Shown in pieces: positions 1 through 64,000 of a DNA stretch of 64,000 nt. Source of the stretch: Candidatus Latescibacterota bacterium (GTDB taxonomy: Bacteria; Latescibacterota; UBA2968; GCA-2709665); NCBI GenBank assembly GCA_963667175.2, contig CAXXXF010000017.1:1-64000 (forward strand), written 5' to 3'. How positions within the stretch are numbered: position 1 is the stretch's first letter; every line of letters begins with the position of its first letter. The position numbers were made by a program, and so were the translations under genes. The notes beneath the pieces were generated by a model. That model ran no database searches and had not been told where the DNA came from. It was given only the letters and a program-made list of their open reading frames with translations.

Positions 1-821
1 GCCGCAAGCGCTTCGAGAATCCCCTTCAGATAGCCGATGCTGCGCGCGGCGATCGTTTCCGGGTCCGGTTCGAAATCGAATACTTCCACCGATACGTAAC
101 CGTTGTATCTCAGATCCTTCAGCGCCCTCAGAATCGGCGCGAACCGAAGCTCCCCGAATCCGGGTCCGCGCAGATTGGGGTCGTTGACATGGACGTGCCG
201 CATGGCGCTTCCGGCCCGGGCAATCACCTCCGTATGGGACGCGGCCTCCGCAGCCGCCGCACGGCAGTCCACCATCGTCTGAAAATTAGGATGCCCCACG
301 GCGTCAACCAGCTTCAGGGCCTCGCCCACACTGATTACGAAATTGGTCTCCTGATCCGTCAGCGGCTCGATGCAATACGTGACGCCACGATCGGACATCA
401 GGTCCGAGCACCCGGCGAACAGTTCGACGGCCCTGTCGAAACAGTCGTCCGGGTCCCATCCCTCCTGGATATTCCGCTGCTGGGGCGAGCCGTGAATCAT
501 CACTTCGCCCCCGAGATCGCCGCAGAAGTCGATCAACGCCTTCACGTAGTCCTGCGTGCGCTGCCGGACCCGCCGGTCCGGGTGGTTGATGTACAGACCG
601 GCGGGTTTCACCAGCAGCCAATGCAGACCCACGATCTCCACACCGGCCGCTTCGGCAGCCCGGCGAATGTCCCGCCTGCTGCCGGTCGAAACGTCGTGGA
701 CCGTCTCCGCCAGGGTGAACGGCGCAATCTCGACACCGTCGCATCCGATCCGCGCGGCATAGTCAAAAACCCGTTCGATTTCCCAGCCTTCGAAAAACTC
801 ATTACACACCGCAAGCTTCAT
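1..821 (-). CDS. Sugar phosphate isomerase/epimerase (xylose isomerase-like TIM barrel, D-tagatose 3-epimerase-like); runs off the window's left edge
   Basis: Manual translation from ATG at 821 (GGAGG RBS upstream): MKLAVCNEFFEGWEIERVFDYAARIGCDGVEIAPFTL...HVHVNDPNLRGPGFG...GYVSVEVFDF. Absent from the ORF track because no stop falls inside the window. Confidence 0.85.
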   Translation of the reverse strand, partial: MKLAVCNEFFEGWEIERVFDYAARIGCDGVEIAPFTLAETVHDVSTGSRRDIRRAAEAAGVEIVGLHWLLVKPAGLYINHPDRRVRQRTQDYVKALIDFCGDLGGEVMIHGSPQQRNIQEGWDPDDCFDRAVELFAGCSDLMSDRGVTYCIEPLTDQETNFVISVGEALKLVDAVGHPNFQTMVDCRAAAAEAASHTEVIARAGSAMRHVHVNDPNLRGPGFGELRFAPILRALKDLRYNGYVSVEVFDFEPDPETIAARSIGYLKGILEALA

Positions 822-898
822 TGACGGCACCTCCTGGCGTTCAACCGGAATCCGGGCCATGTATCGAGTACTACGACATCCCGGGTTCGACAAAATGC

Positions 899-927
899 TT
901 GACAGAAGCGCTCACTTTCTCTAACAT
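899..927 (+). promoter_or_regulatory. Putative sigma70 promoter for the ABC ATPase
   Basis: TTGACA (899-904), 17-nt spacer, TAACAT (922-927). Confidence 0.55.
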
Positions 928-988
928 ACGCGGGCGATCTACAAAATCCAAGAAAAACGTAGGGAAGCTGTCTTAAGGAGAAGCCTCT

Positions 989-1778
989 ATGGCGTCGGCG
1001 CCCAATGCCCGATCCGCAGGGCCGGAAAATGAAGATCATATCATCGAGGTGCACGACGTCTGGAAGACCTACGCCATGGGAGACCAGGAAGTCCACGCGC
1101 TTCGCGGCGTGTCTCTCGACGTTATCCGGGGCGAATACCTCTCCATCATGGGGCCCGTCCGGCTCCGGAAAGACGACGCTGTTCAATATGGTCGGCGCCC
1201 TGGACCGCCCCACAAAGGGCACGGTCGTGGTCAATGCCATCGAAATGGGAAGCCTCAGCCAGTCGCAAATTGCCTACCTCCGGTGCCACAATATCGGCTA
1301 TATATTCCAGAGTTTCAATCTCATCCCGGTCATGACGGCTCTGGAAAACGTCGCGCTACCCATGGTTTTTTCGGGAATGAAGAAATCGGAATACGAGGAG
1401 AAGGCCGCCCACAAGCTGTCACTGGTGGGGCTGGGGGAGCGTCTTCGCCACAACCCGTACGAACTCTCGGGAGGCCAGCAGCAGCGCGTGGCCATCGCCC
1501 GGGCCATTGCCAACGACCCCGACCTGGTTCTCGCGGACGAACCCACCGGCAACCTGGACCTGAAAACAGGGCAGGAGATCATCGAGTTGCTGCAAAGACT
1601 CCAGTCGGAGAGCGGCGTCACTATCGTCACCAACACGCACGACCACAAGATGCTGGTCGCGTCCGACCGCGTCGTGGACCTGCGCGACGGACAGGTGGAA
1701 CTGGTTCGCAGGCGTGATGAAATCGACATTCAGGAAGGGCGCATCGAGGGACTGGATATTGAAGAACTGAGCAATTGA
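989..1778 (+). CDS. ABC transporter ATP-binding protein (LolD/MacB-type), with an apparent 1-nt frameshift near 1155
   Basis: The N-terminus IIEVHDVWKTYAMGDQEVHALRGVSL...SIMGP is in the 989 frame. Walker A SGSGKTT, signature LSGGQQQRVAIARA, Walker B LVLADEPTGNLD and the H-loop are in the 1005 frame. One extra base in ggggcccgtcc. Confidence 0.9.
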
Positions 1779-1906
1779 CAGAAGGTAGCGCGCGAAAAAA
1801 ACGAGGCGTCCGTCGGAACGACGAACGCCTTTTCGCGTATACCAGTCTATTCAAGCGTTTCCGGAGGTCGATTCGCCCGCCGTCCCGCAGCAGGAATCAC
1901 GGACTG

Positions 1907-2086
1907 CTAACGCGCTTGTGATCCATGAAGAAGGTCGTAATACCCGTTCTGTTCCAGACGGCGGATCAACTCCCGAATCACGGCGGCGTCAACGCGGAAC
2001 ACTTCGGCGATCTGTTCAGGCGTACGGCCTTCCTGCGCCAGTTCAATCAACCGGTCGCGGTTCACGATGATTTCGGGAACGGCCAT
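1907..2086 (-). CDS. Small helix-turn-helix protein (59 aa)
   Basis: MAVPEIIVNRDRLIELAQEGRTPEQIAEVFRVDAAVIRELIRRL; HTH pattern; GGAGG RBS; lies directly downstream of tRNA-Phe. Confidence 0.65.
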   Translation of the reverse strand: MAVPEIIVNRDRLIELAQEGRTPEQIAEVFRVDAAVIRELIRRLEQNGYYDLLHGSQAR

Positions 2087-2117
2087 CGTCGCCCTCCGGT
2101 TAATCCCGCAGGGGAAT

Positions 2118-2193
<76 letters not shown>

Positions 2194-2240
2194 CCGTCTC
2201 ACGGATGATCGCGTACCTGCAACTGTGCGACAAACGCGCA

Positions 2241-2269
2241 AATCTAACAAAACGGCGCCTGGATGTCAA
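2241..2269 (-). promoter_or_regulatory. Putative sigma70 promoter of tRNA-Phe
   Basis: Minus strand TTGACA, 17 nt, TAGATT. Confidence 0.6.
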
Positions 2270-2443
2270 GACAGTTGCGATTGTTTGCAATGGGCAGAAC
2301 TGTGACGCCACATCCGCGAAACCCGGTAAAGCGGAACCGGCGCTCCATGCCGTCAGGTCGCGCGTACCGGTCGAGTCAGAACACACGGCCGGAACGCCGT
2401 CTGCTTTCGAAAACGCCCAGTCTCTGATACACGAGGCCGAACC

Positions 2444-4450
2444 GTGGCCAAGCCGGAGCGTACAGCCGACACCTTCGAAACAACTGCGGCGTCCGCTGAA
2501 TCAGCCCGAGGCGTCACCCTCCGATCCTTGCTTTCGGGACTGGCGCTGGTCGTGGGCCTGGACGCCCTGGCGATCCACCTCAGGTACGTGGTACATGGCT
2601 CGCTAATGACCTACAGCCACGTACCGATGGCCATGCTCATCGTGTTTACGCTGATGATTATGGCCGGCGCGCTCATGGCGCGATTTTTCCGGTGGAAACT
2701 CTCGCAGGCGGAGTGGCACACCGTTCTGGCCATGGGCGTCGTCGGCGCGGCCGTTCCGGGTTTCGGCCTGAGCGGATATCTGCTCGGTTATATTGCGACC
2801 CCCTACTATTTCGCAACCGAAGTCAACGAATGGAACACCTACCTGCATCCGTACATCAATCCGTGGCTGATCCCGTCCGACGAAAACAAGGCGGTCACCT
2901 GGTTTTTCGAAGGGGCGCCCGAGGGCGCGCAGATCCCGTGGGACGCGTGGCTGCTGCCCCTGCTCTGGTGGACGACGTTCATTATGGCGGCATTCGTGGT
3001 CCTGGCCTGTGTCGCCGTCGTATTCCGCCGACAATGGGTCCAGAACGAACGCCTGGCCTTTCCGGCCATGGCGCCGCTGATTCACATGGCGGAAGAACCC
3101 GGCAGCGGTAGATTCGCGCTGCCCGATTTCACGAAGAGTTACCTGTTCTGGATCGGCTTCGGTCTGGCCTTCGGGATGATCGCCTGGAACTGCATCAATT
3201 ATTTCCTGCCCGGCTTCCCGCAGTTTCCGGTCTATCGCGGCAGATGGTACTGGATCGATCGTCAACTTCCGCCTGCCTTTGGATTCCTCGGTCTGTTTAC
3301 TATCTTTTTCTCCTATTTCGCCAGCCTGGACGTTTTGTTCAGTATTTGGTTCTTCGACCTGCTGTTCATCGTCGAAGGCGGCTGGCTGCACCGCCGAGGG
3401 GTTACGGCCATATCGCCATACTATTACCGGGGGGTCTACTACTGGCAGACCAAGGGGGCTTTCGCCATGCTGGCCGCTTCTGTTTTCTGGGTCGCCAGAC
3501 GCCACATCAGGGATGTATTCCGCAAGGCCTGGAACAGGGACCATCCGATGGACGACCGTGACGAACCGCTCTCCTGCCGTACGGCTGTTATCGCCTTGAT
3601 TGTCGGTCTCGCCTTCATGTGGCTCTGGCTTTCACGCATCGGTTTCGACCCGCTTCTGGCGGCCTTGCTACTTCCGGCGGTCATCTTCACATACGTCGGC
3701 CTGGCCAAGATTCTCGCGGAGACCGGCATGCCGTACACCAACGTACCCGCGGGCCCGTGGGGTCTTGTGGCGCCTTTCATCGGGGGATCGAACGTCAACG
3801 AAGGTACGCGGGTCGCCCTCCGGTTCGCGTCCAGAATCACGTCCCACTTCAAAGGGCTCTTCCTGCCCGCACTTGCGCACGCCGGACGCGTTGCGGAGGG
3901 CGTGCGGGGCGACCGCCGACGTCTCATGTATGCCGTTGTACTGGCCTTTCTTGTCAGTTTTGTCGCGAGCGTTCTGCTCACGATCCAACTGGGATACCGG
4001 GACGGCGCCTACAATTTCAACTCCTGGGAAATCGTGCGGGCGGGCCCCAAACATTTCGAAGGCACCGCCACGTCCGTCAAGAACTACCTTACGAAAGAAC
4101 CCGATCTGCCAGTTTACCGGGAACATCCGGACTACATGGCGTTCTTCGGCCTGGGCGGCCTGGCCACACTTCTGCTGATCTTCCTGCGGCATCGCTTCAC
4201 CTGGTGGCCGCTGCATCCGGTCGGACTGGCCATCTCCGGTTCGTATCTCGCACGGCGAACCAGCATGACCATCTTGCTGGCCTGGCTTGTCAAACTGGTG
4301 ATGTTGAAAATGGGCGGGCCCTCCGTGTACCGAAAGTCCCGCCCGCTTTTTATCGGCCTGCTCGCCGGTTACATACTGGGCGTAGCCCTCTCCGCGTTCA
4401 TCGACGTCTTCTGGTTCCCCGAACGCGGCCACAGCGTTCATCGCTTCTGA
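2444..4450 (+). CDS. Polytopic membrane protein, DUF6785/DUF6784-like (OPT-related putative transporter)
   Basis: 668 aa with many TM segments; motifs RRQWVQNERLAFP and WWPLHPVG; paralogous to 55003..56971. Confidence 0.75.
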   Translation: MAKPERTADTFETTAASAESARGVTLRSLLSGLALVVGLDALAIHLRYVVHGSLMTYSHVPMAMLIVFTLMIMAGALMARFFRWKLSQAEWHTVLAMGVVGAAVPGFGLSGYLLGYIATPYYFATEVNEWNTYLHPYINPWLIPSDENKAVTWFFEGAPEGAQIPWDAWLLPLLWWTTFIMAAFVVLACVAVVFRRQWVQNERLAFPAMAPLIHMAEEPGSGRFALPDFTKSYLFWIGFGLAFGMIAWNCINYFLPGFPQFPVYRGRWYWIDRQLPPAFGFLGLFTIFFSYFASLDVLFSIWFFDLLFIVEGGWLHRRGVTAISPYYYRGVYYWQTKGAFAMLAASVFWVARRHIRDVFRKAWNRDHPMDDRDEPLSCRTAVIALIVGLAFMWLWLSRIGFDPLLAALLLPAVIFTYVGLAKILAETGMPYTNVPAGPWGLVAPFIGGSNVNEGTRVALRFASRITSHFKGLFLPALAHAGRVAEGVRGDRRRLMYAVVLAFLVSFVASVLLTIQLGYRDGAYNFNSWEIVRAGPKHFEGTATSVKNYLTKEPDLPVYREHPDYMAFFGLGGLATLLLIFLRHRFTWWPLHPVGLAISGSYLARRTSMTILLAWLVKLVMLKMGGPSVYRKSRPLFIGLLAGYILGVALSAFIDVFWFPERGHSVHRF

Positions 4451-4554
4451 TCGATGGCGACGGGCGGTTCCGGCTTCATCGGGCCCGCGGTACGGTTCGT
4501 ATCGCCGCCGCCGACAGGATGCCGGGATTCGGAAGATCCCGACGTGAACTCCCT

Positions 4555-7500
4555 ATGAATTACGTCCGAAACATCGGACTCGTCCTGACGCTCTTGGTCA
4601 CCGCTGCCGCATTCTTCTGCCTGGCGGTTGGACCGGACCGCGTCAACCCGTACCTCGCCGCCATGCTGGGTCTGAAAGCGCCCGTTTCCAAGCCGCCCGC
4701 GTCTGTTCTCGAAGCGAGCGCGACTTCGGTTCGCGTGCTCGATTCCGTATCGGACGCCGGCGTGAGGGCGCACGTTGCCCGCTTTACGGAGCACCGGTCA
4801 CGAGTTCCCGGCTACCCCGGACACGCGGCCGCCGCCGAGTACATCCGGCGCAGTTTCGAAAGCGCCGGTCTCCAGGACGTCCGCGCCGAGCCGTTCGACG
4901 TCACCTCGCCGGTCGACCAGGGCGGCAGCCTGACGCTTTTGCGGGACAATGTCTCGTTTCCCATCCACGCGGTCTGGCCGAACCTCGTCAAGACCTCCAC
5001 CCTGCCGCGGGAGGGGGTCCGCACGCGATTGATCTACGGCGCATCCGGGGAATTCGCCGACTTCAACGGTCATGCGCTCGAAGGCGCGGCCGTTCTCATG
5101 GAATTCAACACCCGGAACAACTGGCTGAACGCGGCCACCCTGGGGGCGGGGCAGATCATCTTCATTGAACCCGATTCGACGTTCTATTCCGAAGCCGAGC
5201 GAAAATTTCTGCAGGTGCCGAACAGCGTGGAACGATTCTGGATCGACAAAGAGTCGGGGCAGGCTCTGAAGACGCTGCTTGAACGTCGCGGCGAACTTGA
5301 AATCGAACTGAAGGCGAGAATGGAGTGGGAGAAACACACCGCCCACAACATCCTGGGTTTCCTTCCGGGTACGGATCCGGACCTGAAGGAACAGATCGTC
5401 GTGATCAACGCGTACTACGACGCCATGTCCGTCGTCCCCGCGCTTGCCCCCGGCGCCGAGATGGCAAGCGGCGCCGTCGCCCTTCTGGAACTGGTCAACT
5501 ACTTCAAGCGATATCCGCCGGGGCGCACGGTACTCTTTCTGGCCACTTCGGCACACCACCTGGGCTTTCGCGGTATCTGCGATTTTCTGGGCCGCCACGC
5601 AAGAAAGGAAAGGCACTTCGCCGCCCTGATGACCGACCCCATAGATATTCGTCTCTTCATCGGGCTGGACCTGTCGAGCCAGACGGCGCAGGTCGGCGTC
5701 TGGAACAGCACGCGCAACTTCTACTACAACCGGTTCTTCACACCGTTCGGCAAAGAGTTCGTCCGCATTTCGCAGGCGATCGCACCGGCTTTCGGCCTCG
5801 ACCCGAATCAGGCGCTGCTGGACGGCATCAACCCCACCGGCGGTATGACCTGGGATATGTTCATCCCCGGCGCGAACCTGAAGACCGACGGCGAAGTCGT
5901 CCTCGAAGCCGGCACCCTCGCCCTGTCCCTGGTCACATTGAACGACGCACGCTTCCGGGTCGATACGCCCCTGGACCTGCCGGAAGGGGTAAACTTCGAA
6001 AATCTCACAAAACAGGTCCGCCTGATTACGGGCGTACTCGACATTGCCCTGAACGACCCGACGCTCATCCCCGACTATCGACTCAATCCCGACGACCGGA
6101 TGCGCGGCCTGAAGGGTTTCGTACGTACCTTTCCAAGGCGCAGCATCGTTCCCGATCGGCCCAAGGCCGGCGCCATCGCCGCGCTCCGGATGGGCATCGA
6201 CAAATCGGTCAAAGGCGTCCGGCGCATCTACTACGACCTGGCCGACGAGAACGGTGAATTCTACATGCCCGGGATTGCCGAACGCCGCGTCTCCGTCAGC
6301 GCCTACTTTCAGGATCCGGAGACCGGAGAGATTACCTACGCGCCAAACTACGGGCAGCAGGCGCGCATCTACCGGGGCGACTTCGACATGGACTGGTGGA
6401 TCTCGAAGCGTAACATCATCCTGTTCCCGTGCATCGCCACCGACTTTTACGATACCGTCGATCCGCGTTATCTTACGAAACTCTCCCAGATAAGCGTCTA
6501 CGGCAGCGGCAACGTCACGCCGCAGGAATACGGTTACGCGATCGGCTTCGGCTCCACGGAACCCGTGGGCGCCCTGTTCACGCGTCCGGGCGAGCGGATC
6601 AAAGTCGCCATGAGGGCCGGCGGCGTCGCCGCGGGCTCCGGCGACGTCGGCATCCGGTTCCTGCTGCTGAACGCACAGAGCGCCGAGAATGAAGAAATCG
6701 CACGGGGCACGGGTTACCCCACGCTGACGCACGGGTCGTTTGCGCGCACCTCGTTTCTGGCCGCAAGGGATATGTGGATCCTGAACGAGGCCCGAAAGCG
6801 GGAGATGCAGAAATACGCCATCGAGAACCAGCGTCTGAACATGCTGCACAGCCGCACCCGCCACCACCTGGACAGGGCAGAGGCCGCCATGTCGGAAAAG
6901 CGCTGGGACGTCTTCATGAAGCACACCCGCGCGGCGCTCGGCATCGAATCGCGCGCCTATCCCGACGTCAAAGACACGCAGAACGACGTGGTACGCGGCG
7001 TCGTCTTCTTCATGGCCCTGGTCATCCCATGCGCATTTTTCGCCGAACGCCTCATCATTAGCGCGGTGGATATCCGAAGGCAGATCGCCGGATTTATCGG
7101 CATTTTTGTGCTCATCTGGCTTTTTCTTTCAAACGTGCATCCGGCATTCGAAATCTCCAACCCCCTGGTGGTTCTGCTCGCGTTCGTCATTCTGGCGCTG
7201 GCGGCCTTCGTGATTTCCCTTGTTTTCAATCGTTTCAATGAAACCATGCGCCGGTTACGGGTCCCGGAAGTGCTGCTGCACGAGACCGACGTCGGGCGAG
7301 TCTCCGCCTCCCTGGCCGCCTTCCAACTCGGCATCGCAAACATGAAACGTCGCAAACTGCGCACGGCGCTTACGTTCACCACGCTCCTGCTCCTCACGTT
7401 TACCGTACTGTCGTTCACGTCCATCAAGTCGGCTCTCGAATTTCGCCGGACTCCCATAGGCACGGAGGGTCCGTACCCCGGAATGCTCATCCGGAGCAAG

Positions 7501-9090
7501 TTCTGGGGCCCTCTGGAAGACGTGGTCTACGATTACGCCGTCACCCACTTCGGAGAATCCGCAATAGCGGCGCCCAGAAGCTGGTACTATACCCGGGAAA
7601 AGAAGATTATCCCCGTCGAGTCCGATAACGGCTCAGCACACGTACTCGGCGTCCTTGGCATGACGCCCCAGGAAGCGCGCGTCACCGGTGTGCATCAGAC
7701 CCTCAAGAGCGGCCGCTGGTTCCGCCCGGGCGAATCCGCGTGCATCCTGCCGGATAAGATCGCGGGACTCCTCGGCGTTGACCCCGGGCGGCCGGAGGCG
7801 TCCAGCGTCCGGGTGTTCGGGGAATCGCTGCCGGTGATCGGCCTGATCGACGCCGGGGCATTCAGCGAGCTTAAGGACCTTGACGAGGAACCCCTCAGTC
7901 CCGCTGACTTCAAGCTTACCGACGAGGAAGCCATCGAACAGATGACCACACAGGAAACGCGGGAAAAACAGGGCCTGGAACAGCCGGAAGTCGAGATCAT
8001 GCCCTTCGAGCACATCAACCCCGACGATATCCTGATCGTACCGTACCGGTTCCTGCGTCAGGTGGGCAGCCCGCTACAGTCGGTCGCACTCCGCTTCGAT
8101 GTCGGATCAGACGTGGAGAGCTACGTCAAGGAACTCCTCTCCAGGCTGTCGGTCGTGCTCTTTGCCGGCCTTCCGGATCCGGAAGGGCGCATCAACGTCT
8201 CCGTTTTCAGCTCGCTCGGGGACACGTCGAGTCGCGGGTTGAGCCATCTCTTTATTCCTATCCTCATCGCTTCGCTCATCGTGCTGAACACCATGATGGG
8301 GTCCGTGTACGAACGGTTTCGGGAAATCGGCGTCTATTCCGCGGTGGGCCTGGCGCCGGTGCACGTCGCCTTTCTCTTTATTGCCGAAGCCTGCGTCTAC
8401 GCCGTCCTCGGCACGGTAAGCGGTTATCTGTTGGGCCAGGGCGTTGCCAAGCTGCTGCTCTGGCAGGACTTACTCTCCGGCGTCTCGCTCAACTACTCCG
8501 CCCGGTCCGCGGTTGCCTCGTCCGCCCTGGTCATGGCCGTGGTCATCCTGTCCACCCTCTATCCCGCCAGGCAGGCGTCGCTGATGGCCGTTCCGGACGT
8601 GTCCCGCCGTTGGAAAATACCGGAGCCCGACGGCGATGACTGGCGTTTCGAATTCCCCTTTACCGTTGGCGGAAACGACGTATTCGGGCTCTGTGTATTT
8701 CTTACAGACTACTTCGACTCTCACAGCGGCGAAGCGATGGGGGCGTTTTATACGGACGGCGCCCAACTGTACGGGAAGGGAAGCGACGACGAGAGGGGAT
8801 ACGCGATCCGCACGACCCTGTGGCTTGCGCCCTTCGATCTGGGCGTGAGCGAGGAGCTTCGCTTCGAGGCGGAACCCACAGGTCAGTTCGATATCTACAC
8901 ACTGACGCTCACCCTCAGGCGACGCTCGGGCGAAGTCGCCTCATGGCGAAGGGTCAACCAGGGCTTCATGAACGCCCTGCGCAAACAATTCCTCATCTGG
9001 AGGACCGTCGACCCCGCCGAAAAAGCGGCGTACAGGGAAAAGGGCATGCGGAACCTCGTATCGGACGAGCAGGAGTCGAAACCGGTCTGA
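4555..9090 (+). CDS. M28-peptidase-like ectodomain fused to FtsX/MacB-like ABC permease (about 1511 aa)
   Basis: Likely start MNYVRNIG at 4555. PA/M28-like region NILGFLPG..VINAYYD..APGA..SG; RRKLRTALT TM start; FtsX C-terminal motif NTMMGSVYERFREIGVYSAVG. Confidence 0.8.
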   Translation: MNYVRNIGLVLTLLVTAAAFFCLAVGPDRVNPYLAAMLGLKAPVSKPPASVLEASATSVRVLDSVSDAGVRAHVARFTEHRSRVPGYPGHAAAAEYIRRSFESAGLQDVRAEPFDVTSPVDQGGSLTLLRDNVSFPIHAVWPNLVKTSTLPREGVRTRLIYGASGEFADFNGHALEGAAVLMEFNTRNNWLNAATLGAGQIIFIEPDSTFYSEAERKFLQVPNSVERFWIDKESGQALKTLLERRGELEIELKARMEWEKHTAHNILGFLPGTDPDLKEQIVVINAYYDAMSVVPALAPGAEMASGAVALLELVNYFKRYPPGRTVLFLATSAHHLGFRGICDFLGRHARKERHFAALMTDPIDIRLFIGLDLSSQTAQVGVWNSTRNFYYNRFFTPFGKEFVRISQAIAPAFGLDPNQALLDGINPTGGMTWDMFIPGANLKTDGEVVLEAGTLALSLVTLNDARFRVDTPLDLPEGVNFENLTKQVRLITGVLDIALNDPTLIPDYRLNPDDRMRGLKGFVRTFPRRSIVPDRPKAGAIAALRMGIDKSVKGVRRIYYDLADENGEFYMPGIAERRVSVSAYFQDPETGEITYAPNYGQQARIYRGDFDMDWWISKRNIILFPCIATDFYDTVDPRYLTKLSQISVYGSGNVTPQEYGYAIGFGSTEPVGALFTRPGERIKVAMRAGGVAAGSGDVGIRFLLLNAQSAENEEIARGTGYPTLTHGSFARTSFLAARDMWILNEARKREMQKYAIENQRLNMLHSRTRHHLDRAEAAMSEKRWDVFMKHTRAALGIESRAYPDVKDTQNDVVRGVVFFMALVIPCAFFAERLIISAVDIRRQIAGFIGIFVLIWLFLSNVHPAFEISNPLVVLLAFVILALAAFVISLVFNRFNETMRRLRVPEVLLHETDVGRVSASLAAFQLGIANMKRRKLRTALTFTTLLLLTFTVLSFTSIKSALEFRRTPIGTEGPYPGMLIRSKFWGPLEDVVYDYAVTHFGESAIAAPRSWYYTREKKIIPVESDNGSAHVLGVLGMTPQEARVTGVHQTLKSGRWFRPGESACILPDKIAGLLGVDPGRPEASSVRVFGESLPVIGLIDAGAFSELKDLDEEPLSPADFKLTDEEAIEQMTTQETREKQGLEQPEVEIMPFEHINPDDILIVPYRFLRQVGSPLQSVALRFDVGSDVESYVKELLSRLSVVLFAGLPDPEGRINVSVFSSLGDTSSRGLSHLFIPILIASLIVLNTMMGSVYERFREIGVYSAVGLAPVHVAFLFIAEACVYAVLGTVSGYLLGQGVAKLLLWQDLLSGVSLNYSARSAVASSALVMAVVILSTLYPARQASLMAVPDVSRRWKIPEPDGDDWRFEFPFTVGGNDVFGLCVFLTDYFDSHSGEAMGAFYTDGAQLYGKGSDDERGYAIRTTLWLAPFDLGVSEELRFEAEPTGQFDIYTLTLTLRRRSGEVASWRRVNQGFMNALRKQFLIWRTVDPAEKAAYREKGMRNLVSDEQESKPV

Positions 9091-9365
9091 AAGAACACGC
9101 GCCGCCGATGAACCGTTTCGTTCTCCCGGTATTGCAACGCTGAAATAGCCTTTGCAAAATCAGGCTTTGTATGTATTTTTCAGGCCCTTATTACGGGGAG
9201 CACCGTATTGTTTACATCCTCCCACTCTTCTTTGGTTGGATCCGGATGTCGACGATTTGCTGCTCCTGAAAATAAATGGAAGCTGACAACTGCTCTTCCT
9301 GACCACTGGCCACTGTCCACTATTTACTGCTCCTGGTAATAACCTTTAAATCGTATTGACCCTCT

Positions 9366-11786
9366 ATGGCATTTCTCGATCGAATTCGCAGGCGGAAAAC
9401 CAATCCGTACCAGGAAATCGAAGAATACCGGGATCTGCTTGAAGTCCCCAAGGAATTCGAAGAGGGATTCAACTCCAAGACCATTCTCGGTGCGCTCTTC
9501 GTTTCCGTCATTATGGTTCCGGGCAATATCTACCTGGAACTCATGGTGGGACATTCCGTCGGCGCCGCGGCCCAGTGGGTGACCATCATTCTGTTCCTGG
9601 AACTGGCCAAGCGCTCGTTCACGGTGCTTAAGAAGCAGGAACTTTACCTGCTCTACTACGTCACCAGCGCCCTGGTTGCCCGCGAAACCGGAATGTTCGA
9701 AGGCCTGCTCTGGCAGCAGTACTACGTGCAGTCTCCGGCCGCCAAGCAGTTCGGCATCTCCCATCTCATCCCCCGCTGGTGGGCGCCCCCGCCCGATTCT
9801 CCGGCGCTGATCGATCGGACCTTCCTGCATCAGGACTGGCTCCTGCCCATCTCCCTGCTCGTTTTGGGAATGATCATGGGTCGCATCCAGTGGTTCACCG
9901 CGAGTTACGTGCTCTTCCGCATCACCTCCGACTACGAACGCCTGCCCTTTCCCTTCGCGCCCATCAACGCCCAGGGCGCCATGGCGCTTGCGGAAGAAAG
10001 CAGCGGTCAGTACAGCTGGCGCTGGCGGGTTTTCAGCATTGGCGCGGTCATCGGGGTTGTGTTCGGGTCGGTCTACGTGGCCGTACCCGCCATTTCCGGC
10101 GCGTTCATGGAACAGCCGCTTCAACTCATCCCCATCCCGTGGGTGGATTTCACCCAGTACACGGGATACTTCCTGCCGGCCACGCCGCTGGGCTTTACGC
10201 TGCACCTGGCGCCCATCTTCGCCGGTCTTCTGGCGCCGTTCTGGGCGGTCATGGGCGCATTCATCGGTGTCGCCATCCACACCGCGGCGGGTCCCATCCT
10301 GTATTCCTACGGGTACATGCCCAACTGGTATATGGGCATGGATACCATCATGACCCACTTCGTCACGGGCATCGATTTCTGGATGAGCTTCGGGATCGGC
10401 ATCACCTTCGCCATCGCAATTATCGGATTCTACCAGGTCTGGACCGGGGTTCGTACCGCCCGGGTGGAGAAAAAAGAAACGGGGAGCTGGACGCCGCCGC
10501 GCGGTCGCGGAGACTTCCGGATCTGGATCTGCGTCGTACTCTTCTGTCTTGCGAGCCTATATACCATAATCCTCGCCAAGGTCCTCTTCCCTGACCTCGT
10601 GAGCACGGTGCTGCTCATCTTCTTTTTCGTCTTCGCGTTCGTCTATACGCCGTTGATCTCCTTCGTCAACGCGCGGCTGGACGGGCTGGTCGGACAGAAC
10701 GTCAATATCCCCTATATCAGGGAAGCCACGATCTTTCTGAGCGGGTTCAGGGGTATCGAAATCTGGTTTGTGCCCTTCCCCCTGGCCAACTGGGGCGCAC
10801 AGGCTGAAACATTCCGTCAGATTGAACTCACAGGCTCGAAATTCACCGGGATCCTGAAGGCTGAGATCTTCATGATCCCGCTGATCCTCCTGACCAGTTT
10901 CATGTACTGGTCCTATATCTGGAAGCTGGCGCCAATTCCCTCGGCCTCCTACCCCTACGTCCAGATGATGTGGCCGCTGCGGGCGCTCCAGAGCAGCGTC
11001 TGGTACACCGGCACCATGCAGGGCGAGGTGGAGCACGACCCGTCCTCCGGAACGGTATCCTTCCAGCCGAGCAATCTGCCCGACGGCAACTGGTGGTACT
11101 GGCGCGCCCGCGCGTCGGCCGACGCGCACATTGAAGATCATGAACAACGCGCTTACGGACCGTGGTCCCGCGTTGGGTATTTTTATACGAACTTCAAGAG
11201 TACCGAAAAGCCGCTCGTGCCGCCGCTTCCGGTGGACCGATCGGCGCCGGACATTTCCGAAGCGTTGCGGCTGGGCCTGCCTTCGGCGCCGGCGTTGCGG
11301 AGCCCCGATGACGGAAGCCACGCGAACAACCCCAACCCCAACCTGGTCGTGCTCGCCGCGCGGGACCAGGAGGGACGGGAGCTTGTATACCAGTTCGAAG
11401 TGGACCAGGTTCCCTCCTTCGACGGTTCCTTTCTGCAGAGTTCGGACGACGAGCCGATCCTGTTCGAAGCCATCAAGCCGGTCGTGATCGCCATAGGACT
11501 CGGCGTCGGCCTGGTCTCGTTCGTGGTTCTGTCCGTCCTGGGCCTGCCGGTCCTGCTCATCTTCGGATACATACGGAGTCTGACCAGCATTCCCCACGTG
11601 ATGATCACCGAGATCATCGGCGCGCTCCTCGCGCGGTACTATTTCTGGAAGCGCTTCGGCAGACAGCAATGGCGACTCTATGCCGCCGTGTTGTACGTCG
11701 GGTTTTCGGTGGGAATGTCGCTGGTGGGCATGGCCTCCGTGTCTATTGCCATGATCCAGAAGGCCGTCTCGGTACTGTTGTTCTGA
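9366..11786 (+). CDS. OPT-superfamily-like peptide transporter with an inserted extracytoplasmic Fn3/Ig-like segment
   Basis: 806-aa polytopic protein; YERLPFP motif similar to that of the DUF6785-like proteins; soluble insert with WYWRARA, YGPWS and PSAPALRSP. Confidence 0.7.
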   Translation: MAFLDRIRRRKTNPYQEIEEYRDLLEVPKEFEEGFNSKTILGALFVSVIMVPGNIYLELMVGHSVGAAAQWVTIILFLELAKRSFTVLKKQELYLLYYVTSALVARETGMFEGLLWQQYYVQSPAAKQFGISHLIPRWWAPPPDSPALIDRTFLHQDWLLPISLLVLGMIMGRIQWFTASYVLFRITSDYERLPFPFAPINAQGAMALAEESSGQYSWRWRVFSIGAVIGVVFGSVYVAVPAISGAFMEQPLQLIPIPWVDFTQYTGYFLPATPLGFTLHLAPIFAGLLAPFWAVMGAFIGVAIHTAAGPILYSYGYMPNWYMGMDTIMTHFVTGIDFWMSFGIGITFAIAIIGFYQVWTGVRTARVEKKETGSWTPPRGRGDFRIWICVVLFCLASLYTIILAKVLFPDLVSTVLLIFFFVFAFVYTPLISFVNARLDGLVGQNVNIPYIREATIFLSGFRGIEIWFVPFPLANWGAQAETFRQIELTGSKFTGILKAEIFMIPLILLTSFMYWSYIWKLAPIPSASYPYVQMMWPLRALQSSVWYTGTMQGEVEHDPSSGTVSFQPSNLPDGNWWYWRARASADAHIEDHEQRAYGPWSRVGYFYTNFKSTEKPLVPPLPVDRSAPDISEALRLGLPSAPALRSPDDGSHANNPNPNLVVLAARDQEGRELVYQFEVDQVPSFDGSFLQSSDDEPILFEAIKPVVIAIGLGVGLVSFVVLSVLGLPVLLIFGYIRSLTSIPHVMITEIIGALLARYYFWKRFGRQQWRLYAAVLYVGFSVGMSLVGMASVSIAMIQKAVSVLLF

Positions 11787-11891
11787 GCGCCGTCCGGCGA
11801 TGGCCCTTGACGTTGGCTGGACAGGTATCCCGTTTGACGGATTGATTCGATCGATCCGGGCCGTGTGGTCTAACGACACCTGGATGGAAGC

Positions 11892-12458
11892 ATGTCAGCA
11901 GCGATCGGCATGATCGAAGTCGAAGGCGTCGCCGGGATTATTCTGGCGTCGGACGCGGCCTGCAAAGCCGCTGGCGTGGATCTTCTGGGTTGGGAGTCCA
12001 TCGGTGGATTCACCACCGTTTTCTTCGGCGGATCCATCAGCCGCGTGGCAACGGCGCTCAGGAGCGGGGAACAGGCGGCCAAAGAGGTGGCGGACCACGT
12101 CGTGGCGGCGCCAATGACGCACCCCGAACCCGTTTGCCGGGAGTACGTCTCGAATGCGGTCGCATCCCGGCGGCGGACACCGTCCGGAGCGCTGGGTATG
12201 ATCGAAACGAGAGGATATGGCGCCCACGTCACCGCCAACGACAAAATGATGAAGGCGGCCGACGTCCAGGTCTACAACGTGCTCACCGTACACAACCGGG
12301 TGGTCTGCTCCCTGATACTTGGCGACGTGGCTTCCGTGACCGAAGCCCTGCCCGTGGGCCGCGCGAGCGTCGAGGCCGGCGAGAACTTCCTGGGCGCTGC
12401 CCTCATCACCAGACCCCTGCCCGACGTCCTGCGGGCATTCGGCCCCGGAGCGCCGTGA
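11892..12458 (+). CDS. Bacterial microcompartment shell protein with 2 tandem BMC domains
   Basis: AIGMIEVEG..ASDAACKAAGV and ALGMIETRG..NDKMMKAADV; both are canonical Pfam00936-like repeats. Confidence 0.92.
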   Translation: MSAAIGMIEVEGVAGIILASDAACKAAGVDLLGWESIGGFTTVFFGGSISRVATALRSGEQAAKEVADHVVAAPMTHPEPVCREYVSNAVASRRRTPSGALGMIETRGYGAHVTANDKMMKAADVQVYNVLTVHNRVVCSLILGDVASVTEALPVGRASVEAGENFLGAALITRPLPDVLRAFGPGAP

Positions 12459-13618
12459 CATCCCCGCGAAATCACGCCCTGGGCATTCTGGAAACCCGCG
12501 GCATGACCGCGCTTGTCGCGGCCGTGGACGCCATGCTGAAGACCGTGGACGTTCGGGTTCTGGGCAGTCACGGCGTGGGATCGGGCTGGTTGACGGTTGT
12601 AATCGAGGGCGTCGTATCGGACGTTGAGGCCGCCATTCGAGTCGGACGATCCGAAGCCGTGAACCACGGCGACCTGATCACCGCCGACGTCATCGCGGGA
12701 CCGGTCCCGGGCGCCCTCAAGTCCATGCCGCACAGGACGGACGCGGTCACGACAGGCCCGTTCGGCGCCGGGGCGATGGGCATCCTTGAAACGCGGGGCA
12801 TGGTCCCCCTCATCCGTGGCGCCGACGCGATGGTCAAAAGCGCGCGCGTTCGCGTCGCCGGTTGGACGTCCGTTGGCGGCGCGCTGGTTCATCTCGTGGT
12901 CCGGGGTGAACTTTCATCGGTCCAGACTGCCCTGCAGGCCGGCAAAGCGTGTGCCGATGAGGTCGGGGAAGTGTACGCGGCCCTTATGATTCCGAGGCCG
13001 GAGGCAGGCGTCGAACCGCTGCTTCCGGGACCACCGGTTTCAAACGGGCCCCGGGCAGACGCGGGCGCGCTCGGTGTGCTTGAAACAACGGGTTACGCCA
13101 GCGCGGTCGGCGGTTCCGACGCCATGGTCAAAGCCGCCGATATCGACCTCGTGCGCCTCGTCATCGCCAGCGGAGGCCGGGTGGACGCACTGGTGAAAGG
13201 CCGGCTGGACGCAGTCCAGGCGGCCGTCGACGCCGGTGTCGACGGCGCCCTGGAGGCCGGAGAGTTGAATGCATCCTGTGTCGTTTCCCGACCGTCTTCC
13301 GAAGTCATGGCCTGTTTCGGCCGAAGCGAGGCCGTAAGAGCCACGAGCGGGAATCAGGCCATGGGTCTCATCGAGACACGCAGCACCGTGGCCCTGGTCA
13401 AAGCCGTGGATCAGATGTTGAAGTCCGCGGACGTGGAATTCGAGGGTCGATACAAGGTCGGGTACTTTCTCACGGCAAGCGTTGTCCGGGGAGACGTCGG
13501 CGCGGTGGGCGCCGCCCTGCAAGTCGGGGCCGAGGAAGCGGAAAGGTACGGTGAACTCGTATCGGCCCATCTCATTCCGCACCCCTTTCCCGCACTGGAA
13601 GAGCGGCTGATCCACTGA
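12455..13618 (+). CDS. Bacterial microcompartment shell protein with 4 tandem BMC domains (387 aa)
   Basis: GTG start overlapping the upstream TGA (GTGA) with a GGAG RBS. Four repeats: ALGILETRG..DAMLK, AMGILETRG..DAMVK, ALGVLETTG..DAMVK, AMGLIETRS..DQMLK. Confidence 0.92.
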   Translation: MTSPRNHALGILETRGMTALVAAVDAMLKTVDVRVLGSHGVGSGWLTVVIEGVVSDVEAAIRVGRSEAVNHGDLITADVIAGPVPGALKSMPHRTDAVTTGPFGAGAMGILETRGMVPLIRGADAMVKSARVRVAGWTSVGGALVHLVVRGELSSVQTALQAGKACADEVGEVYAALMIPRPEAGVEPLLPGPPVSNGPRADAGALGVLETTGYASAVGGSDAMVKAADIDLVRLVIASGGRVDALVKGRLDAVQAAVDAGVDGALEAGELNASCVVSRPSSEVMACFGRSEAVRATSGNQAMGLIETRSTVALVKAVDQMLKSADVEFEGRYKVGYFLTASVVRGDVGAVGAALQVGAEEAERYGELVSAHLIPHPFPALEERLIH

Positions 13619-13657
13619 TCCGCCGCCGAATGCCATTTCCGTCTACCGGGGAAATCC

Positions 13658-14827
13658 ATGATACGCATCGACGATCCGGTGGTTACAGAACAGCTCCTCA
13701 AGGATAAACTGGGACAGGGGCGAGAGGTTGAAATCTGCCCGCGGGCGAAGCTCACTCCGCTGGCGCTGGACTATCTTGCGGCCAACGGGGTACAGGTATC
13801 CAGAAAAGAGTCGGATACCGGCAGTCCAAGGACCTCAGCGCCGACCCACCGCCGAATCCCCGGCGCCCGGAGAGAATTCAAGGGTATCTTCTGCCCCAAT
13901 ATCGTTATCTTCGACGGCAACAACCGCATCAACTTCGGTGAGATGGAGCGCTACGTCAACTGGCTCATCGACGCCGGCATCCACGGGTTGTATCCCAATG
14001 GCAGCACCGGCGAATTCGTGCGCCTTTCCAGCGACGAACGCAAGGAAGTCGTGCGGCTTGTCACAAACGTCAACCAGGGCCGCGTGCCCGTTCTCGCGGG
14101 CGCCAGCGAAGCCAACCTGCGCGACGTGCTCCGAATGAGCGAATACTACGCGGGCATTGACGTCGACGCCATTTCGCTGGTCCCCCCCTACTATTACGAG
14201 ATCTCGGAAACCAGCCTCTTCGAATACTTCGCGGAAATCGCCAGGCAGACGCCTCTGGACGTCCTCCTCTATAATATTCCGCAATTCACACAGGAACTCA
14301 CGCTGGACATCATGGAACGCCTGCTTCCGTTCGAACGCATCATGGGAACCAAAGACTCCAGCCGGGACATGCCGAGGCTGATCAACACCATGCATCGGTT
14401 ACGCGAACAGCGTCCGGAGTACGTGGTCCTGGTCGGCTGCGAAGAAATCCTCTGCCCTTCCATAATGATGGGCGCCAGCGGCGGCACGATCGCAACGTCC
14501 GGTATCATACCGGAAGTCATCGTTGACGTCTACGAAAAGACCCTGGCCGGAGATATCGGAAACGCGAGAGAAATGCAATACCGCATCCTGGACCTCATCA
14601 ACCTCATGCTCCTGGGTGTGAATTTCCCGGAGGGCTTCAAAACGGGTGTCGCCGTTCGTGGATTCGACGTGGGTCCGTCCCGCCAGACGATGAGCGCCGA
14701 GGAAAAGGATTACCTGCTCAAGCTGGAAGCACAGATCAGCTGTATCCTGAAAGATATGGGATACGACGTCAATGGCGCCCGAGCCTGTCCCGTAACCAAC
14801 CTCCCGTCAATCGTCGACCGGACGTGA
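13658..14827 (+). CDS. Dihydrodipicolinate synthase/NAL-family class I aldolase with an extra N-terminal domain
   Basis: GSTGEF, LLYNIP (catalytic Tyr) and GTKDSS (Schiff-base Lys); about 70 extra N-terminal residues containing KLTPLALDYL. Confidence 0.88.
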   Translation: MIRIDDPVVTEQLLKDKLGQGREVEICPRAKLTPLALDYLAANGVQVSRKESDTGSPRTSAPTHRRIPGARREFKGIFCPNIVIFDGNNRINFGEMERYVNWLIDAGIHGLYPNGSTGEFVRLSSDERKEVVRLVTNVNQGRVPVLAGASEANLRDVLRMSEYYAGIDVDAISLVPPYYYEISETSLFEYFAEIARQTPLDVLLYNIPQFTQELTLDIMERLLPFERIMGTKDSSRDMPRLINTMHRLREQRPEYVVLVGCEEILCPSIMMGASGGTIATSGIIPEVIVDVYEKTLAGDIGNAREMQYRILDLINLMLLGVNFPEGFKTGVAVRGFDVGPSRQTMSAEEKDYLLKLEAQISCILKDMGYDVNGARACPVTNLPSIVDRT

Positions 14828-14902
14828 TACGGCTCGACGTTCCTTCGGGCGATATCCGAATCCGTTCCTGATCCCGATTCCCATCCCTACAGGAGAGTTC
14901 CC

Positions 14903-15847
14903 ATGGCCGACAACGCGCCGCGGCAAAACCTCGTGGATCCCTTCAGCCTGAGCGGCGGCGACGGATACGTCTGGCTGAAAGGCAACCTCCACTCCCACAC
15001 CACGAACTCCGACGGCAAAGCGTCGCCCCAGGAAAGGCTCGATGGTTACGTCAACCAGGGGTACGACTTTCTGTGTCTTTCGGACCACCGAAGAATCACC
15101 CGGATCGACTCCCTGGACTGTCCGGACGACTTCGCGCTCATTCAAGGCGCCGAACTGCACCCCGACAACCCGTTCGGCGGGCAGAAACACCATTTTCTCT
15201 GTCTGAACGTTCACGAAGACCTCGACTCGGAAGCCATGCCGCCCCAGCACGTGATCGACGCCGTCCGGGACCAGGGCGGCAGCACGTGGCTGGCCCACCC
15301 CTACTGGAGTTCCGTGAACATTCTCAGGGACGTCCTGCCGCTTGAGGGATTTGCCGGCGTGGAAGTCTTCAACACAACGTGCCGATGCGCGGGACGGGGC
15401 GAGTCCGGCGTTCACTGGGACGACTGGATGGACCTGGACAACAGGCTGTATCCCGCCCTGGCCAACGACGACTCCCACGCACTCGAATCGGATCACCGCG
15501 ACACGTACGGGGGCTGGACGATGGCGCGTGTGAAGGAGCGGTCACCCGGGGCCATTCTCGACGCGCTGGAACGGGGGGCGAGCTATTCGAGCACCGGCGT
15601 CGAGATCCGAAACGTCACCCTGCGCAGCAGCGAAGACGGGAAACGGTCGATGGAAGCCACGGTCGAATGCTCCGAATCCCGTTGTATCCTGGCCATTTGC
15701 GATACATTCGGAACGGAGTACAGGAATTCGGAAGAACCCTTTACAAGCGCCACGTTCACCCTGAGTCCGGGCGCGCGGTGGGTCCGTTTCGAAGTCATCG
15801 GAGCGGACGGGACGAAGGCCTGGTCCAATCCCTTCGACCTCACCTGA
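14903..15847 (+). CDS. PHP-domain metallohydrolase (CehA/McbA-like)
   Basis: KGNLHSHTTNSDG, LSDH, AHP, EVFN and NDDSH motifs. Confidence 0.85.
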   Translation: MADNAPRQNLVDPFSLSGGDGYVWLKGNLHSHTTNSDGKASPQERLDGYVNQGYDFLCLSDHRRITRIDSLDCPDDFALIQGAELHPDNPFGGQKHHFLCLNVHEDLDSEAMPPQHVIDAVRDQGGSTWLAHPYWSSVNILRDVLPLEGFAGVEVFNTTCRCAGRGESGVHWDDWMDLDNRLYPALANDDSHALESDHRDTYGGWTMARVKERSPGAILDALERGASYSSTGVEIRNVTLRSSEDGKRSMEATVECSESRCILAICDTFGTEYRNSEEPFTSATFTLSPGARWVRFEVIGADGTKAWSNPFDLT

Positions 15848-15859
15848 CGAAGAGCCGAG

Positions 15860-16597
15860 ATGGGATCCGACCTGACACACGATCAACTGGCAGCGTACCG
15901 TACCGACGGCTTCGTACAGGTACCCGATCTTCTGACACCGTGTGAAATCGACGCCTTCCTGGAAGCGCAGGCCGAAAGGAAGCCGGCCGAAATCCTGGAA
16001 CTCGGCCTGCGCAGGCACACCGCCGACCCGCAGTGGCGTTATCTGGCGTCGCATCCCCGCATCGCCGGCGTCGCGGCCCAGTTGCTGGGCGGGACGCCGA
16101 TGATCGTCCAGACCATGTACCTGGCAAAGGAGGCGGACGGCGGCGCCGGCATCGCGCTTCACCAGGACGCTCACTATATCCGGAACGAACCGGTCACCCT
16201 TATGGCGGGCTGGCTCGCGCTGAGCGATACCGACAGGAACAACGGCGGCCTCTGCGTCGTCGCCGGCAGCCACCTGGACCCACTCCGGAATACCCGGCCT
16301 CCGCAAGACCGCAGCGAACACGCCTCCTGGGTGAAAGATTACGCGATGCGAGGACCTGACGGCAGGGAGTGGACCGAAACCATGCACTCGCACGAGGTTA
16401 CCGGCGTACGCCACGATGAACTCACCTTCCTTGCGGTACCGCGAGGCTCGGGAGTCTTCTTTACGGGCAGAACCATCCACGGCTCTTACGCGAACCGGTC
16501 CCGGGGCAGGCCCCGTCTGGCGTTCGCCATACACTACGTCAGGGCGGGCACGTGGGTCTATCGACGCGATATCCAGGACCTCACGCCGGCCAGCTGA
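15860..16597 (+). CDS. Phytanoyl-CoA dioxygenase (PhyH) family Fe/2OG dioxygenase
   Basis: HQD, NGGLCVVAGSH and IHGSYANRS..R motifs. Confidence 0.88.
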   Translation: MGSDLTHDQLAAYRTDGFVQVPDLLTPCEIDAFLEAQAERKPAEILELGLRRHTADPQWRYLASHPRIAGVAAQLLGGTPMIVQTMYLAKEADGGAGIALHQDAHYIRNEPVTLMAGWLALSDTDRNNGGLCVVAGSHLDPLRNTRPPQDRSEHASWVKDYAMRGPDGREWTETMHSHEVTGVRHDELTFLAVPRGSGVFFTGRTIHGSYANRSRGRPRLAFAIHYVRAGTWVYRRDIQDLTPAS

Positions 16598-16645
16598 ACG
16601 ACGTCCGTGCCTGAAGTCTTCAATTTTCCACTTGGGAACCCCGTT

Positions 16646-17614
16646 ATGAAACGAGTTGCAAAGCCGGAAGGCGAGTACAATATCGTCATCGAAGACGTTC
16701 CGATACCTGAAATCACGCCCTCCGAGGTGCTGATCCGGGCGGAGTGCAGTCTGATCAGCCGCGGTTCCGAGATCTGGCGTCGCTACATCCGACCCGAAGC
16801 CATCGCCCATCAGAGCATGGGATACTCGTTCGTGGGAGACGTCGTGGAGGTCGGCGCGCGCGTGGACGGCTTTTCTATCGGAGACCGCGTGGCGGCCATT
16901 GCGCCGCACGCGGAATACGTGGCCGTCGAAATCGTGAACTCACGCCACCAGGACCCGGTCGTCCATCTCCCGGACGCGGTTACCTCCGAAGCCGCGACAT
17001 TCTGGCCGCTGAGCACCAGTTCCGTTCTCTGGATGTGGGAGATCGATGCCCGCGAGGAAGATACGGTGGCCATTCTGGGTCAGGGGCTCGTGGGCTCCAT
17101 CTGCATGCAGGCGCTCAACGCGGCGGCGAACCCCCGTGTCATCGCGGTCGACGCGCTGCCCCTCCGGTGCGATCTGGCGAGTCGTCTCGGGGCGGACCAC
17201 GTGGTGGACGCGTCGAGCGAAGACCCCGTCAAGGCGGTCAAAGGGCTGACGGACGGCGCCGGCGCGGAAATCGTCGTGGAAGCGGTCGGCGGGCGCGCGG
17301 GCGCGGGCGCCTTTGCGCAGGCACAGGAGATGGTGAAACGAAAAGGCCTGATCCAGGTGATCGGCTTGTACGAGGACGAGCCGTTGCCGCTCGACTCGGG
17401 AAAGATTCAGGGACGACGAATCGTGGGCGGCTACTCGGACGGCGGCAAGCGATCGCTGGGTTCCGACCGCGCCCTCCGGCTTCTTGGCGAGAAAAAGATC
17501 GACGCCGAAGCCATGATCACCCACCGCTTTCCCTTCCAGGAGGCGGCGGAGGCGTTCGACTTGCTGTATACCCGTCTGGGCGAGACGATGGGCGTCGTAC
17601 TTGTCTGGAAGTGA
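16646..17614 (+). CDS. MDR-family alcohol dehydrogenase/oxidoreductase (no classical Zn ligands)
   Basis: SLISRGSE, GYSFVG in place of GHE, Rossmann GQGLVG, ITHRF. An alternative GTG start lies at 16607. Confidence 0.82.
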   Translation: MKRVAKPEGEYNIVIEDVPIPEITPSEVLIRAECSLISRGSEIWRRYIRPEAIAHQSMGYSFVGDVVEVGARVDGFSIGDRVAAIAPHAEYVAVEIVNSRHQDPVVHLPDAVTSEAATFWPLSTSSVLWMWEIDAREEDTVAILGQGLVGSICMQALNAAANPRVIAVDALPLRCDLASRLGADHVVDASSEDPVKAVKGLTDGAGAEIVVEAVGGRAGAGAFAQAQEMVKRKGLIQVIGLYEDEPLPLDSGKIQGRRIVGGYSDGGKRSLGSDRALRLLGEKKIDAEAMITHRFPFQEAAEAFDLLYTRLGETMGVVLVWK

Positions 17615-17695
17615 CAATAACCCACGCCGGTTCGGGGACTTAGCGGTTTCCAGCATCCGCGGCCCGACGCCGCCGTCACGTTAACCGGAGGTTTC

Positions 17696-18592
17696 GTGAA
17701 GAACGGTTTCTATAAGGGCCATGGTCTCGGCAACGACTACATCGTCATGGATCCGGTCGACCTAGACTTCAGGCTCACCCCCAGGAATATTCGCCTGATC
17801 TGCAACCGCAACCTGGGCATCGGCGGAGACGGTATCCTTACCGTGGAACCCGGGAACGGGGCGGACTTCGGCCTGCGCATTTTCAACCCCGACGGAAGCG
17901 AAGCCGAAAAATCGGGCAACGGCCTGCGCATCTTCGCGCGATTCCTGCATGCCACGCACAGAACACGGCAGATCAGTTTCACGGTTGATACCCTGGGCGG
18001 TCTCGTGGAGATTGAGGTCCACCCGGATCGTCACGGCGATGCGAGCCTCGCGACCGTGGAGATGGGCCGGGCCGATTTCAATCCCAATGCGCTGCCCTGC
18101 ACCCTGGACGAGGGCGAGCTGATCGAACGTCCCATCGCGGCGGCGGGGCGCAAACTGAGATTTACCGGCGTCAGCGTGGGCAACCCCCACTGCGTCATCT
18201 TCAGACCCGCAGGCGAGGCCTGGACCCGCGACGACCTGCTCGAACTCGGACCCGCCCTTGAGAATCACGATCTCTTCCCCAACCGCATCAACGTGCAACT
18301 GGCCGTACCCACGGGCCCGAATGAGATCTTCATTCTCATCTGGGAGCGCGGCGCGGGAGAGACGCTGGCATCCGGATCGTCGTCCTGCGCGGCGGCAAGC
18401 GCGGCCGTCCGTCTGGGGCTGGTGGAATCGCCGGTAACCGTCAACGCCCAGGGCGGCGCTCTCGACGTCGCGATCGACCCCGACTTTCGCCTGACCATGA
18501 AGGGACCGGTCGCGGAGGTCGCGCAAGGCGCCCTGAGTCCGGCATTCGTGAGGGAACTCCGGGACGAAGACCCGGGCTCGGCGGACGGATGA
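17696..18592 (+). CDS. dapF: Diaminopimelate epimerase family protein with Ser in place of both catalytic Cys
   Basis: KGHGLGNDY, GIGGDG, FNPDGSEAEKSGNG, VGNPH, WERGAGETLASGSS. Confidence 0.85.
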   Translation: MKNGFYKGHGLGNDYIVMDPVDLDFRLTPRNIRLICNRNLGIGGDGILTVEPGNGADFGLRIFNPDGSEAEKSGNGLRIFARFLHATHRTRQISFTVDTLGGLVEIEVHPDRHGDASLATVEMGRADFNPNALPCTLDEGELIERPIAAAGRKLRFTGVSVGNPHCVIFRPAGEAWTRDDLLELGPALENHDLFPNRINVQLAVPTGPNEIFILIWERGAGETLASGSSSCAAASAAVRLGLVESPVTVNAQGGALDVAIDPDFRLTMKGPVAEVAQGALSPAFVRELRDEDPGSADG

Positions 18593-18603
18593 ACGGATCC
18601 CTC

Positions 18604-19716
18604 TCACGCCACCCGGTACTTCTCCACGGTCTCGGCGTTGATCGTCACGCCAAGGCCGGGGCCTTCCGGGACCGTCACGTACCCGTCGACGACGCCGAAC
18701 CGTTCGTGCGTCAGATCATGACGCAGCGGTGATTCCGACATACAGTACTCGAACATCTCACCGCCAGGTACGGCTGCGAGCGCATGAAGCGACGCGGCGA
18801 TCGTAATTCCGCTCTTGAAACTGTGGTTCGCCACCCTGGCATGCCGGCGGTGCGCCATCCTGCCCACCTCCACCATCGTTGAAATGCCGCACCTTCCCGG
18901 ATCGGGCTGCACCCAATCGAGTCCACCGTCGGATACCAGCCGCTCGAAGGCGTCGAGCCGCGCTTCCGCCTCCCCCGCGGCGATCGGCAGGGGGCTATCC
19001 GCCGTCAGGCGGGCGTAACCCCGCACGTCGCCGGGGCGCAGCGGTTCCTCGAGCCAGAACGGGCTGAATTCCGCAAACCGGCGCGCTCGCTTCAGGGCCG
19101 TCTTCCAGTCCCAGGCCTGACCGGCGTCGATCAGCACGTCCACGCCGTCTCCCACGCCGCGCCGCGCCTCCCTCACCAGGGAGACGTCCGTGTCCTCGTC
19201 CCGTCCCACCGGCCCCCAGCCGAATTTGACGGCCGTAAAGCCCTCCCCCGCGAACCTCTTCCCCAGTTCTGCCGTCCGGGCCGGCGTATCGCCGAACAGA
19301 ATCGAACAGTACGCCCGGAACCGTGTGTTGAAAGGCCCTCCGAGCAGCCGGTAGACGGGCGTGTCACGCGCCTTGCCCGCGATATCCCACAATGCGAGAT
19401 TGACGCCCGCCATCGCGTGTACTCCCACGCCTCCGCCGCCGTAGTAGTTCGCCGCGTCCATCATACGGTGCATGCACACGTCCACCGCCAGCGGGTCCTC
19501 ATTGCGAAGGGCGTTGGCCAGTCCGTTGCAGATCCGGTGCGACAGGGGCGCGTCCACAATTGCCTTGACGGCCGTCGGGCAGGAATCCACCTCTCCCCAA
19601 CCCGTGATTCCGGCGTCGGTCTCGACCTTGATCAGACACGTATCCTGCGTTCCGTCGCAGGCATCGGTAACAAATGGCAGCCGCAATACCATAGCGGATA
19701 CGCGGGTAATTCTCAT
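18604..19716 (-). CDS. Mandelate racemase/muconate lactonizing enzyme family (enolase superfamily)
   Basis: GITGWGE, ALWDIAGK..PVYRLLGG, LIDAG, WLEEP, AAGE. Confidence 0.9.
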   Translation of the reverse strand: MRITRVSAMVLRLPFVTDACDGTQDTCLIKVETDAGITGWGEVDSCPTAVKAIVDAPLSHRICNGLANALRNEDPLAVDVCMHRMMDAANYYGGGGVGVHAMAGVNLALWDIAGKARDTPVYRLLGGPFNTRFRAYCSILFGDTPARTAELGKRFAGEGFTAVKFGWGPVGRDEDTDVSLVREARRGVGDGVDVLIDAGQAWDWKTALKRARRFAEFSPFWLEEPLRPGDVRGYARLTADSPLPIAAGEAEARLDAFERLVSDGGLDWVQPDPGRCGISTMVEVGRMAHRRHARVANHSFKSGITIAASLHALAAVPGGEMFEYCMSESPLRHDLTHERFGVVDGYVTVPEGPGLGVTINAETVEKYRVA

Positions 19717-19939
19717 CTCAATCCTCCGATCATCCAGAACCATCTGCGCAGCGGCGTCAGAACCCGGGGCAATCGAACGGGCGCATCGCGCCCGGTTTCG
19801 CATGATACCCACCCGCGCGGGGTCTGTCAATCCTCACGCGCGGGATCGACGGCCGGCATCAGAAACGGGTTGCACAGCCGCGCCGATCACCGTAGATTAT
19901 CCGCGACCCGCACGGCTGCCTTGAACCGGGGATCCCGCT

Positions 19940-20701
19940 ATGCGCGCCGTTGGAAACCTGAGCGAAACCTACGAAACCGATGGTGTGCTGCCCCGTATCG
20001 ACGTTTTCTCCAAAAGCGAGATCGACGCATTCAGGGCTCAGTTCGACGATCTTGAAGCCCGAGAGGGCAGAGACGTCTGCCAGGTCGGCCTCCAGTCCCG
20101 TCACTTCGACGAGGAATTCATCTGGAGGCTGTCCACCGACCCGCGTCTCCTGGACGTCATGGAGCAGGCCATGGGAAAGGATATCCTGCTGCTGGCCACG
20201 CACTTTTTCTGCAAATACCCCGCCGAAGACCAAAAACAATTCGTGGCGTGGCACCAGGATGTCACCTACTGGGGCCTGAAGCCTCCGCTGGCGCACACGG
20301 CCTGGATCGCCATCGACGACAGCGACGCGGAGAGTGGCTGCATGCGCGTCATCCCGGGCTCCCACAAGGACGGGATCGTCACCCACGGCACTTCGAAACG
20401 GTCGGGGAACCTCCTGAGCATCAACCAGGAGATCCCGGACGAGCTCGTCGACACCAGCCACGCGATCGATCTGGAACTCACGGCAGGCCAGATATCGGTC
20501 CATCAAGGCCAGCTTTTCCACGCCAGCATGCCGAATACCTCGAACCGCCGGCGCTGCGGCCTTACCGTCCGGTTTATTCCGCCGGAAGCCAGGCAGGTCG
20601 AAGCCAACTCGATCGGCCAGGACTGGCGGCCCGTCCTGCTCAGGGGCAGAAACCGATTCACGTACCACCCCGAGACGCCCATGCCTTTTCCACTTCCTTA
20701 G
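19940..20701 (+). CDS. PhyH family Fe/2OG dioxygenase
   Basis: WHQDVTYW, GCMRVIPGSH, FHASMPNTSNRRR. Confidence 0.9.
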   Translation: MRAVGNLSETYETDGVLPRIDVFSKSEIDAFRAQFDDLEAREGRDVCQVGLQSRHFDEEFIWRLSTDPRLLDVMEQAMGKDILLLATHFFCKYPAEDQKQFVAWHQDVTYWGLKPPLAHTAWIAIDDSDAESGCMRVIPGSHKDGIVTHGTSKRSGNLLSINQEIPDELVDTSHAIDLELTAGQISVHQGQLFHASMPNTSNRRRCGLTVRFIPPEARQVEANSIGQDWRPVLLRGRNRFTYHPETPMPFPLP

Positions 20702-20865
20702 CAGCCCGCTGATAAAGTCCATCCGGCCTGCGTCCGGCCCTTGCGACCGAATGACTGCGTTGCGCTCCCTCCCCGAATCCAGGGATTCGCGTCGGTCGCG
20801 CGTCTTGTCTTCGGCCACAATGACTCGGCCTCGCCTGCAGAGCGACTTTTTCAACGGACCGTTAG
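20699..20865. mobile_element. MITE/REP-like element, copy 1
   Basis: TAG-CAGCCCGCTGATAAAGT...ACTTTTTCAACGGACCG-TTAG; near-identical to 31744-31929 and 42424-42584. Confidence 0.8.
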
Positions 20866-20876
20866 AAAGCGTCCAG

Positions 20877-21746
20877 ATGGCAAAACGAAGAGTTGTCGTC
20901 ACCGGCGCGGCCGGATACGTCGCGGGTCGGAGCCTGCCCGCCCTCAGGGAACGCTATCGCCTCTGCCTTTTCGACGTCCGCAAAACGGACGGAAACGGCA
21001 ATGAGGTGGCGGGTATCGTTCAGGCCGACCTCCTCAACCGCAACCGGGATGATTATGGAGAGCATTTCAGGGACACGGACGCGGTGATTCATTGCGGCTT
21101 TACGCGTGCGACGGATCCAATGGATCAATACTGGGCGGAAGCCGACAACGTCACCATGGCCCATAACGTGTACCAGACCTGCCTGGAAGAGAACGTCCGC
21201 CGCGTGGTCGTCATCAGTTCCAACCATGCGGCCGACTTCTACGAGACCCTCATCTGGTCCGGCCGCATGGAATTCGTCACGCCGGACATGCTTCCGCTTT
21301 CCGACAACTTCTACGGGTGGGCAAAAGCCACGTACGAACTGCTGGGCTTCGCCTTTGCCGCGGGAAAGATCGGAAACGGACGGAAACTTCAGAATGTGCA
21401 GCTTCGCATCGGCGGGCCCCGCGAGAACGTGGCGGACAGACTCAGTCCGGAAAACCCGAAGGGCATGCACCGCAGCCTCGGGGCCTACCTGAGCGCGCGG
21501 GACCAGACCCAGCTTCTGATCAAGAGCATCGAGACGGAGAACATCGAAGACGAGAACGGCATCCCGTTTCAGATCTTCTACGGCATCAGTGGAAACAGCC
21601 ACAACTTCTGGAGTATCGCCAACGCCCGGAAGGTCATCGGCTACGAACCCGAAGACAACAGCCAGATCCGGTTCGCGGACAAAATCGCACCCGTTATCGC
21701 CGCCGCGAACCGGAGGGCCAACCAGGATGGAGAATCCGGTCGTTGA
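20877..21746 (+). CDS. NAD-dependent epimerase/dehydratase (uronate dehydrogenase-like SDR)
   Basis: VVVTGAAGYVA, SSNHA, YGWAK, YGISGN. The ORF-track extension upstream is MITE sequence. Confidence 0.85.
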   Translation: MAKRRVVVTGAAGYVAGRSLPALRERYRLCLFDVRKTDGNGNEVAGIVQADLLNRNRDDYGEHFRDTDAVIHCGFTRATDPMDQYWAEADNVTMAHNVYQTCLEENVRRVVVISSNHAADFYETLIWSGRMEFVTPDMLPLSDNFYGWAKATYELLGFAFAAGKIGNGRKLQNVQLRIGGPRENVADRLSPENPKGMHRSLGAYLSARDQTQLLIKSIETENIEDENGIPFQIFYGISGNSHNFWSIANARKVIGYEPEDNSQIRFADKIAPVIAAANRRANQDGESGR

Positions 21747-21777
21747 ACCGTCCGGTCAAGAATTGAGGCCAGTCCCG

Positions 21778-22902
21778 ATGAAGATCACGCGCCTTGAGAC
21801 CATCCCCGTCGCACAGCGATTCCTCGTGCTGAAAATGCACACCGACGAGGGCGTCGTCGGCTACGGTGAACCGCTGGACTATACGCACTGGCGAATCGTC
21901 GCGCGCGCGATGGACGACCTGTCCGAATACCTCATAGGGAAAGACCCCCTCCAGATCGAAGACCACTGGCAGACCTTTTTCCGCTCCACGTACAGCCGCA
22001 GCATGCCCATCATCCTGGGCGCGCTCAGCGGCGCGGACGTCGCCATGTGGGACATCATGGGCAAAGTCCTTGACGTACCCGTCTGGCGGCTCCTGGGCGG
22101 GTCGGTCCGGGACCGGGTGCGCGTCTACGCACACGCAGGCGGCAATACGCCGGAAGCCTGCGCGGAACATGCCCGTGCGCGGGTCGCGGACGGGTTTACC
22201 GCCATAAAGATGGGCGGCGCCGTCCGGCCCGTTCGCTTTGTGGATACGGTGCGAGCGGTCGACGAAATGGTCGCCCGCGTCGCTGCCGTCCGCGAGGCCG
22301 TGGGCGACGACGTCGACGTCGCGGTCGATCTGCACCGCCGCCTCAGCCCGCAGATGGCCGTAATCACCGTCAAAGCGCTCGAACCCTACCATCTTCTGTT
22401 TGCGGAGGAGCCCTGCCACCCCGAAAACAACGACGCCCTGCTGACCCTCTCCCGCTCGACCTCCACACCCATCGCAACCGGCGAACGACACCTTACGCGC
22501 TGGAGTTTCTGGGAACTCGTGGAAAAGCAGGCCTGCGCCGTTCTGCAACCGGACGTCCGGCACGTGGGAGGCATCTCGGAGATGAAGAAAATCGCCACCC
22601 TGGCCGAAATCCGGGACATTGCCCTGGCGCCGCACAATGCCGCCGGTCCCATCGGCGTGGTCGCGTCCATCCATACCATGGCCACGGTCCCGAATTTCCT
22701 GATCTGCGAGGGCGGTACCGCTCGTGGCGACGGGCTTCTGCTGCCGCCGCTCTCCTTCAGGGACGGCTTTGTCGAACTGCCCGCGGGGCCCGGCCTCGGA
22801 TTCGAAATTGACGACGAGGCCCTCGAGGCCATGCGGGACGAGCGCTTTCGCTTCCGCGGCATGTGGCGCTCGGAAGAAGACGGGTCATTCGCGGACTATT
22901 GA
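21778..22902 (+). CDS. Galactonate dehydratase-like enolase superfamily protein
   Basis: MKITRLET, GVVGYGE, WDIMGK..PVWRLLGG, DLHRR, EEP, ATGER, APHN. Confidence 0.88.
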   Translation: MKITRLETIPVAQRFLVLKMHTDEGVVGYGEPLDYTHWRIVARAMDDLSEYLIGKDPLQIEDHWQTFFRSTYSRSMPIILGALSGADVAMWDIMGKVLDVPVWRLLGGSVRDRVRVYAHAGGNTPEACAEHARARVADGFTAIKMGGAVRPVRFVDTVRAVDEMVARVAAVREAVGDDVDVAVDLHRRLSPQMAVITVKALEPYHLLFAEEPCHPENNDALLTLSRSTSTPIATGERHLTRWSFWELVEKQACAVLQPDVRHVGGISEMKKIATLAEIRDIALAPHNAAGPIGVVASIHTMATVPNFLICEGGTARGDGLLLPPLSFRDGFVELPAGPGLGFEIDDEALEAMRDERFRFRGMWRSEEDGSFADY

Positions 22903-22929
22903 CGCTTCGATTTCCGGGATACATCCTCC

Positions 22930-24162
22930 ATGAATCTTTTGCGATACCGCTGGCGAGCCGCACTGGTCCCCGCCGTCCTGTTGTCGGCGCCGCCGGACGT
23001 ACCGGGCAGCGCGATTGACCCGGCCGCCGCAACCCGCCGCAACCCGCTCGCCGTTCGCCAGGAGTTCAACGCGGTCTCGGCGCGAATCGACAGCCTCGTT
23101 CGCGTCATGGAGGCCGCGGATCCCGATGCCACCGACATCAAACGATTGCCCGGCGCCGACGACGTCATTCGTCTTCCAAAAGGGGCATCCGTCGTGTGTA
23201 TCTTCTGGGCCGACGACGAAGCCCGCGTCTGGATCAACGATTTCCTCGTCGGCGAGACCCGTCTCACACCGGTGGAGATCGAAATCCCGCACGTCTATCT
23301 GAAGGGCACAAATCGCATCCGCGCCCGATGCTGGGACACCGACCAGGTAGAGAGCGGGTTCCTCTTCGGTCTCTACGTGAAGGATTCAAGGGGTGCGCTG
23401 CACCCGATTCTGGTTTCCGATGAGAGCTGGCAGACCGAGAACGGTCCGGCCCTCGAAGTCACGTACGCGCATCCGGTACCCGACGTCCCCTCGGCACGGG
23501 TTATCTGGCATACCCGGATCTTCGGCCGGGCGGAATTCGCGAAACAATTCAGCCGGCGGGAAATCCGGCGGGCTCTTTCGGAATCGGCGCGTGGGCGCGC
23601 GCCGAAGACGCATCGGAAGCGAATGGACTACCACGGATTTCTACAGAGCCTGCTGTCCCTGCAGGAAACGCGCGCCGGACTCAAGCGCCAGCTTCTGGCG
23701 TCCGCCGACCCGGAATTTCAGTCTGTTTACACCGGACATCGGAACCCGGAAGTCAGTTTTACGCTGGGCAAGGCCGGGCCGCTCAAGGAAAAGACGTCTC
23801 TCACCTTCGCGAAGGAAGTCGAACAATGGGCGGACAAGCTGGCGGAGACGGAAAAGCGCCTCGTGTACCCCCGAAAACGCGCCCTGAAGGGTGAAGACGC
23901 CGCGATTGCGGCGGCCGGGCGGGCGGGGCGAGCAACGGAAACGGGCGATCGTCAGGACGCCTATCGCCCGCCCGAGGAAAGGTCTCCAGGCGATCAATCG
24001 GTTGCCGGAAGGAAGGGCAGGGACGGCAGCTCCGCCACGGCAGCGGCCGGCGGCAGCGGGGGCGGGCGCGGGTCGCGGGCGGGGTTGATATTTCCTACGA
24101 TCATCATGGCCGCATATATCTGGCACGTCGTTTCGAAAGGTGCGGACGCATACCGCGTTTAA
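22930..24162 (+). CDS. Hypothetical exported protein with a beta-sandwich (lectin-like) domain and a C-terminal TM anchor
   Basis: Signal-like N-terminus; ADDEARVWIN..GTNRI..LVSDESW pattern; Gly-rich linker followed by a hydrophobic tail. Confidence 0.55.
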   Translation: MNLLRYRWRAALVPAVLLSAPPDVPGSAIDPAAATRRNPLAVRQEFNAVSARIDSLVRVMEAADPDATDIKRLPGADDVIRLPKGASVVCIFWADDEARVWINDFLVGETRLTPVEIEIPHVYLKGTNRIRARCWDTDQVESGFLFGLYVKDSRGALHPILVSDESWQTENGPALEVTYAHPVPDVPSARVIWHTRIFGRAEFAKQFSRREIRRALSESARGRAPKTHRKRMDYHGFLQSLLSLQETRAGLKRQLLASADPEFQSVYTGHRNPEVSFTLGKAGPLKEKTSLTFAKEVEQWADKLAETEKRLVYPRKRALKGEDAAIAAAGRAGRATETGDRQDAYRPPEERSPGDQSVAGRKGRDGSSATAAAGGSGGGRGSRAGLIFPTIIMAAYIWHVVSKGADAYRV

Positions 24163-24186
24163 TCACTTCCGGGGAGAGTACGGGTC

Positions 24187-24984
24187 GTGGAAAGCTTCGC
24201 GTGGTTTGAGATCCTGATTACGGTCGTCTTCGTCTCCGTGTGCGCCATGGCCGGCGCGCTCACGCTGATCCAGGAGATGGTTTCAATCTGCCGCGAAGAA
24301 TCGCGCTACGGACTTCCGGCGAACAACGCAAGGCTGACGAGCGGCGTGCTGGGGGGCCTTGCGGGGTTCGGCATCGCCGCGCTGGGCATTTACTACTACA
24401 TGTTCGTCGCCCTGCCGGAAAGCTGGATCGAGTGGGTGGGCCGCTCTGCATACGCGCTCATTCTTGCCGCCTCGACGGCGCACCTCTCCGTCATTGTTCA
24501 TATCTGGGTGCGGATTCGCGTTGAAGAGGAGGCCCTGCGTTCCACGGCTTCCGACCCGCGGCCGCCCACGCTGCTTTCGCGACGACGGGCCGGCCTGAAA
24601 GACCTCAGGGAAGAAGCGGACGCATACACGGACCTGAAAGCCCGGGACGACGAACTGGTAAGCGAGCTGATCGGCGTCATCGGCGAGCGGTTGCTTCTCG
24701 GTCACCGCGCGCTGAGCCGCATCCCCTTTTATGGATATCTCGGTACGGTTTGCGGAATCCTGCTCATGGCGCAGGAACTCAGTCGCCTCGACGAAGCCAC
24801 CGAGACGTTCAAAGTGCTCCGCGATATGGCCGACGGGCTGACCCTGGCCTTCAAGACCACGCTGATTGCCCTGCTGGCCTATCTGCCGTTGAGAAAATGC
24901 ATCGACATTCTGCTGGGGCGGATCGGCGCCATCGAACGGGCCTGGCTGGCGCTGCGGGACGACTGGGAGGACGAAGTCCGGTGA
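24187..24984 (+). CDS. MotA/TolQ/ExbB proton-channel family protein
   Basis: IPFYGYLGTVCGI and GLTLAFKTTLIAL motifs. Confidence 0.8.
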   Translation: MESFAWFEILITVVFVSVCAMAGALTLIQEMVSICREESRYGLPANNARLTSGVLGGLAGFGIAALGIYYYMFVALPESWIEWVGRSAYALILAASTAHLSVIVHIWVRIRVEEEALRSTASDPRPPTLLSRRRAGLKDLREEADAYTDLKARDDELVSELIGVIGERLLLGHRALSRIPFYGYLGTVCGILLMAQELSRLDEATETFKVLRDMADGLTLAFKTTLIALLAYLPLRKCIDILLGRIGAIERAWLALRDDWEDEVR

Positions 24985-25403
24985 GAGGCCGATTCCTACA
25001 ACGCGCCGCGACGCAGGCGGAAGAACACGACGTCAGCAAGGAACTGTTCCTCGGAATCATGATGCTCATGCTCACGCTGGGCATTATGATCCTGAACGTT
25101 GCACAGCCGGTCTGGCGGGTCCACCACCACGACCCCAGGTCCGAAGACCTGGTGCTCATCTACACGGCAAAGGGCGCCGGTCTCTCCAGCGACGGAAAAT
25201 CCGTCGAACGGCTGCTCGGGCCCGGGGAGTTCGAGCGCCTCACCGCCGGGCTCATCGCCCAGCCCGAAAGAAATCTCCACCTCTTCCTGCGCGGCGGCAG
25301 CCGGGACTTCATGGTCAGACATGCGGCCTACGCCGACTCGCTGCTCTCCACGGCCCCCACAGGCGAAAAGGTCCGGCCCGCGGTGTTCGTCCATATGTGG
25401 TAG
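24981..25403 (+). CDS. ExbD/TolR-like single-TM partner (hypothetical)
   Basis: GTG overlaps the upstream stop; one TM (KELFLGIMMLMLTLGIMIL) with a nearby acidic residue, then a small soluble domain. Confidence 0.5.
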   Translation: MRGRFLQRAATQAEEHDVSKELFLGIMMLMLTLGIMILNVAQPVWRVHHHDPRSEDLVLIYTAKGAGLSSDGKSVERLLGPGEFERLTAGLIAQPERNLHLFLRGGSRDFMVRHAAYADSLLSTAPTGEKVRPAVFVHMW

Positions 25404-25468
25404 CGTACCGCCGCTCGCTCCAGTGCCTATGCGCCGGGTACTCGCCCGTTCCGGCCCTGCCCGCCACG

Positions 25469-25503
25469 AAAAAAACCGGCCGTCGCACTCGACGGCCGGT
25501 TTT
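25469..25503. terminator. Bidirectional intrinsic terminator
   Basis: A7-CCGGCCGTCG-cact-CGACGGCCGG-TTTT between convergent genes. Confidence 0.8.
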
Positions 25504-25524
25504 CGCGTGCCTGGAATCCGCGGC

Positions 25525-26418
25525 CTATTTATTCTTGATCACAGCCAGCACGCGCTGACCCATCAACGTTGAGTCCCAGAACGTGACCATCGTCCGCCCT
25601 TCGGGCCCCTTGCTGGCCCGGTATTCCTTTCGTTTGCTCAGCTTGCCGTGCCGGTCGCAAAGCGCCGCCAGTTCGCCCGGAACAGCGATTGTCGCCCCGA
25701 CGGACACCCTCCTGACGGTATCCAGGCTCTGTTCGTCGGTCACGTCCGGAAAGCCGACGAGTCTGTAATTCTTCCGGATGCTAAACCCCCGCGACGTCTT
25801 CAGATACCCTGCCTTCTTCAGTTCGTCTTCCGTACCGACGTACACCAGCACGGACGTGGCGGTTTCCCGCATGGTCCGCGCCTGTTCGACGGCCTCCTTG
25901 AGGCTGGACTCCAACCTGATCAGGCGGGTTGTCTTGTCGTGCAGTAATTTGTTCAGCGTGTCGACCTCTATCTTCAACTCCCGCACCGCTGCCGTTGCCG
26001 CGTCTTTCTCCCCCCTCATCTGTTTGAGCTCGGCTACCAGCTTTTCGTTCATCTCCTTCTGTCTGCGGTAAAGCGCCTGGTACTCCTTCATTTCGCTTGT
26101 AACCCTGTGAAGCGACGTCAGGAGTTTCCTGTTGGACACCTTTGCGCTGTCCACGTGGGCGCGCATCGCGTCGATACGCGAATCCATTTCATCCACGAGT
26201 GCGTTCAACGAATCGATCTGGCCGGTATACAGAGCGATATCGCTCTCCAGTTGGACAACCTGCGGGTCAACTTCCGGTACCGTATCTGGTTTCCAGACCG
26301 TCAACAAAAGAACAACCAGCAACGCCGCCAGAAAGCCGACGGCGATCACGATGCGCTTCCTGTCGCCGGATGGATCGGGTCCCTTGTTCACGTCAGCCTC
26401 CGAATCGGGCGGGTTCAC
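25525..26418 (-). CDS. Membrane-anchored coiled-coil hypothetical protein
   Basis: One TM, a long heptad region and a C-terminal YVGTEDELKKAG domain. Confidence 0.7.
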   Translation of the reverse strand: MNPPDSEADVNKGPDPSGDRKRIVIAVGFLAALLVVLLLTVWKPDTVPEVDPQVVQLESDIALYTGQIDSLNALVDEMDSRIDAMRAHVDSAKVSNRKLLTSLHRVTSEMKEYQALYRRQKEMNEKLVAELKQMRGEKDAATAAVRELKIEVDTLNKLLHDKTTRLIRLESSLKEAVEQARTMRETATSVLVYVGTEDELKKAGYLKTSRGFSIRKNYRLVGFPDVTDEQSLDTVRRVSVGATIAVPGELAALCDRHGKLSKRKEYRASKGPEGRTMVTFWDSTLMGQRVLAVIKNK

Positions 26419-26471
26419 GCCGGGTGAACCGCGGTGGTGGGTGTCGAAATCAGCAGCCCGCCCATAACGGC

Positions 26472-27257
26472 CTACGGAATCCGCGGGCGTTTCATCACCT
26501 TTCCGTAGATGGAGTCTACGGCAGCCTGCAGGGTGTCGGCCGCCTTGACCTGCCTGATCATGGTTTCAATGAGGTCATTCTGTGCCGCGGACGCGTTCCT
26601 CAGCGCTTCCCGGACCCTATGGTCGGCGCGCTGCAGGGATTTGCGCGCGACGGACAGTTCGATTTCCTGCCGGTCCGCGCGCGCCTCGGCGGCGGCCAGG
26701 CTTTCGCGCGCACGGGCGAGCTCCCCGAGTGTTGCCTTGTGTCGCGCCGCCTCCCCCGACAGGCGCGTCTCCGAATTCCGCCTCAGCGCGCGTTCGGTAT
26801 TCAGGCTGTCCGAGTAGGCGTTGCGGGCGTTCGCTTCTGCTGTCAACGCCGCCTCCGTGCGCCGCAGCCGGGCTCGGGCATCCCGCAGGTCCGCATTTGT
26901 GCGCGCGTGACGCGACCGCTCCTCCTGCAGGTCCGCGCGCACTTCCCATTCCGACCTGGTCAGATCCACCTTTTCCATGGTCCGGTCCAGGAGTTTCGCG
27001 CCCTGCTCGTCCAGCTTCTCACGGAACGTCTCCACCGTCCTGTCCAGTCGTTCACGGGTGTCCTTCATCGCCACGTCCTGCTGCTGGAGCGTCGTCTGGA
27101 TCACGAGGAAGACCGTCAGCCCCGATACGATGCTCACGTACCCGCCAAAACCCAGCAGGTGCTTTTGCGAAAGCGGTCTCACCCAGCGGATAAGCGCAAA
27201 AACCCCGCCCCATATTAAAACCAGGGCGCCCAGAACCGCAGAAATAACGACCGGCAC
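26472..27257 (-). CDS. Two-TM coiled-coil hypothetical protein
   Basis: Two N-terminal TMs followed by an Ala/Arg/Glu-rich coiled coil. Confidence 0.65.
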   Translation of the reverse strand: MPVVISAVLGALVLIWGGVFALIRWVRPLSQKHLLGFGGYVSIVSGLTVFLVIQTTLQQQDVAMKDTRERLDRTVETFREKLDEQGAKLLDRTMEKVDLTRSEWEVRADLQEERSRHARTNADLRDARARLRRTEAALTAEANARNAYSDSLNTERALRRNSETRLSGEAARHKATLGELARARESLAAAEARADRQEIELSVARKSLQRADHRVREALRNASAAQNDLIETMIRQVKAADTLQAAVDSIYGKVMKRPRIP

Positions 27258-27493
27258 AGGCAGACGGCCTCGAGAAAACGTGGAAAACGGTACGAACGGG
27301 ATACGAACGTAAATTGAAGCATTTCCCTTAATTCGTCAAGCGCAAACGACCGAAATTGTGCGGCGGGACATGAATCAGGCGGGGCTTCCGGCGCGACGAT
27401 CCGATAAAAAGGACGGGAAGCGGCGTTGCCGCGACCGGTTCACATGGACGTCGACTCCGCGTTCAGCGCACCGGGATAACGCACCCGTCCCCG

Positions 27494-28351
27494 CTACAGA
27501 TACGCCTTGAGGCGCGTCCGAACCGACTGCTGCCGCAGCCTTCCGAACGCATCCTCCTTCAACTGCCTCACCCGTTCCCGGCTGATGCCCATCCGGCGGC
27601 CGATCTCCTGGTACGTCGCCGGATCCTCTCCCCGCATTCCGAAATACAGTGTCAGGATCCTCCGGTGCCTCTCAGAGAGGCCGTCAAGCGTTTCCCTTAC
27701 GTCACGGTTCCTCCGCTGCTCATGGAAGACCTCGTCCGCCGGTACGGCGCGCGGGTCCGGTAGCGTCTCGGATAGGCTCGAGCCGTCGTCGGTACCTCTC
27801 GAGTCCAGCGATATGGCATTTGCGCCCGCATCCAGACAGCGGTTCAGCCTTTTGGCCGACAGACCGGACCGCGCGGCGACCTCCTCCCGGGCGGGAACCC
27901 GTTCCAGGCGCTGCTCGAGACGCGCTTCGGTCTTGCTGAAGCGGCCGAGATCGTTCAGCACGCTGGCAGGCACGCGCACAGTACGGGTCTGGACGTCCAG
28001 GGCCTTGAGAATATGCTGTCGTATCCACCAGACGGCATAGGTGATGAACCTGCAATCCTTGCGGCGATCGAACTTCCGCGCGGCCCGCAACAGCCCGCAA
28101 TTGCCCTCGTTGATGAGATCGCCCATCGACAGACCCTGATTCCTGTACCCCCTGGCGATATGAATGACAAAGCGAAGGTTTGCATTGACAAGCGCCTCGA
28201 GCGCCGTCTCATCTCCGGCCTCGATCCTCGCCGCAAGTTCCCTTTCCTCGGCCGAATCGATACGCGGGCGGCGATCCACCTCCCTGTAGTAAACTTCCAG
28301 CGATCTTTCATCAGACGTGAAACGAACTCCGGGTGTTCGAGCAGCAGACAT
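27494..28351 (-). CDS. RNA polymerase sigma-70 factor, RpoD/SigA-like group lacking region 1.1
   Basis: LVNANLRFV, DLINEGN, RFITYAVWWIRQ, ISRERVRQ. Confidence 0.92.
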   Translation of the reverse strand: MSAARTPGVRFTSDERSLEVYYREVDRRPRIDSAEERELAARIEAGDETALEALVNANLRFVIHIARGYRNQGLSMGDLINEGNCGLLRAARKFDRRKDCRFITYAVWWIRQHILKALDVQTRTVRVPASVLNDLGRFSKTEARLEQRLERVPAREEVAARSGLSAKRLNRCLDAGANAISLDSRGTDDGSSLSETLPDPRAVPADEVFHEQRRNRDVRETLDGLSERHRRILTLYFGMRGEDPATYQEIGRRMGISRERVRQLKEDAFGRLRQQSVRTRLKAYL

Positions 28352-28583
28352 GAACCGACCTCCGTGAACTGAAGGTACCCGACCTGTTGTAAACCGACAA
28401 TGTGACGTGGAGAGCGTATTGTCCTTCAGCGCAGGAAAATATACTGAACATTCGTTCAGTAATCAAGAAGAAAATCCTTGTCTTCCCGATTTTTCTTTCA
28501 TACTTTACGCGCGCCCGGGCGACGGAGGCGTCATTTATTCTTCGTCGTGCGCTTTCGAGGTGTCGTTTCGAGGAGAGTTGGTC

Positions 28584-29603
28584 ATGGAGAAAATCCGAGT
28601 CGGTATGATCCGTTGCGACATGCATGGGATGTATTACGGCGCGCTGATGGCCGAACACGCCCCCCTGCGCCTTCAGAAACCGATGGAGGACAGCGCCGGG
28701 GCGCCCTACACGTGGATGACCGGCGGGGCCCACTTCTATTTTTACACGTTCTACAGCGACCCTACCCGCATGACCGTTCCCTGCCTGCACGAATTCGAAA
28801 TCGCTCGCGTCTGGGACGAACACCCCGGCGTGGGGGACGTCTTCGCGGAAGTCTTCACGTCGCGGCCGCGGGTATGCGACCATGTTCACGAAGTCTCGGA
28901 CGACGTGGACCTTGTTCTGGTGGCGGACTGCAACTACGACGGCGCCGACCATCTCGAACTGGCCCGGCCGGGCCTCGAAAAAGGCGTACCCACCTTTATC
29001 GACAAACCGCTCGCGAACAACCTGGAAAACGCAAACGCCATTGTCGACCTGGCGCGCACGTACAATGCCCCGATGCTTTCACGTTCAATCCTCAACACCC
29101 TCCCGCAGGCCAGGCAATTCGCCGCCCGCCTGCCGGAAGTGGGCAACCTGGAGTTCGTTTCCATCCGTGGGGGAGGCCCCTCGCTGGCCGGTCAGATCCA
29201 CGCCATCTGCCTGGCTCAGAACCTGTTCGGACCAGGCGTGCGCGCCGTGGAATCCATGGGAGAAAACACGGGCGGGTTCATGCGCCTCATCTACCCTGAC
29301 GAACCCCGCTTTCCCCGTTGCGGGGCGCTGCTTTGCTGCGACACGGGAGAGACGTATCACTGCGCTTTCTACGCCAGCGCATTCGGCAATTTGGGCGACG
29401 TCCATTCGGCGCCTCTCGGCGACTACGTCTTTCCCTACGGCGCGTACGAGAACATCAAACTGATCCGGAAAATGGTTGAAACCCGCCAATCCCCGGTTCC
29501 CTACCCGGAAATCCTGGAAAGCGTGGCGGTTTCCGCGGCGGCCGGCAGAGCGCACAACACCGGGAAACAGGTCTCACTGCAGGAAATCGGATATGCCGCC
29601 TGA
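28584..29603 (+). CDS. Gfo/Idh/MocA family oxidoreductase
   Basis: KIRVGMI, HLELARPGLEKGVPTFIDKPLA. Confidence 0.8.
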   Translation: MEKIRVGMIRCDMHGMYYGALMAEHAPLRLQKPMEDSAGAPYTWMTGGAHFYFYTFYSDPTRMTVPCLHEFEIARVWDEHPGVGDVFAEVFTSRPRVCDHVHEVSDDVDLVLVADCNYDGADHLELARPGLEKGVPTFIDKPLANNLENANAIVDLARTYNAPMLSRSILNTLPQARQFAARLPEVGNLEFVSIRGGGPSLAGQIHAICLAQNLFGPGVRAVESMGENTGGFMRLIYPDEPRFPRCGALLCCDTGETYHCAFYASAFGNLGDVHSAPLGDYVFPYGAYENIKLIRKMVETRQSPVPYPEILESVAVSAAAGRAHNTGKQVSLQEIGYAA

Positions 29604-29612
29604 TGAAAAACA

Positions 29613-29642
29613 AGCGGGGCGCAACCGAAGTTGCGCCCCGCT
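29613..29642. terminator. Intrinsic terminator hairpin
   Basis: AGCGGGGCGCAAC-cgaa-GTTGCGCCCCGCT, with a U-tract on the minus strand, between convergent genes. Confidence 0.7.
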
Positions 29643-29753
29643 GATGCGACTGGTTTCAATTCGTCCGGAAGAGGCGCCGATGAAACCCGAATGCCGCTGC
29701 TATCGGCGTGCTGCCTTCCGTCTCCTCGGGGCCGGGCCCCGACTCTCTCTCGG

Positions 29754-30527
29754 TCAGACGTCCACGATGAATCGCGTCAGTTTCTTCGCCCGTTCCGACA
29801 GGGTATCGTACACGTTCCTGGGCAGGGGCGTCTCCTTCCTGAGCCACAGAAACCACGGCGCCGAATAGCCCACGCTCGTCATCGCGCGCACCTCGTCCGA
29901 CCTGTTGGCCGTGCCCCCGTGCCAGCACCGGATATCGCGAATCACCGCCCCTCCGGCAGGCCCGCATACGATCGACCGTTTCATCCAATCCGGCTCCTCC
30001 TCAAGCCCTGGCGCCGGGTCCCGGTTGCGGTGGGTGGCGGGGACGTACCGCGTCGCGCCGTTGATCTCCTTGAAATCCACCATCGGGAAATTCACCACGA
30101 TAACCGGCGTGGGCAGGTCCATCACGTTCACCCGTCCCTGGGGGTCGTGAAGCATGTCGGTGATATCCGCGTGCAGCTTCTGAATGCTTGCGCCGGGCAG
30201 CGAGTAATCTCCTCCTCCTCCCCAGCAGTGAAAGTCACTGCTTCCCCATATTGCTTCAAGAACCGGCAAAACTGTTTGTAAATCAATCAGTTGGGCCCAT
30301 TCCGGGTGGTGGAGTTGAGGTCCGAAAGAGTAACGCGCGTACCCGCGGTTCGCGTCCTCGAGCGGAATGGCCGCGGTCTGTTCCGCGATCACGCGTTCGG
30401 CCCCCGACCTTGCATAAGCCAGCTGATCGGACGACAGTGCGTTTCGCATCACGACAAATCCGTCCCGGTGGAAGATCCGGGCCGCCTTCCGTACTTCCAC
30501 GGGTTCCACAAACTCGACGTCCAGCAT
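29754..30527 (-). CDS. PhyH family Fe/2OG dioxygenase
   Basis: RDGFVV, LHAD, NGATRYVPATH, WHGGTANRS..R. Confidence 0.85.
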   Translation of the reverse strand: MLDVEFVEPVEVRKAARIFHRDGFVVMRNALSSDQLAYARSGAERVIAEQTAAIPLEDANRGYARYSFGPQLHHPEWAQLIDLQTVLPVLEAIWGSSDFHCWGGGGDYSLPGASIQKLHADITDMLHDPQGRVNVMDLPTPVIVVNFPMVDFKEINGATRYVPATHRNRDPAPGLEEEPDWMKRSIVCGPAGGAVIRDIRCWHGGTANRSDEVRAMTSVGYSAPWFLWLRKETPLPRNVYDTLSERAKKLTRFIVDV

Positions 30528-30640
30528 CTGTTCGTACCTTCCGATTCGTCCATGGGCAGGCCCGTCGCGGGTCCGCGGGGCATCCGTCCGCCAAACCATC
30601 CTTGCGCCCCGGTCTGCCCGGCCGGACCACACATGGGGAT

Positions 30641-30779
30641 AAAAAAAGCGCCTAACCTACCAGGCGCCGAAAATTATTGACGAAGTTCCACAGGTACCTG
30701 TGGAATAACTTCCGGTTGGGTCACCCTTCCGTAGATTCAAGGCACTTTTAGAGGTTGAATCCTGAAGATCCAGCCTCCA
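30641..30779 (-). ncRNA. Candidate structured small RNA or leader
   Basis: Own promoter (TTGCAT-17-TATATT, 30814-30786), two hairpins and a terminator GCGCCT..AGGCGC-U7. Confidence 0.5.
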
Positions 30780-30975
30780 CGAGCAAATATAAACGTTCCT
30801 TTCTGAAAATGCAAGCGGAACTTTTGGCAGTCCGTTGCCGACGGCGACTTGACTTCCTTCCGACGCCTGCATACATTCCAGCCATGAACGGAACACCTCC
30901 GCCTCCGCCGAGCCGTGGCGAGGCGGCCAACCCGACGCAGGCATCCTGCTTTGCGCAGCAGAGAAAGGGACGCCC

Positions 30976-31746
30976 ATGGCAGAGCCGTCTCTCCAGGATC
31001 TCCTGGCCTTCAGCACCCATGCGGCCTGGCAGGCCGGACGCATTACCCTGCGATACTTTCAGACGGGCGTTCGGGTCGACAAAAAGCCCGACGACAGCCC
31101 CGTTACCGATGCCGACCGCGCCGCGGAACGAAGGATCGCCGGGCTGATAGAGGACCGTTTTCCGGACGACGCCATCGTCGGTGAGGAATTCGGAGATCAC
31201 GCCGGCCGCACCGGCCGCCGCTGGATCATCGACCCGATTGACGGTACGAAGTCCTTCGTTCACGGCGTTCCGCTCTACGGCGTGATGATCTGCGTGGAAA
31301 TCGATGGCGTCCCTTCCGTCGGCGTGGTCCACCTTCCCGCCATGAACGAGATGGTCTGCGCGGCCAGGGGCTCGGGCTGCACCTGGAACGGCCGTCCGGC
31401 GAGCGTCTCCACGGTCTCACGCGTGGAAGACGCTCTCCTGTGCGCCACCGACTTTGAGTCGTTCGTCAGATTCGGCAGGGATGGCGCGTACCGAAACCTC
31501 GCGGGAAAGGTCGCCTATTGCAGGGGTTGGGGGGACTGCTACGGGCACATCCTCGTCGCCACCGGCCGCGCCGAGATCATGCTGGACCCCGTTATGGCCG
31601 TGTGGGACTGCGCCGCGCTTCAGCCCATTCTGGAAGAAGCGGGCGGCACATTTACCGACTGGAGCGGAAATGCAACCATCGCGGGCGGCGAAGCCATTTC
31701 CACCAACGGGGCTCTGTTCGACGAAGTCATGCGAAACGTCACGTAG
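30976..31746 (+). CDS. hisN: Histidinol-phosphatase, inositol monophosphatase family
   Basis: SPVTDAD, GEEFG, WIIDPIDGTKSF, RGWGDCYGH, WDCAA. Confidence 0.8.
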   Translation: MAEPSLQDLLAFSTHAAWQAGRITLRYFQTGVRVDKKPDDSPVTDADRAAERRIAGLIEDRFPDDAIVGEEFGDHAGRTGRRWIIDPIDGTKSFVHGVPLYGVMICVEIDGVPSVGVVHLPAMNEMVCAARGSGCTWNGRPASVSTVSRVEDALLCATDFESFVRFGRDGAYRNLAGKVAYCRGWGDCYGHILVATGRAEIMLDPVMAVWDCAALQPILEEAGGTFTDWSGNATIAGGEAISTNGALFDEVMRNVT

Positions 31747-31929
31747 CAGCCCGTTGAAAAACTCCATCCGGGCTGCGTCCGGCCCTTGTGGCCGAGTTAC
31801 TGCGTTGCCTGCCTGCGGCAGGCAGGCGCTCCCTCCCCGAATCCAGGGATTCGCGTCGGTCACGCGCCTTGTCTTCGGCCACAATGACTCGGCCTCGCCT
31901 GCAGAGCGACTTTTTCAACGGACTGGTAG
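31744..31929. mobile_element. MITE/REP-like element, copy 2 (best TIRs; nested 19-bp palindrome)
   Basis: TAG-CAGCCCGTTGAAAAA...TTTTTCAACGGACTG-GTAG; insert CCTGCCTGCGGCAGGCAGG at 31808-31826. Confidence 0.85.
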
Positions 31930-31999
31930 GGATCCCGGGCCGCCTGCCTGAGTCGCCCTCCGGCATCCATCTTTCCCGGGCAGGCCGTTCCCGGCCCAC

Positions 32000-33502
32000 T
32001 CAATAATAATATCCCAGCATAATGCACATCTCGTCGTTCTCGGCCGTGAATCCGAAGCGGATCGTAAAATCCTTGTCGTCGTTTACGTGGGTGCACTCGA
32101 ACCTCACCCGCTCTCCCGCCTTGACCTCGAGAGCAGGATTGAAGACGAGCGTTAGCGGCTCGTCCCATTCCTCGCTCCGGTAGATGCGTTCGTCTCCCAG
32201 GAAAATATCGAACCGGCGGCCGTGGCGGTGCATGTGCGAGGACAGCATGATCACGTTGACGTCGCGCTCCAGCGTCCAGTTCCGCGCGGTGGTCTCCGTT
32301 CGACCCGGCTGTACCGAGATGCCGAAATTGCTGACGAAGATGGGGTTTGCGGCCTCCCTGACGCTGTCGGCGGGCATCGTGTGCAGATTGACGTAAACCT
32401 CGCCGATGAGCGTGTTCTCCCCCGAGGTGTTTACGAAATGAGAGTTCAGTTCGTAGACCGCGTCGGCAGGCATGGGAATCGCAATCCCGTCCGGGAGGTC
32501 GAACGCCTCCCTGGGCGACTGGCTGCCGATGACGAACCGTTTCCCGAAGATTCCCAGGGCCTCGACCGGATCCAGGTCGCGGATGCCCGGCGGCGGCGGG
32601 TTTTCGTTCGTCGCCTGATAGAGAATGAAGTGATGGCTGCCTTCCGGCTGCGCCACCTCGATTTTGGTCACCATCAGGTCATCCGCAACCCCCAAGCGGA
32701 TCGTTGAGAAAATCTCGCGTTCGGAACGCGGCGCGATCGCGAATGGTTCCAGGTGAAGCTGTATCCCCCGGGCGGGCGGTGCGGGCGGCTGAAAATAGAA
32801 CTCCGTTCCGTGCAGAACCCGATCCAGATCGGGCGCGTCCGCCACCACGCTGTCCCGGGGGGCGCCCGACGCGATCCAGGCCCGGATCGCGTCGATCGCG
32901 ACACCGCTCAGGCTGGCATACGATCTGGGCATCCGATCGCCGTACCCCATCCCGGACCCCGTCAGCTTTGTCATCAGGAAACTCTTTCCGGGAACCCCCG
33001 CCTTGACCAGCAGCATCCCCTCTTCCCGCGCCTTCGCATTCTGCGGCGCCCGCCCCACCAGTTGCTCGTAGGCCACGTCGGGTTCGAGCGAAAGCCCGGC
33101 GGCCGCCCAGGCGGAACTGTGGCACGAACTGCTGATGCAGCTTTCGTTGAAGATATGGTCCTGTATCGCCTCGAACGTGGAACGGACGCCCCAGACGTTC
33201 GTTTCTCCCTCCTCGTGGGTGACCTTGCCGAAGTCCGCCGCGAACAACACGAAGTCGTTGAAATCCACGTTCCCGTCGTCGTTCAGATCGAAGCGGACAT
33301 TGGTGGACCCGTACGATTCCGCGAACAGCAGGAAATCCGAAAAGCCGACTTCGCCGTCCCCGTCGAAATCCGCCCCGAGGCTGTGGGCATACGCCGCAAC
33401 CGGTACAAGAAGCAGGACGAATGCGCCCGTGAACACACGGCGGCACGTCTCCGCCTTCGAATGAATGAACCGCATTTGGTGAATCCGATGAAACATGGTC
33501 AT
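32000..33502 (-). CDS. Exported protein: dockerin/EF-hand-like repeat, cytochrome c-like domain and copper type II (PHM/DBH-like) monooxygenase
   Basis: Signal peptide; DFDGDGEVGFSDF and DLNDDGNVDFNDF; CISSSCH..RMP..WIASGA; HHF, SHF, HMH and EMC copper ligands. Confidence 0.75.
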   Translation of the reverse strand: MTMFHRIHQMRFIHSKAETCRRVFTGAFVLLLVPVAAYAHSLGADFDGDGEVGFSDFLLFAESYGSTNVRFDLNDDGNVDFNDFVLFAADFGKVTHEEGETNVWGVRSTFEAIQDHIFNESCISSSCHSSAWAAAGLSLEPDVAYEQLVGRAPQNAKAREEGMLLVKAGVPGKSFLMTKLTGSGMGYGDRMPRSYASLSGVAIDAIRAWIASGAPRDSVVADAPDLDRVLHGTEFYFQPPAPPARGIQLHLEPFAIAPRSEREIFSTIRLGVADDLMVTKIEVAQPEGSHHFILYQATNENPPPPGIRDLDPVEALGIFGKRFVIGSQSPREAFDLPDGIAIPMPADAVYELNSHFVNTSGENTLIGEVYVNLHTMPADSVREAANPIFVSNFGISVQPGRTETTARNWTLERDVNVIMLSSHMHRHGRRFDIFLGDERIYRSEEWDEPLTLVFNPALEVKAGERVRFECTHVNDDKDFTIRFGFTAENDEMCIMLGYYY

Positions 33503-34272
33503 TGCCCGCACTGATTGCGCTGAACCGGCCGACGCCCCGCGTCCCCGTACTCGCGCCTGGCTTGCTCCAGAGCCTCCGGAGTTCCGATATCGACCACGGC
33601 GCCGCGAATTCTGTGCGCGTAGACGGGTTCCACATGGCAGAGCCACTCCACAAAGTGGCCCGGCGCGTCCGGCGTCCGGCCGCTCTCGATATATTCGTCG
33701 AACCGCGTCAGCGTCGACGCGGGATATACATAAATGGCCGCCGAGCCCCAGGACGACTCCGGTCGACAGGGTTTTTCGGCAAACTTCACGACCCGGTTGT
33801 CTGCATCCAGCACCGCGATGCCGCGGCGCCTGCGGTCCTCCGGATCGTCCACGCGACCCACGCAGACGTGGGCCGCCGGATTCGCGCGGAAGTCGGCCAC
33901 CAGGTCCTTCAGGCGAAATTGAAGCAGATTGTCCGATCCGCACACCAGAATATCATCCGTTACCGCCCGCGCGCGTATGGCGAACCGGATGTCCCCCACC
34001 GCCCCCAGCCGGTTCTCGTTGGAGGTGGTGCCGTCGTCGATCACGTCGATGTTCAGGCGGCCGTTCCACCCTGCCGCCCACCGCTCGAAGTGGCCGGCGA
34101 ACCGGCGGTTGGTGATCAGATAGACCCCGTCGAGCCCGGGCAAGGACTCGATCTGATCCATCAGATGGTCCACGATCGCGCGCCCGCCCACCTCGAGGAG
34201 CCCTTTCGGGAAATTCAGGGTCAACGGGTACAGGCGGGTGGCGTAACCCGCCGCTATGAGAATCGCTTTCAT
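33499..34272 (-). CDS. Nucleotidyltransferase (NTP_transferase, sugar-1-phosphate type)
   Basis: MKAILIAAGYATRLYPLT..PK, FAEKP, DIGT. Confidence 0.9.
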   Translation of the reverse strand: MKAILIAAGYATRLYPLTLNFPKGLLEVGGRAIVDHLMDQIESLPGLDGVYLITNRRFAGHFERWAAGWNGRLNIDVIDDGTTSNENRLGAVGDIRFAIRARAVTDDILVCGSDNLLQFRLKDLVADFRANPAAHVCVGRVDDPEDRRRRGIAVLDADNRVVKFAEKPCRPESSWGSAAIYVYPASTLTRFDEYIESGRTPDAPGHFVEWLCHVEPVYAHRIRGAVVDIGTPEALEQARREYGDAGRRPVQRNQCGQ

Positions 34273-34415
34273 CTTCCTCCCGTGCCGAAATCTGCTGACA
34301 TTTGCACGCAAGTTAATTATATATGGGACGAATTGCGGGAGCAAGGGATTTATCAAAAATAGCGCCCGCCGGATCTTGTACGGCATTGACGTTGTGCTTC
34401 ATCCCGGAGAAAGCG

Positions 34416-35249
34416 ATGACGGCTTCCGAAATGAAGAACCGTATGCAACCGCTCTGCCCGGCCCTGGACGTCCACGTGCATCCCCTGGACTGCTTCGGAC
34501 TCTACAGGATTGCCGACGTCAGGGAAGACGCGCGCCTGATCATTGAATCCGCCAGGCGCTCGGGAGTGGAAAAGATGTGCCTTTTTTCCCTGCACACCAC
34601 CTGCCCGAGAGAGCCGTCGGTTGAAGCGTTCATGCAGGCGAACGACTATGCTCTGGCGATGCGGGACGTTGCGCCGGAGATCTTTATCCCCTTCTGCTAC
34701 GTCAATCCGATGTACCCGGTCGAATCCGTTGCGGAAATCGACCGCTGCGTCGCAAGCGAGCGTATGTGCGGAATCAAGTTGTGGGTTGCCCGCCGCGCTA
34801 CGGATCCGGGACTGGACCCCATCCTGGAACGGGCCGTACAATTCGGCGTTCCCGTGCTGCAACACGCATGGATCAAGACCAACGGCAATCTTGCGGGTGA
34901 ATCCATTCCGGCCGACGTGGCGCACCTGGCGCGTCGCCACCCGGCGGCCGACATCATCATGGCTCACATGAACGGCTGCGGGCTGGCCGGCATGGAAGAC
35001 GTCGCAGACTGTCCGAACATTCACGTGGACACGTCCGGAGGAGACCCGGACAGCGGAATCGTCGAAGCCGCCGCGGCGACCATCGGGACCGAACGCATCG
35101 TCTACGGATCGGACGCCCCGATCCGCCATTTTGGCGTGCAGCTGGGCAAGACGCTCGGAACCGATCTTCCGGACGCCGTCAAGAAAGAAATCCTGTGGAA
35201 CAACACCGCCCGTCTTCTGCCGGCGTGGGCCGGCGTCGAACCCATCTGA
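34416..35249 (+). CDS. Amidohydrolase_2 family protein
   Basis: DVHVH, GIKL, PVLQH, IMAH, YGSD. Confidence 0.85.
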   Translation: MTASEMKNRMQPLCPALDVHVHPLDCFGLYRIADVREDARLIIESARRSGVEKMCLFSLHTTCPREPSVEAFMQANDYALAMRDVAPEIFIPFCYVNPMYPVESVAEIDRCVASERMCGIKLWVARRATDPGLDPILERAVQFGVPVLQHAWIKTNGNLAGESIPADVAHLARRHPAADIIMAHMNGCGLAGMEDVADCPNIHVDTSGGDPDSGIVEAAAATIGTERIVYGSDAPIRHFGVQLGKTLGTDLPDAVKKEILWNNTARLLPAWAGVEPI

Positions 35250-35291
35250 ACGGTTGTCGCGGGACCGGAGCAGCGCGGGTCCGGCAGGCCC

Positions 35292-35323
35292 TATCAGCCC
35301 GTTGAACAAGTCCATCCGGGCTG
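35292..35323. repeat. Truncated left end of the same MITE family
   Basis: TATCAGCCCGTTGAACAAGTCCATCCGGGCTG matches the first ~30 nt of the full copies. Confidence 0.6.
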
Positions 35324-35358
35324 CTATCGGAACTGGAATCCACGCAGCGGAGAACGCC

Positions 35359-36111
35359 ATGATCATCGACGTCAACGCCTACACCGGACACTGGCCAACC
35401 CATCCCGTCGAGGGCGCGCTGGGCCGGGTGCGCGCATCGCTGAAAGAATACGGGGTGGACCGCATCTGCGTCTCGCCGCTCGACGCCGCCTGGTGCCGCA
35501 ACCCCCATCGGTTCAACGACGACCTCTACGCCGCCGCGGGAGAAACCGACGACGTCTGGCCCGTACCCGTCCTGGATCCGACGATCGCCACGTGGCGGGG
35601 CGAACTCGAGCGGGCGAAAGCGCAGCCGCGGGTCCGGCTGGTCAAACTCCTGCCCGCCTTTTCCGGCTTCGATCTGAACTTCGCGTCCGACCTGTTCGCC
35701 GCCCTGGCCGGCGCCGGGCTCGGGGTCATCGTCCAGACCCGGCTCGAGGATCCCCGCCGTCAGCATCCGCTCGCGCAGATTCCCGACGTCCCCGCCGCCG
35801 AAATCGCGGACGCCGCGGAACGCCACGCCGATCTTCTCGTGATCATCGGCGGTCCGCGAACGGGCGAGATCCGGGCGCTCGCGGACAGGTTCCTGGACCT
35901 GCCCAACCTGTACGCGGACGTTTCCCAGTCGGACGGCATGGACGCCGTAAAGGCGCTGGTCGAAGACGGCCTGCGGGACCGATTGCTGTTCGGCTCTCAC
36001 GCGCCGCTCTTCATCCCATACTCGGCCCTCTCGCGCGTGGTCACGGACCTTTCCGACGACGACGCATCGGCCATCCTCGGCGGGAACGCCGGGCGAATCA
36101 TCGATTGGTAA
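35359..36111 (+). CDS. Amidohydrolase_2-like protein lacking the HxH metal motif
   Basis: MIIDVNAYTG, RLLFGSH, ILGGNA. Confidence 0.78.
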   Translation: MIIDVNAYTGHWPTHPVEGALGRVRASLKEYGVDRICVSPLDAAWCRNPHRFNDDLYAAAGETDDVWPVPVLDPTIATWRGELERAKAQPRVRLVKLLPAFSGFDLNFASDLFAALAGAGLGVIVQTRLEDPRRQHPLAQIPDVPAAEIADAAERHADLLVIIGGPRTGEIRALADRFLDLPNLYADVSQSDGMDAVKALVEDGLRDRLLFGSHAPLFIPYSALSRVVTDLSDDDASAILGGNAGRIIDW

Positions 36112-36178
36112 CAGGAGTTCCGGGTGGACCTCACGACGTTGAGAGACAGGCTGAAACCGCCCGGACGAAAGGCTTGAC

Positions 36179-36901
36179 GTGAAAAAAAAGAAAATCCTCA
36201 TCACCGGCGCCGCGGGCAGAATCGGACGCGTTCTGCGAGAGGGATTGAAGGACGACTACCGCCTCAGGCTGCTGTGCCACAACACGGTCATGCCGGCCCG
36301 ACCCGGCGAAGAGGCGCATATTTCAGGCATTACGGATCTGGACAACGTGGTCCAGGCGGTGGACGGCGTGGACGGCGTGGTCCACATGGCAGGGAATCCG
36401 AACGGAAACGCCTCCTTCGAAGACATCCTCGAGGCCAATATCCGCGGCGTCTACACCGTGTACGAGGCGGCCCGCCGGACCGGCGCCGGCCGCGTCGTGT
36501 TCGCCAGCAGCAACCACGTTACCGGATTTTACGAAAAGAACGGGATCGGCGCCACGACCGAGGTGAACGCGCGGCCCGACAGTTTCTACGGCGCGAGCAA
36601 GGCCTACGGCGAAGACCTGGGCCGGTACTACGCGGACGCCTTCGGACTCTCGGTGATCTGCCTGCGCATCGGATCCTTTCAACCCGCTGATGCGGTCATC
36701 AACCGAACGAGCGACCGGATCCTCGCGTCCTGGATCAGCCACCGCGACACCGTCCAACTCGTGCGGCGCAGCATCGAAACCGACGTTCACTTCGGCATCT
36801 ATTACGGCATATCGAACAATACCCGCGCGTACTGGGACCTCCGAAACGCCCGCGAGGAACTCGGCTACGCCCCGGAAGACGACGCCGAGACCCACGCCTG
36901 A
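36179..36901 (+). CDS. NAD-dependent epimerase/dehydratase (uronate dehydrogenase-like)
   Basis: ITGAAGRIG, FASSNH, PDSFYGASK, LRIGSF. Confidence 0.88.
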   Translation: MKKKKILITGAAGRIGRVLREGLKDDYRLRLLCHNTVMPARPGEEAHISGITDLDNVVQAVDGVDGVVHMAGNPNGNASFEDILEANIRGVYTVYEAARRTGAGRVVFASSNHVTGFYEKNGIGATTEVNARPDSFYGASKAYGEDLGRYYADAFGLSVICLRIGSFQPADAVINRTSDRILASWISHRDTVQLVRRSIETDVHFGIYYGISNNTRAYWDLRNAREELGYAPEDDAETHA

Positions 36902-36948
36902 GGTCCGGACCGGAAACAGCCGTACGCGCCGCCGGTTCGTTTCCGGAT

Positions 36949-37628
36949 TCAGAGATACCCCATCAGATCGGTCAGTCCGCCCAGAACGAAATCGGCGCCG
37001 CCGTGGCGCTGACGGGCGGTGAAGAAATTCGGTACCGCGAATACGGTCATTCCAGCGGCCTTGCCTGCCCGGACTCCCGCCTCGCTGTCTTCGATGACCG
37101 CACACCGAACCGGTTCGACGTTCAATCTCCCGGCCGTCAACAGATAGATCTCCGGCGCCGGTTTCAGACGTTCCACGTCGCTGCCCGACAGCATCGCGTC
37201 GAACACGTCGGACAGCGTGTCGACGCCATCCATTCTGGACAGCAGGGCGCTGTTCAGTGTTTTCATCATTCGCTCACGCCGCGTGGACGACGCCACCCCG
37301 AGCCGGTAAGCGCGGGCCCGGACGTGCGCCAACAGCTCCTGGAATCCCGGCATCAACAACACCCGTTCCGGGCTTGAGACCGCTTCCTCGAATCGACCCA
37401 TCCAGATGTCGCGGAACACGGCGGGCGCCACGTCCAACCCGTATCGCTCCACGGCGTACGCGCTGTTGTCCTCAACGGGATGGCCCACGCAGACCGCATA
37501 GTCGCTCCGGCTCATCCCGGCGCCGAATCACCCAGCGTGGCATTGAACGTATCGCAGTATACCGCCTCGGAATCGACGATGACGCCGTCGACGTCGAATA
37601 TGATGGCATCAAACGTCCTGTCTGCCAC
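36949..37628 (-). CDS. HAD-family phosphatase (beta-PGM-like), with an apparent 1-nt deletion near 37527
   Basis: Motif I IIFDVDGVIVDSE lies in a different frame upstream of the track ORF that carries ASS, KPAP and IEDSEAG. Confidence 0.82.
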
Positions 37629-37900
37629 ACATTGACCCTCCGGTAACGCCGTGGACCGCAGCCTGCCGGGAGATTTCATCGACCCGCCCGCGGCAATCCG
37701 GACGCCCGGCGAACTCGCAGCAAAAAACGGGGCGTGCCACGATGGATGCCCCGAGCGATCGACAATATTGAAGGGGCGGCGGACGATGTCAAGAATTTTC
37801 CTTGTCTCATGTCCCTGTTTTCCATTACTTCACTTGCGTTCGCCGGAATCCCGTCACACCCGCCCGACCGGAGCCCGCCTTGTCCCCCGGAGACCCCGAC

Positions 37901-38533
37901 ATGCTGGAAGGCATTCCTTCCGCGCCGGCAGATCGGATGCCGCTCTGGCGCGAAGACGGCAGGACGCTGCAGATCAACGAGATCTTCTACTCCATAGAAG
38001 GCGAAGGCCTGCGCGTGGGCCAACCCACCACGTTCGTGCGCCTCGCCCGATGCAACCTGCGCTGCTTCTTCTGCGACACCGAATTCGATTCATACACCGA
38101 GCTGGATATCGACGAAATCCTGGCCGAAGTCGGGCGCCACACCGCCTCATGGGTCTGCCTGACGGGCGGAGAACCCCTTGGCCAGAACATCGGCCCGCTT
38201 TGCCGGCAACTCCGGTCCGCCAACTACCGCATCCACGTCGAAACCAACGGCGCGATGGATCCGGACCCGGAACTCTACGATCTGATCGAGCACTGGACCG
38301 TCTCCCCCAAGAAGAAGACCATTGCCGGCGGCCTCAGCTATATCACCGAACTGAAATACGTGGTCGGCAGATCCTTCCACGAAGATATCGTGGAGGAAGC
38401 CCGCGCAGAATTCGTCTACCTCCAGCCCGAGTCGAGCAAACCCGAGTACATACGCAAAGCCCTGGATATCCTGACCCGTCACCCCTCGTGGCGGCTCTCG
38501 TGCCGGATCCACAAGATGCTCCACCTGCCCTGA
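37901..38533 (+). CDS. queE: 7-carboxy-7-deazaguanine synthase (radical SAM)
   Basis: INEIFYSIEGEG, CNLRCFFCDT, TGGEP, ETNG, VSPK, HK; start position uncertain. Confidence 0.88.
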   Translation: MLEGIPSAPADRMPLWREDGRTLQINEIFYSIEGEGLRVGQPTTFVRLARCNLRCFFCDTEFDSYTELDIDEILAEVGRHTASWVCLTGGEPLGQNIGPLCRQLRSANYRIHVETNGAMDPDPELYDLIEHWTVSPKKKTIAGGLSYITELKYVVGRSFHEDIVEEARAEFVYLQPESSKPEYIRKALDILTRHPSWRLSCRIHKMLHLP

Positions 38534-38644
38534 TGTTCCGTCCTGGATGAAAACCGGAACTGGAATCCGAAACGACGCGCACCAAGGTCGTGTTCACGGA
38601 CCCGATACCCCCTTTTTCGATGCGATGATTTCGGGAGTTTTCGC

Positions 38645-38796
38645 TTGACATCCCGTCCACGATAATATAAATTTGGCTGATAGGTTAATTGCGTACCTGC
38701 GAACCTTCTTGCGGAGGAGTATCAACGGAAAGGGCCGTTTGTCACAAGGTGCTTTGCTGATTTCGACGCGCAAGAAGGAAGGTCGCGCGTTTTTTT
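38645..38796 (+). promoter_or_regulatory. Promoter and structured leader/terminator upstream of thrS
   Basis: TTGACA at 38645 with an AT-rich -10 region; CCTTCTTGCG/CGCAAGAAGG stem; T7 tract. Confidence 0.5.
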
Positions 38797-38957
38797 ATTA
38801 TAGCGGGATGCCGTACAACCGGTTCATCGAGCGCCGAACGGCATTTCCATCGTGGCATCGCAGGGGCTCAGGCCGTTCTCGGAACAGGCCGCTGTCGGCG
38901 GGTCGCGATTCGACTCGCTACCGATACCGGATAAGGGCCGGTAATTCGACGGGAACC

Positions 38958-40895
38958 ATGTCTGAAAACGAAAAAATCACGGTCACACTGCCCGACGGCT
39001 CGCGAAAAGACGTTCGCGCCGGCGTCACCGTCCTGCAGGTGGCCGAATCCATCGGATCGGGTCTTGCGCGCGCGGCGTTGGCCGGCAAGGTCAACGGCCG
39101 GGCCATGGATCTCACAACGTCACTGGATGGCAACGCCGACCTGGAGATTCTCACGTTCTCCAGCGACGCCGGCAAGGAAGTGTACTGGCACAGCACGGCC
39201 CATATTATGGCGCAAGCGGTACAGGACCTGTTTCCGGACGTGAAAGTCACGCTGGGCCCGCCCATCGAAAAAGGCTTCTATTACGACTTCGACCGGGAAA
39301 AGCCATTCACGCCGGATGAATTGCGCCGGATCGAAGTCCGCATGCGCGAACTCATTGCGGAAGCCCAGCCGTTCGAACGCCAGGAGATCACCCGGGAGGC
39401 CGCGATCGAACTGTTCGGAGCGCGCGGCGAAACCTACAAACTGGAAATCCTGGAGGAAATCGAACCCGGCGAGACCATCAGCATCTATAAGAATGCAGAC
39501 AAGTGGCTGGACCTCTGCCGTGGGCCGCATGTCCCCGACACCGGCCGCATCAAGTCGGTCAAACTGCTGAGTTCCTCGGGCGCATACTGGCGGGGAGACG
39601 AAAACAACGTGATGCTCCAGCGCATCTACGGCATCTCGTTTCCGGGCCGGAAAGACCTCGACGCCTATTTGGAGTACCTGGAAGAAGCCAGGAACCGCGA
39701 CCACCGCGACATCGGCACGCGCCTCGATCTCTTTTCGATCAACGATACCGCCGGACCCGGCCTGGTGCTCTGGCATCCAAAAGGCGCGCGAATCAGGAAC
39801 CAGATCGAAGACTTCTGGCGCGAAGCGCACTACGACGGCGGATACGATCTGGTCGGTTCGCCCCATATCGGCCGCTCCCGGCTCTGGGAAACCAGCGGCC
39901 ATCTGGATTTTTTCCAGGAGAACATGTACCCCCCGATGGATGTCGACGGTCAGGCCTATTTCGCCAAACCGATGAATTGCCCCTTCCACATCCTCATCTA
40001 CAAATCGAGGCGGCGCAGTTACCGGGAGCTTCCCTTTCGATGGGCGGAGCTGGGCACCGTCTACCGCTACGAAATGGTCGGCACGCTTCACGGCCTGCTG
40101 CGGGTGCGCGGATTCACCCAGGACGACGCCCATATCTTCTGTCGCCCGGACCAGGTGGAGGAGGAAGTCGCACGGGTTATCGACTTCACGATGTTCATCC
40201 TCAAGTCATTCGGCTTTGAGGACTTCAACGTTTACATCTCGACGCGGCCCGATAAAGCGGTTGGAGATCCCGCCGACTGGGATAGAGCCACCGACGCCCT
40301 CAAGCGGGCCGTCGACACCCAGAAGTTGCCGTATCGGATCGACGAAGGCGCCGGCGCATTCTACGGCCCCAAGATCGACGTGACCATCAACGACGCCCTG
40401 AACAGGGAATGGCAATGCACCACCATTCAGTTTGATTTTAACCTTCCGGAACGCTTCGACCTCAGCTTTGTCGGACCCGACGGGAAATTTCACCGCCCGT
40501 ATATGGTCCATCGCGCCCTTCTGGGCGCGATGGAACGGTTCTTCGGCCTGCTGATCGAGCATTACGCGGGGAACTTCCCGCTCTGGCTTGCGCCCGTGCA
40601 GGCCGTCGTACTTCCCGTATCCGATCCCTTTGTCGAATACGCCGGCCAGGTCGCCAGCCGCCTCAACAGCGCGGGTCTCCGCGCCGAAGTGGACCCGCAG
40701 GACGCGAAACTCGGATTCAAGATCCGCGAGGCCGAAGTGCAGAAAATTCCGTACATGATCATTGTGGGAAAACAGGAAGTCGCCGCGCAGACCATTTCGG
40801 TCCGCAGACATGGCGCCGGCGACCTCGGAAGGATGTCCACGCTCAATCTGATTGCCAGGATGCAGCAGGAAGTCGAGACGAAGAGCGCCACCTGA
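38958..40895 (+). CDS. thrS: Threonine--tRNA ligase
   Basis: TGS domain, HSTAH, DLCRGPH, KPMNCPFH, RVRGFTQDDAH, HRA, anticodon-binding domain. Confidence 0.98.
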   Translation: MSENEKITVTLPDGSRKDVRAGVTVLQVAESIGSGLARAALAGKVNGRAMDLTTSLDGNADLEILTFSSDAGKEVYWHSTAHIMAQAVQDLFPDVKVTLGPPIEKGFYYDFDREKPFTPDELRRIEVRMRELIAEAQPFERQEITREAAIELFGARGETYKLEILEEIEPGETISIYKNADKWLDLCRGPHVPDTGRIKSVKLLSSSGAYWRGDENNVMLQRIYGISFPGRKDLDAYLEYLEEARNRDHRDIGTRLDLFSINDTAGPGLVLWHPKGARIRNQIEDFWREAHYDGGYDLVGSPHIGRSRLWETSGHLDFFQENMYPPMDVDGQAYFAKPMNCPFHILIYKSRRRSYRELPFRWAELGTVYRYEMVGTLHGLLRVRGFTQDDAHIFCRPDQVEEEVARVIDFTMFILKSFGFEDFNVYISTRPDKAVGDPADWDRATDALKRAVDTQKLPYRIDEGAGAFYGPKIDVTINDALNREWQCTTIQFDFNLPERFDLSFVGPDGKFHRPYMVHRALLGAMERFFGLLIEHYAGNFPLWLAPVQAVVLPVSDPFVEYAGQVASRLNSAGLRAEVDPQDAKLGFKIREAEVQKIPYMIIVGKQEVAAQTISVRRHGAGDLGRMSTLNLIARMQQEVETKSAT

Positions 40896-40953
40896 GTCCC
40901 TATTTTTCCAATTTGGCCCAAGACGGCACGGACCAATTTCGGAGGTGATCGGT

Positions 40954-41490
40954 ATCAACAGAGGTCGAAGAGTTTTCAGAGATCGAAAGCAGGAAAGAGC
41001 GCCCCGCGTCAACGAGCAGATCCGCGTACCTCAAATCCGACTGGTCGACAAAGACGGCGAACAGGTCGGCATTGTTGAAACCCGGAAGGCGATGGAAATG
41101 GCAATGGAAGCCGAACTCGACCTCGTCGAAGTCGCTCCCAACGCCCGCCCGCCGGTCTGCCGGATCATGAATTACGGAAAGTACCGATATGAGCAGAGCA
41201 AGAAGCAGAAGAAAGGCAAAAAGAGCGGGTCGCAACTGAAAGAGATACGTCTGGGCCCCCGAATCAGCGACCACGATTACGAATTCAAGATGCGCCACGC
41301 CGAAAACTTCCTGAAACACCGGCACAAAGTCAGGATCACCGTGGAGTTCCGCGGCCGGCAGAATATGTATCGAATGCAGGGCAGACAGCTGCTGGAACGC
41401 GCCGAAGAGGACCTCCGGGAGATCGGCGCCGCCGAAGTGCCTATCAAGGACGAGGGTCGCAACATCGTCATCATTATCGCTCCGAAATAA
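40954..41490 (+). CDS. infC: Translation initiation factor IF-3 (probable ATC start)
   Basis: RVNEQIR, LDLVEVAPNARPPVCRIMNYGKYRYE; GGAGGTG RBS followed by an in-frame ATC. Confidence 0.95.
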   Translation: MNRGRRVFRDRKQERAPRVNEQIRVPQIRLVDKDGEQVGIVETRKAMEMAMEAELDLVEVAPNARPPVCRIMNYGKYRYEQSKKQKKGKKSGSQLKEIRLGPRISDHDYEFKMRHAENFLKHRHKVRITVEFRGRQNMYRMQGRQLLERAEEDLREIGAAEVPIKDEGRNIVIIIAPK

Positions 41491-41631
41491 CGTTCGCCGA
41501 CGGCGCCGGCACACGAGGAATCGGAACGCGACGCCGGGGAAGACCCGGACGTCTCCGGTTCGCCCGGTCCGGCCCTTCGTCGCCGCCCCTCTCGCGTGCG
41601 GCGAAATACGAACCTTCCCAAGGAGTTGGAC

Positions 41632-41826
41632 GTGCCTAAAATGAAAACCCATCGGGGAGCCGCGAAACGGTTCAAGCGCCGGAAATCCGGTACGATCGGC
41701 CGCGGAAAGTCAACGGTCACGCATAACCTGACGAGCAAGAGCAGCAAACGCAAGATGCACCTTCGAAAGTCCACGGTGGTGCACAAATCGGACCAGGACC
41801 GGGTACAGCGCCTGCTGCCCAACTGA
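41632..41826 (+). CDS. rpmI: 50S ribosomal protein L35
   Basis: [14 protein letters not shown]; lies between infC and rplT. Confidence 0.95.
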
Positions 41827-41943
41827 CAGGCCGCTACGCCCCGAAAACGCAAGTACTCTTCCCGCGTCCGTTCGGATTTTGAGTTGAGGCTACGGCGGAC
41901 CGGAGGCAAAGACCGCGCCAGGCGTTGCCAGGAGACCATCGAT

Positions 41944-42297
41944 ATGGCCAGAACAACGAATAGCGTCGCATCCCGGCGCAGACGGAAAAAGATCCTGAAA
42001 GCCGCGCGAGGCTACCGCGGAGGACGGAGCAAGCTCTATCGCACCGCGGACGACGCCGTTCATCGTGCGCTTTCCTATGCATACAGGGACCGTCGCCAGA
42101 AAAAGAGGAATTTCCGCTCGCTGTGGATCGTTCGAATCAATGCCGCGGCCCGGCTTAACGGACTCTCGTACAGCAGCCTGATCAACGGTCTCAAGAAAGC
42201 CGATATAGCCGTTGACAGAAAAGTCCTGGCCAACCTCGCCGTCACGGATGCAACTGCGTTCACGGCGCTTGCGGAACAGGCTCGACGAGCCCTGTAG
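41944..42297 (+). CDS. rplT: 50S ribosomal protein L20
   Basis: [32 protein letters not shown]. Confidence 0.97.
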
Positions 42298-42423
42298 ATC
42301 GCCCTCCAAATCGCGGAATCCTGTCGAAAAGACGTTCCCTGGAATCCACCCCGATTCCGTTCTCGTTCCCCGTACAAACGGTATCCCGCCCTTGACTTTG
42401 GGCCATGGAGGGTTTACATTGCT

Positions 42424-42584
42424 TAGCAGCCCGCAGATAAAGTCCATCCGGGCTACGTCCGGCTCTTGTGACCGAATGACGGCGTTGCCTGCCTGTGCGT
42501 GTCCGCACGCAGACAGGCACGCCTTGTCTTCGGCCACAATGACTCGGCTTCGCCTGCAGAGCGACTTTTTCAACGGACTGTTAG
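42424..42584. mobile_element. MITE/REP-like element, copy 3 (nested 30-bp palindrome, internal deletion)
   Basis: TAG-CAGCCCGCAGATAAAGT...TTTTTCAACGGACTG-TTAG; insert CCTGCCTGTGCGTGTCCGCACGCAGACAGG at 42488-42517. Confidence 0.8.
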
Positions 42585-42665
42585 CGTGCGGATACACACG
42601 CGGAATTATGCTCTCTGACTGCACAGACGCGCCGAAAACGACGTCATCCATGAAAGGGTGAGACC

Positions 42666-43319
42666 ATGGAAGCGCAAGATCGGGCAAACGAACAGCCGGA
42701 GTCGGGGATCGGGGACGACGAACCTTTCGAATCCGACGGCCAGACGGACGAGACGACGCAAACAGACGACCAGGAACACGTACAGCTGGACCTCCAGGAT
42801 CGGGACGAAGACGCCATCGAGGCTGTCCACGTGACAGACGCACAGACGGAATTCAAGGACCCCGAAGGCGGACAGCTCGATCTCCAGGACCGGCGGGACG
42901 AGTCCCTCGAATCCGTCGCCCATTCGGACGAGCCTGCGGCTACGGTGGAAACTGAAGAACCGCGGGTTGAAACGGAGGATGGCACAGACGGGCAGGCGGA
43001 CGCCGGCGACCATGAAGAGGCCCGGATGGAGTCGGAAAACCGGGTGTCCGAGCAGCTGGATCACCTGATCAGTGAAATCGACCGCGCCGTCGGGATTATC
43101 CGGCAGTTGCGACAGCGGACCGCCGAACTCGACGAGAGAAACCGGGAACTTCAGGAACGACTGGAAAACAAGGACCAGGTGATCTCCGGATTGCAGGCAG
43201 AAAGGGAACGTCTCCGGTCCATCTACGATAATAATGCATCGCTGATTGAAAACAAGGAGGAGATCCAACGCAAAATCGAAACCATGATCTCGCGTCTGGA
43301 TTCAGTGAATACAGCGTAA
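42666..43319 (+). CDS. ZapB-like coiled-coil protein with a long acidic N-terminal extension
   Basis: C-terminal heptad coil; position immediately upstream of zapA; D/E-rich disordered N-terminus. Confidence 0.6.
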   Translation: MEAQDRANEQPESGIGDDEPFESDGQTDETTQTDDQEHVQLDLQDRDEDAIEAVHVTDAQTEFKDPEGGQLDLQDRRDESLESVAHSDEPAATVETEEPRVETEDGTDGQADAGDHEEARMESENRVSEQLDHLISEIDRAVGIIRQLRQRTAELDERNRELQERLENKDQVISGLQAERERLRSIYDNNASLIENKEEIQRKIETMISRLDSVNTA

Positions 43320-43386
43320 AACAGCACCGCCGACGTCCACGCCGCGCCACGGAGCTTCACGCTGCGTCCGGATGTCCCGAGGTCTC

Positions 43387-43671
43387 ATGTCTGAACAACC
43401 GCTAATACGCGTCCAGATCTTCGGCACCGAATACAACGTCCACTCGGAAGGCGACCCGGATCACGCCCGGGCCGTGGCACGGTACGTCGACCAGAAAATG
43501 CGTGACGTCGCAAACGCCATTTCACTTCGTTCGGTTGCCAAGATTGCAGTCGTAGCCGCCGTCAATCTCGCGCACGAACTGCTCAAAGAGGAAGAAGCCA
43601 GTCGAAAGTTGGGTAAGACCCTGACGGACAAGACCCACAATCTTGCCTCTTTAACAAACCGGATTGCGTAG
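43387..43671 (+). CDS. zapA: Cell division protein ZapA
   Basis: VQIFGTEY..VARYVDQKM..AVVAAVNLAHEL. Confidence 0.9.
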   Translation: MSEQPLIRVQIFGTEYNVHSEGDPDHARAVARYVDQKMRDVANAISLRSVAKIAVVAAVNLAHELLKEEEASRKLGKTLTDKTHNLASLTNRIA

Positions 43672-43696
43672 AGACGACCTCGATCATATAGGTCGT

Positions 43697-43823
43697 GCCT
43701 GCAATTCCGCACACCCAGGCCGGATCAACGATTCCGGTGCCGCCTGCTGCGTTCATCTGAAACCATCCGGAGCGATCACCGCGACCCGGACGGGACGTGC
43801 GGAACCGGATGAGCGCAAGCGGG
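43697..43823 (+). ncRNA. ssrS: Probable 6S RNA (compact)
   Basis: Sits in the conserved zapA-6S-rny slot; the ends pair (CCTGC/GCGGG, TTCCGCAC/GTGCGGAA); followed by a T8 tract. Confidence 0.5.
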
Positions 43824-43874
43824 TTTTTTTTGTTTACGAGTTGATGCGTGGTCCCAATTGACGTGGAGGCCGAA

Positions 43875-45461
43875 ATGAACCTGCCGATAGACACGACCAT
43901 GGAAGTCGTGACGATCATCATGCTGTCGGCCGGGCTGCTTATACTGGGATTCATCCTGGGTTGGCTGATCAGCGGCAAGATCGCGAAGCGCAAGATTCAT
44001 CGCGCCGAACTCTCCGCGGAGAAAATTCTGGAAGATGCCCAGACCGAAGCCGACGCAATGAAACGGACGGCGGTCCTGGAGGCCAAAGACAGGATACAGC
44101 AGGAGCGGCTCCGGTTCGATCAGGAACTGAAAGAAAAACGCGATCGGTCCAACAGGGAAGAGTCGAAACTGAGCAGCCTCAGACGGCAACTCGACAAACG
44201 TGCGGACCTGTTGAACGACAAGGAAAAACTGGCTACGGAGAAAGATGAGGGGCTCCGGCTTCTGGAGGAGCAGCTCGCGGACCGGTCACGGGAACTTGAA
44301 CAGGGCCAGCTGAGGCAGAACAGGCGCCTGGAACAGATCGCGGGTCTTACGAAGGAAGAGGCAAAACGGGTCCTGATGGCCAACATGGAAGCGGATGCGG
44401 AACGCGATGCGGAATGGCGGCTGAAGGAAATCCGCGACGACGCACTCGTCCGGGCAAACGATGAAGCCCGGGAAATCATCGCCGGAGCGATTCAACGATT
44501 GGCCGCGGACCATACCATCGAGTCCACCGTTGCGGTCGTACGCCTGCCTTCCGACGAGATGAAGGGGCGGATTATCGGGCGTGAGGGCCGAAATATCCGG
44601 GCCTTTGAAATGGCCACGGGAGTGGACGTCACGATCGACGACACGCCCGAAGCGGTCATCCTGTCGGGGTTCGACCCCATCCGCCGCGCGATCGCGCAGA
44701 TTGCCATGGAACAACTGATTCTGGACGGGCGCATCCACCCGGGACGGATCGAAGAAATCGTACAGAAGTCGAGGGAGTCGATTCAGGAGGTCATGCACGA
44801 TGCCGGCGTCCAGGCGGCATTCGACGTGGGCGTACCGGGCCTGCACGATCGTCTCGTCGCTTGCCTGGGCCGACTCAAATATCGCACGAGCTACGGTCAG
44901 AACGTACTGAATCACAGCAAAGAGGTGGCCTTTCTAGCGGGTATGATGGCCACTTCGCTTGGACTCGACGCCCAGCTGACCAAACGCGCGGGATTGCTTC
45001 ACGACGTCGGCAAAGGGTTGGCGCACGAAGCCGAGGGCACGTACGGAGAGAATGGCGCTGACCTGGCGCGCAAATACGGTGAAGACACGATTGTGATAAA
45101 CGCGATCGAGGCGCATCATGGAGATTCGGACCCGATTTCGCCGGTTGCCGTACTGGTCGACGCGGCCGACACCGTTTCCAGGTCGCGGCCGGGCGCGCAG
45201 CGCGAACAGATCGAGAATTACGTCCGACGCCTGGAACGACTGGAGTCCATCGCCAAGATGATCCAGGGCGTCGAATCGGTCTTCGCCATCAAAGCCGGAC
45301 AGGAGGTCCGTGTGGTGGCGGACTCCGATATGATGAGCGACGCCGACACGGAACGCCTGGCCACGCAGATCGTCTCCCGGCTCACGGAAGACGCCACCTG
45401 CCCGGGGCCGGTCAAGGTAACCGTCATCAGAGAAACGCGTTCGGTGGACTTTGCGCGCTGA
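43875..45461 (+). CDS. rny: Ribonuclease Y
   Basis: N-terminal TM, coiled coil, KH domain (MKGRIIGREGRNIR), HD domain (LLHDVGK). Confidence 0.97.
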   Translation: MNLPIDTTMEVVTIIMLSAGLLILGFILGWLISGKIAKRKIHRAELSAEKILEDAQTEADAMKRTAVLEAKDRIQQERLRFDQELKEKRDRSNREESKLSSLRRQLDKRADLLNDKEKLATEKDEGLRLLEEQLADRSRELEQGQLRQNRRLEQIAGLTKEEAKRVLMANMEADAERDAEWRLKEIRDDALVRANDEAREIIAGAIQRLAADHTIESTVAVVRLPSDEMKGRIIGREGRNIRAFEMATGVDVTIDDTPEAVILSGFDPIRRAIAQIAMEQLILDGRIHPGRIEEIVQKSRESIQEVMHDAGVQAAFDVGVPGLHDRLVACLGRLKYRTSYGQNVLNHSKEVAFLAGMMATSLGLDAQLTKRAGLLHDVGKGLAHEAEGTYGENGADLARKYGEDTIVINAIEAHHGDSDPISPVAVLVDAADTVSRSRPGAQREQIENYVRRLERLESIAKMIQGVESVFAIKAGQEVRVVADSDMMSDADTERLATQIVSRLTEDATCPGPVKVTVIRETRSVDFAR

Positions 45462-45604
45462 AGGCGCCGGCCCGGTCCCCGCTTTCCCCGCAACCGTATC
45501 CCGAAGGTCCGCGTGTCCGTTGCCGGCTTTATTGCCTGCCGGAACAAACGCCTGCGCGCGGGCAACTCAGCCTCACTCATTGACCGAAATCTACAGGTGT
45601 CCAC

Positions 45605-46393
45605 TTGAATATCCTGTTTGTCGGCGATATCTACGGCAGGCCGGGCAGAAAAGCGGCCGCGGACCTGATTCCCCGCCTCAAGGAAAGCCACGGGATCGAT
45701 TTCTGTATCGCCAATGGAGAAAACGCCGCCGGCGGCTTCGGCATTACCGAAAACATCGCGAAGAAACTCTTTGCCTACGGGGCCGACGTGATTACCACGG
45801 GAAACCACGTCTGGGACCGAAAGGACGACATCCCGTACATACTCGGCGCCGACCGGGTTCTGCGTCCGTCGAATTTCCCGGAGAGTGTGGGCGGCGCCGG
45901 TTACGGCGTCTTCACCGCCTCGAACGGAATCCCGATCGGCGTGGTCTGCATCCAGGGCCGGGTGCATATGCTCGACCTGGACTGCCCCTTTCGCGTCGGC
46001 AGGGAAATAGTGGACCGCCTTCGCCGGCAGACCCCGGTGATTCTCATCGATTTTCACGCGGAGGCGAGTTCTGAAAAAATCGCGTACGGATGGTTTATGG
46101 ACGGCCGCGCCAGCGCCGTTCTTGGCACCCACACCCACGTGCAGACCGCCGATGAGCGCATTCTGCCGGGCGGAACGGCCTACGTGTCCGACGCCGGCAT
46201 GACCGGCCCCCACGACTCCGTGATCGGCACCCGCAAGGAGCCGGTGATCCAGCGGTTTCTGGACCGTATGCCTGTGCGGTTTGATCCCGCTGAAGGCGAC
46301 GTCAAGCTTTGCGGCGTCGTCGTGGAAGTCGAAGACGAAACCGGAAAAGCGACACGAATCGAGAGACTGCGCGTCGACTGGCAGGAGACCTGA
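45605..46393 (+). CDS. ymdB: TIGR00282/YmdB metallophosphoesterase
   Basis: GDIYGRPG, NGEN, GNH, DFHAEA, GTHTHVQTAD; lies downstream of rny. Confidence 0.92.
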   Translation: MNILFVGDIYGRPGRKAAADLIPRLKESHGIDFCIANGENAAGGFGITENIAKKLFAYGADVITTGNHVWDRKDDIPYILGADRVLRPSNFPESVGGAGYGVFTASNGIPIGVVCIQGRVHMLDLDCPFRVGREIVDRLRRQTPVILIDFHAEASSEKIAYGWFMDGRASAVLGTHTHVQTADERILPGGTAYVSDAGMTGPHDSVIGTRKEPVIQRFLDRMPVRFDPAEGDVKLCGVVVEVEDETGKATRIERLRVDWQET

Positions 46394-46395
46394 TC

Positions 46396-47607
46396 GTGGC
46401 GGAACGGCCCTATACCGTTACAGAAATAACGCAGGCAATCCGAAAAAAACTCGAAGCGGAATATCCCGTCCTGTGGGTTGTGGGTGAAATATCTCAATAC
46501 AACCAGGCGGCTTCGGGCCATCGTTACTTTACTCTCATCGACCAGACCTGCCAGCTCCGGTGCGTGATGTGGCGGTCTGCGACGCCGGCGTTCCAACCCG
46601 AAACCGGCGTCAAGGCGCTCGCCCGGGGGCGGATTACGGTCTATGAACGCAACGGCGAGTACCAGCTGATCGTCACGCAGCTCTTCCCCGCTGGCAGCGG
46701 CCAGCAGCAACTCGCCCTGGAAGCGTTGAAGCGCAAGCTTCAGGAGGAAGGGTTGTTCGATCAGGCGCGGAAACGCGCGCTGCCCGCGTTCCCGCTTTCG
46801 ATCGGTGTGGCCACGTCCCGCACGGGAGCGGCGATTCGGGACATTCTCAATGTCCTGGAAAGGCGATTTCCAGGTGTCACCATCATACTCCGGCCGACGC
46901 TGGTTCAGGGCGCCGGGGCGCCGGAAGACGTGGCGCTTGCCATCGGAGAGCTGAACGCGCACGGCAAGGCTGACGTGCTGATCGTGGGGCGCGGCGGAGG
47001 TTCCGTGGAAGACCTGGCCGCGTTCAACACCGAGGTCGTCGTTCGCGCCATCTGCGGCTCCGGCATTCCCGTAATTTCCGCCGTGGGACACGAAGTTGAC
47101 GTCACCCTCGCCGACCTTGCCGCCGATTGCAGGGCGCCCACGCCATCGGCGGCGGCCGAACTGGCCGTTCGCGACGCCGACGAGTTGCGCGCACGGATTC
47201 AAAACCTGACAAAGCGCTCCTGCGTCGCGCTGAACCGCTATCTGAAAGAGAACCAGGACCTGCTCAGCGGCTACATGGGCCGGTACGGATTGCGAAAGGT
47301 CGAAGACAACGTCCTCCAGAACGTCCAGACCGTCGACGACCTTCAGAGGAGCCTCCAGAGCGGCCTCAGGCGCATTTTCGACCTGCGCATGGAATCGTAT
47401 CGCCGCCGCACCGTCGAACTCGGCGCGCTCAGCCCGCTCTCCGTCCTGAGCCGGGGGTACAGCCTCACGCATCGGGCCGACAACAATGCGCTGGTCACCC
47501 GCGCCGAATCACTTTCGAAGGACGAGCAGGTCCGCGTTCGCCTGTCCAGAGGCGAAATCTTCTGCACGGTCGACCGTATTCTGGCCGAGAGTCCGACGGT
47601 ACGTTGA
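46396..47607 (+). CDS. xseA: Exodeoxyribonuclease VII large subunit
   Basis: VVGEIS..SGHRYF, GRGGGSVEDL, SAVGHEVD, PTPSAAAE, SPLSVLSRGY. Confidence 0.96.
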   Translation: MAERPYTVTEITQAIRKKLEAEYPVLWVVGEISQYNQAASGHRYFTLIDQTCQLRCVMWRSATPAFQPETGVKALARGRITVYERNGEYQLIVTQLFPAGSGQQQLALEALKRKLQEEGLFDQARKRALPAFPLSIGVATSRTGAAIRDILNVLERRFPGVTIILRPTLVQGAGAPEDVALAIGELNAHGKADVLIVGRGGGSVEDLAAFNTEVVVRAICGSGIPVISAVGHEVDVTLADLAADCRAPTPSAAAELAVRDADELRARIQNLTKRSCVALNRYLKENQDLLSGYMGRYGLRKVEDNVLQNVQTVDDLQRSLQSGLRRIFDLRMESYRRRTVELGALSPLSVLSRGYSLTHRADNNALVTRAESLSKDEQVRVRLSRGEIFCTVDRILAESPTVR

Positions 47608-47692
47608 GAGTCGACGGCATTCCCTCTTGACGGTTACGCGGTTCGGGCGGGTACTCGAACGTTACAGGCCCTTCAAACCCACGAGGAATCCG

Positions 47693-47947
47693 ATGGCCGA
47701 AGAAGAACCCACTTTCGAAGAGGCGCTGAAAAAACTCGAGACCGCGGTAGAGACCCTGGAAGGCGGAAACCTGCCCCTGGCGGAAGCGCTCCGACTCTTC
47801 GAAGAGGGACTGAAGGCGTCGAACCACTGCCGCGCGCGGCTCGAAGAGGCCAGACAACGCGTCGAAGTCCTCGCCGCAGAGAGCGGAAACGACTTTCAGC
47901 TGACCGACCTGGATGCCGACGGGGTACCCCCGGAACAGGGTGCGTAA
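47693..47947 (+). CDS. xseB: Exodeoxyribonuclease VII small subunit
   Basis: TFEEALKKLE..LEGGNLPLAEALRLFEEG. Confidence 0.93.
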   Translation: MAEEEPTFEEALKKLETAVETLEGGNLPLAEALRLFEEGLKASNHCRARLEEARQRVEVLAAESGNDFQLTDLDADGVPPEQGA

Positions 47948-48025
47948 CACCGATTGCGAGATCCGGAAATTCAGGCTACATTGATTTATGCAGCCACAGC
48001 GTATTATTTACGAAGAGCGGTTCCA

Positions 48026-48892
48026 GTGAAGCGCATCGGCATTCTTGCATATATCGAACGAGACGGCATCGGTCCCATCCTCCAGAATTTCGTGAGGCTC
48101 GCGCAGGACCAGGACATCGAGCTCATTCTGGAGGAACCGTTACGGGAAGTTTGTGTCTCCAGCGGGGTCTCTTACCGGCCAGGCGCCCACCTGGCCGGTT
48201 GTTCGGATATTGTCGTCGCCCTGGGCGGCGACGGCACCATTCTGCGCGCGGCCAACCTGGTCGGCGCTACGCAGAAGCCCATTCTGGGCGTCAACCTCGG
48301 GCGGCTGGGGTTTCTGGCGGGAGCCGCGCTCGAAGAGTTGCGGGAAAGTCTGGGCAGATTGAAACGGGGGGAATACCAGCTCGAGGAACGCATGGCCCTC
48401 GAAGCGGAAATCGGCAACAGGACTTTTTTCGCGCTCAATGAGTTCGTATTCGAAAAAGCGGTGCTCGCCCGTCTGGTCCAGGTGAAGTCCTGGATTTCCG
48501 AAACGCCGTTCAGCTCCTTTTTCGGGAACGGCATTATCGTATCCACCCCAACGGGCTCAACCAGTTACAGCCTTTCCGCGGGAGGGCCCATCGTCCATCC
48601 CGATCTGCGGGCATTCATCGTCACGCCAATCTGCGCGCACTCGCTATCGTTGCGTCCCGCCGTCGTCCCGGGCAGTCAGTCGATCACCGTGCAGATGATC
48701 GCCGAACACACCGATATCATGGTCACCGCGGACGGCAAGATCGTCTCTCCGATACAGCCTGAAGAACGCGTGCACATCCGACAGGCCGCCCATACCACCC
48801 GCCTGATCAACCTCCAGGGGCTGTCCTTCTATCAGTTGCTCAGTCGAAAACTGGACTGGAGTCTGGACCGGCGCAAAACTCGGGAGTACTGA
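48026..48892 (+). CDS. nadK: NAD kinase
   Basis: GGDGT, GVNLGRLGFL, LNE, STPTGSTSYSLSAGGP. Confidence 0.93.
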   Translation: MKRIGILAYIERDGIGPILQNFVRLAQDQDIELILEEPLREVCVSSGVSYRPGAHLAGCSDIVVALGGDGTILRAANLVGATQKPILGVNLGRLGFLAGAALEELRESLGRLKRGEYQLEERMALEAEIGNRTFFALNEFVFEKAVLARLVQVKSWISETPFSSFFGNGIIVSTPTGSTSYSLSAGGPIVHPDLRAFIVTPICAHSLSLRPAVVPGSQSITVQMIAEHTDIMVTADGKIVSPIQPEERVHIRQAAHTTRLINLQGLSFYQLLSRKLDWSLDRRKTREY

Positions 48893-48894
48893 AC

Positions 48895-50595
48895 GTGCTC
48901 TGCCGCCTGCTGGTCGTCAACTATGCGTTGATCGACAGAGTTGAAATTGAATTCGGGCCCGGGCTGAACATCATTACGGGTGAAACCGGCGCGGGCAAAT
49001 CCATCCTCATCGGCGCCCTGGGTCTGGTACTCGGAACGCGAGCGAGCCCGGACGTGATCCGGACGAGCGAGAAACGGTGTCTTGTCGAGGCCATTTTCCA
49101 GCTGAAATCCGATCACCGGTGTCTGCCGCTTCTGGACGCCATGGGCATCGAGGCCGAGCACGGTGAACTCATCATCCGCCGGGAGATCGTCGCGAACGGC
49201 CGCAGTCGCTGTTTCGTAAACGGTCTGGCCGTCCCCGTCCGTGGGCTGCTCGACCTGGCCCGGGCCCTGGTCGACCTTCACGGACAACACGATCACCAGT
49301 CGCTGCTCTACGCGGAACGTCATATCGACTTTCTGGACGGGTTCGGCAGGCTCGGCGAACTCCGGGAATCGGTCGGTATCGCCCACGGTCGTCTGGCGAA
49401 CCTGCTCGCGAAGCGGGAAAACGCCGACGCCGAAGCACGGCGCATGCGCGACCGGCGGGAACTTCTCGAATTTCAGGTTGAAGAAATCGCCGCGGCAGAC
49501 CCGGAACCGGACGAAGACGAGCGGCTCTTGCAGGAACGATCGCTGCTCACCCACGCCGAACGACTGATTGAAACCGCCGTCAACCTGGAAACCCTGCTCT
49601 ATCAGGGAGACGATTCCATCGTGGATCGCCTGGGCGCGGCAGAGCGCCTCCTGAACGACGCCGTGCAGATGGACGAATCGCTCCGTCTTCAAGCCGATGA
49701 ATTGATCGCCCAGCGTTATGCCATTGAGGAAATCGCCCGTTTCTTTTCGGAGTACGCACGCGGCGTCGAGCACGACCCGGAACGCCTGGCGGAGGTCAGC
49801 GGGCGCCTGGACCTCCTGGCGCATCTGAAGAAGAAATTCGGCGGCAGCCTGGAAACGGTGCTTGCGTATCGTGAGAACGCGGAGAAGGAACTGGCGCAGT
49901 CGGAGCGTCTGGACCGTTCGCTGGCCGAGGTTGAGGGAGACATCGACTCCGCCCGCGCCGGCCTGGCGGACCTGTGCGCCCGGCTTTCCGGAGCGCGCGA
50001 AGCCGCCGCGCGAGACCTCGCGCGCGCAACGATGGATGCGCTCGGAGACCTGGGGATTCCGCGGGCCGACTTCCGCGTCGAGCTGATCCGGGACGAGTCG
50101 CCCGACGGCTGGGTAAACCTGGAAAACCGGCGGTTTCGCGTGGGCCCGAAGGGCATCGAGCGCGTGGAATTCCACGTTTCCACGAACCCCGGCGAAGCCC
50201 TCAGGCCGCTGGTCAGAGTGGCTTCCGGCGGTGAGGTGTCCCGGATCATGCTGGCGCTCAAATCCGTGCTCTCCCAATCCGATCCGGTACAGGTCCTCAT
50301 CTTCGACGAAATCGATATCGGCATATCCGGACGCATCGCCGACGTGGTGGGCAGGAAGCTCAAGAGCCTGTCGTGCGCGCGCCAGACCATCTGCATAACC
50401 CATCTCCCACAGATTGCCAGAATGGCGGATACCCACCTTGCCGTGCACAAGGCCCTGTCGAACGGGCGCACCGTGACCCGGGTGGCGCGCCTCGGCGACG
50501 ACGACAGAGCGCGCGAAATCGCCAAGTTGCTCGGCGGCGAGAAAATCTCGGACCTTAGCATGGAACACGCCCGCGAATTGCTGAGTCAGAACTGA
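48895..50595 (+). CDS. recN: DNA repair protein RecN
   Basis: TGETGAGKS, HGQH, ASGGEVSR, FDEID, ITHLPQ. Confidence 0.97.
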   Translation: MLCRLLVVNYALIDRVEIEFGPGLNIITGETGAGKSILIGALGLVLGTRASPDVIRTSEKRCLVEAIFQLKSDHRCLPLLDAMGIEAEHGELIIRREIVANGRSRCFVNGLAVPVRGLLDLARALVDLHGQHDHQSLLYAERHIDFLDGFGRLGELRESVGIAHGRLANLLAKRENADAEARRMRDRRELLEFQVEEIAAADPEPDEDERLLQERSLLTHAERLIETAVNLETLLYQGDDSIVDRLGAAERLLNDAVQMDESLRLQADELIAQRYAIEEIARFFSEYARGVEHDPERLAEVSGRLDLLAHLKKKFGGSLETVLAYRENAEKELAQSERLDRSLAEVEGDIDSARAGLADLCARLSGAREAAARDLARATMDALGDLGIPRADFRVELIRDESPDGWVNLENRRFRVGPKGIERVEFHVSTNPGEALRPLVRVASGGEVSRIMLALKSVLSQSDPVQVLIFDEIDIGISGRIADVVGRKLKSLSCARQTICITHLPQIARMADTHLAVHKALSNGRTVTRVARLGDDDRAREIAKLLGGEKISDLSMEHARELLSQN

Positions 50596-50659
50596 AGGCG
50601 CGCATACGGGGCCGCCCGCGAGGGTCGCCGCCGTCTGGCGCGAAGGGAAGGACTTCCCG

Positions 50660-51812
50660 GTGAAACCGAAGATTCCGAACCAGCTTGACGACGTTTACGG
50701 GAAAGTCATTGCCGGCGAAAGGCTCTCTGCCGACGACGGGTTGCGGCTTTACGATTCGCCGCATCTCAACGCGGTGGGGTACATGGCCAATATCGTACGC
50801 GAGCGTCTCTGCGGCAACGTGGCCTGGTACGTGCGCAACCAGCATATCAACTATACCAACGTCTGCAACAAGCTCTGCAGATTCTGCTCCTTTTACGTGC
50901 CGCCGAAAGACAGCCGGGGGTACGTACTTTGGCCTGAAGACGTCCAGGAACGGGTCAGACAGTATCTGCACATTCCCATCACCGAAATCCATATGGTCGC
51001 GGGAATCAATCCCAAACTTCCCTATTCCTACTATATCGACATCGTACAGGCGGTGAAGGAAGTCCGCCCGGAGGTCGCCGTAAAGGCCTTTACGGCGATT
51101 GAATGGGTGCAGATCGCCAGAATCGCAAAAAAAACCGCTCCGGGAGGTGATGGTGGAACTCAAGGCTGCCGGGGTGTCGTCGATCCCGGGCGGAGGCGCC
51201 GAAGTCTTCAGCGATCGGGTGCAGGCGGAGATGTTCTGGACCAAGGCCGACTCCGACGAGTGGATGCGGGTTGCCCGCACCGCACACGAAGTGGGGCTGC
51301 CCACCAATGCCACGATGCTCTACGGCCACGTCGAGAATCCGGACGAACGGGTTCAGCACCTGGTCAGCCTGAGAGAGCTTCAGGACGAGACCGGCGGTTT
51401 TCTGGCCTACATTCCGCTTTCCTTTCACCCTGAACGAACCGAACTGGAAGACCTGCCCGCCCCCACGGGCGAGGCCGACCTGCGCGAAATCGCCGTCGCA
51501 CGACTCATGCTGGACAATTTTCCGCACATCAAGACGTTCTGGATCATGAACACCATCGAAATTTCTCAGGTGGCGCTCTGGTACGGCGCCGACGACATCG
51601 ACGGCACCATCCAGGAGTACGAAATCACCAGGCGAACGTACGAAGAGACCCGGCAGGTGCTCACCCGGAGACAACTGGTGGAACGCATTGTGGAAGCGGG
51701 AAGGGTACCCGCGGAACGCGACAATCTCTACAACGAACTCGAAACGCCGGGGGAGATCCCCGAAGACGAGGGTCCTCCGGTCATTCCCGGTGGGAAGTCC
51801 GTGTTGCCGTGA
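50660..51812 (+). CDS. mqnE: Aminofutalosine synthase (radical SAM), with an apparent 1-nt insertion in the A8 run near 51127-51134
   Basis: NYTNVCNKLCRFCSF and KAFTAIE in the first frame; PGGGAE, TNATMLYGH, RLMLDNFPHIK and GADDIDGT in the second. Confidence 0.88.
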
Positions 51813-51908
51813 AACACGTCGAGGACCGTCGAATCGCCGTTGCGCCCCCTCGGGAGAATCGTCGTCGCCAACAGGGGCAATGAGACGTACGGCAGGGAGA
51901 ACCGATCG

Positions 51909-53009
51909 ATGATCGATGACATCGCGGAAAAAATCGACGCTGAAGAGCGCATCACGATGGAAGACGCCAGGCGGCTGATGGCGCATCCGAACGTCACGGA
52001 GCTGGGCATGCTTGCGGATACGGTACGCAGACGCAGGTGGCCGGAAGACGTGGTGACCTACAACGTCGGCCGCAACATCAACTACACCAACGTCTGCTGG
52101 GTGCGCTGCGATTTCTGCGCTTTCTACCGTCCACCCGGATCCGAGGAAGGATACGTCCTGCCACGGGAACAGATCTTTCGGAAAATCGACGAACTGGTGG
52201 CCGCGGGCGGGAAGGCCCCCAAGTCGAACGAGATCCTCATGCAGGGCGGCCTGAATCCCAGACTGCGCATCGACTACTATGAAGATCTCTTCTCCAGCAT
52301 CCGGGAACGATATCCGTCGGTCCACCAGCACTGCCTCTCGGCCACCGAGATCATTTATATAGCCCACATATCACGACTGTCCATCCGGGACTGTATTCGC
52401 CGCCTTCGGGACGCAGGTCTGGATTCCATTCCGGGCGCCGGCGCCGAGATTCTCTCGGACGAGGTGCGCGACGTCATCGGTTACCGCAAAGACCGGGTGC
52501 ACGAGTGGCTGGCGGTACACCGCGCCGCGCACGAACTGGACATGCGAACGACCGCCACCATGATGTACGGCCACGTCGAATCCGTTGACCAGCGCCTCGA
52601 ACATCTGAAACACGTCCGGGACCTCCAGGACGACACCGGCGGCATGACCGCTTTCATTGCGTGGAACTTTCAGCCGGACGACACCGATCTGGCCGCGGAC
52701 AACACCCGCTGGAACGGGAAGAAAGCCACCGGCTACGACTATCTCCGCACGATTGCCGTCTCCCGCCTCTTCCTGGACAATATCCCGAGTTTTCAAGCCT
52801 CGTGGGTGACGCAGGGTCCCAAGATCGCCCAGGTCGGCCTCAAATACGGCGTCAATGACTTCGGGAGCACCATGATGGAGGAGAACGTCGTCTCCGCCGC
52901 AGGTACAAGCCACACGGACGACATGAGTCTTCCGACGATGTTACGTCTCATCCGGGGCGCCGGCTACCGGCCGGCGAGACGAAACACCCGGTACGAAATG
53001 GTGAACTGA
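51909..53009 (+). CDS. mqnC: Cyclic dehypoxanthine futalosine synthase (radical SAM)
   Basis: RNINYTNVCWVRCDFCAFYR, MQGG, QASWVTQG, NDFGSTMMEENVV. Confidence 0.93.
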   Translation: MIDDIAEKIDAEERITMEDARRLMAHPNVTELGMLADTVRRRRWPEDVVTYNVGRNINYTNVCWVRCDFCAFYRPPGSEEGYVLPREQIFRKIDELVAAGGKAPKSNEILMQGGLNPRLRIDYYEDLFSSIRERYPSVHQHCLSATEIIYIAHISRLSIRDCIRRLRDAGLDSIPGAGAEILSDEVRDVIGYRKDRVHEWLAVHRAAHELDMRTTATMMYGHVESVDQRLEHLKHVRDLQDDTGGMTAFIAWNFQPDDTDLAADNTRWNGKKATGYDYLRTIAVSRLFLDNIPSFQASWVTQGPKIAQVGLKYGVNDFGSTMMEENVVSAAGTSHTDDMSLPTMLRLIRGAGYRPARRNTRYEMVN

Positions 53010-53020
53010 AAGCCGCGCGA

Positions 53021-53821
53021 ATGACAACCCGCCTTGGTGTGGTCTCTTTCCTGAACACACAGCCGCTCGTGCACGCCCTGGAGACCGGTCGAATCGAACA
53101 CAGCTTCGACTTTACCTACGACGTGCCGTCCCGCTGCGCGGAACGCCTTCACCGAGGCGAGACCGACGTTGCCCTCATCCCCTCCATCGAAATCGCGCGC
53201 GGACTCGATCCCTACAGCGTCGTGCCCGAGGTCAGTATCTCCTCCCGGGGTCCGGTCGGAAGCGTTCTGCTCCTGCTTCGAAGAGATCCAGCCGACGTCC
53301 GGACGCTTGCCCTCGACGCGAACTCCCGGACGTCCACCGTCCTCAGCCGCATCGTGTTGCAACGAAAACACCGGTGCAGGCCCGAGATCTTACACCAGCC
53401 CCCGGACGCCGGGCGCATGCTGGATCATGCGGATGCAGCCGTCATCATCGGAGACGCGGCGCTCGCCCTGGAGAAAGGGTCATATCGTGTCGTTGACCTT
53501 GGTGAGGCCTGGACCGCACTCACGGGGCTTCCGTTTGTCTACGCCTGCTGGACGGGAAGGTCGGACGCACTGAGTCCGGATCAGACCGGGCAGCTGATCT
53601 GCGCCAAGGCCCTGGGCGTCCGTGAGGTTCCGTCCATCGCAAGGACCTATGCCGCTTCGCATCCTCGATCCGCCGGATTCTATACCGACTACATGGCCAG
53701 GAAGATCCAATATGACTTCGGCCGGGCCGAACAGGAGGGCCTCAGCCTCTTTTTCAGATACGCCCTTGAAGCGGGTTGTGTCGAGAACATCCCGAGAATG
53801 CGATTCTACGCACAATCCTGA
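53021..53821 (+). CDS. mqnA: Chorismate dehydratase (futalosine pathway)
   Basis: VSFLNTQPL, SRTS, IGDAAL, DLGEAW..TGLPFVYA. Confidence 0.92.
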   Translation: MTTRLGVVSFLNTQPLVHALETGRIEHSFDFTYDVPSRCAERLHRGETDVALIPSIEIARGLDPYSVVPEVSISSRGPVGSVLLLLRRDPADVRTLALDANSRTSTVLSRIVLQRKHRCRPEILHQPPDAGRMLDHADAAVIIGDAALALEKGSYRVVDLGEAWTALTGLPFVYACWTGRSDALSPDQTGQLICAKALGVREVPSIARTYAASHPRSAGFYTDYMARKIQYDFGRAEQEGLSLFFRYALEAGCVENIPRMRFYAQS

Positions 53822-53857
53822 CACATCCGACCGAAAGTCGGAGGGAGGGACTCAACC

Positions 53858-54910
53858 ATGCCCAGAACCGGCCGCGCCTCGGTTCTCGTCGGCGAACGAT
53901 TTGAAGTCCGGGAGTTCCCGGTCCCGGAACCGGCGCCCGGAACGGTCCTGTTGAGACAGGAACTCGCCGGCATCTGCGGAACTGACCTGCACAACTGGGA
54001 ATACCAGAGACTGGACGACGAGATCATCCTGGGGCACGAGAACGTGGGGATCGTCGACAGACTCGGCGACGGTGTGACCCACGATCACCTGGGTCGTCCC
54101 GTCAGACCCGGCGACCGGATCGCCCTTGTGCCGGGCACGTCTCAAGGCGCGTACGGATTCATCCCTGCCGGAGAGCAGCCCTATCTCCGCGGCGGCTTTG
54201 CCGAATACATCTATCTCTGGAATCCGGAGACCGTCTTCTTCAAGACCGATCTGCCCGCCGAGGTCGCCGTTCTGCTCGAGCCCTTCACGATCGGCGTACA
54301 CGGCGTGATGCGGGCGGGGATCCGATTCGGAGACACCGTCGTCGTTCAGGGTTCCGGCGCCATCGGCCTTGTCACCCTCATCTGCGCGAAGGTCAGCGGC
54401 GCCGGCCGGTTGATCATGGTCGGCGGGCCCCCGGGACGCCTGGCGCTCGCACGGGAAATCGGCGCGGACGTCACGGTCGACATCGCCGACGTCCCGGACC
54501 CGGAAGTACGAAAGCAAATGGTTCGGGACGCCACGCCGAAGGGGGCCGGCGCCGACGTCGTCTTCGAGTGCGCGGGCTTTCTGCAAGCCATCCCTGAGGG
54601 TCTGGATTATCTCCGTCAGGACGGCACGTACGTCGAAATGGGCCATTTCGTAGACGTCGGTTCCTTCGAATGCAATCCCAATCGGATGTTCATGCGCAAG
54701 AACCTGCGTTTCGAAGCGGTCTGGGCGAGTTACCCGGAACACTTCGTGCGCGGACTTCCCATCCTGGAGAGGAACGAGTTCCCCTTTGCGGATATGGTCA
54801 GCCACACCATCCCGCTGGACCGCGTGCCCGAAGGCTTCAACGCCCTGGCCGGCAGCTATCGCCTGGACGGGAAGGACGCCATCAAGATTGCGGTGTCCGG
54901 AAGTCTGTAG
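53858..54910 (+). CDS. Zinc-dependent alcohol dehydrogenase (MDR) without the structural-Zn lobe
   Basis: GICGTD, GHE, LEP, GSGAIG; the four-Cys lobe is absent. Confidence 0.88.
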   Translation: MPRTGRASVLVGERFEVREFPVPEPAPGTVLLRQELAGICGTDLHNWEYQRLDDEIILGHENVGIVDRLGDGVTHDHLGRPVRPGDRIALVPGTSQGAYGFIPAGEQPYLRGGFAEYIYLWNPETVFFKTDLPAEVAVLLEPFTIGVHGVMRAGIRFGDTVVVQGSGAIGLVTLICAKVSGAGRLIMVGGPPGRLALAREIGADVTVDIADVPDPEVRKQMVRDATPKGAGADVVFECAGFLQAIPEGLDYLRQDGTYVEMGHFVDVGSFECNPNRMFMRKNLRFEAVWASYPEHFVRGLPILERNEFPFADMVSHTIPLDRVPEGFNALAGSYRLDGKDAIKIAVSGSL

Positions 54911-55002
54911 ACCTAACCCTGTGTCGACATGAATTAAAGTCGCGCGCCGACCGCACCATCAGGTCCGGCCGCATCGCGTACCGACATCCGACGGCAGACA
55001 CC

Positions 55003-56971
55003 ATGACGCTGCGCGCGCTCCTCGTCGGCCTGGCCATGGCCGTCTGGGTCAACCTATGGCCCACCTACTCCAGCCTCATCGCGCATTCCTCGCGCGCAGA
55101 CTATGCGCACCTGTCGGTAGCCCTGCTGATTCCCTTCGTTTGCCTGCTCGGACTCAATCTGCCTCTCTATCGTCGAGGACGCGGCCTGTCGGCCTCGGAA
55201 TTGCTGTCCATCTGCTGTATCGGAATGGTCGCTGCGACCATGCAGGGAGAGTGGCTCTCGGGATATCTGCTGGGCGTGGTTACGGCGCCCACCTATTTTG
55301 CGACACCCGAGAATCAATGGGCCGAACACCTGCTCTCCAGGGTCCCCTCCTGGACCATTGTCGCGGATCGAACGGCCGCAACGGGCTTCTACGAGAGTCT
55401 GTTCAAGGGCCAGGAATTCCCCTGGAGCGCCTGGGCGGCGCCGGTTTTCTGGTGGGGCGGATTCCTCGGTTCGGTGCTCACCGTCAGCTTCTGCCTGGTC
55501 GTCATTCTGCGCAAACAGTGGATGGACAACGAACGCCTCACGTTCCCGATCGCCACCGCCGTGCTGGAGCTCACCGGCGTTTCCGGTTCCGGGCGCAGCC
55601 TGGCCACCCTGGTCCGGTCACGCCTGTTTCCGGTTCGGTTTCTGGCTGGTCGTCGCCATCTTCTGCTGGAATATCGCGACCTGGTTCGTCAGGGCCATAC
55701 CCGTCCTGGACGTACCCATGACGGTCCTCAGCCGCAAGGTGATCCGGATCGGCGAGGGTTTCCCCTACTTTGCATTTTCCATCCATCCGATGACGATCGC
55801 GTTCGCGTACTTCACCGAATCCAGCGTCCTGTTCAGCATCTGGCTCTTCCACCTTCTGGCCATCCTGCAGGTGGGCGTCTTCAACCGCCTGGGCTTCAGT
55901 ATCGGCGGTTCTGATATGTGGTGCTCCTTCGATCCCGCCATCGGCTGGCAGAGCTTCGGCGGTCTCACGGTGTTTGCGGGCTGGGGGCTCTGGGTTGCCC
56001 GGAGCCACCTGGCCGCGGTATTCAGGAAGGCCTTAGCGCGCGGTGCGAGCGCCAGAGGTACGGGCGCAGTCGACGACGTCGACGACGCTAACGAACTCAT
56101 CTCCTACCGTACGGCGGTAGTTCTGCTCCTGGCCGGATGCGCGTACCTGCTCGTGTGGCTTTTCCGCGCGGGGATGGCCGCCGGCCCCCTGATCGCTTTC
56201 TGGTTCGCCACCCTCGCGCTCTACCTGGGTCTGGCGCGCATTATCGTGGAAAGCGGCCTCGTGTATCTGCGCGGCCCCATTACGGCGCAGGCGTTTACGT
56301 GGCACCTTTTCGGCATTTCCGGAATGGGTCCGCACAGCGCGGTTGCCCTGGGCCTGACCTACACCTTTTTCTGCGACGCAAAGACCTGGGCGATCACCGC
56401 CCTGGCCCACGTCCCCAGGCTGGGCGTGGCCATGCGGCCCGAACGCCGAAGGCTGCTGGCGCCCGGCGTTCTCCTGGGCGCCCTTGGCGGCGCCTTTTCC
56501 GTGATCGCCTTCATTCTCTACCACGGCTATTACGGCGTGGGCAGCTACAACTTCGGCGTGGTCAGCTTCAACGGCTCCGGCGACGGTGCCGTTGGCATCT
56601 GGCGTTATACGGCCGCCCGCATCCAGCAGGGGACGGCCGGCACAAGCTGGGACCGCGTCGGGTTCTTCGGCATCGGCGCCGCGTTCACCGGCCTCCTCGT
56701 CTTCCTGCGATACCGCTTTCCGGGATTCCCCATTCATCCCATCGGATTCACCATTTCCGCCTCCAACGTGCTCAGAAGCAGCGTCACCTCCATTTTCATC
56801 GCGTGGTTCACCAAAGCCCTTATCATGAGATTCGGCGGCCTCAACAGCTACAGACGCCTGACACCCCTCTTTCTGGGCATGTTCATGGGATACCTCGTAG
56901 GCGTGGGTCTGGGCGTCGTCGCGGACGTTATCTGGTTCAACGGAGACGGTCACAAACTGAATGACTGGTAG
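55003..56971 (+). CDS. DUF6785/DUF6784-like membrane protein (paralog of 2444..4450), with an apparent 1-nt insertion near 55628
   Basis: MTLRALLVGL..RKQWMDNERLTFP in one frame; FGFWLVV..FPIHPIG..WFNGDGH in the next. Confidence 0.75.
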
Positions 56972-57071
56972 GAAGCTGTTTCAAAATCCTGTGCGCCGAA
57001 TAGAAATCCTGTTTATCTTCAGTCGGCAATCCAAATCGGCCCGGCGCCACGCCTCTCCGAAGGTGCACCGC

Positions 57072-58637
57072 ATGACGTTCGACGTCCTCATCCGCAACGG
57101 CCTCATCGTCGACGGGACAGGCCGTAGAGACCCGTTCCCGGCGGATATCGCCGTACATGGCGACCGGATCGCCGCCGTGGGCAGCCTTTCGAACGTTGAG
57201 GCGAAACGGGAGATCGATGCCCGCGGCCACGTGGTCTGCCCCGGATTCATCGACGTGCACGTGCATTGTGAGCCCGCGCTGCTGACCGGAAACCACCGCT
57301 TTGCGGGTGTCGTCCAGGGCGTTACGACGCAACTCCTCGCGCCCGACGGCTTCGGATGGGCGCCGTTGTCTCCGGACCTGCGAGGGCAGATGTGGGAGTA
57401 CACACGGTTCGCCGCCGGATCGGCGGATCTGGACCTAACATGGGAATCCATTGAAGACTACCTGAACCTGTTTCCAGGGAACAGCCCCTGCAACGTCTAC
57501 CCGCAGGCGCCCCACTGCGCCGTGCGCCTGAACGTCTGCGGCTGGTCGCCCGGTCCCGCCACCGATACGCAGATCGACGCCATGGCCGACCTGGTGCGGC
57601 AATGGATGGAAGCGGGCGCGGGCTGCCTCTGCCTGGGGCTGGACTACCAGCCGAGCGCGAATTCCGACCTGCGCGAACTGGTTGAACTCTGCAAAGTGGC
57701 GGCGTCCTACGGCGGCATTTACGCGGCGCACATCCGCAACCACATTCTGGGCCGGGCGGATGCCTGGAAGGAGACCTTCGAGATCTTTCGGCAGTCCGGC
57801 ATTCCCGTCCACCATTCCCACGAGCGGGCCGACCGGGAGGGCGCCGAGCTTCTCGAGAATGCCGACAGGGAGGATATCGATCTCACCTTCGAGTCCTATC
57901 TCTATCCCGCCGGCATGTCGCACATGACCATTATGCTTCCCGTCGAGGACCAGGTCGGCGCTCCGGCAGACGTCCTGGATCACCTGGCGGACCCCGGTGT
58001 GAAGAAACGGGTCCTTCCCCATCTCCGCGGCTGGCTGGGCGCGTGCAACCAGGTGGTAGGCCACACCCGATCAGGACGCTACGTCGGCGCCACACTGTCG
58101 GACCTGGCCGCCGGGGCAGGCGTCGCCCCGGAGGACTTCGCCTACGATCTCATCCTGGAGGAGGAAGGCCTGTCCACGTACATTTTCCCGTGGCAGGACA
58201 CCCCCGAAAACAACGAAACCACGGTCAGGAATACCGCAACGCACCCGCGGATGATGGTCGCGAGCGACGGCATCTACAACGTGCGTCACCCCCACCCCAG
58301 GGGTTTCGGGTGCTTCGCCCGCGTACCAGGTGAGATCGTCCGCGAGAAGAACCTGATCTCTCTCGCGGAAGCCATCCACAAAATGAGCGGCTTCCCCGCC
58401 CGGCGATTCGGCCTTGCCGACCGTGGCGAAATCGCCGAAGGCAACGCTGCCGACGTCGTGATCTTCGATCCTCAGACCGTCAACTCGACCGCCACGTTCG
58501 AGAACCCAACCGGAGGCCCCGTGGGGATCCCGTACGTGCTGGTCAACGGAACGCCGGCCGTGGATGGGGGCGCGCCCACCGGCGCGCTTCCGGGCAAGGT
58601 GCTGCGCCGCAACGCCTCGCCGGCGAGCCGACCATGA
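57072..58637 (+). CDS. N-acyl-D-amino-acid deacylase family amidohydrolase
   Basis: DVLIRNGLIVDGTG, PGFIDVHVH, HPHPRGFG, GIPYVLVNG..PGKVLR. Confidence 0.88.
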   Translation: MTFDVLIRNGLIVDGTGRRDPFPADIAVHGDRIAAVGSLSNVEAKREIDARGHVVCPGFIDVHVHCEPALLTGNHRFAGVVQGVTTQLLAPDGFGWAPLSPDLRGQMWEYTRFAAGSADLDLTWESIEDYLNLFPGNSPCNVYPQAPHCAVRLNVCGWSPGPATDTQIDAMADLVRQWMEAGAGCLCLGLDYQPSANSDLRELVELCKVAASYGGIYAAHIRNHILGRADAWKETFEIFRQSGIPVHHSHERADREGAELLENADREDIDLTFESYLYPAGMSHMTIMLPVEDQVGAPADVLDHLADPGVKKRVLPHLRGWLGACNQVVGHTRSGRYVGATLSDLAAGAGVAPEDFAYDLILEEEGLSTYIFPWQDTPENNETTVRNTATHPRMMVASDGIYNVRHPHPRGFGCFARVPGEIVREKNLISLAEAIHKMSGFPARRFGLADRGEIAEGNAADVVIFDPQTVNSTATFENPTGGPVGIPYVLVNGTPAVDGGAPTGALPGKVLRRNASPASRP

Positions 58638-58773
58638 CGCACGCCCCGTACCCGCACGGTGCGACGTTTCGGACCCGGCCGTCATCCGACGCGCGCGCCG
58701 CCGCCAGCCGTTCGTTACCGACGTGTGCGTTGCAGCCACTACAAATCGATCAGAATCGAGAGGATGTCCAGTC

Positions 58774-61700
58774 ATGCTGATGTTCGCCCTCGTGCTCGTC
58801 CTGATCCTTCTCGCACTCCGGCCGGACCCCGCCGGCGCGGACCCTGTCTTTCCGCCCGACCTGGACGATTCCGACGTGGAGCGCCTGCGCCGGAACCTCG
58901 AACCCGTAATCTCGTTGTCGGAACGCGAACTTCTGCGCCTCATTCCCGACCGCGCGGGCATCTATTTCGTGGACTGTCCCAACTGCGACGGCGGCGCGCA
59001 GGAGGGCCAGATCGACTGGACGATCGAAGACCCGGACCGCGTCTTCTGCAAATACTGCGGCCTGAAATATCCCAACGATAGATTTCCGGATACCGAAATC
59101 CTGAGCGTCGTCAATCCCGTGGGCGAGACACAGGAGTATCCGTACTGGGAGGACGAATCCGGGTACAGGCACTTCTTCCAGGCAAAGGGGTGGTACCTGG
59201 CGCGGGCCTGGTTCGCCGGGGCCGCCCATGACCTGGCGACGCTCTACTTTGCGACCGGAGACCGTTCCTTCGCCCGCCGCGCGGCCCTCATTCTGAACCG
59301 CTTCGCCGAGGTCTATCCCGGGTACTGCGTTCACCACGACCTGCCCTTCCGGCGGAAGATCATTTTCCCGGGCAGCCAGGGCTTTCCCTATCCAGTCCAG
59401 GATTACCGGGCTTCCAAGTGGGACTGGTGGGCCTATATGGACATACCGGAAAACCTGATCTACGCCTACGACCTGATCCGGGACAGCGGTGAACTGGACG
59501 AAACCATGATTCGTCGCATCGAGGACGGGTTCTTCCACGCCAGCGTGGCCTTCATCCGGGGGTTCCCGCCGGCGCTCGGCAACATGGATCCCACGCTTCT
59601 GCGCGGCATGGTCGCGGCGGGTCGGGTCCTGAAGGAACCCGACTACATTCACGACGTGGTCGACCGTATCTCGCGGCTCATCGCCGTCAACTTCCTCGTG
59701 GACGGGGTATGGCGCGAAGGCGCGATCTCGTACCACAACCAGACCATCGGCGGGCTGCGTCAGGTGATGGAGAGACTGGACGGTTACAGCGACCCGGACG
59801 GATACGTGCATCCCGCCGACGGGGAGCGTTACGACAATCTGGACCTGAACGCCCGTTTTCCCATCCTGACAAAGGCCGCGGGCATCCCAGCGCTTCTCTG
59901 CTATCCAAACGGCCGCGTGGTCCCCACCCACGACACCTGGGCAAAAGGACGGCGGAACGCCCCGGAATCGACGGGCCCCATGCTCCTTCCGGGCATGGGC
60001 CACGCCCGCCTGAGTACGGGCAGCGGAGACGACCGCACCCAGACGTACCTCCACTTCTCCGGCGGATACGGCCACCAGCACGCGGATCTTCTGAGCATCA
60101 CCCTCTACGCGCGCGGCCAGGAGCGCCTGAGCGACGTCGGGTATACCCACACGCGCCACCGGTGCTGGACGATCAGCACGCTGTCGCACAACACGGTTGC
60201 CGTGGACGGCAAGGACCAGGCGTTCGGCTCCGAAAACGCGCCCTCGGACGGCAACCTCCTGCTCTTCGTCCCGCACAGCGACACGTTCCAGGCGATCGAA
60301 GCCTCGGGCGACCGCGCCTATCCGGGCGTCACGTCCACCTACCGGCGGATGCTGTTACAGATCGGCCTTTCATCGGAACAGACGTACGTCGTCGACCTGT
60401 TCCGGGTCGCGGGCGGCCGTCGTCACGAGTACATCCTGGCAGGCGACGCGGACCACGAGGGCACGATCGAAACCGACCTCTTCTCCGAGCCCCACGGCGA
60501 GACGCTGCTCCCGGCGGGCGTGACCGCCACCCTGCCCACAGGAGAGAGCGTCCAGGGCGACGCCGGGGGACACAACCTGGGATACGCGTTCATTCGCGAC
60601 GTACGGCGCGCCGGAGTCACCCGGCCCTGGCGCGCTACGTTCACCAGCCAGGCGTCCCCCGAGGGTTTGGTCCGCGTTTACAGCCTGACCGGCCCGGGCG
60701 GAGACCTCTTCACGGCCCGGGCGCCCTCCATCCGGAATGCGGACGAGGACGACACCCGTCTGGACGCCGTCACCATGCCCATGCTGATCCATCGCCGCGA
60801 AGGCGAGAACCTCTCCACCCTCTTCAGCACCGTCCTGGAACCCAGCGGCGACCGTCCAGCCATCACAAGCGCGGAGCGTCTGGAACTGCACGGCGCCAGC
60901 GAAGAGGACGTCGCGCTCCGGATCGTTTCCGGCGACGTCACCGACTATATCCTTTCCGCGTCGGACGAGAACCGCACGCTCGAGTTCGGCGACCTCCGCT
61001 TCCTCGGACGCGTCGGCTTCGTCAGAGTACGAGGCGGAAAAGTTGAAGAAATGATCCTCGTCGGGGGCACGCTTCTCCAGAAGGGAAACCGCAAGCTCGG
61101 CGGCCGCGGCACACGCACGGGCGCCGTCCTCAAAACACTTCGCGAGGCGGCGGGCGACGACGCGGACGGGCTCCTCATCGACACGGAACTTCCCACGGGC
61201 GTGGACCTCGCGGGCCTTACCGCCATTGTCACGGACGGCGACGGGTTCACCTACGGGCACAAGATCAAAGCCATCCATCACCCGGAAGCCGGCGGCGCTC
61301 TGCTGGAGCTGGAGGATGACCCCGGGTACGAAATCACCGCGAAGGGCGGCCGCCTCCTGTTCTTTCCGGGCCGTTCATGGACCGGCCCGGCGACGATCGA
61401 AATCCCCACCGTGGCCAGCCTGCGCATCAACGCGTCCGACGTCAACGCCACCCGGACCGGCGACTGGATCAACCTGGTCCGCAATGCGCCGTTCACGCCG
61501 CGCGATACGTCCGAAGACGTGGTGTTTCAGGACAAACTCTGGATCAGCAACGCCTACTACCATTCCGGTATCCTCACCCGGGACCTCTGGAATTCGTCCG
61601 ACGGCATCAGCTGGCATCTGGTAAGCGAAGCCACGCCCTACGACGGCTACAGCGAAATGGTGGCCTACAAGGACAAAATGTGGGCCGTCAAGGCAAGCGT

Positions 61701-62319
61701 CTGGACATCGCCGGACGGCGTCGACTGGACCCGGGTGCTGGAAGAAACTCCCTTCGGGCCGAGGGGCTACGGCGAACTGGTGATCTACCGGGACAGGATG
61801 TGGCAGCTTGGCAGCGGCACCGACGTATGGCACACCGGCGACGGCGTCGACTGGACACGAGTCGGGTCCAAAGCCCCTTACGGCGACCGGTCCGCCGCCG
61901 CAGTGGCCGCGTACGACAACCGGCTGTGGGTGATGGGGGGCAGGATCGACGGGCGCAACGACCCGCCCGAAAAGGGTTACCCGCAATACACGACCCTGAA
62001 CGACGTCTGGTGTTCGGAGGACGGCGTCAACTGGACGCGCGTACTCGAAAACGCCCCCTGGTCGCCGCGGATGTGGTTTATTCCGAAGGTCTACGCGGGC
62101 AGACTCTGGATCATCGGCGGGTACGACAACGCCAATTCGGTGAACCTTGGCGACGTCTGGTACACCGAAGACGGCCGGGAGTGGCACGAATTCAAACCTG
62201 ATACCCGTTTTTCGCCCCGCCACGAGTCCACCTGCTACGTGTTCAAGAACAGCCTCTGGGTTGTCGCGGGCAATACATGGCCTGTCGTGAACGACGTCTG
62301 GCGGCTTACGCTTCCGTGA
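58774..62319 (+). CDS. Secreted heparinase II/III-like lyase fused to a C-terminal Kelch-like propeller
   Basis: Signal peptide; CPNC..CKYC; DGVWREGAISYH, GHQHADLL, SDVGY, SHNTVAVDG; C-terminal repeats LWVMGG..NDVWCSEDGVNW. Confidence 0.78.
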   Translation: MLMFALVLVLILLALRPDPAGADPVFPPDLDDSDVERLRRNLEPVISLSERELLRLIPDRAGIYFVDCPNCDGGAQEGQIDWTIEDPDRVFCKYCGLKYPNDRFPDTEILSVVNPVGETQEYPYWEDESGYRHFFQAKGWYLARAWFAGAAHDLATLYFATGDRSFARRAALILNRFAEVYPGYCVHHDLPFRRKIIFPGSQGFPYPVQDYRASKWDWWAYMDIPENLIYAYDLIRDSGELDETMIRRIEDGFFHASVAFIRGFPPALGNMDPTLLRGMVAAGRVLKEPDYIHDVVDRISRLIAVNFLVDGVWREGAISYHNQTIGGLRQVMERLDGYSDPDGYVHPADGERYDNLDLNARFPILTKAAGIPALLCYPNGRVVPTHDTWAKGRRNAPESTGPMLLPGMGHARLSTGSGDDRTQTYLHFSGGYGHQHADLLSITLYARGQERLSDVGYTHTRHRCWTISTLSHNTVAVDGKDQAFGSENAPSDGNLLLFVPHSDTFQAIEASGDRAYPGVTSTYRRMLLQIGLSSEQTYVVDLFRVAGGRRHEYILAGDADHEGTIETDLFSEPHGETLLPAGVTATLPTGESVQGDAGGHNLGYAFIRDVRRAGVTRPWRATFTSQASPEGLVRVYSLTGPGGDLFTARAPSIRNADEDDTRLDAVTMPMLIHRREGENLSTLFSTVLEPSGDRPAITSAERLELHGASEEDVALRIVSGDVTDYILSASDENRTLEFGDLRFLGRVGFVRVRGGKVEEMILVGGTLLQKGNRKLGGRGTRTGAVLKTLREAAGDDADGLLIDTELPTGVDLAGLTAIVTDGDGFTYGHKIKAIHHPEAGGALLELEDDPGYEITAKGGRLLFFPGRSWTGPATIEIPTVASLRINASDVNATRTGDWINLVRNAPFTPRDTSEDVVFQDKLWISNAYYHSGILTRDLWNSSDGISWHLVSEATPYDGYSEMVAYKDKMWAVKASVWTSPDGVDWTRVLEETPFGPRGYGELVIYRDRMWQLGSGTDVWHTGDGVDWTRVGSKAPYGDRSAAAVAAYDNRLWVMGGRIDGRNDPPEKGYPQYTTLNDVWCSEDGVNWTRVLENAPWSPRMWFIPKVYAGRLWIIGGYDNANSVNLGDVWYTEDGREWHEFKPDTRFSPRHESTCYVFKNSLWVVAGNTWPVVNDVWRLTLP

Positions 62320-62383
62320 CGTGTGGATGCGCCGTTCCGGCATCGAACGGGTATCGCATGGAAAAGGATACGAGGCCGTAACC

Positions 62384-62818
62384 ATGTCTCGCGTCAAACT
62401 TGAACTCCCCGGGACCTTCAACTACGCCACCGACGTCCGGCTTCGCGTTTCCGACATCAACTACGGCGGGCACATGGACAACAATGCCGTCCTGTCGCTC
62501 GTCCACGAGGCCAGGGTACGTTTTCTCGAGAGCCACGGATTCACCGAACTGGACGTGGACGGGGTGGGCATCATCATGGTCGACGCCGTCATCCAGTACA
62601 AGTCCGAAGCGTTCTACGGCCAGACCCTGACCTTTCAGGTCGCCGTGGACGGCATGACCCGCATCGGATGCGACATCTATTACCGCATAACCGACCGGGA
62701 CACCGGCATCGAAGTCGCCCGGGCGAAAACCGGGATCGCCTTCCTGGATTACGCCACCCGGAAACCGAAACGGATGCCCGCGGGATTCCGGAACCTGTTC
62801 GCGGCCGAGGAATCTTGA
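62384..62818 (+). CDS. Acyl-CoA thioesterase (4HBT/hotdog fold)
   Basis: RVSDINYGGHMDN..HEAR. Confidence 0.88.
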   Translation: MSRVKLELPGTFNYATDVRLRVSDINYGGHMDNNAVLSLVHEARVRFLESHGFTELDVDGVGIIMVDAVIQYKSEAFYGQTLTFQVAVDGMTRIGCDIYYRITDRDTGIEVARAKTGIAFLDYATRKPKRMPAGFRNLFAAEES

Positions 62819-62843
62819 CAAGGTCAAGGCGGTTTTATATATT
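62815..62843 (+). promoter_or_regulatory. Putative sigma70 promoter of tRNA-Leu
   Basis: TTGACA, 17 nt, TATATT. Confidence 0.65.
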
Positions 62844-62888
62844 TCCTTTCCGGTCTGCGGGTTCCGGCTCCAGGCCCATGGCTCATGT

Positions 62889-62976
62889 GCCGAAGTGGTG
62901 GAACTGGTAGACGCGCTGCGTTCAGGGCGCAGTGAGCCTTGTGCTCGTGGGGGTTCGAATCCCCCCTTCGGCACCA
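62889..62976 (+). tRNA. tRNA-Leu(CAG)
   Basis: GCCGAAGTGGTGGAACTGGTAGACGCGCTGCGTTCAGGGCGCAGTGAGCCTTGTGCTCGTGGGGGTTCGAATCCCCCCTTCGGCACCA; long variable arm. Confidence 0.97.
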
Positions 62977-62982
62977 AAAAAC

Positions 62983-63016
62983 AACGGGTTACGTCGAATT
63001 GACGTAACCCGTTTTT
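62983..63016 (+). terminator. Intrinsic terminator after tRNA-Leu
   Basis: AACGGGTTACGTC-gaatt-GACGTAACCCGTT followed by further Ts. Confidence 0.85.
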
Positions 63017-63125
63017 GTACTGTTGGGATACAGGAATAATCGGCTTTCAGCTTTGCGTGGAAGTTACGCCTCATGAGTCCGGGGTGTTACCTGCCTCCAC
63101 GGTGCGGTGTCTTTCCGGTAGACCC

Positions 63126-64000
63126 ATGGAAAAACCGTCAACAGACGCCCGGTTGGTCGCCACAGTGCGTTCGGGCGACCTCGCCGCTTTCGAGACCCTG
63201 GTGAAGCGCCACGGAAATCGCCTCTTCCGCCAGGCGCTGGGTTACCTGCACGCCGACGAAGACGCACGGGATGCGCTTCAGGAGGCATTCCTGAGAGCAT
63301 TTATGCGGCTGGATGCGCTGGAGGATCCCTCCCGTTTTCTACCATGGGTCGGCCGGATCCTTCGGAACCTCTGCCTGAACAGGCTGAGGCAGGTTCGACG
63401 GCGGCTGGCCATGAACGAATCGGCCGGCACGGCGACGGAACCGAAACCACATCGTGACGAACCGGTTCTTCGCAACGAGGCAATACAGGAACTGCTCGCG
63501 TGCCTTCCGGGCGCCAGCGTACGGGCATTCACGCTGCACTATCTCGAGGGATATACCATCCGGGACGTGGCCCTTCGGGTGGGATCGACCCAGGGGGCTG
63601 TAAAACAGCGCCTCTATCGGGCGCGCAGGCAGCTTCAAAAGGAGGTCTTCCGCATGGCACGGGACGAAAGGAGCAGGAACGACCTGCCCGACGGGTTCGT
63701 CGCGCAGACCATCGCCCGTCTCCTGGAGCAGGGACGGACGGATCGTTTGTACTTGAGGACCGATGCGGCTCGGGCCCGGTTCAGGGAAGCGCTGGAAGTA
63801 TGCCCCGACCATCCCGCGGCGATGATGGAACTGGGCCGTACCGGCGACCCGTTCGATGGACCAACCGAGGAAGAAGCGGCAACGCTGCAAAGAGCCGCAA
63901 AGGCGCGGCCGGATTCGATCGAGGTTGCGATGGCGCTCGCTGCCGCGCGGCGGCACGACGCAGACGCGCAGGCACGCGCGGTTGACAACTGCATCGTGCT
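63126..64000 (+). CDS. ECF sigma factor with a C-terminal TPR-like extension (runs off the window)
   Basis: Manual translation: MEKPSTDARLV..GDLAAFETLV..DARDALQEAFLRAF..FLPWVGRILRNLC..HYLEGYTIRDVA..AVKQRLYRAR, then ARFREALEVCPDHPAA. Confidence 0.88.
   Translation, partial: MEKPSTDARLVATVRSGDLAAFETLVKRHGNRLFRQALGYLHADEDARDALQEAFLRAFMRLDALEDPSRFLPWVGRILRNLCLNRLRQVRRRLAMNESAGTATEPKPHRDEPVLRNEAIQELLACLPGASVRAFTLHYLEGYTIRDVALRVGSTQGAVKQRLYRARRQLQKEVFRMARDERSRNDLPDGFVAQTIARLLEQGRTDRLYLRTDAARARFREALEVCPDHPAAMMELGRTGDPFDGPTEEEAATLQRAAKARPDSIEVAMALAAARRHDADAQARAVDNCIV

Follow-up and report, generated by a model that had tools for sequence, protein, structure and literature searches.

In the parts of the 2021 BMC catalogue drawn on here, shells are assemblies of symmetric tiles made from six recognised protein types, of which the BMC-T proteins form trimers (Sutter et al. 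2021, PMC8217296). The BMC-T(s) proteins (PduT, CcmO and HO BMC-T1) resemble the pair of shell proteins described here, A and B, in having several non-permuted PF00936 domains per chain and in what would be a hexagon-shaped tile with differentiated pore positions; among natural proteins in the PDB, PduT (3vcd) gives the best sequence match to the last two domains of B, B3-B4 (E 1.7e-16). A BMC-T(s) tile, however, is a homotrimer of two-domain chains with three-fold symmetry, whereas here a four-domain chain is accompanied by an obligate two-domain partner, and all six positions differ. The class has exactly two domains per chain, which is true of A but not of B, and the A-B pair as a unit lies outside it.

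Adjacent genes encode CcmK3 and CcmK4, single-domain paralogues that mix at variable stoichiometry. The hetero-hexamers that they form in beta-carboxysomes are, in the portion of the report used here, natural tiles built from more than one gene product (PMC6788708). In the A-B pair, by contrast, covalent linkage (2+4) would set how many positions there are and in what order they come. The best match to the pair by both sequence (E 3.4e-37) and structure is 6ner, a synthetic tandem BMC-H fusion from a designed Haliangium ochraceum shell. It forms a hexagonal tile but, unlike A-B, is engineered, has two identical domains and is a homotrimer. None of the solved structures has more than two BMC domains. 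No description of a 2+4 shell tile was found in the literature, although the locus tables of PMC8217296 might list such genes under another label.

Here, we describe genes A and B in a window of 64,000 nucleotides from Candidatus Latescibacterota bacterium. We present evidence that the two genes are strictly paired and that their six domains are kept distinct, and we weigh the ways in which their products may assemble.

Two genes encoding six BMC domains

The two genes and the enzyme gene that follows them are listed in Table 1. An earlier note on this DNA had described two adjacent genes that overlap by GTGA and encode two and four canonical BMC domains. Frames, coordinates and overlap are all as it described them, and the domain count was borne out by the PF00936 search that it had suggested, which finds two stretches in A (E 1.1e-31, 109 bits) and four in B (E 5.6e-76, 250.9 bits) against a Pfam cut-off of 24.5. 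A six-frame genome scan recovers the identical six domains, every one over the PF00936 cut-off; the presence of six such domains across A and B is far beyond chance. Both proteins fall outside the permuted classes BMC-H(p), BMC-T(sp) and BMC-T(dp). In the best Pfam stretches, B2 aligns colinearly to PF00936 positions 1-75 and A1 to 1-71; in the genome scan five of the six domains cover 1-75 and A1 covers 1-72, and models of A and B show the secondary-structure order of the canonical BMC fold.

Table 1. Features of the A-B locus, in window coordinates.
Feature	Position	Strand	Basis or detail
Gene A, shell protein, 188 aa	11892-12458	+	ATG start; ORF and translation
Domain A1, non-permuted	~11901-12107	+	PF00936 genome scan
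Domain A2, non-permuted	~12189-12416	+	PF00936 genome scan
A/B junction	12447-12458	+	GGAG at 12447-12450, 4-nt spacer, GTG of B over TGA of A
Gene B, shell protein, 387 aa	12455-13618	+	GTG start; translation
Domain B1, non-permuted	12476-12703	+	PF00936 genome scan
Domain B2, non-permuted	12773-13000	+	PF00936 genome scan
Domain B3, non-permuted	13067-13294	+	PF00936 genome scan
Domain B4, non-permuted	13358-13585	+	PF00936 genome scan
DHDPS/NAL-family class I aldolase-type enzyme	13658-14827	+	PF00701, E 1e-55, residues 74-361

Across 30 genomes, A1, A2, B1, B2, B3 and B4 are each monophyletic (support 0.92-1.0), with 65-75% identity within a domain position and 24-42% between positions. 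Thus, all six positions have been kept distinct together. The six D-x-x-x-K motifs (DAACK, DKMMK, DAMLK, DAMVK, DAMVK and DQMLK) and the six differing pore loops (SIGG, VHNR, VGSG, VGGA, ASGG and VGYF) that had been read from the letters are all present in the translations. The D-x-x-x-K edge lysine serves tile-tile contacts, and these lysines (K25 and K121 of A; K29, K128, K226 and K323 of B) do not vary in any of the 30 genomes. Together with the high positional identity, this argues for selection on tiling edges. In the same genomes each domain position has its own conserved pore loop, and two arginines, R136 in A2 and R242 in B3, are invariant.

Pairing of A and B and the junction between them

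A is the immediate upstream neighbour of B at every one of 30 loci, each from a different genome, and the same holds for all 11 named genome records. The family is common: B matches at least 231 protein clusters at 90% identity, and of 168 sampled genomes of the phylum 83 carry B and 84 carry A. The two sets of genomes are identical but for one fragmented assembly (G095), in which the match to A is cut at residue 160 by the end of a contig; apart from that fragment, no A orthologue without B was found in the 168 genomes. In the phylum-wide rows compared, the coordinates of A and B abut, with a largest gap of about 190 nt (G097). The question raised earlier, whether a two-domain gene always adjoins the four-domain gene, is thus answered in the affirmative for the 30 loci and is matched by the abutting coordinates in the phylum-wide tables.

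In the window, the letters GTGA at 12455-12458 are common to the GTG of B (12455-12457) and the TGA of A (12456-12458). The junction takes other forms elsewhere, with eleven different offsets and three frame relations in the 30 loci; 11 loci have an overlap and 19 a spacer of 3-12 nt, and the start of B lies at most 13 nt to either side of the last base of the stop codon of A, positions that depend on the start codon chosen by the analyst. In close relatives the TGA of A comes three codons earlier, giving a protein of 185 aa, and contigs from all four other sequencing runs carry G12447T. A tight junction is therefore kept across loci, and the exact 4-nt overlap is not. The GTGA from which translational coupling had been proposed is present here, but only a few other genomes share it; it is the tight junction that fits equal, coupled expression of A and B. 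No terminator-like site was found between A, B and the aldolase gene in a promoter and terminator scan of 11500-15200, nor did the scan give any other informative signal. Two RNA libraries (X18 and X19) have contigs that cover both A and B, a coverage that shows neither transcription nor a single transcript.

A and B lie in different frames with a 4-nt overlap in this window, and the earlier note had allowed that a single six-domain gene might have been broken by an indel in the assembly. This reading is refuted, and we give it practically no weight. A stop in A and a start in B are found in 30 of 30 loci, the frame relation varies among genomes, and in six loci the stop is in frame. Additionally, contigs from the four other sequencing runs span the junction (12455) with zero gaps or indels. 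These runs represent relatives rather than the exact strain, since no sequencing run reaches half of the sampled words of 11700-13900 (highest share 0.38). The length of homologues likewise argues against a broken gene. The 120 listed matches to B of similar length (366-424 aa) all have four domains and include no six-domain fusion, the longest being 424 aa, and P0160 (569 aa), the sole long match in the representatives search, has two domains. A search for longer proteins (679-2000 aa) gave no match at all, a result of little weight.

Assembly of A and B

BMC-T proteins form homotrimers, and only A has the BMC-T domain count; B could not complete a ring in the way that three two-domain units do. 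We consider it probable that A and B associate as a 1:1 heterodimer that forms an asymmetric pseudo-hexameric tile. One A (A1-A2) and one B (B1-B4) would close a ring of six BMC domains, and the resulting pseudo-hexamer would have no rotational symmetry. Each of the six edges would keep the tile-contact lysine, and around the centre would stand six loops that differ from one another, each of them conserved in its own place. Should the domains follow one another around the ring as A1-A2-B1-B2-B3-B4, R136 of A2 and R242 of B3 would lie opposite each other across the pore. On the other side, the searches yielded neither a natural six-domain fusion nor a re-partitioned form (3+3, for example) of these orthologous domains, either of which would have proved ring closure.

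The AF2 models of A (pLDDT 90.5, pTM 0.88) and of B (pLDDT 87.8, pTM 0.87) predict the domain arrangement of each protein with confidence. In the model of B, the inter-domain stretches, taken from the last strand of one domain to the first strand of the next, are alike at 23-25 residues. Since these linkers are similar and the chain ends are short, the break between A and B would fall where another linker would be. On 6ner, consecutive domain pairs of B superpose with TM by target of 0.88-0.91 and rmsd of 2.0-3.0 Å, and the domain pair of A with TM by target of 0.85-0.88 and rmsd of 2.7-5.0 Å. On the natural BMC-T proteins PduT and HO BMC-T1, both models superpose poorly and differ in domain arrangement (rmsd 15-17 Å, TM about 0.4), in a comparison that uses models, not structures. 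Judged solely from pTM and pairwise superposition, B may describe an arc of 240 degrees.

Prediction of the 1:1 complex with ESMFold2, using custom 30-row alignments, gave a median ipSAE of 0.54 (runs of 0.66, 0.46 and 0.54) against a best value of 0.00 among three controls; contact agreement between runs was at least 86% and partner pLDDT at least 85. In a set of 80 solved complexes, 58 reach the ipSAE mark, and in a set of 110 mismatched pairs 2 do so, counts that hold only roughly for custom alignments; those that reach it at 0.60 or under are 7 of the 80 solved complexes and both passing mismatches. The prediction weakly favours the 1:1 pseudo-hexamer put forward in the earlier note, which we still infer rather than observe. 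Solved BMC hexamers and trimers exist, and the pass may come from likeness to those structures.

A has exactly two BMC domains, like the trimer-forming BMC-T proteins in the parts of the catalogue drawn on here (PMC8217296). It might accordingly form BMC-T-like homotrimers of its own while B assembles separately, and the pair would then supply two different tiles. The twelve domains of three B chains are a multiple of six, and they might make two covalently linked hexagons (4+2 and 2+4), or B1B2 and B3B4 trimers placed side by side or stacked. We regard separate assembly as rather unlikely. A orthologues without B were not found among the 168 genomes, and B1B2 and B3B4 would have to substitute for each other in a ring, yet the positions are 24-42% identical. 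Furthermore, none of the stretches between the domains of B exceeds the others in length, as a bridge between tiles might need. The junction, which is tight and often an overlap, suggests that the dosage is fixed at 1:1 and is not the 3:3 of unrelated tiles. The difference in predicted score between the 1:1 complex and its controls adds a little to the same side.

Host microcompartment and related tandem proteins

Another contig of the same genome (C2) carries two single-domain PF00936 genes (BMC-H, at C2:195353-195580 and C2:202061-202288) and three PF03319 genes (BMC-P), all within a locus (L042) that also has PF00596, PF00171, PF06130 and acetate kinase. The genome thus encodes both BMC-H and BMC-P, which allows a closed shell to form; of the 83 genomes having B, 82 also have BMC-P. 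The content of PVM and PVM-like loci, as given in the catalogue sections drawn on here, comprises a class II aldolase, an aldehyde dehydrogenase, PTAC and a BMC-P triplet (PMC8217296). The host organelle has this gene content, and the type name denotes no more than a resemblance. Most likely, the A-B pair is an optional extra in a BMC equipped besides with BMC-H and the BMC-P triplet. The tile formed by one A and one B would sit in the facets beside ordinary BMC-H hexamers, with the BMC-P pentamers from the other contig as caps.

Genomes with BMC-P thrive without the pair: in one genus (g11), all 21 genomes have BMC-P and none of the 21 has A-B. This would also suit proteins that are not facet tiles, their BMC domains having been re-used in an internal scaffold, a cap or a former of filaments or nanotubes, or B being a decaying fusion. 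We find such a role improbable in view of the six invariant edge lysines and the high positional identity across 30 genomes. In one family (f4) the pair lies inside the main BMC locus, beside BMC-T, BMC-H, PduL and aldehyde dehydrogenase, which also counts against it, and in the phylum sample no stops or frameshifts were found in B except at contig ends.

The DHDPS-family aldolase gene follows B directly in 27 of 30 loci. The enzyme is encoded in 76 of the 83 A-B genomes, the other 7 having no match at E 1e-80. It consists of a conserved N-terminal extension of about 50 aa, a variable Ala/Pro/Ser-rich linker and the DHDPS domain from residue 74. No NCBIfam equivalog reaches its cut-off for this protein. 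The extension has no Pfam match at E up to 5 and a best hit of only E 1.9 in the PDB sequence search; in the Atlas it falls with PF15953 'PDU_like' clusters at 0.77-0.78, under the 0.9 needed for more than a lead. Gene neighbourhood suggests that the asymmetric tile serves this aldolase, either as a docking site or as a pore for its substrate or product.

Natural triple-domain BMC proteins are also recovered with B as query (P0132-P0137, P0139, P0140, P0142, P0146, P0161, P0173, P0174 and P0177). Like B they have more than two PF00936 domains per chain, and a 3+3 dimer would also give six; unlike B they have three domains rather than four and show no positional orthology to A1 through B4. P0139 is found in 0 of 168 genomes of the phylum, and no paper on triple-domain BMC proteins was found in the literature. 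A metagenome scan with P0139 yielded generic BMC proteins only, in 9 loci, with 40-69% identity on the best-matching segment. These proteins were also considered as a re-cut form of the six positions (A2-B1-B2 with B3-B4-A1), which was rejected: 42 domains scored against six position-specific HMMs gave no consistent order. The best matches were mostly generic (B2 for 23 domains, B1 for 9, and B3 or B4 for the rest), and half of the margins were below 5.5 bits.

It is possible, and we put it forward tentatively, that tandem BMC proteins of higher order make up a class of shell building block that has gone unrecognised, with a fully asymmetric 2+4 tile here and 3+3 dimers of triple-domain proteins elsewhere. 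Under this class-wide reading, the A-B tile would have six edges that all differ, a bespoke pore and one unique face, at which a single copy of the aldolase with its N-terminal extension would dock or which would pass the sugar-acid substrate of that enzyme. If the pair does assemble as 2+4, a hetero-dimeric tile with no internal symmetry would be a seventh shell type beside the six set out in the catalogue parts drawn on here (PMC8217296). Through the broken symmetry of such tiles, a shell could position a single cargo or pore on each of them, as only engineered fusions have done so far; a pore of six different loops and a face binding exactly one partner are what shell engineers have sought through synthetic fusions. 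In current annotation, genes of this family carry only the labels 'BMC domain-containing protein', 'CcmO' or 'CcmL/EutN'.

The A/B gene pair and its junction

Genes A and B, encoding BMC shell proteins with domains A1-A2 and B1-B4, are co-directional, and a GGAG motif lies four bases 5' of the GTGA common to the stop codon of A and the start codon of B. The earlier note had read from these genes two plus four BMC domains, each with a D-x-x-x-K motif, and six unlike pore loops. The domain count was borne out by Pfam PF00936, and all six motifs, as well as the pore loops as first listed, were found in the translations. Furthermore, each of the six domains exceeded the curated cut-off in a six-frame PF00936 scan of the whole genome, confirming the observation of a two-domain plus four-domain gene pair.

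Features of the window and of the genome's main microcompartment locus
Feature	Position	Strand	Properties
806-aa ORF	9366-11786	+	upstream of A; no Pfam or NCBIfam match
A	11892-12458	+	188 aa; ATG start; two PF00936 stretches (E 1.1e-31)
B	12455-13618	+	387 aa; GTG start; four PF00936 stretches (E 5.6e-76)
DHDPS-family aldolase	13658-14827	+	PF00701
N-terminus of the aldolase	13658-13888	+	about 50 strongly conserved residues, then a variable Ala/Pro/Ser-rich linker
CehA/McbA family metallohydrolase domain protein	14903-15847	+	314 aa; 88.7 bits vs cut-off 80
Enolase-superfamily (MR/MLE) enzyme	18604-19830	-	sugar-acid dehydratase type, unassigned
Enolase-superfamily (MR/MLE) enzyme	21589-22902	+	galactonate dehydratase NCBIfam, 395.5 bits vs cut-off 311
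Main microcompartment locus (L042)	contig C2, 188000-207000		two single-domain BMC (121-aa and 155-aa ORFs), three BMC-P, PduL

Non-redundant proteins include at least 231 relatives of B. Those listed, 120 in number, range from 366 to 424 aa in length and from 54 to 94% in identity, and all 120 possess four BMC domains as counted with an HMM built from the six domains of the window. Loci were compared in 11 named genome records and 30 genomes of the same phylum, including the window's own, and the two-domain neighbour was always there, directly upstream of the four-domain gene (11/11 and 30/30). With B taken to begin at the start codon closest to its first domain, its start in the 30 phylum loci varies between 13 nt upstream and 13 nt downstream of the final base of the A stop codon, yielding an overlap in 11 loci and a spacer of 3-12 nt in 19; in six loci A and B share a frame with a stop codon between them. 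Contigs of four other sequencing runs (5 and 6 of X1, 19 of X3, 10 of X18 and 15 of X19) span position 12455 with no indels throughout 11892-13618 at a likeness of at least 85%; the X19 contig, 1497 nt long, has 81 differences from the window and no gaps. The varied junctions and indel-free contigs refute the alternative that a natural six-domain gene was split by an assembly error. Position 12447 is G in the window and T in the contigs of all four runs; the T creates a TGA stop that shortens A by three codons, giving the 185-aa form of close relatives. The GTGA overlap is present as first described, and is therefore a recent feature local to the window's genome; what is general is a tight A/B junction. 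Taken together, these observations establish that the A/B split is old and real.

Conserved domain positions and predicted ring assembly

In a tree of 180 domains cut from 30 A and 30 B orthologues, each position forms its own clade (support 1.0 for A1, 0.998 for A2, 0.925 for B1, 0.92 for B2, 0.984 for B3 and 0.996 for B4). Domains at one position average 65-75% identity across genomes, compared with 24-42% for different positions within a genome, and the tree lacks the D1/D2 alternation expected of a triplicated BMC-T. In the orthologue alignments the edge lysines of the D-x-x-x-K motif are invariant at all six positions, and the pore loops are conserved in a position-specific manner (A1 SIGG-F, A2 TVHNRV, B1 GVGSGW, B2 SIGGAL, B3 IASGGR, B4 KVGYF). 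Two arginines, R136 of A2 and R242 of B3, are also invariant and, judging from chain order, would lie opposite each other in a ring ordered A1-A2-B1-B2-B3-B4.

AF2 models built from 30-row alignments had a pLDDT of 87.8 and a pTM of 0.87 for B, and 90.5 and 0.88 for A; the high pTM of the four-domain chain indicates that the model is sure of the relative domain positions. For both models the top Foldseek match in the PDB is 6ner, a synthetic tandem BMC-H fusion (B: TM by target 0.88-0.91, rmsd 2.0-3.0 Å over 179-186 columns; A: 0.85-0.88, 2.7-5.0 Å). By this superposition consecutive domains occupy, in the models, adjacent places in the ring of a hexagonal tile, and the four domains of B would span 240 degrees, leaving space for two more. 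Against natural BMC-T chains (PduT, HO BMC-T1) the rmsd is 15-17 Å and the TM about 0.4; the direction of the chain around the ring may be the reverse of that in natural BMC-T, or the mismatch may be an effect of modelling or alignment. Among the 53 PDB sequences matching B (E ≤1e-10), none is longer than 213 residues and none is a solved protein with more than two BMC domains.

The 1:1 complex proposed earlier was predicted with ESMFold2, with A as the partner, B as the other chain, and custom alignments. The three ipSAE values of 0.66, 0.46 and 0.54 (median 0.54), against 0.00 for the best of three controls, earned a verdict of 'weak support'; the runs had at least 86% of contacts in common, with a partner pLDDT of at least 85. 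Of 80 solved complexes 58 reach the ipSAE mark, as do two of 110 mismatched pairs, and passes at 0.60 or below comprise only seven of the 80 together with both mismatches, counts that are only rough with custom alignments. Likeness to solved complexes can yield a pass through memorisation by the model, a caveat that applies to the A+B score because many BMC hexamers and trimers have solved structures. The prediction is thus a small addition to the comparative evidence. We consider a 1:1 asymmetric A·B pseudo-hexamer the best-supported reading and a somewhat better than even prospect; its main rival, in which A and B form separate assemblies, appears unlikely.

Known relatives and other multi-domain chains

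A 2021 catalogue (PMC8217296) distinguishes six types of shell protein, and in its main text none exceeds two BMC domains. The full-text literature, with most subscription journals outside it, yielded no papers on natural BMC proteins that contain three, four or six domains, none on tiles formed by hetero-dimers, and, for pseudohexamers and heterohexamers, only known CcmK and BMC-T work. The closest known systems are BMC-T trimers, the engineered tandem fusion 6ner, and CcmK3/CcmK4 hetero-hexamers (PMC6788708).

An exhaustive search with B against 1.84 billion representatives gave 5003 matches. Among the best 150, the HMM matched four domains in one protein, three in 20, two in 67 and a single domain in 62. 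The 20 include six B-family fragments, 49-54% identical to B; the other 14 (P0132-P0137, P0139, P0140, P0142, P0146, P0161, P0173, P0174 and P0177) are complete, measure 283-330 aa and all have three domains by HMM (14/14), and Pfam found three PF00936 stretches in all seven that were checked. Their source names include Elusimicrobiota and Dehalococcoidia MAGs, and none was found in the window's phylum (P0139 as query, 0 of 168 genomes). Domain comparison led us to reject them as positional orthologues of A1 to B4. These sequences suggest that BMC chains exceeding two domains form a broader theme, one as yet undescribed. Two triple-domain chains would also total six domains. P0139 and P0135 are 39% identical and colinear across all three domains, have equal contig statistics (five contigs each, the longest 520,993) and each have a member on a 5,151-base contig; they may represent a 3+3 gene pair.

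Phylum distribution, host microcompartment and neighbouring enzymes

Among 168 genomes of the phylum, B occurs in 83 (E ≤1e-40) and A in 84 (E ≤1e-25). No homologue of B without its two-domain partner was found in these genomes; the two lists match with the sole exception of the reverse case, A in G095, whose assembly is 85% complete and split into about 980 contigs; its A match ends at query residue 160. A and B coordinates abut in every compared row, the largest gap being about 190 nt (G097). Within the window's genus only G049 lacks both genes, and there a contig opens with the C-terminal part of the downstream aldolase, which makes loss of the pair to an assembly gap probable. Of the 168 genomes, 146 carry BMC-P (PF03319), among them all but one of the 83 with B (82); the remaining assembly is 78% complete. 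In genus g11 all 21 genomes have BMC-P and none has A-B; the shell can thus exist without the pair, which is an optional addition.

The other shell genes of the window's genome, two single-domain BMC and three BMC-P, are all on contig C2, making the window a satellite locus. They are accompanied by a class II aldolase, an aldehyde dehydrogenase, a PduL-type PTAC and an acetate kinase, as well as a Reg_prop protein and two proteins without family (476 and 368 aa), a content resembling the PVM/PVM-like type as described in PMC8217296. In family f4 the pair lies inside the main BMC locus, where the order (L043) is aldehyde dehydrogenase, PduL, 186-aa BMC-T, 87-aa BMC-H, an unknown 149-aa gene, A, B, DHDPS-family enzyme, FAD oxidoreductase and a second DHDPS-like gene.

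B is directly followed in 27 of 30 loci by a DHDPS-family gene, which 76 of the 83 A-B genomes possess; no NCBIfam equivalog reaches its cut-off for this enzyme. Its N-terminal extension is found only in orthologues adjoining A-B. The more distant homologues from families f13 and f14, whose genomes lack A-B, are 48-49% identical, match only from residue 57-72 onward and have no extension. No Pfam or PDB match was found for the extension, and an Atlas lead, PF15953 PDU_like, is weak (0.77-0.78). Encapsulation signals typically combine a conserved N-terminal segment with a flexible linker, and the extension is a candidate encapsulation domain. Additionally, the two MR/MLE enzymes point to sugar-acid catabolism around the shell genes. 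Given these nearby dehydratases, our best guess is that the DHDPS-family enzyme would cleave a 2-keto-3-deoxy sugar acid to pyruvate and an aldehyde, which the organelle's dehydrogenase would, in turn, take up; the A·B tile would serve the enzyme as a dock or pore.

Ten of the 11 named loci (L002 excepted) have an open frame of about 809-831 codons upstream of A, comparable in place to the 806-aa ORF, and in family f4 such a frame does not adjoin the pair. The gene for the CehA/McbA family protein directly follows that for the aldolase.
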